17,246 nucleotides of DNA from Methanobacteriaceae archaeon (lineage in GTDB: Archaea > Methanobacteriota > Methanobacteria > Methanobacteriales > Methanobacteriaceae), in NCBI GenBank assembly GCA_003558085.1, contig PWMT01000170.1, positions 1 to 17,246 on the forward strand. Reading direction: 5' to 3'. How positions within the stretch are numbered: the first letter of the stretch is position 1; each line of letters begins with the position of its first letter. The translations under genes and the position numbers were made by a program. The notes beneath the pieces are model-generated. The model did not search any database. It was not told where the DNA came from and was given only the letters and a program-made list of their open reading frames with translations. Below, in pieces: positions 1 through 17,246 of the stretch.

Positions 1-2
1 AT

Positions 3-1157
3 TCTCATCGATTAGTGGTTACTGGAACCAATGGTAAATCTACTACTACCCATATGATTTTTCATATTCTAAAAACAGCAGGAAAATCAGTATTCACTAA
101 CACAGATTCTAAATCAGAATTCAATACCTTGATAGATCCCCTGGTTTCTAAATTGATTTGCTAATTTTATCTAGATTCAAAATACATTAAATCTACAAAT
201 TCTGAAAATGAAGATTATTTAATAGTTGAGGTTTCTGAAGTGCAAGGTTGGTTGGATAAGATCATGCAAGATCATGCCTTTCTCATGACCCAGGCTATTA
301 ATCCAGAATTGGTAGTTATCACTAACGTGGCTTTAGATCATATTGGACTGATACAATCTATTGAAGATTCATTTAAAGAAACCAGTGGTGCTGTAAAAGC
401 TTTAAAAAGGGGATATGCTATTTTGAACTCTGATGATCCTATGGTGCTTCGTATGGCTCAATTTATATCTCCAGGAGTCCAAAAAAGATATTATGGGTCT
501 AACTCTAACTCGTATTCTAGAAAAAATGGTATTTATTATGAGGGAAAATTGATCCTGGAAAGAGATAAACTGCCCTTTAAAAGCAGTCATTTTATTGAGA
601 ACACGCTCTCTGCAGTAGCTGCCTGCATCGCTCTTAAAATATCTTTAAAAAATATTAAAAAAGGTGTTTATTCTTATAAACCATTAGAGAGAAGATTTTC
701 GATTTTAAAGCATTCTCCTCGTATAATTGATGATTTTGCTCATAATCCGGATGGGATCCAGGCCACTATAAAAAGCGCTGCTCAATCCACCCCTAAACAA
801 CTCTGGATTTTATGTGCTATAAGGGGTTCTAGAGGCACAGAAATAAATTTACATAATGCAGAAGCCCTCTCCCATACTATTAAAGAACTTAAAAGAAATG
901 AAAACTGTAAGTTAAAAATCAGAATTTACGTTACTAGCAGTAGCGATGTAGTGGACCAACTCAATACAGTTAAAGACGATGAAAAAGCAATATTTTTAGA
1001 CACTTTAAACAAATATGAATTAAATTATAAATTTTTTGAAAATCTAGAAGATTCTATACAAGATATGGTAACTAAAGCACATGATGACGATACCCTTCTA
1101 CTTATCGGTGCTCAGGGTATGGATCCTGCCTCAGAAATTCTACAGAAGCTCATATAA
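3..1157 (+). CDS. Mur ligase family protein (pseudomurein peptide ligase, pMurE-like), 5'-truncated by the window and interrupted by an in-frame TAA at 162-164
   Basis: The frame starting at nt 3 reads SHRLVVTGTNGKSTTTHMIFHIL (Mur P-loop), then LVSKLIC*FYLDSK...YLIVEVSEVQGW, in the same frame as ORF 240..1157. That ORF carries TNVALDH, LNSDD and IIDDFAHNPDG. The pMurE assignment rests on recalled synteny with MTH734. It may be a pseudogene or contain a base error. Confidence 0.85.
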
Positions 1158-1580
1158 TTATTTTATCTTAGAATCCTTAATTTACGGTATTTTCAATTTT
1201 AATAGAATTAGTGTTGGGTGTTATTACTCAGGTGCCCTAGAACTTAGGGGATAGATTTTATGCGAAAGATTTTTATAGGTTAATTAGTATATAGTGTGCT
1301 AATCTAAGATAATATCCCTGGATAATCTTTCTTCTAGATTATATCTTTAATTTTCCTGTAATGAAAAATTCCAACCATAATAGTTTTTTATATTAATAGA
1401 AATACTAATTTAAATAGATCTGATTAATGAGTTTTAAAGGAGACAACTTATTATAAACATTGCTGGATTGATTTATAGTAATTTATAGAGTTCAAGGGTA
1501 CTGCAAGATAAGATATAATCTAAAAGTATAATAAATTGTTAGAAGGTATATTAATTAATATCACTTATAGGTGAAAACTA

Positions 1581-2015
1581 ATGTTCCTAAAAATTAGAAG
1601 AGATACTCTAATTATACTATTACTGGCTTTCATGCTCATCGTATCTGGTCGTTTAATGACTTATATGGCTTTTGCTTCCAGTACTGAAGAAAGTGAAGGA
1701 ATCCCTATTGCTGGAGTTATAATAAAAGGTAATGATATAGTGCCTATTTCCTCCATCAGGGCGAATATAGCTGGGGCTGGATTTCGTTCAGGTAGTTATA
1801 TTAGGGGGGATGTTTTGGTCACTTCCCGAAGGGAACTACCTTTAAATGAAGCCATTGCTAATGCAGAAGAGTTCGCCACCCGCACTACTATTCCGGGAAC
1901 TAGACTAACTCCCATTGTAGCAGCGGATATTAAAGTAGATATTGAAACTGGAATCGTGACCGTTAATGTCATCGAAGATTTCTCTACGGTAGATGTGAGG
2001 GGGGGAACAATTTGA
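1581..2015 (+). CDS. Hypothetical membrane-anchored protein with a POTRA-like segment
   Basis: SD AGGTGA upstream of ATG; N-terminal hydrophobic helix LIILLLAFMLIVSG; the segment IAGVIIKGNDIVPISSI resembles the start of a POTRA domain (by eye). Confidence 0.8.
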   Translation: MFLKIRRDTLIILLLAFMLIVSGRLMTYMAFASSTEESEGIPIAGVIIKGNDIVPISSIRANIAGAGFRSGSYIRGDVLVTSRRELPLNEAIANAEEFATRTTIPGTRLTPIVAADIKVDIETGIVTVNVIEDFSTVDVRGGTI

Positions 2016-3265
2016 AGACAAAGTCATTGCTCTTATTTTTATTAATTATATTTTTGACTATTAATACTGCTTCTGCTACCTTAAATGTAGTTATCATAAG
2101 TGATCCTACAGGTGAAGACCCTAACGGGGCTGCAGGGGGTAGTATGTCCTTTGCCCAAGATATGTTTCAATCTACTTTCCTGCTTTCTCGAGAACAACAA
2201 TTTGTTGTACTTTCTGGTGGTGAAGGCGATGCTGTTTCCAGATTAGGCGCTATTGTATCATCTATCAGTCGATTAGAGAGAGGATCTACAGCTGCAGAAG
2301 GAGCCGCAGCAGCTGGTTCATTTGCAGGAATAAGGATCATGACTGGTGGACCCGGTATTGGGGCGGCAGTAGGAGGATCCTTTGATGCTTATTTGGTGGT
2401 GGTAGATGCAGATGATACTATCAGCGTCACCCCTGTCTCAGGTGGACTGGCCACTTTAGCTCCTGGGGAAAGAGGAGCAATAATACACCTTAGAAATACT
2501 CCAGGAAACCCTCAGTATGGTACTGCAGCCAGAGTTAGAAGAGATACTGCCATAAATATTGGAAGAATGATTCGTGATGGTTATTCCGCCACCACTATCA
2601 TGGGAGAGGTTTTTGAACAAGTAGCTAAACAATCCGGTGAAAAACATGGTGGGGGTGCCGTTAATTTAAATTCAGGGATAACTACAGGAGATATGTTTAC
2701 CCCTGGCGATTTAGGTGAATATGGGTACCCCATGGATCAACCTTATAGAAAAGTTTGTCCTGTTGATGGATGGAATGTAGGTTTTCCCACTGCAGAAACT
2801 TATGAGGTTTGCCCCATTGATGGGAGTCCTTTAAAAACTGTTTATGCTTATGAGGCTTTAGCTGATGCCATTACTGTAACCAAAGACAGTATATCGGTTT
2901 CAGTATATGGTAGTGATGAAATGGGAGTCACCGAGACCACCAGGGAAGTAGTAAGAGCTGCTGTGCGTAGAGAGGGATATAATCCTAATTCCATAGCTGA
3001 ATCTTTAAATCGAGCCATTGATAATGGTTATATTGTGGGGGTAGATCACGTAGAACCTAAAGATATAAATGCTGTTGAATCAGCCCGAGCAGTTGGTGTT
3101 TATTATAATCCTTTACCTGGTGATAGGACTTCTCCGCCCTGGGACTTGCCGGTAAGTTCCAGTGTGCTGAATATCATCGGAAACATACAAACAGCCATCG
3201 GATTTGTGCTGGTTCTGCTGGTTCTGTTTAGAAGCAGTTTAATCACCTCCTTTAAAAGAAGGTAA
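2012..3265 (+). CDS. Hypothetical exported protein with signal peptide, paired CPxDG motifs and C-terminal membrane anchor
   Basis: TTG start overlaps the upstream TGA (TTGA) behind a G-rich SD; signal peptide ending TASA; CPVDG...CPIDG; C-terminal hydrophobic helix followed by KRR. Confidence 0.85.
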   Translation: MKTKSLLLFLLIIFLTINTASATLNVVIISDPTGEDPNGAAGGSMSFAQDMFQSTFLLSREQQFVVLSGGEGDAVSRLGAIVSSISRLERGSTAAEGAAAAGSFAGIRIMTGGPGIGAAVGGSFDAYLVVVDADDTISVTPVSGGLATLAPGERGAIIHLRNTPGNPQYGTAARVRRDTAINIGRMIRDGYSATTIMGEVFEQVAKQSGEKHGGGAVNLNSGITTGDMFTPGDLGEYGYPMDQPYRKVCPVDGWNVGFPTAETYEVCPIDGSPLKTVYAYEALADAITVTKDSISVSVYGSDEMGVTETTREVVRAAVRREGYNPNSIAESLNRAIDNGYIVGVDHVEPKDINAVESARAVGVYYNPLPGDRTSPPWDLPVSSSVLNIIGNIQTAIGFVLVLLVLFRSSLITSFKRR

Positions 3266-3277
3266 GGAGTTTTTGCT

Positions 3278-3640
3278 ATTACTCTAATTATTTTAAGGGC
3301 TGATAATACTAAAAAATTGTTAAATGCCTTGGCAGATATGGAAAGACACGCCCGATTAAAAATATTGGGCAAACCCAAATTATTGGATAATAAATCTGCT
3401 GATGCATTAGTAGAATCCATTTTAAAAACTAAATTAAGATATAAATCTAAACTAGCAGCAGCAGTTAAAGTGGAACAGGATGCCACTTTAAGCATTGTAA
3501 AAATTAGAAAAATTCATCCACCAGCCCACTTGGTGGTGGTTAGTAATGAATATAAGGAATATGAATCATTAAAATCAGAAATGAAAAATGCACCTATTTT
3601 TAGAGGTTATTATTCTCCTAAATCTCTGGGAAAAAATTAA
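3278..3640 (+). CDS. DUF356 family protein; probable ATT start at 3278 (ORF track starts at TTG 3317)
   Basis: The frame is open from 3266; AGGAG at 3265-3269 lies 8 nt before ATT; the translation xTLIILRADNTKKLLNALADMERHA...IHPPAH matches the DUF356 family as I recall it. Confidence 0.7.
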   Translation: MTLIILRADNTKKLLNALADMERHARLKILGKPKLLDNKSADALVESILKTKLRYKSKLAAAVKVEQDATLSIVKIRKIHPPAHLVVVSNEYKEYESLKSEMKNAPIFRGYYSPKSLGKN

Positions 3641-3680
3641 TTTAGAAAAAGATTTAGAAAAAACTTTTATTTAAATCAAT

Positions 3681-4139
3681 TTAACGTTTTTTAATCAGAG
3701 CTATATCTCCAATAGTTGATCTTTTCATAGAAGCTGCTTTAAACTCAGCATTAGTATTATCTTCTAATTTTTCTATGAGGGTAATATTAAGAATTTTTTC
3801 AATTTTGCGAGCTAATTTAATATCTGGAACCATTTTTCCAGTTTCTATACGGTTGATCACCGAAACTTTTTCATAGATTTTTTTGGCTAAATCTTCCCGG
3901 GACCAGCCTTTTTTCTCCCGGGCTTCTCGTATACGGCCACTGTAGTCTTCCAGTATATCATAAGTAGGTTCATCTTTTCGAGTTACTCGGGGTCTAGAGC
4001 GTGATTTGGAAGGCTTTGGCGGTTCTCTTTGGATTTTACCAAATTTAGAACAATTTTTACATACGTTCATAATTGATCCATCTATTTTTGTTTTGAGGGG
4101 GTGTTCACTAATCTTTTTTCCACAAATCTCGCATCTCAT
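3681..4139 (-). CDS. mbf1: Archaeal multiprotein bridging factor aMBF1 (zinc ribbon + XRE HTH)
   Basis: N-terminal CEICG...CKNC, HTH region IREAREKKGWSREDLAKKI...INRIETG, C-terminal TIGD motif; divergent from pan. Confidence 0.93.
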   Translation of the reverse strand: MRCEICGKKISEHPLKTKIDGSIMNVCKNCSKFGKIQREPPKPSKSRSRPRVTRKDEPTYDILEDYSGRIREAREKKGWSREDLAKKIYEKVSVINRIETGKMVPDIKLARKIEKILNITLIEKLEDNTNAEFKAASMKRSTIGDIALIKKR

Positions 4140-4250
4140 AAAGATCCCTTTGTTTGATTAATTATTAATATCATTAACTGGGCTTTAATTGTATCTTAAA
4201 GTAAATTTGAAACTTACCTTTATTTAATAATTTGCCTTTACAGATTAGAT

Positions 4251-4270
4251 AGTTAATGGTAGTTAATGGT
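4251..4270. repeat. 10-bp tandem duplication AGTTAATGGT x2 in the mbf1-pan intergenic region
   Basis: Two exact adjacent copies at 4251-4260 and 4261-4270. Confidence 0.8.
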
Positions 4271-4401
4271 CTAGAGATTATTTTATTTCCTAAAATAATA
4301 AAACCTTATTTTGAAAATCAATTTTTTTTATCTAGGTGCTTAGCTTAGATATTTTCTCCTATTTTTATCTCTAAAAAAATAAATTCTGCTCCACCTCAAT
4401 C

Positions 4402-4409
4402 TTTAAATA
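4402..4409 (+). promoter_or_regulatory. Candidate TATA box (TTTAAATA) for pan
   Basis: Matches the archaeal TATA consensus about 55 nt upstream of the likely start; the AT-rich context lowers specificity. Confidence 0.4.
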
Positions 4410-4461
4410 TTAATAAAACCAAGATAATATCAATAAAAGTTATATGGAGTGTTCTCATAAT

Positions 4462-5694
4462 ATGGAAAAATCCTCCCCAAGTGTTTTGAAGAAAATTGAA
4501 GAACTAAAAAAAGAAATTAGATTACTTAAAGAAGAAAATACTAAATCTAAACGTAACCTGATGTGGAAAGTAAGAAAACTGGAAAAAGATAAAGTTTTAA
4601 TTGAAAACGAAAAAATTAGGATGGATAGGGAAGTTAAATCACTTAGAGGTGAAGTGGAAAGATTTAGATCTCCTCCTTTAGTGATTGCCACTATCACCGA
4701 AGTTTTAGATGATCATCGGATTGCGGTTAAAAGTAGTACTGGACCTCACTTTGTAATTAATTACTCACGATTTATAGATGAAAAATTATTGGAACCTGGT
4801 GCACGGGTAGCATTAAATCAACAATCATTTAGTATTGTAGATGTTTTACCATCTGAAAAAGATCCGGTAGTAACAGGAATGGAAGTGGAAGAAAAACCCC
4901 TGGTATCTTATGAGCAGATTGGTGGTTTAGATGATCAGGTAGTGGAAGTTAAAGAAACTGTGGAATTACCTTTAAAAAAACCTGAACTCTTCGAGAAAAT
5001 AGGTATTGAACCACCTAAGGGTGTACTATTATATGGTCCTCCTGGTACTGGTAAAACTTTACTGGCTAAAGCAGTAGCCCATGAAACTAACGCCACTTTT
5101 ATAAAGATCGTGGCTTCTGAATTTGTTCGAAAATATATCGGTGAAGGAGCCCGTCTGGTGAGGGGTGTCTTTGAAATGGCCAAAGAAAAATCACCTAGTA
5201 TTATATTTATAGATGAAATAGATGCAGTTGCTGCTAAAAGATTAAAAAGCTCTACCAGTGGAGATAGAGAAGTACAAAGAACTCTAATGCAATTATTAGC
5301 TGAACTAGATGGTTTTGAAACCAGAGGAAATGTAGGTATCGTGGCTGCCACTAACCGACCTGACATTCTAGATCCTGCTCTTTTAAGACCAGGACGATTT
5401 GATCGATTCATCGAGGTTCCCATACCCAACGTAGAGGCTAGAAAAGAAATTTTAAAAATACATACCATGAACATGTCTTTGGCTGAAGAAGTAGATATTG
5501 ATCTTTTATCCACCATGACTGAAGGTGGGTCTGGAGCGGACCTGAAAGCCATAGGTACCGAAGCAGGTATGTTCGCCATCCGTGATGAAAGAGAAGAAGT
5601 TACCATGAATGACTTTATCAATGCAGTGGATAAAATAATGGGTATTGAAACTGAAGAGGAATATAAAAAAGAAGCTGGAGTAATGTTTGGCTAA
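4462..5694 (+). CDS. pan: Proteasome-activating nucleotidase (AAA+ ATPase)
   Basis: N-terminal coiled coil, RSPPL/OB domain, Walker A GPPGTGKT, Walker [30 protein letters not shown]. Start placed at ATG 4462 because of SD GGAGTG at 4446-4451 (ORF track starts at 4444). Confidence 0.97.
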
Positions 5695-5722
5695 ATTTAT
5701 TTTAATATAATTTTAAATTAAA

Positions 5723-5778
5723 GCCGATGATGAACCCTATGAGCTCTGATCAATGATGAATGATGGGCGATCTGAGGC
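5723..5778 (+). ncRNA. Box C/D 2'-O-methylation guide sRNA (sR-tMet-like)
   Basis: Box C ATGATGA 5727-5733; 12-nt guide ACCCTATGAGCT 5734-5745; box D' CTGA 5746-5749; box C' ATGATGA 5753-5759; 12-nt guide ATGATGGGCGAT 5760-5771; box D CTGA 5772-5775; terminal stem GCC/GGC. It is a GC-richer island in an AT-rich spacer. Confidence 0.93.
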
Positions 5779-5811
5779 GTAATATTTTATTATTATCTAG
5801 TAAATTAAATA

Positions 5812-6552
5812 CTAAATTTCAAAAAGATCCCCTAAAACTCTTTTTTTATCAGTTTGAATCAGAGAAGGAATTTTTCCAAGGGTGCCTGCAGATTCGCCTA
5901 CTATAATTAACACCCCCTTCATATATTCTTTATGATCATCTGCTTTAAGTAGGCCATTTTGAACCGCATCTGAATCAGATTCATCTTTAACTTCATTAGC
6001 TATGCTGGTGGCTATAGCATCAGCTATGCTGGCTTGATCAGCAAATACAGTGACGGAATCTGCTCTTCCAAAACTTATAGAATGGCCTATGGTTCCAGAA
6101 GAGGTACATATGCCCTGTGGTCTGGGGGAGGATTTAATTTCAAATCCTATTTTACCCGATAGAGAAGAAGCTCCCGCATAAAGCCCAGTTATTATTTTTT
6201 TATTTGTTTTAATGGCTATATCTCCTCCGTTATCTACTATGGAATATTTGGATCCTTTTTTTAATAAATAATGCAAAGTTAACTCGGCTATGGTTCCGGC
6301 AACAGCGGCCATAGGCCCAACTTCTGCTTTTTTACTAGCACGCTCCATCATTTTTACAATTAAAGGAACTTCAAATTCCCCAGGCTCTCTGATAACTGGT
6401 TCAAGTGAATTTTTAAAATCAGGATTTCTTTTAATATAATTTATTAGCTTCCAACGCTCCTTTAAGATAAAAGAGTAAATATCAGAATATTCCTTATCTG
6501 TACTTAAATTTATGTGGGTTTCACCAATAGAAATTTGCTGTCTGATCATCAT
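5812..6552 (-). CDS. UPF0280 family protein (ApbE superfamily)
   Basis: Motifs [16 protein letters not shown] and [19 protein letters not shown]. Confidence 0.9.
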
Positions 6553-6718
6553 TCTTAGTTTATATATTACCCTACAAATATGCTTAGCAAATTATTTTAT
6601 ATTTGGCGAGCCAATCCAGTTTACAATTTTACTAAACATATTAGGTGGTTAACTAGATTATAGAAACCACTATTTAATTCCATAAAAGATATTAAGGTGG
6701 TAAGGATAGTATGATACA

Positions 6719-7378
6719 ATGATAGGAAATAATAGAAACCAGTATTCCAATGAAGAAAAACTAATATTTAAGGCCAGGCCCCGTATTTTCATGCATAGTA
6801 AATCTGTCCTAATCAAACTAATTCTTATTGGACTGTTAATTTACTTTATAAACCCCATCATCTCCTTAACGGTAACTGTGCAAAGTATCTTAATAGAATA
6901 TGTACAGGTACCTCTAGTACAGCTGACCACTACCTTGTTAATATTTATACTATTTCTACTGGTAATGTGGGCGGTATGGGATCTAATATCCTGGCATTTT
7001 ACAGAATACATGCTCACCGATCAGAGGATAATTGTTCAAAAAGGTGTTCTCAACAAGAAAAGGTCTAATATTCGCTATAATAAAATTCAAGATATGATCA
7101 GCTATCAAAGCCTAATGCAGCGAATCTTTGCTTGTGGAGATATTGAAATATACAGTGCACATAGTAACACCACCCTAATAATGGAGAACATACCCCAGCC
7201 TTATCAGTTAGAAAATAAAATTAATCGCATGATAGATCAGAAATTATCCTCTACTGAAATTGCTCGAGAAATAGAAAAAGAAATTCAAGGCGAGGTTGAA
7301 GAAGAACCCTTTGAGGAGATACCTAAACCAAGTAGAAAACCAATAATGGATCGACATTCAAAAAAGTTTAAGCGATAA
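6719..7378 (+). CDS. Membrane protein with bacterial PH (bPH_2/YdbS-like) domain
   Basis: Two N-terminal hydrophobic segments, then YMLTDQRIIVQKGVL...IQD...QSLMQRIFACGDI. Confidence 0.8.
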   Translation: MIGNNRNQYSNEEKLIFKARPRIFMHSKSVLIKLILIGLLIYFINPIISLTVTVQSILIEYVQVPLVQLTTTLLIFILFLLVMWAVWDLISWHFTEYMLTDQRIIVQKGVLNKKRSNIRYNKIQDMISYQSLMQRIFACGDIEIYSAHSNTTLIMENIPQPYQLENKINRMIDQKLSSTEIAREIEKEIQGEVEEEPFEEIPKPSRKPIMDRHSKKFKR

Positions 7379-7534
7379 ATACTAGAAAATCTCACTTGTT
7401 TTAATTAAAAATTTTTCTAACTAAAATTTAAAAAAATTTTAATCTATAATATTTTAATCAGATATAACTATGTAATTGTCCTAAAAAATTTCTGGGAAAC
7501 AATTCAGCTTAATTTACTTATAAGGCGGAAAAAA

Positions 7535-8719
7535 ATGGTAGAATATGATGTATTGATAGTAGGTGCAGGCCCTATAGGCTCAACTTTTGCCTTCCATATG
7601 GCTGAAGCAGGCTATAAGGTAGGTATCTTAGAAAAGAAAAATAAAATAGGAGTCCCTTTACAATGCGCTGGCCTCATAGGAAATAAGATTATGGGCTTAA
7701 AACCAGTTCCTGATGAGTATATAATAAACCAGGTGCGAGGAGCCTATTTACATTCACCTTCGGATCATATTTTGAAAGTATCTAAATCAGAAACCCAGGC
7801 CTATGTTATTGACCGGGTAGGATATGATAATTACTTGACACAAACCGCCCAGAATGCAGGGGCGGAATTATTCCTCCAACATAAAGTAATAGGGGTGGAA
7901 AATTCAACGGGAAAAATTATCATGGACAAGGATGGTCAAAAAGATTTTAAAGCGAAGGTAATAGTGGATGGCGCCGGATATTCCTCACCTATCTCTCGCT
8001 CTATAAATAAATTCTCACAACCATTTCAAGCTGCACAATACCTTTTAAACCTTAAAAATGAATCTTTAGAAAAGGATTTTGTGGATGTTTATGCTAATGA
8101 TATAATCTCCCCCGGTTTTATATGGTCGATACCTCTTTCAAAAAAGCAATGCCGTATTGGTGTATTTGGTCATCATGATTATCATTTTTTAAATCGTATT
8201 TTAAAAGATTTCATTGAATCTAATCCTAAATTTAGAGAATCTAGTATTATAAAGAAATATCATGGAAAAATACCTGTTTATAGTCCTCAAAATAAACTCG
8301 TTGAAGGTCGAACTATAATCCTTGGTGATGCTGCTTCTCAGGTCAAACCCACTACTGGCGGCGGTCTACTAATTGGTTTCCAATCAGCAAAAATAGCAGT
8401 AAACATAGTTATAAGAGCCCTGGAAAATGAAGACTTTTCTCTTTTACAAGAATATGAAATTCAATTTCGAAACATATTTGAAAAAGAATTAAAATTACAG
8501 CTTTTTGTTCAAAAAACCTTTAAAGCACTTAAAAATTCTGATTTAGATCTTATGTTTGAGAAACTTAAAACAAAAAATGCTGAAGAATTAATATCTATTT
8601 ACGGGGATATGGATACCCAGTCCCTTCTGATTAAGGAAATGGTTAAAAGGGGAATATTATTTTCGATTCTTCCTCAGTTATTATATAGGAGGATGTCCCC
8701 TGCATGGAATTTTTTCTAA
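7535..8719 (+). CDS. Geranylgeranyl reductase family FAD-dependent oxidoreductase
   Basis: FAD-binding DVLIVGAGPIG, PLQCAG, IDR motif and GDAASQVKPTTGGG. Confidence 0.88.
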   Translation: MVEYDVLIVGAGPIGSTFAFHMAEAGYKVGILEKKNKIGVPLQCAGLIGNKIMGLKPVPDEYIINQVRGAYLHSPSDHILKVSKSETQAYVIDRVGYDNYLTQTAQNAGAELFLQHKVIGVENSTGKIIMDKDGQKDFKAKVIVDGAGYSSPISRSINKFSQPFQAAQYLLNLKNESLEKDFVDVYANDIISPGFIWSIPLSKKQCRIGVFGHHDYHFLNRILKDFIESNPKFRESSIIKKYHGKIPVYSPQNKLVEGRTIILGDAASQVKPTTGGGLLIGFQSAKIAVNIVIRALENEDFSLLQEYEIQFRNIFEKELKLQLFVQKTFKALKNSDLDLMFEKLKTKNAEELISIYGDMDTQSLLIKEMVKRGILFSILPQLLYRRMSPAWNFF

Positions 8720-9747
8720 TACTCTCCCGTGAACATGAAACATTACCCTTGGCTGAATTAGAATCAGTACTTCTAGCAGAAAACATTGATTATAAATTGA
8801 ATACAATATCTACAGGCATTATTCAGATTAAAACTTCAAACAAAGAGGTTTACTCAATATTGGGGGAAAGATTGGCCTATACTCATGAAATAAATCAACT
8901 AATAAGTTGTACAGATCTCTCTAATATTAAAAAAACCTTTTCTTGGATTAAGTGGGAAGATATTTTAGGCCCTAATTTTGCTGTTCGGGTTAAAAAAGTA
9001 AGTTATAGTGAGCATGTTGATTGTCAAGATCTGGAAAGATCTCTAGGGAAGATCATAAAGAATAAGGTGAAAGAGAAAAGTTCAGTGAAATTAGAAAAAC
9101 CATCTACCTTTATCAGGGTTCTGATAACTGATTTTATAGTTTTAATAGGTTTAAGATTAGTTAAAATTGATAAAAAACATTTTTTCAAACTCAAACCTCA
9201 TAAAAGGCCCTTTTTTTATCCAGGATCTATGAGTCCCAAACTGGCCCGGTGCATGGTCAACTTAGCACAGATAAGATCTGGAGATTTATTATTAGATCCT
9301 TTTTGCGGAACCGGCGGAATATTAATTGAAGCAGGGATCATTGGTGCTCATTTAATTGGGGTTGATATTGATGATAAGATGGTACAGGGCACTATAAAAA
9401 ATTTAGAATATTGTCAGATTAAAGATTATCAAGTATTTCAAGCCGACGCCCGGGATTTAAAGTTAAAAGAAAAGGTTAAGGGAGTGGTTACTGATCCGCC
9501 CTACGGTATCTCGGCCTCCACTGCAGGTGAAGTTAGTGAAAAAATTTACCAGAGATTTTTAGAATCAATAGCAGATAATATGCTGGAAAATAGTCGGATT
9601 TGTATGGCCACCCCTCATTATGTAAACTTGAAACCATTCCTAAAACATAAACTAAAAATAGTGGACCGTCATGAAATTAGAATGCATAAAAGCCTAACCC
9701 GGATTATCTATGTACTAAAAAAAGTAAATAAAGGATCTAGTTATTAG
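8704..9747 (+). CDS. trmG10: tRNA (guanine-10)-N2 methyltransferase (Trm11/TrmG10; THUMP + SAM methyltransferase)
   Basis: THUMP-like FAVRVKK, RPFFYPGSMSPKLARCMVNL, DPFCGTGG, DPPYG, HKSLTR; overlaps the upstream gene by 16 nt. Confidence 0.88.
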   Translation: MEFFLILSREHETLPLAELESVLLAENIDYKLNTISTGIIQIKTSNKEVYSILGERLAYTHEINQLISCTDLSNIKKTFSWIKWEDILGPNFAVRVKKVSYSEHVDCQDLERSLGKIIKNKVKEKSSVKLEKPSTFIRVLITDFIVLIGLRLVKIDKKHFFKLKPHKRPFFYPGSMSPKLARCMVNLAQIRSGDLLLDPFCGTGGILIEAGIIGAHLIGVDIDDKMVQGTIKNLEYCQIKDYQVFQADARDLKLKEKVKGVVTDPPYGISASTAGEVSEKIYQRFLESIADNMLENSRICMATPHYVNLKPFLKHKLKIVDRHEIRMHKSLTRIIYVLKKVNKGSSY

Positions 9748-9974
9748 TTTTTGCTTCTATCTGCATCCTCCTGAGTAAACAATTTAGAGTAAAACCTTTT
9801 TTTTACTTTTCAATTTTTATATAGGTAAAACCTAATCTATCCACTATAAATGGTAGGATAATCATATTTTTAATTCCATACTCAAATCATAAATATCAAG
9901 CATAAATTAAATTATTTTAAAAGATAGTTTTAATAAAAATAAACCATAATTAATAAGTTTTTTAGGGGATTTAA

Positions 9975-11468
9975 TTGCAAATTAAAGTTTTAGATACTAC
10001 ATTAAGAGACGGAGAACAGACTCCTGGAGTTTCACTAACCCCTGATGAAAAATTACGTATAGCTATAGGACTAGATGCTTTAGGAGTAGATATAATTGAA
10101 GCAGGATCAGCCATTACCTCTGAGGGTGAACGGGAAGGTATCAAAAAAATCACAGAGGAGGGTCTTTCTGCAGAAATATGTAGCTTTACCCGAGCAGTTC
10201 AATCAGACATTGATGCTGCTTTAGATTGTGGTGTGGATAGTATACACTTGGTGGTACCTACTTCTGATTTACATCTAGAACATAAACTGCGCAAAACCAG
10301 GGAAGAAGTTTTACTGCAAGCAGTAGATTGCACCCAATATGCTGTGGATCATGGCCTGCTAGTGGAATTATCTGCTGAAGATTCCACCCGGAGCGATATA
10401 GATTATCTCAAAGAAATGTTTAACCAAGGTATTCAGGCTGGTGCTAAACGTATCTGCGCCTGTGATACCGTGGGATTCTTAACACCGGATACTTCCTTCA
10501 AATTTTATAAAGAGTTAAGTAAATTAAAGGCCCCAGTAAGTGTGCATTGTCATAATGACTTTGGATTGGCAGTGGCTAATTCTATATCTGGACTTAAAGC
10601 TGGTGCCAGCGAAGTTCATGCCACCATCAATGGAATTGGTGAAAGGGCAGGTAATGCTGCCTTAGAAGAAATAGTGGTGGCATTATATTCCTTATATGAT
10701 ATTAAAACTAATGTAAATATTCAGCTACTCTATGAAACATCTCGAATGGTTGCCCGTATGACTGGGGTATATTTACAGCCAAATAAAGCAATAGTGGGAG
10801 AAAATGCATTTGCTCATGAGTCGGGGATTCATGCTGATGGTGTGATTAAAAAATCTGAAACTTATGAGCCAATAACACCGGAACTAGTAGGACATCAACG
10901 CAGATTTGTCATGGGCAAACATATTGGAACCCATCTGCTTAAAAAACGATTGGAAGAATTAGGTTTGAAAGTAGATGAAAAACAGTTAATGCAGATTTTC
11001 CAAAGAATAAAATCATTAGGGGATATGGGTAAATGTGTCACTGATGTGGATCTGCAGGCTATCACTGAAGATGTACTAGGAATTCTACAGGAAAAAATAG
11101 TGGATTTGGAAGAAGTAACCATTGTCTCTGGAAATAAAGTAATCCCCACTGCATCAGTCAAGTTAAAAATTAATAATAAAGAGATATTAGAGGCGGGTGT
11201 AGGCATAGGTCCAGTGGATGCAGCTATAATTGCTATAAAAAAGAGTATAGCTGATTTTGCTGATATTACTTTAGAGGAATACCATGTAGATGCTATAACT
11301 GGAGGTACTGATGCTCTAATTGATGTGGTGGTGAAACTACGTTATGAGGATAAGGTTGTCTCAGCCCGCAGCACCCAGCCCGATATTATCATGGCCAGTG
11401 TGGAAGCCTTTTTAAGTGGAGTTAATCGTTTATTAGGGGATAAATTCACTGCTGAAGATTTGACTTAG
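9975..11468 (+). CDS. cimA: (R)-citramalate synthase (LeuA/CimA family)
   Basis: [31 protein letters not shown] and a C-terminal regulatory domain with GPVDA; TTG start with SD AGGGGA. CimA rather than LeuA/AksA is based on recalled similarity to methanogen CimA (HLVVPTS) and context. Confidence 0.82.
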
Positions 11469-11485
11469 ATAGAAAATAGCTCATC

Positions 11486-11517
11486 AACTACTATTTTTAA
11501 CGCTTTTTATAGTAGTT
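11486..11517 (+). terminator. 9-bp perfect inverted repeat with T-rich loop downstream of cimA
   Basis: AACTACTAT 11486-11494 and ATAGTAGTT 11509-11517 enclose two T tracts; function inferred. Confidence 0.4.
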
Positions 11518-11557
11518 TGAAATTTCTTTAATTAAATAAAAAAATTATTCTGGTAGT

Positions 11558-12061
11558 ATGCCCTTTTTAGATCAAATTAAAATAGAAATCCTGGGATTTA
11601 AAGCATTTATTGAAGATGTGGATGCTATCCTGGCTTTGGTAAATGAATTATCATCAGATTGCACCATACAACTTATGGATGCCCAGGCTGTAGCCGGCCA
11701 AAAACATGTTCTTCATGCTACTTTACATGCTTTAAGAGCATTCCAAAAGGAATATAATATTGCTTATGATCTGGGAATGGAGATCTGTCTACGTACTTCT
11801 GCACAAAGACAAATATCTAAAGCCCTGCAAATTTTAGGATTAAAAGAAGGCCCTTGTGATATATGCGCAGTACTAGTGGATTGTGAGATAGGGGTGGTTA
11901 AAAAATTGGAAGATATATTTCAACGGAATGATCAGGTACTCTTACCTCAAAAAGATATCTTAATAGATATATATGATCTCTCCCCCCTGGAAATCCAACT
12001 CACTGATGATTTGACCAGTATTTTAATGGAGCAGACTAGCTTACTCATTATAGAACAATAA
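11558..12061 (+). CDS. cgi121: KEOPS complex subunit Cgi121
   Basis: IQLMDA...HVLHA...NIAYDLGMEICLRTSAQRQISKALQILG pattern. Confidence 0.9.
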   Translation: MPFLDQIKIEILGFKAFIEDVDAILALVNELSSDCTIQLMDAQAVAGQKHVLHATLHALRAFQKEYNIAYDLGMEICLRTSAQRQISKALQILGLKEGPCDICAVLVDCEIGVVKKLEDIFQRNDQVLLPQKDILIDIYDLSPLEIQLTDDLTSILMEQTSLLIIEQ

Positions 12062-12105
12062 TTTATTCTTGAAAATTGAATTTAGAATTTTAGGCAAATT
12101 TTTGT

Positions 12106-13086
12106 CTAAAACATTATATCGGTTATCACTGCTGAAATTTCCCTTAAATTTTTTTTGTTTAAACAATCTGGATCCAGATTTTTAATTTCCACACAAACTG
12201 CTCTCTCCTCTATACGATCGTAACGGGGACAAATGGTGATAATGTTTTTACCTTCCACATTTAGGGAACTTCTTAATTCTTGAGCCCTTCTAGGAGGATC
12301 GCTACAGGGTAGGATAAGATTGGTTCCACTTCTCTTTTGATGGATAACTTCTTTAATTCGGTTTTTTAAGTAAGAAGTGGCTTGGCTAAGTTTTTTATAA
12401 TTATCACCTGCAAATTCAAGTTCCTGAGCAATACCCGCTGCAATAATAGGACTGCTACGAAAACTTCGAATTAGAAGGCTTGATTTATCCAAAATTTCCT
12501 GTTTATCAGTACTGATAAAGCCTCCGCTTCCCACATTAACTAGTTTAGGTGATCCTGTGGAAGCTAAAATAATATTGGATATTTTTCCATTTCCTAACTT
12601 CTTTTCAGGGTCTCCTATTGCGCCTGATGCATCTTCTACTACTAAGATCTCCTGATCTTTACAAAAATTAGCTAATTCTAAAATAGGTTGTTCTGCAGTG
12701 TAAGCAGCCAAACTACTGATAAATAAAGCTTGGGGATTTTCAGCAATATTATTTAGTGATTCTTCCAGTAAATCTACGGATAATAAACCCTTATCAGTCT
12801 CTACTTTTATCAAATCTTTAGAGAGGAAATCAGCTATTTTCAAAACTCCAGACCAGGATCCTTGATCCGGGACTAAGATGGGGCCTTCTAAAGAATTTAA
12901 AACTATCATTATAGCTGCATTTCCACTGTTTACCACCCTAACATGTTTATGGCCAGTGATTATCTTTAATTTTTCCTGGGCTTTCCTTAACTGGGGATGC
13001 ATGCCCTTATAGATATTACTATCCTGGGCAGTAAGGGCCATGGCTTCTTGAGTTTTTTTATGAGCTCTTTTATATTTCAAATGCAA
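12106..13086 (-). CDS. PLP-dependent fold-type-I protein, DegT/DnrJ/EryC1/StrS-like, function unknown
   Basis: VNSGNAAI, VVEDASGAIG and STGSPKLVNVGSGGFI (candidate PLP lysine); TTG start. Confidence 0.75.
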   Translation of the reverse strand: MHLKYKRAHKKTQEAMALTAQDSNIYKGMHPQLRKAQEKLKIITGHKHVRVVNSGNAAIMIVLNSLEGPILVPDQGSWSGVLKIADFLSKDLIKVETDKGLLSVDLLEESLNNIAENPQALFISSLAAYTAEQPILELANFCKDQEILVVEDASGAIGDPEKKLGNGKISNIILASTGSPKLVNVGSGGFISTDKQEILDKSSLLIRSFRSSPIIAAGIAQELEFAGDNYKKLSQATSYLKNRIKEVIHQKRSGTNLILPCSDPPRRAQELRSSLNVEGKNIITICPRYDRIEERAVCVEIKNLDPDCLNKKNLREISAVITDIMF

Positions 13087-13122
13087 AATACAGCCTCGGT
13101 AATCTTAATTCTATTCTAAGGA

Positions 13123-14298
<1,176 letters not shown>

Positions 14299-14334
14299 GG
14301 GCTTAAATTTTCCTTTACTAGCATTTTATATGAT

Positions 14335-14823
14335 TTATATTTCTTCTCTAGGAATAAAGTTTAAGGAAGCTGAATTCATACAGTAGCGCAATCCCGTAGG
14401 TGGAGGACCATCATCAAAAAGATGGCCTAAATGGGCCTGACAGCGAGCACATAAAACTTCTGTTCTAACCATTAATAAAGTACGATCGGTTTCGGTTTTA
14501 ATATTTTCCTCAGCCACTGGTTCCCAGAAACTGGGCCAGCCTGTACCTGAATCAAATTTGGTTTGTGAATCAAAAAGGTCAGTTCCACAGCAAACACACT
14601 GATAAATACCGTCTCCATGATGGTCATGATATTTACCAGTGAAGGCCAGTTCAGTTCCTTTCTTACGAGCTACCTTAAACTGTTCAGGACTTAAAATTGA
14701 TTTCCATTCTTCATCAGTTTTTTCTACTTTATCTACCACCTCGATTTTATTCTTCTTAACTGAGTAGATAGGTATTTTTTCATTTTTTGAAGATGTCATA
14801 TACTTATTTTTTAACTCCATCAT
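14335..14823 (-). CDS. msrB: Peptide methionine-(R)-sulfoxide reductase, zinc-binding type
   Basis: GTELAFTG, CVCC and CARC zinc motifs, KFDSGTGWPSF, HLGHLF.DGP, RYCMNS; the exact start among several Met codons is uncertain. Confidence 0.96.
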   Translation of the reverse strand: MMELKNKYMTSSKNEKIPIYSVKKNKIEVVDKVEKTDEEWKSILSPEQFKVARKKGTELAFTGKYHDHHGDGIYQCVCCGTDLFDSQTKFDSGTGWPSFWEPVAEENIKTETDRTLLMVRTEVLCARCQAHLGHLFDDGPPPTGLRYCMNSASLNFIPREEI

Positions 14824-15065
14824 TTATGAAAATGTTTGTTTTAATTTAATTTTTCACTAGCTTCACCCTAATACCGGGCCCCCTTTGCTATTAGAAAAAA
14901 ACTTTTTTAGTTAAATTAAATTATCCTTATTAGAGCACATTATAACTTAAATATTGAATTTTTCTTTAAAAAAAAACAAATAAAGGGTAAATTAAATTTA
15001 TATCAAGCAAATAATTAATATGGGAGTATATAAAAAATCATCCACTTTTTCTTATATTTCTTTCT

Positions 15066-15185
15066 CTAATAGGCAAATTCGTGTCCACATTCAGTACAGA
15101 TGCAGGTGAGATCATCCTTTTCACTAAAACAATCCATCATACCCTCATAATCACATTGTGGACATTTTTTCAATTTACGGGTCAT
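15066..15185 (-). CDS. 39-aa Cys-rich zinc-ribbon-like microprotein (not in ORF track)
   Basis: ATG 15185 to TAG 15066 translates as MTRKLKKCPQCDYEGMMDCFSEKDDLTCICTECGHEFAY; CPQC and CTECG knuckles; purine-rich AGGAAG upstream; higher GC than its flanks. Confidence 0.8.
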   Translation of the reverse strand: MTRKLKKCPQCDYEGMMDCFSEKDDLTCICTECGHEFAY

Positions 15186-15570
15186 AACTTCAACTTCCTA
15201 AATTGAGTTAATATTTACTATGTACTTACCAGTAAAAGTATTTTATTTAAATAAAAATTCGAAACAGGTTAACTAAATAGTTTTAAGCATAAAACATAAA
15301 CATCCAAAGTTAAAGTTAACTTAGAACCTTTAATCTAGCTCCTCTTTTAGGAGAATCATGGTCTTTAATATTAGTATGTGTTATTTTACCATCTTGAATA
15401 TTTATAATTATTACCGGAAAAGTAGAGTCTATGGAAAATCTATTTTCAAATATTTTTTTAAGGATAATTATTCTATAAATAAGTATTAGGAATAGTGAGT
15501 TGTTTGCAGTTAATTTCTCCCTCCATAAGGATAAAAATTATATTTAAAATTAAATGATGGTGTTTGCTCT

Positions 15571-16758
15571 ATGGATAAGGTACCTGCTAGAGAATTAGAA
15601 AATCGTATGCAACGGTTTAAACAGGAAATGAACTCCCACGATCCTGATTGGGAGATGGCGGTGATATTTACTAACATAAATTTATATTATTTTACCGGCA
15701 CTATGCAGGATGGAATATTAATCATACCCAGCGATGCTGAAGCTACTTTATGGGTGAGAAGAAGTTATAAAAGGGCTAAATTAGAATCCATGTTCCAGGA
15801 TATAAGGCCCATGCAAAGTTTCCAGGATGCGGCAACTACAATAGAGGATTTTCCCTCCCAGATTTACCTGGAGATGGATAATTTACCCCTAGCTTTATAT
15901 CAACGATTAGAGAAACATTTCCCTTTCCAGGAAGTCATAGCATTGGATCCTGTTTTAAACATGGTTAGAGCAATAAAATCTGATTATGAATTGGCTTTAA
16001 TGGAAAAATCAGGCAAAATCCATGAAAGAGTCTTAGAAGAGATGGTGCCTTTATTGTTAAAAGAAGGTATTAGTGAAGCCCAGCTTACTGCAGAAATTTT
16101 TAAGGTACTGATTCAAGAAGGACATCATGGTGTAACCCGCTTTGGAATGTTTGATGCTCAAATAGTACTGGGACAGGTCTGCTTTGGAGAAAGCTCTAAT
16201 TATCCCTCTTATTTGAATAGTCCTGGGGGGAATTTAGGTTCACCAGCAGTGCCTCTATTTGGAAGTCGTGCTAGGAAACTTAAAAAAGGAGATTTAGTAT
16301 TTGTAGATGTAGGTTGTGGGGTGGAAGGATACCATACTGATAAAACCATGACCTACATGTTCGCTGAGCAATTAACTCCAGAAGCAGTGGATGCCCACCA
16401 GCAATGTGTGAATATACAAGATGAACTAGCAAATCAACTTAAACCTGGAAGTGTACCAGCAGAAATATATAGGGAAGTTATGGCTGACTTGGACTCTGAT
16501 TTTATTAAAAATTTCATGGGTTTTGAGGATAATCAAGTAAAATTTTTGGGGCATGGTATAGGTTTACTAGTGGATGAGCTACCAGTGATTGCGGAGGGTT
16601 TTAAACAGCCTTTAAAAGAGAACATGGTTTTAGCTCTGGAACCAAAAAAAGGCATAGAAGGAGTTGGAATGGTAGGTATTGAAAACACTTTTATAGTAAA
16701 ATCTAATGGTGGAAAGTCTATCACTGGTAAGAATCCAGGTTTAATACCGGTTTTTTAA
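15571..16758 (+). CDS. M24 family Xaa-Pro amino/dipeptidase-like metallopeptidase
   Basis: Creatinase-type N domain (NLYYFTG), [35 protein letters not shown]. Confidence 0.9.
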
Positions 16759-16955
16759 AAAGTGGAAGCTAAGATTCTATACTTTAATTAAAATTTCTAA
16801 TATACGGATTTATTTTTTTATATGAATGTATTTAAAACCAAATTTTATATAAATAGTTTAATTCATTACTTTTAATTAGAAAAATGATTGCAACTTGATA
16901 ATAATCCACTTATCATTGGTTTATAAAGAAATTGAATGGTTATTTCATTGGTTTA

Positions 16956-17246
16956 TCAGGCAAATTCAATGGTACTAGGTGGTTTATCACTCACTGAAAG
17001 TGCCACATGAGTTACTTCTGGGATTTCAGCGGTTATCTTTCGGGAAATATTTTTTATCATATTCCATGGTAGAGGAGGTACCTCAGCGGTCATTGCATCC
17101 AATGATTCTACCATTCTAAGCACCACCAAATAACCATAATCTCGCACATCGCCTTTAACTCCCGTTACTTTAGTATCAGTCAACACCGCAAAGTACTGCC
17201 ACAGGCTTTTATCCAGTCCTTCCTGATGTATTTCTTCTTCTACAAT
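16956..17246 (-). CDS. guaAB: GMP synthase subunit B (ATP pyrophosphatase), 3' part; continues beyond the window
   Basis: The frame is open from the window edge: IVEEEI...WQYFAVL...[11 protein letters not shown]...S.DAMTA...KPPSTIEFA. Confidence 0.92.

Follow-up and report, generated by a model that had tools for sequence, protein, structure and literature searches.

Box C/D guide RNAs for the wobble C34 of elongator tRNA-Met are already known from Pyrococcus (sR49), from Haloferax (sR-tMet), from the Rfam family sR41 and from 18 tRNA-Met guide candidates (Grosjean 2008; PMC2584109, Additional file 5). Pyrococcus sR49 is a stand-alone ('exonic') C/D sRNA and the predicted guide for Cm34 of elongator tRNA-Met (Clouet-d'Orval et al. 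2001; PMC2584109, PMC7994747); its pairing takes in intron bases, so that methylation has to precede splicing (PMC2584109, section 13). In haloarchaea, Cm34 is formed by aFib, Nop5 and L7Ae with sR-tMet (Joardar 2011; table in PMC4033218), and the guide in the intron of archaeal pre-tRNA-Trp is likewise directed to the wobble C34 of an intron-containing precursor, with intron bases paired (PMC2584109). Human SNORD97 and SCARNA97 are box C/D RNPs that guide Cm34 of elongator tRNA-Met(CAT) (Vitali and Kiss 2019; PMC6601510). Because this relation of guide to target was known from Pyrococcus sR49, from Haloferax and from the 18 candidates across archaeal orders, which may already include members of the Methanobacteriales, the initial annotation of the locus described here had set its novelty too high.

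We analysed a stretch of 17,246 nt from a Methanobacteriaceae archaeon (hereafter, the window), in which positions 5723-5778 very likely encode a stand-alone archaeal C/D guide RNA; its D′ guide is predicted to direct Cm34 formation in tRNA-Met before splicing, and its D guide to direct Cm2558 formation in 23S rRNA. To the described systems its sequence would add two features: the Met guide lies in the D′ rather than in the D slot, and the D guide fits helix 92 of 23S rRNA, with C2558 at the N+5 position.

The locus is a textbook archaeal box C/D sRNA, with a 3-bp terminal stem, perfect C, D′, C′ and D boxes and two 12-nt guides (Table 1), and in this the sequence agrees with the initial annotation, as it does in the distance of 28 nt from the stop codon of pan, which ends at 5694. 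The sequence elements of the class are present: terminal boxes with a short stem, a D′ and a C′ box in the interior with only a few nucleotides between them, and guides of around 10-12 nt, both of which offer at least 9-10 nt of complementarity to a stable RNA and a site at N+5. The minimum free energy (MFE) fold of the sRNA contains five pairs between both guides (z = -0.5). The protein machinery is encoded in the same genome, where the gene for fibrillarin (297.8 bits) adjoins that for Nop5 (209.5 bits) on contig C165 and two L7Ae-family genes occur.

Table 1. Features of the sRNA locus and of the adjoining pan gene, in window coordinates.
Feature	Position	Strand	Basis or remark
pan (proteasome-activating nucleotidase) ORF	4444..5694	+	TIGR01242 match, 627 bits (cut-off 500)
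A+T-rich gap of 28 nt from pan stop to sRNA; candidate promoter or processing region	5695..5722	+	sequence
Box C/D sRNA gene, whole	5723..5778	+	about 56 nt including terminal stem
Terminal stem, 5′ half GCC (pairs with GGC, 5776-5778)	5723..5725	+	sequence; paired in MFE fold
Box C, AUGAUGA (ATGATGA in DNA), after a single G	5727..5733	+	sequence
D′ guide, ACCCTATGAGCT / ACCCUAUGAGCU, 12 nt	5734..5745	+	antisense to G30-A37 of pre-tRNA-Met plus 4 intron bases; C34 at N+5
Box D′, CUGA (CTGA)	5746..5749	+	sequence
D′-C′ spacer, UCA (TCA), 3 nt	5750..5752	+	length and sequence vary among relatives
Box C′, AUGAUGA (ATGATGA)	5753..5759	+	sequence
D guide, ATGATGGGCGAT / AUGAUGGGCGAU, 12 nt	5760..5771	+	core, nt 2-11, at 5761-5770; fits 23S U2555-A2564
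Box D, CUGA (CTGA)	5772..5775	+	sequence
Terminal stem, 3′ half GGC	5776..5778	+	sequence, alignment, MFE fold

The initial annotation had read the D′ guide as antisense to a Met anticodon loop, with N+5 on the C of CAU and GGGU as the start of a 37/38 intron, and had proposed a search for the corresponding intron-bearing tRNA gene. Such a gene exists. The 11-mer GCTCATAGGGT has two sites in the genome, namely the antisense of the guide itself and C167:454-464, and the latter lies in the anticodon loop of a tRNA gene (C167:423-531) to which the Rfam tRNA model assigns 58.7 bits, with a 37-nt insertion in that loop. With introns enabled, ARAGORN reports it as tRNA-Met(cat) with a 35-nt intron; in default mode the program found no tRNA in L002, and the intron option was required. 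The gene reads CACGG CTCATA / GGGTATT...GGGAT / A CCGTG, which places the intron between positions 37 and 38 and makes GGGT its beginning. Counted upstream from box D′, the fifth nucleotide of the guide is base-paired to the C of the CAU anticodon, which puts C34 at N+5, and the 5′ end of the guide, ACCC, faces the intron start GGGT, so that the pairing reaches into the intron. The complete duplex consists of 11 Watson-Crick pairs and one G.U pair, at G30. This is the only intron-containing tRNA-Met(CAU) of the genome and, among the 39 ARAGORN tRNAs compared, the only partner in a 12-pair duplex; the next best tRNA reaches 8 pairs, and the four other CAU tRNAs pair with the guide over only 8 positions. 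Duplex energies were -21.3 kcal/mol for the precursor, -10.7 for the spliced tRNA and -10.8 for the initiator. When the anticodon arm is folded with the intron, CUCA pairs with UGGG in a bulge-helix-bulge (BHB) motif; the MFE fold of the whole pre-tRNA yields no cloverleaf, and in it the intron pairs with the D-arm.

From what is established for the family, the sRNA would assemble with L7Ae, Nop5 and fibrillarin, and its D′ guide would pair with the precursor of the single elongator tRNA-Met from G30 or G31 to A37 and over three to four bases at the start of the intron, GGG(U). This would set the wobble C34 against guide base five, counted upstream from box D′, and fibrillarin would then convert it to Cm34. 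Since three to four of the pairs involve the intron and the spliced tRNA is left with only 8, methylation would have to precede splicing, an order that the initial annotation had proposed and that PMC2584109 (section 13) also states on account of intron pairing. Moreover, the central helix of the bulge-helix-bulge in the precursor contains C34, so guide and splicing endonuclease would have to act sequentially. The intron would also set the elongator apart from the initiator and the remaining CAU tRNAs, and these three to four pairs suggest a rationale for retaining an intron in tRNA-Met. We infer transcription, RNP assembly and both methylations.

A strict regular expression for the C-guide-D′-spacer-C′-guide-D layout matched exactly one site when both strands of the entire 1,855,722-base genome were scanned, and none in 40 mononucleotide shuffles, with an analytic expectation of about 3 × 10−4. 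When up to two box mismatches were tolerated, the intron of tRNA-Trp was the sole additional site, and three shuffles gave 0, 1 and 1 matches, each with at least one mismatch. The guide in this 68-nt intron (contig C77:14201-14343; TGAAGA...CTGA...TGATGA...CTGA) and the present sRNA are the only two C/D guides found by the scan of this genome. Both are directed to the wobble C34 of intron-containing precursors, which makes the class a clean minimal system, suited to asking which roles of C/D RNPs are indispensable.

The motif TGATGA-N3-6-TATGAG-NN-CTGA, covering box C, the D′ guide and box D′, was present in 201/201 sampled genomes of the phylum of the window (4 families and 29 genera, among them Methanobrevibacter, Methanobacterium and Methanosphaera); a reversed control pattern occurred in 0 genomes of the same sample. 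Across an alignment of 49 records, guide and boxes are 98-100% conserved and the flanks 30-60%, and the D′-C′ spacer is variable, measuring 3 nt in 31 records, 4 nt in 15, 5 nt in two and 7 nt in one. The GCC and GGC of the stem enclose the boxes in 47 of the 49, with three columns per side scoring 1.0 (rounded); a box C of the form R-TGATGA was present in 49/49, but these records were chosen by a regular expression that demanded it. The tRNA-Met introns of five relatives begin with GGG. Among the matches listed there are three guide variants, two with T at nt 1 (G024 and G127) and one, G199, that reads ACTC and retains the G.U pair. Guide nt 1 and intron base 4 showed no covariation, and the introns of G024 and G127, starting GGGC and GGGT respectively, leave the T uncompensated; guide and intron start are nearly invariant, and for this reason their pairing draws no covariation support within the class. 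Structural work has set a limit of 10 bp on the guide duplex. The uncompensated variants at nt 1 fit this limit, yet they are no positive evidence.

Like Pyrococcus sR49, the present sRNA is stand-alone, addresses C34 of tRNA-Met and includes intron bases in its pairing, whereas sR49 belongs to another lineage, to a hyperthermophile with dozens of sRNAs, and the Rfam model of that name (RF01303) scores the present sRNA at 20.6 bits (gathering score 50). The predicted role, Cm34 formation on intron-containing elongator pre-tRNA-Met with aFib, Nop5 and L7Ae, is that of sR-tMet from Haloferax volcanii, which the initial annotation had cited in agreement with the table in PMC4033218. Haloarchaeal versions, however, have degenerate boxes and a D′-C′ spacer of 19-21 nt (PMC2584109), in place of the perfect boxes and 3-nt spacer found here. 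The guide for pre-tRNA-Trp sits inside the intron of its own target, whereas the present one is a separate gene that would act in trans; SNORD97 and SCARNA97, unlike this archaeal sRNA, are eukaryotic and cooperate as two guides and, going by the abstract of PMC6601510, do not depend on intron pairing. The consensus of Rfam sR41 (RF01126) has the same Met anticodon-loop guide, intron-pairing CCC included, as its D guide, GCCCUAUGAGcg ahead of CUGA. In sRNAs of that type (31 sRNAs) a variable, A-rich D′ guide accompanies it, whereas here the D′ slot holds the Met guide and an invariant guide of rRNA type fills the D slot.

At gathering score, Rfam gave zero matches within the window. In E-value mode, the stretch aligned over its full length with many archaeal C/D families, the best being sR1 (43.0 bits; gathering 45), with sR2 at 39.2 (42) and sR47 at 32.7 (40). 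Rfam C/D models are guide-specific, and scores below gathering therefore weigh against the named families, not against membership of the class. RF01126 itself recovered at gathering score 5 of 18 archaeal loci with a Met guide (Methanothrix, Methanoperedens (2), Methanomassiliicoccales and Methanolapillus) and scored the window at 27.5 bits (gathering score 54); the relatives' loci L044 and L137 had no gathering-score match to any C/D sRNA family. The sRNA therefore shares with the Met guides the antisense to the anticodon loop, C34 at N+5 and the pairing into the 37/38 intron, but neither the gathering score and D slot of sR41 nor the degenerate boxes and long spacer of the haloarchaeal subtype: it works like the Met-guide family but falls outside the RF01126 covariance model. 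With 55 nt and shared boxes, guide sequence alone cannot separate homology with sR49 or sR-tMet from convergence. The Rfam scores below gathering and the failure of default ARAGORN to report the tRNA-Met make it likely that both genes lack annotation in the genomes of methanogens, gut and environmental alike, that are relatives of Methanobrevibacter, Methanobacterium and Methanosphaera.

The genome of the window contains no assembled 23S rRNA and only a partial 16S rRNA, and the target of the D guide was therefore read in relatives. The core of this guide, TGATGGGCGA, is invariant in 48/48 Methanobacteria-type loci and matches the rRNA loci of three relatives once each, at 23S TCGCCCATTA; between 84 and 124 of 5000 shuffled guides (1.7-2.5%) did equally well. 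Alignment to E. coli places the site at U2554-A2565, with C2558 at N+5, and the core at U2555-A2564, on the 3′ strand of helix 92. The guide forms 10 pairs with 23S rRNA, one of them G.U, arranged as eight consecutive Watson-Crick pairs, the G.U and one further pair, just below the criterion of nine consecutive Watson-Crick pairs applied in PMC4644070. Of 13 relatives' genomes, 3 had a 23S match. In a comparison of five relatives' genomes, four of them single-contig, the recurring match outside the sRNA was the site in the 23S gene in G005, G008, G012 and G024, the matches of G003 being unplaced; the perfect-complement variant recurred nowhere among the five. In the genome of the window there is no perfect complement of the D guide besides the guide itself, and seven sites with one mismatch and two perfect sites of the 10-mer core (C56 and C157) were discarded, none lying in a recognisable stable RNA. 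We also rejected tRNA targets for this guide, as the best matches to the 39 tRNAs either came to 9 pairs with wobbles or fell in flanking sequence.

Most likely, the D guide is no orphan, its invariant 10-nt core being predicted to pair with 23S U2555-A2564, in the A-loop helix 92 on its 3′ side, and to direct Cm2558; this is the weaker of the two assignments. According to PMC7994747 (section 4), tRNA-targeting sRNAs of Pyrobaculum have one orphan guide, a generalisation that a conserved second guide would counter. Our literature search returned no description of the present sRNA in Methanobacteria, nor of a guide for 23S C2558. The G fixed at nt 3 of the guide is unaccounted for if 23S rRNA is the sole target.

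The same guide module (C or C′ box, N, TGATGGGCGA, N, CTGA) occurs in 38/61 genomes of the phylum of an Altiarchaeales genome and in 16/151 genomes of that of a Methanosarcina genome, so the predicted Cm2558 site, of which we met no mention in the literature searched, would have a guide common to three archaeal phyla. The Altiarchaeota sRNA has an identical arrangement of C′ box, N, UGAUGGGCGA, N and box D, but its partner D′ guide (core GAACAACC) aims at 23S U2552 and not at tRNA-Met: it complements 23S GGUUGUUC, with U2552 at N+5, in 18/20 loci read. Together with the shared module, this suggests a double guide on helix 92; the order of the guides is reversed in 2 of the 20 loci. For the partner guide of the Methanosarcina-phylum sRNAs, A(A)AGGGAGAGU, no consistent site was found in the rRNAs compared, all from other phyla (Methanobacteria and Altiarchaeota), and the comparison was set aside as uninformative. 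The match TGATGGGCGAACTGA in the Methanosarcina genome (L181) is without a C′ box and was taken as chance.

An alternative target for the D guide, instead of or besides 23S C2558, is C1402 of 16S rRNA, in helix 44 of the decoding centre, which is 2′-O-methylated in bacteria (m4Cm) and also at the equivalent eukaryotic site. The 16S rRNA of relatives carries ACCGCCCGTCAC, where guide nt 2-10 form eight Watson-Crick pairs and one G.U with C1400-A1408 and place C1402 at N+5 (numbering checked on E. coli rrsH), and the duplex with CCGCCCGUCA of helix 44 equals that with 23S rRNA in energy (-17.2 and -16.8 kcal/mol, respectively). Guide nt 3, moreover, is G in 103/103 sequences from three phyla (48, 39 and 16), making a Watson-Crick pair with 16S C1407, whereas A would better suit 23S U2563. 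On the other hand, the invariant A at nt 11 pairs with 23S U2555 and mismatches 16S C1399, the invariant U at nt 5 forms a Watson-Crick pair with 23S A2561 and a mere wobble with 16S G1405, and the ...GAG guide variant has three mismatches in the 16S 12-mer. The Altiarchaeota partner guide also argues for 23S rRNA, its U2552 lying 6 nt from C2558 in the usual double-guide arrangement (PMC4644070). On balance, methylation of C1402 by this guide seems unlikely, and we consider it improbable that the invariant UGAUGGGCGA is a compromise sequence serving both 23S C2558 and 16S C1402. If the dual target were true, one 56-nt RNA would mark the wobble base of tRNA-Met, the A-site helix of the large subunit and the P-site of the small subunit, in a genome where the scan found only two C/D guide RNAs.

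The D′ guide, for its part, might act on mature CAU tRNAs generally (spliced tRNA-Met, initiator and tRNA-Ile2), with the four intron pairs incidental, as all five CAU tRNAs carry GGCUCAUA or GCUCAUA and offer 7-8 pairs that include C34 at N+5. This is very unlikely, because the 8 pairs with a mature tRNA (-10.7 against -21.3 kcal/mol) are fewer than the 9-10 generally needed (PMC4644070), the intron-pairing CCC is kept throughout the class and recurs in most tRNA-Met guides of other archaea (xCCCTATGAG), and the precursor is the substrate in the published view (PMC2584109). Methylation of C34 in tRNA-Ile2 could, besides, clash with the C34 modification proper to that tRNA. It is harder still to credit that the stretch is not a guide RNA but a chance cluster of box-like sequences or an element of the pan 3′-UTR, given the chance count of around 3 × 10−4 per genome, the conservation of the motif throughout the sampled phylum while its flanks drift, and the exact fall of the guide complement in a tRNA anticodon loop. 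What favours this reading is position: the sRNA follows pan closely on the same strand, and pan lies upstream, on the same strand and within 400 nt, in 37/47 relatives' loci, often with gaps of just 20-30 nt. A sigma-70 promoter and terminator scan is inapplicable to archaea and has no bearing on 5695-5722. In the two metatranscriptome assemblies with the locus, the contigs span only pan and stop inside it, at 5658 and 5647, and such contigs cannot reveal small RNAs. Co-transcription with pan and processing, a route by which sRNAs can arise, would agree with this linkage; a 3′-UTR element and guide function are therefore not mutually exclusive.

The initial annotation had described a box C/D sRNA with four perfect boxes, two 12-nt guides and a 3-bp stem, and all these anatomical details were correct on the + strand, as was the 28-nt gap after the stop codon of the preceding gene, identified with NCBIfam as a proteasome-activating nucleotidase (pan). 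A strict pattern of the full layout gave a single match in the whole 1.86-Mb genome and none in 40 shuffled genomes, with an analytic expectation of ~3e-4. The box arrangement is far beyond chance, and the presence of a box C/D sRNA is confirmed. In the Rfam check that had been proposed, the stretch did not match any family at gathering score, but in E-value mode it aligned over its full length with several archaeal C/D families, the top matches being sR1 (43.0 bits versus a gathering score of 45) and sR2 (39.2 versus 42).

Coordinates and 5'-to-3' composition of the candidate sRNA and positions of related features
Feature	Coordinates	Strand	Sequence or basis
Whole box C/D sRNA	5723-5778	+	sequence reading
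5' stem and following base		+	GCC, G
Box C		+	AUGAUGA
D' guide (tRNA-Met guide)	5734-5745	+	ACCCUAUGAGCU
Box D'		+	CUGA
Spacer		+	UCA
Box C'		+	AUGAUGA
D guide (second guide)	5760-5771	+	AUGAUGGGCGAU
Box D		+	CUGA
3' stem		+	GGC
pan gene	4444-5694	+	NCBIfam
Complement of D' guide (11-mer)	contig C167:454-464		within tRNA-Met(CAU) gene

The genome has adjacent fibrillarin and Nop5 genes on contig C165, and two L7Ae-family genes. When the boxes were relaxed to at most two mismatches, the whole genome yielded only one extra site, the intron of a tRNA-Trp gene, leaving two C/D candidates in all. This tRNA-Trp(CCA) gene lies outside the window (C77:14201-14343, − strand), and its 68-nt intron is a box C/D guide with the layout TGAAGA, 11 nt, CTGA, 8 nt, TGATGA, 12 nt, CTGA.

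The 11-mer complement of the D' guide occurs at exactly one other genomic site, inside a tRNA gene (Rfam tRNA, 58.7 bits) whose anticodon loop holds a 37-nt insertion; the genome thus contains the tRNA gene that the annotation had called for. ARAGORN missed this gene in default mode and, with introns enabled, reported a tRNA-Met(CAU) interrupted by a 35-nt intron. The gene sequence is ...CACGG CUCAUA / GGGUAUU...CCUGGGAU / A CCGUG... (slashes, intron borders), which places the intron between positions 37 and 38 and has it begin, as anticipated, with GGGU. Guide and precursor form 11 Watson-Crick pairs and, at G30, one G.U; counting upstream from box D', the fifth guide base lies opposite C34 of CAU, the N+5 site originally proposed. 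Four other CAU tRNAs, probably the initiator, two tRNA-Ile2-like species and an odd copy on contig C89, share with the target only GGCUCAUA or GCUCAUA, allowing 8 paired positions. The predicted duplex energy was −21.3 kcal/mol with the precursor, compared with −10.7 once the tRNA is spliced and −10.8 with the initiator. Since the precursor duplex is far stabler and the other CAU tRNAs offer 8 pairs, the start of the intron supplies both stability and specificity, so methylation would have to precede splicing; the annotation had expected this order, and the relevant passages of PMC2584109 likewise have intron bases joining the guide pairing and methylation coming before splicing. These results support the interpretation of the D' guide as a predicted Cm34 guide, directing C34 methylation of the intron-containing pre-tRNA-Met.

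Contig C89 carries at least five tRNA genes (6467-7094, ARAGORN), among them the extra tRNA-Met(CAU) and a second tRNA-Trp, both lacking introns, whose sequences look different from those of the other archaeal tRNAs of the genome; the contig may be foreign or a mobile element. On contig C56 (2625 bases), the G+C-rich sequence around 679-688 looks out of keeping with a genome of 35% G+C, and this contig may have been binned here as a contaminant.

In the precursor fold, CUCA (positions 32-35) pairs with UGGG of the intron, probably forming the central helix of a bulge-helix-bulge splice motif with bulges UA/G and AU/A. Because the C34 region would lie inside this helix, guide binding and endonuclease recognition would be mutually exclusive, and the guide RNP and the splicing endonuclease would have to act sequentially on pre-tRNA-Met. 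Additionally, in locus L002 (the tRNA-Met gene at C167:423-531) and in relatives L167-L170, the middle of the intron (GUGCUCUGAC; GAUGCUCUAACC in G012) could pair with the D arm, being the complement of its 3' strand (GGUUAGAGCGCAC). This pairing replaces the cloverleaf in the MFE fold of the precursor; it may reflect a conserved alternative structure or have arisen by chance in MFE folding.

To examine conservation, one genome per species was scanned with a pattern that joins C box, box D' and the guide stretch complementary to the anticodon loop, a search for which we calculated ~1000 chance matches over the whole collection and which returned at least 120 loci. Among the 120 loci listed, 19 were complete sRNAs whose D' slot held the Met guide; 18 of these listed matches also had the window-type D-guide core (at least 12 of them in Methanobrevibacter, Methanobacterium or Methanosphaera), and the nineteenth, from a Thermoprotei genome, had another D guide. 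In the sample of the window's phylum, the motif was present in 201 of 201 genomes (4 families, 29 genera; reversed control, 0), a count that, these genomes being kin, shows retention and not 201 independent events. Among the matches listed there (60 more were counted beyond these), all but eight were identical to the window motif, the exceptions being five second, chance-like matches and three guide variants. An alignment of 49 records (48 window-type, window included, and one Thermoprotei) showed boxes, stem and both guide cores to be 98-100% conserved, versus 30-60% for the 40-nt flanks; the D'-C' spacer varied in sequence and in length (3-7 nt). In 37 of 47 loci, pan was the upstream neighbour at a distance of at most 400 nt and in the same orientation; of the ten other loci, two have too short an upstream sequence for a judgement. 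The gap is often only 20-30 nt in relatives' loci, so co-transcription with pan followed by processing is as plausible as an own promoter.

Nucleotides 2-11 of the D guide (UGAUGGGCGA) are invariant in 48/48 loci, and nt 1 (A or C) and nt 12 (G, A or U) vary. Guide-substrate duplexes are limited to 10 bp in archaeal C/D RNPs; this limit fits the invariant core with variable ends, and would explain why T variants at the first position of the D' guide are uncompensated. In the window's genome, neither a perfect D-guide complement nor a convincing tRNA target was found; the assembly lacks 23S rRNA, and the target was read in relatives. In three relatives' rRNA loci the core had one match, 23S UCGCCCAUUA (9 Watson-Crick pairs and one G.U), equalled by composition-matched shuffled guides in 84-124 of 5000 trials. 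Alignment to E. coli rrlH placed the 12-mer at U2554-A2565, in the 3' strand of helix 92, which immediately follows the A loop, with C2558 at N+5. In five relatives' genomes (four single-contig), the match fell inside located 23S genes in G005, G008, G012 and G024; the matches in G003, where no 23S match was found, are unplaced. In the smallest relative genome, the matches were two 23S copies, the sRNA itself and nothing else.

The same module (C or C' box, N, UGAUGGGCGA, N, box D) was found in 38 of 61 genomes from the phylum of the Altiarchaeales genome G204, as the D guide of a complete sRNA in 18 of the 20 loci read (L183-L201; genomes G212-G235), with the guide order swapped in the other two, L182 and L196. 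Its partner there has the D' core GAACAACC, an exact complement of 23S GGUUGUUC in that phylum (five loci) that puts the conserved methylation site of the A loop, U2552, at N+5; this sRNA is thus predicted to be a classical double guide on helix 92 (U2552 and C2558). In the phylum of the Methanosarcina genome G201, the module occurred in 16 of 151 genomes, and in the six loci read (L208-L213) it occupied the D' slot beside a different, conserved D guide, A(A)AGGGAGAGU, which had no target in the Methanobacteria and Altiarchaeota rRNAs examined. Members of the window's class combine the module with the tRNA-Met guide. Its occurrence in three phyla with different partners indicates that the UGAUGGGCGA guide is, as judged from these sequences, old and functional, and has been recombined.

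We consider it probable that the D guide targets 23S C2558 alone. Helix 44 of 16S (CCGCCCGUCA) pairs with guide nt 2-10 at a predicted energy equal to that of 23S, with C1402 (numbering checked) at N+5. Moreover, guide nt 3 (window 5762) is G in 103/103 sequences from three phyla, although the search patterns in the two other phyla permitted A, and this G forms only a wobble with 23S U2563, with which A would pair better, and a Watson-Crick pair with 16S C1407. However, guide nt 11 is always A and nt 5 always U, the bases optimal for 23S, and the Altiarchaeota partner guide is directed at helix 92; methylation of 16S C1402, instead of 23S or in addition, seems to us rather unlikely. That the D guide serves some target or role other than 23S or 16S is a lesser possibility than 23S C2558 alone.

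The Cm34 guide mechanism is already established for archaea; above routine are the class-wide retention of the sRNA, the minimal two-guide C/D repertoire found by genome scan, the combination of a tRNA guide with a probable rRNA guide in one sRNA, and a predicted 23S Cm2558 guide common to three phyla, with an unexplained fixed G.U. According to the passages of PMC2584109 on tRNA-Met guides, a separately encoded C/D sRNA for Cm34 of intron-containing tRNA-Met was first predicted for Pyrococcus sR49, a finding repeated in the corresponding part of PMC7994747, and there are 18 candidates across archaea, haloarchaeal ones having degenerate boxes and a long D'-C' spacer compared with 4-10 nt in other orders. 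The Haloferax sR-tMet, which the annotation had named as a Cm34 guide, appears as such in the table of a review (PMC4033218), credited to Joardar et al. 2011.

The sRNA is predicted to act in the manner of sR49, sR41 and sR-tMet. The Rfam sR41 model has GCCCUAUGAGcg as its consensus D guide, whereas here the Met guide is in the D' slot. This model, the one curated membership test, reached gathering score in 5 of 18 archaeal loci tested and was failed by the sRNA, both in the window (27.5 bits versus 54) and in two relatives' loci tested. Likewise, 31 D-slot Met-guide sRNAs had variable, A-rich D' guides, unlike the conserved second guide found here. Slot and second guide together set the sRNA apart from the sR41 model and the D-slot sRNAs compared. 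In a Methanothrix MAG (L027:3677-3883 and 3153-3207), the intron of a tRNA encodes a C/D RNA (Rfam sR3, 53.6 bits), and this gene is ~500 nt away from the sR41-type tRNA-Met guide of that genome, making the two wobble-methylation guides neighbours.
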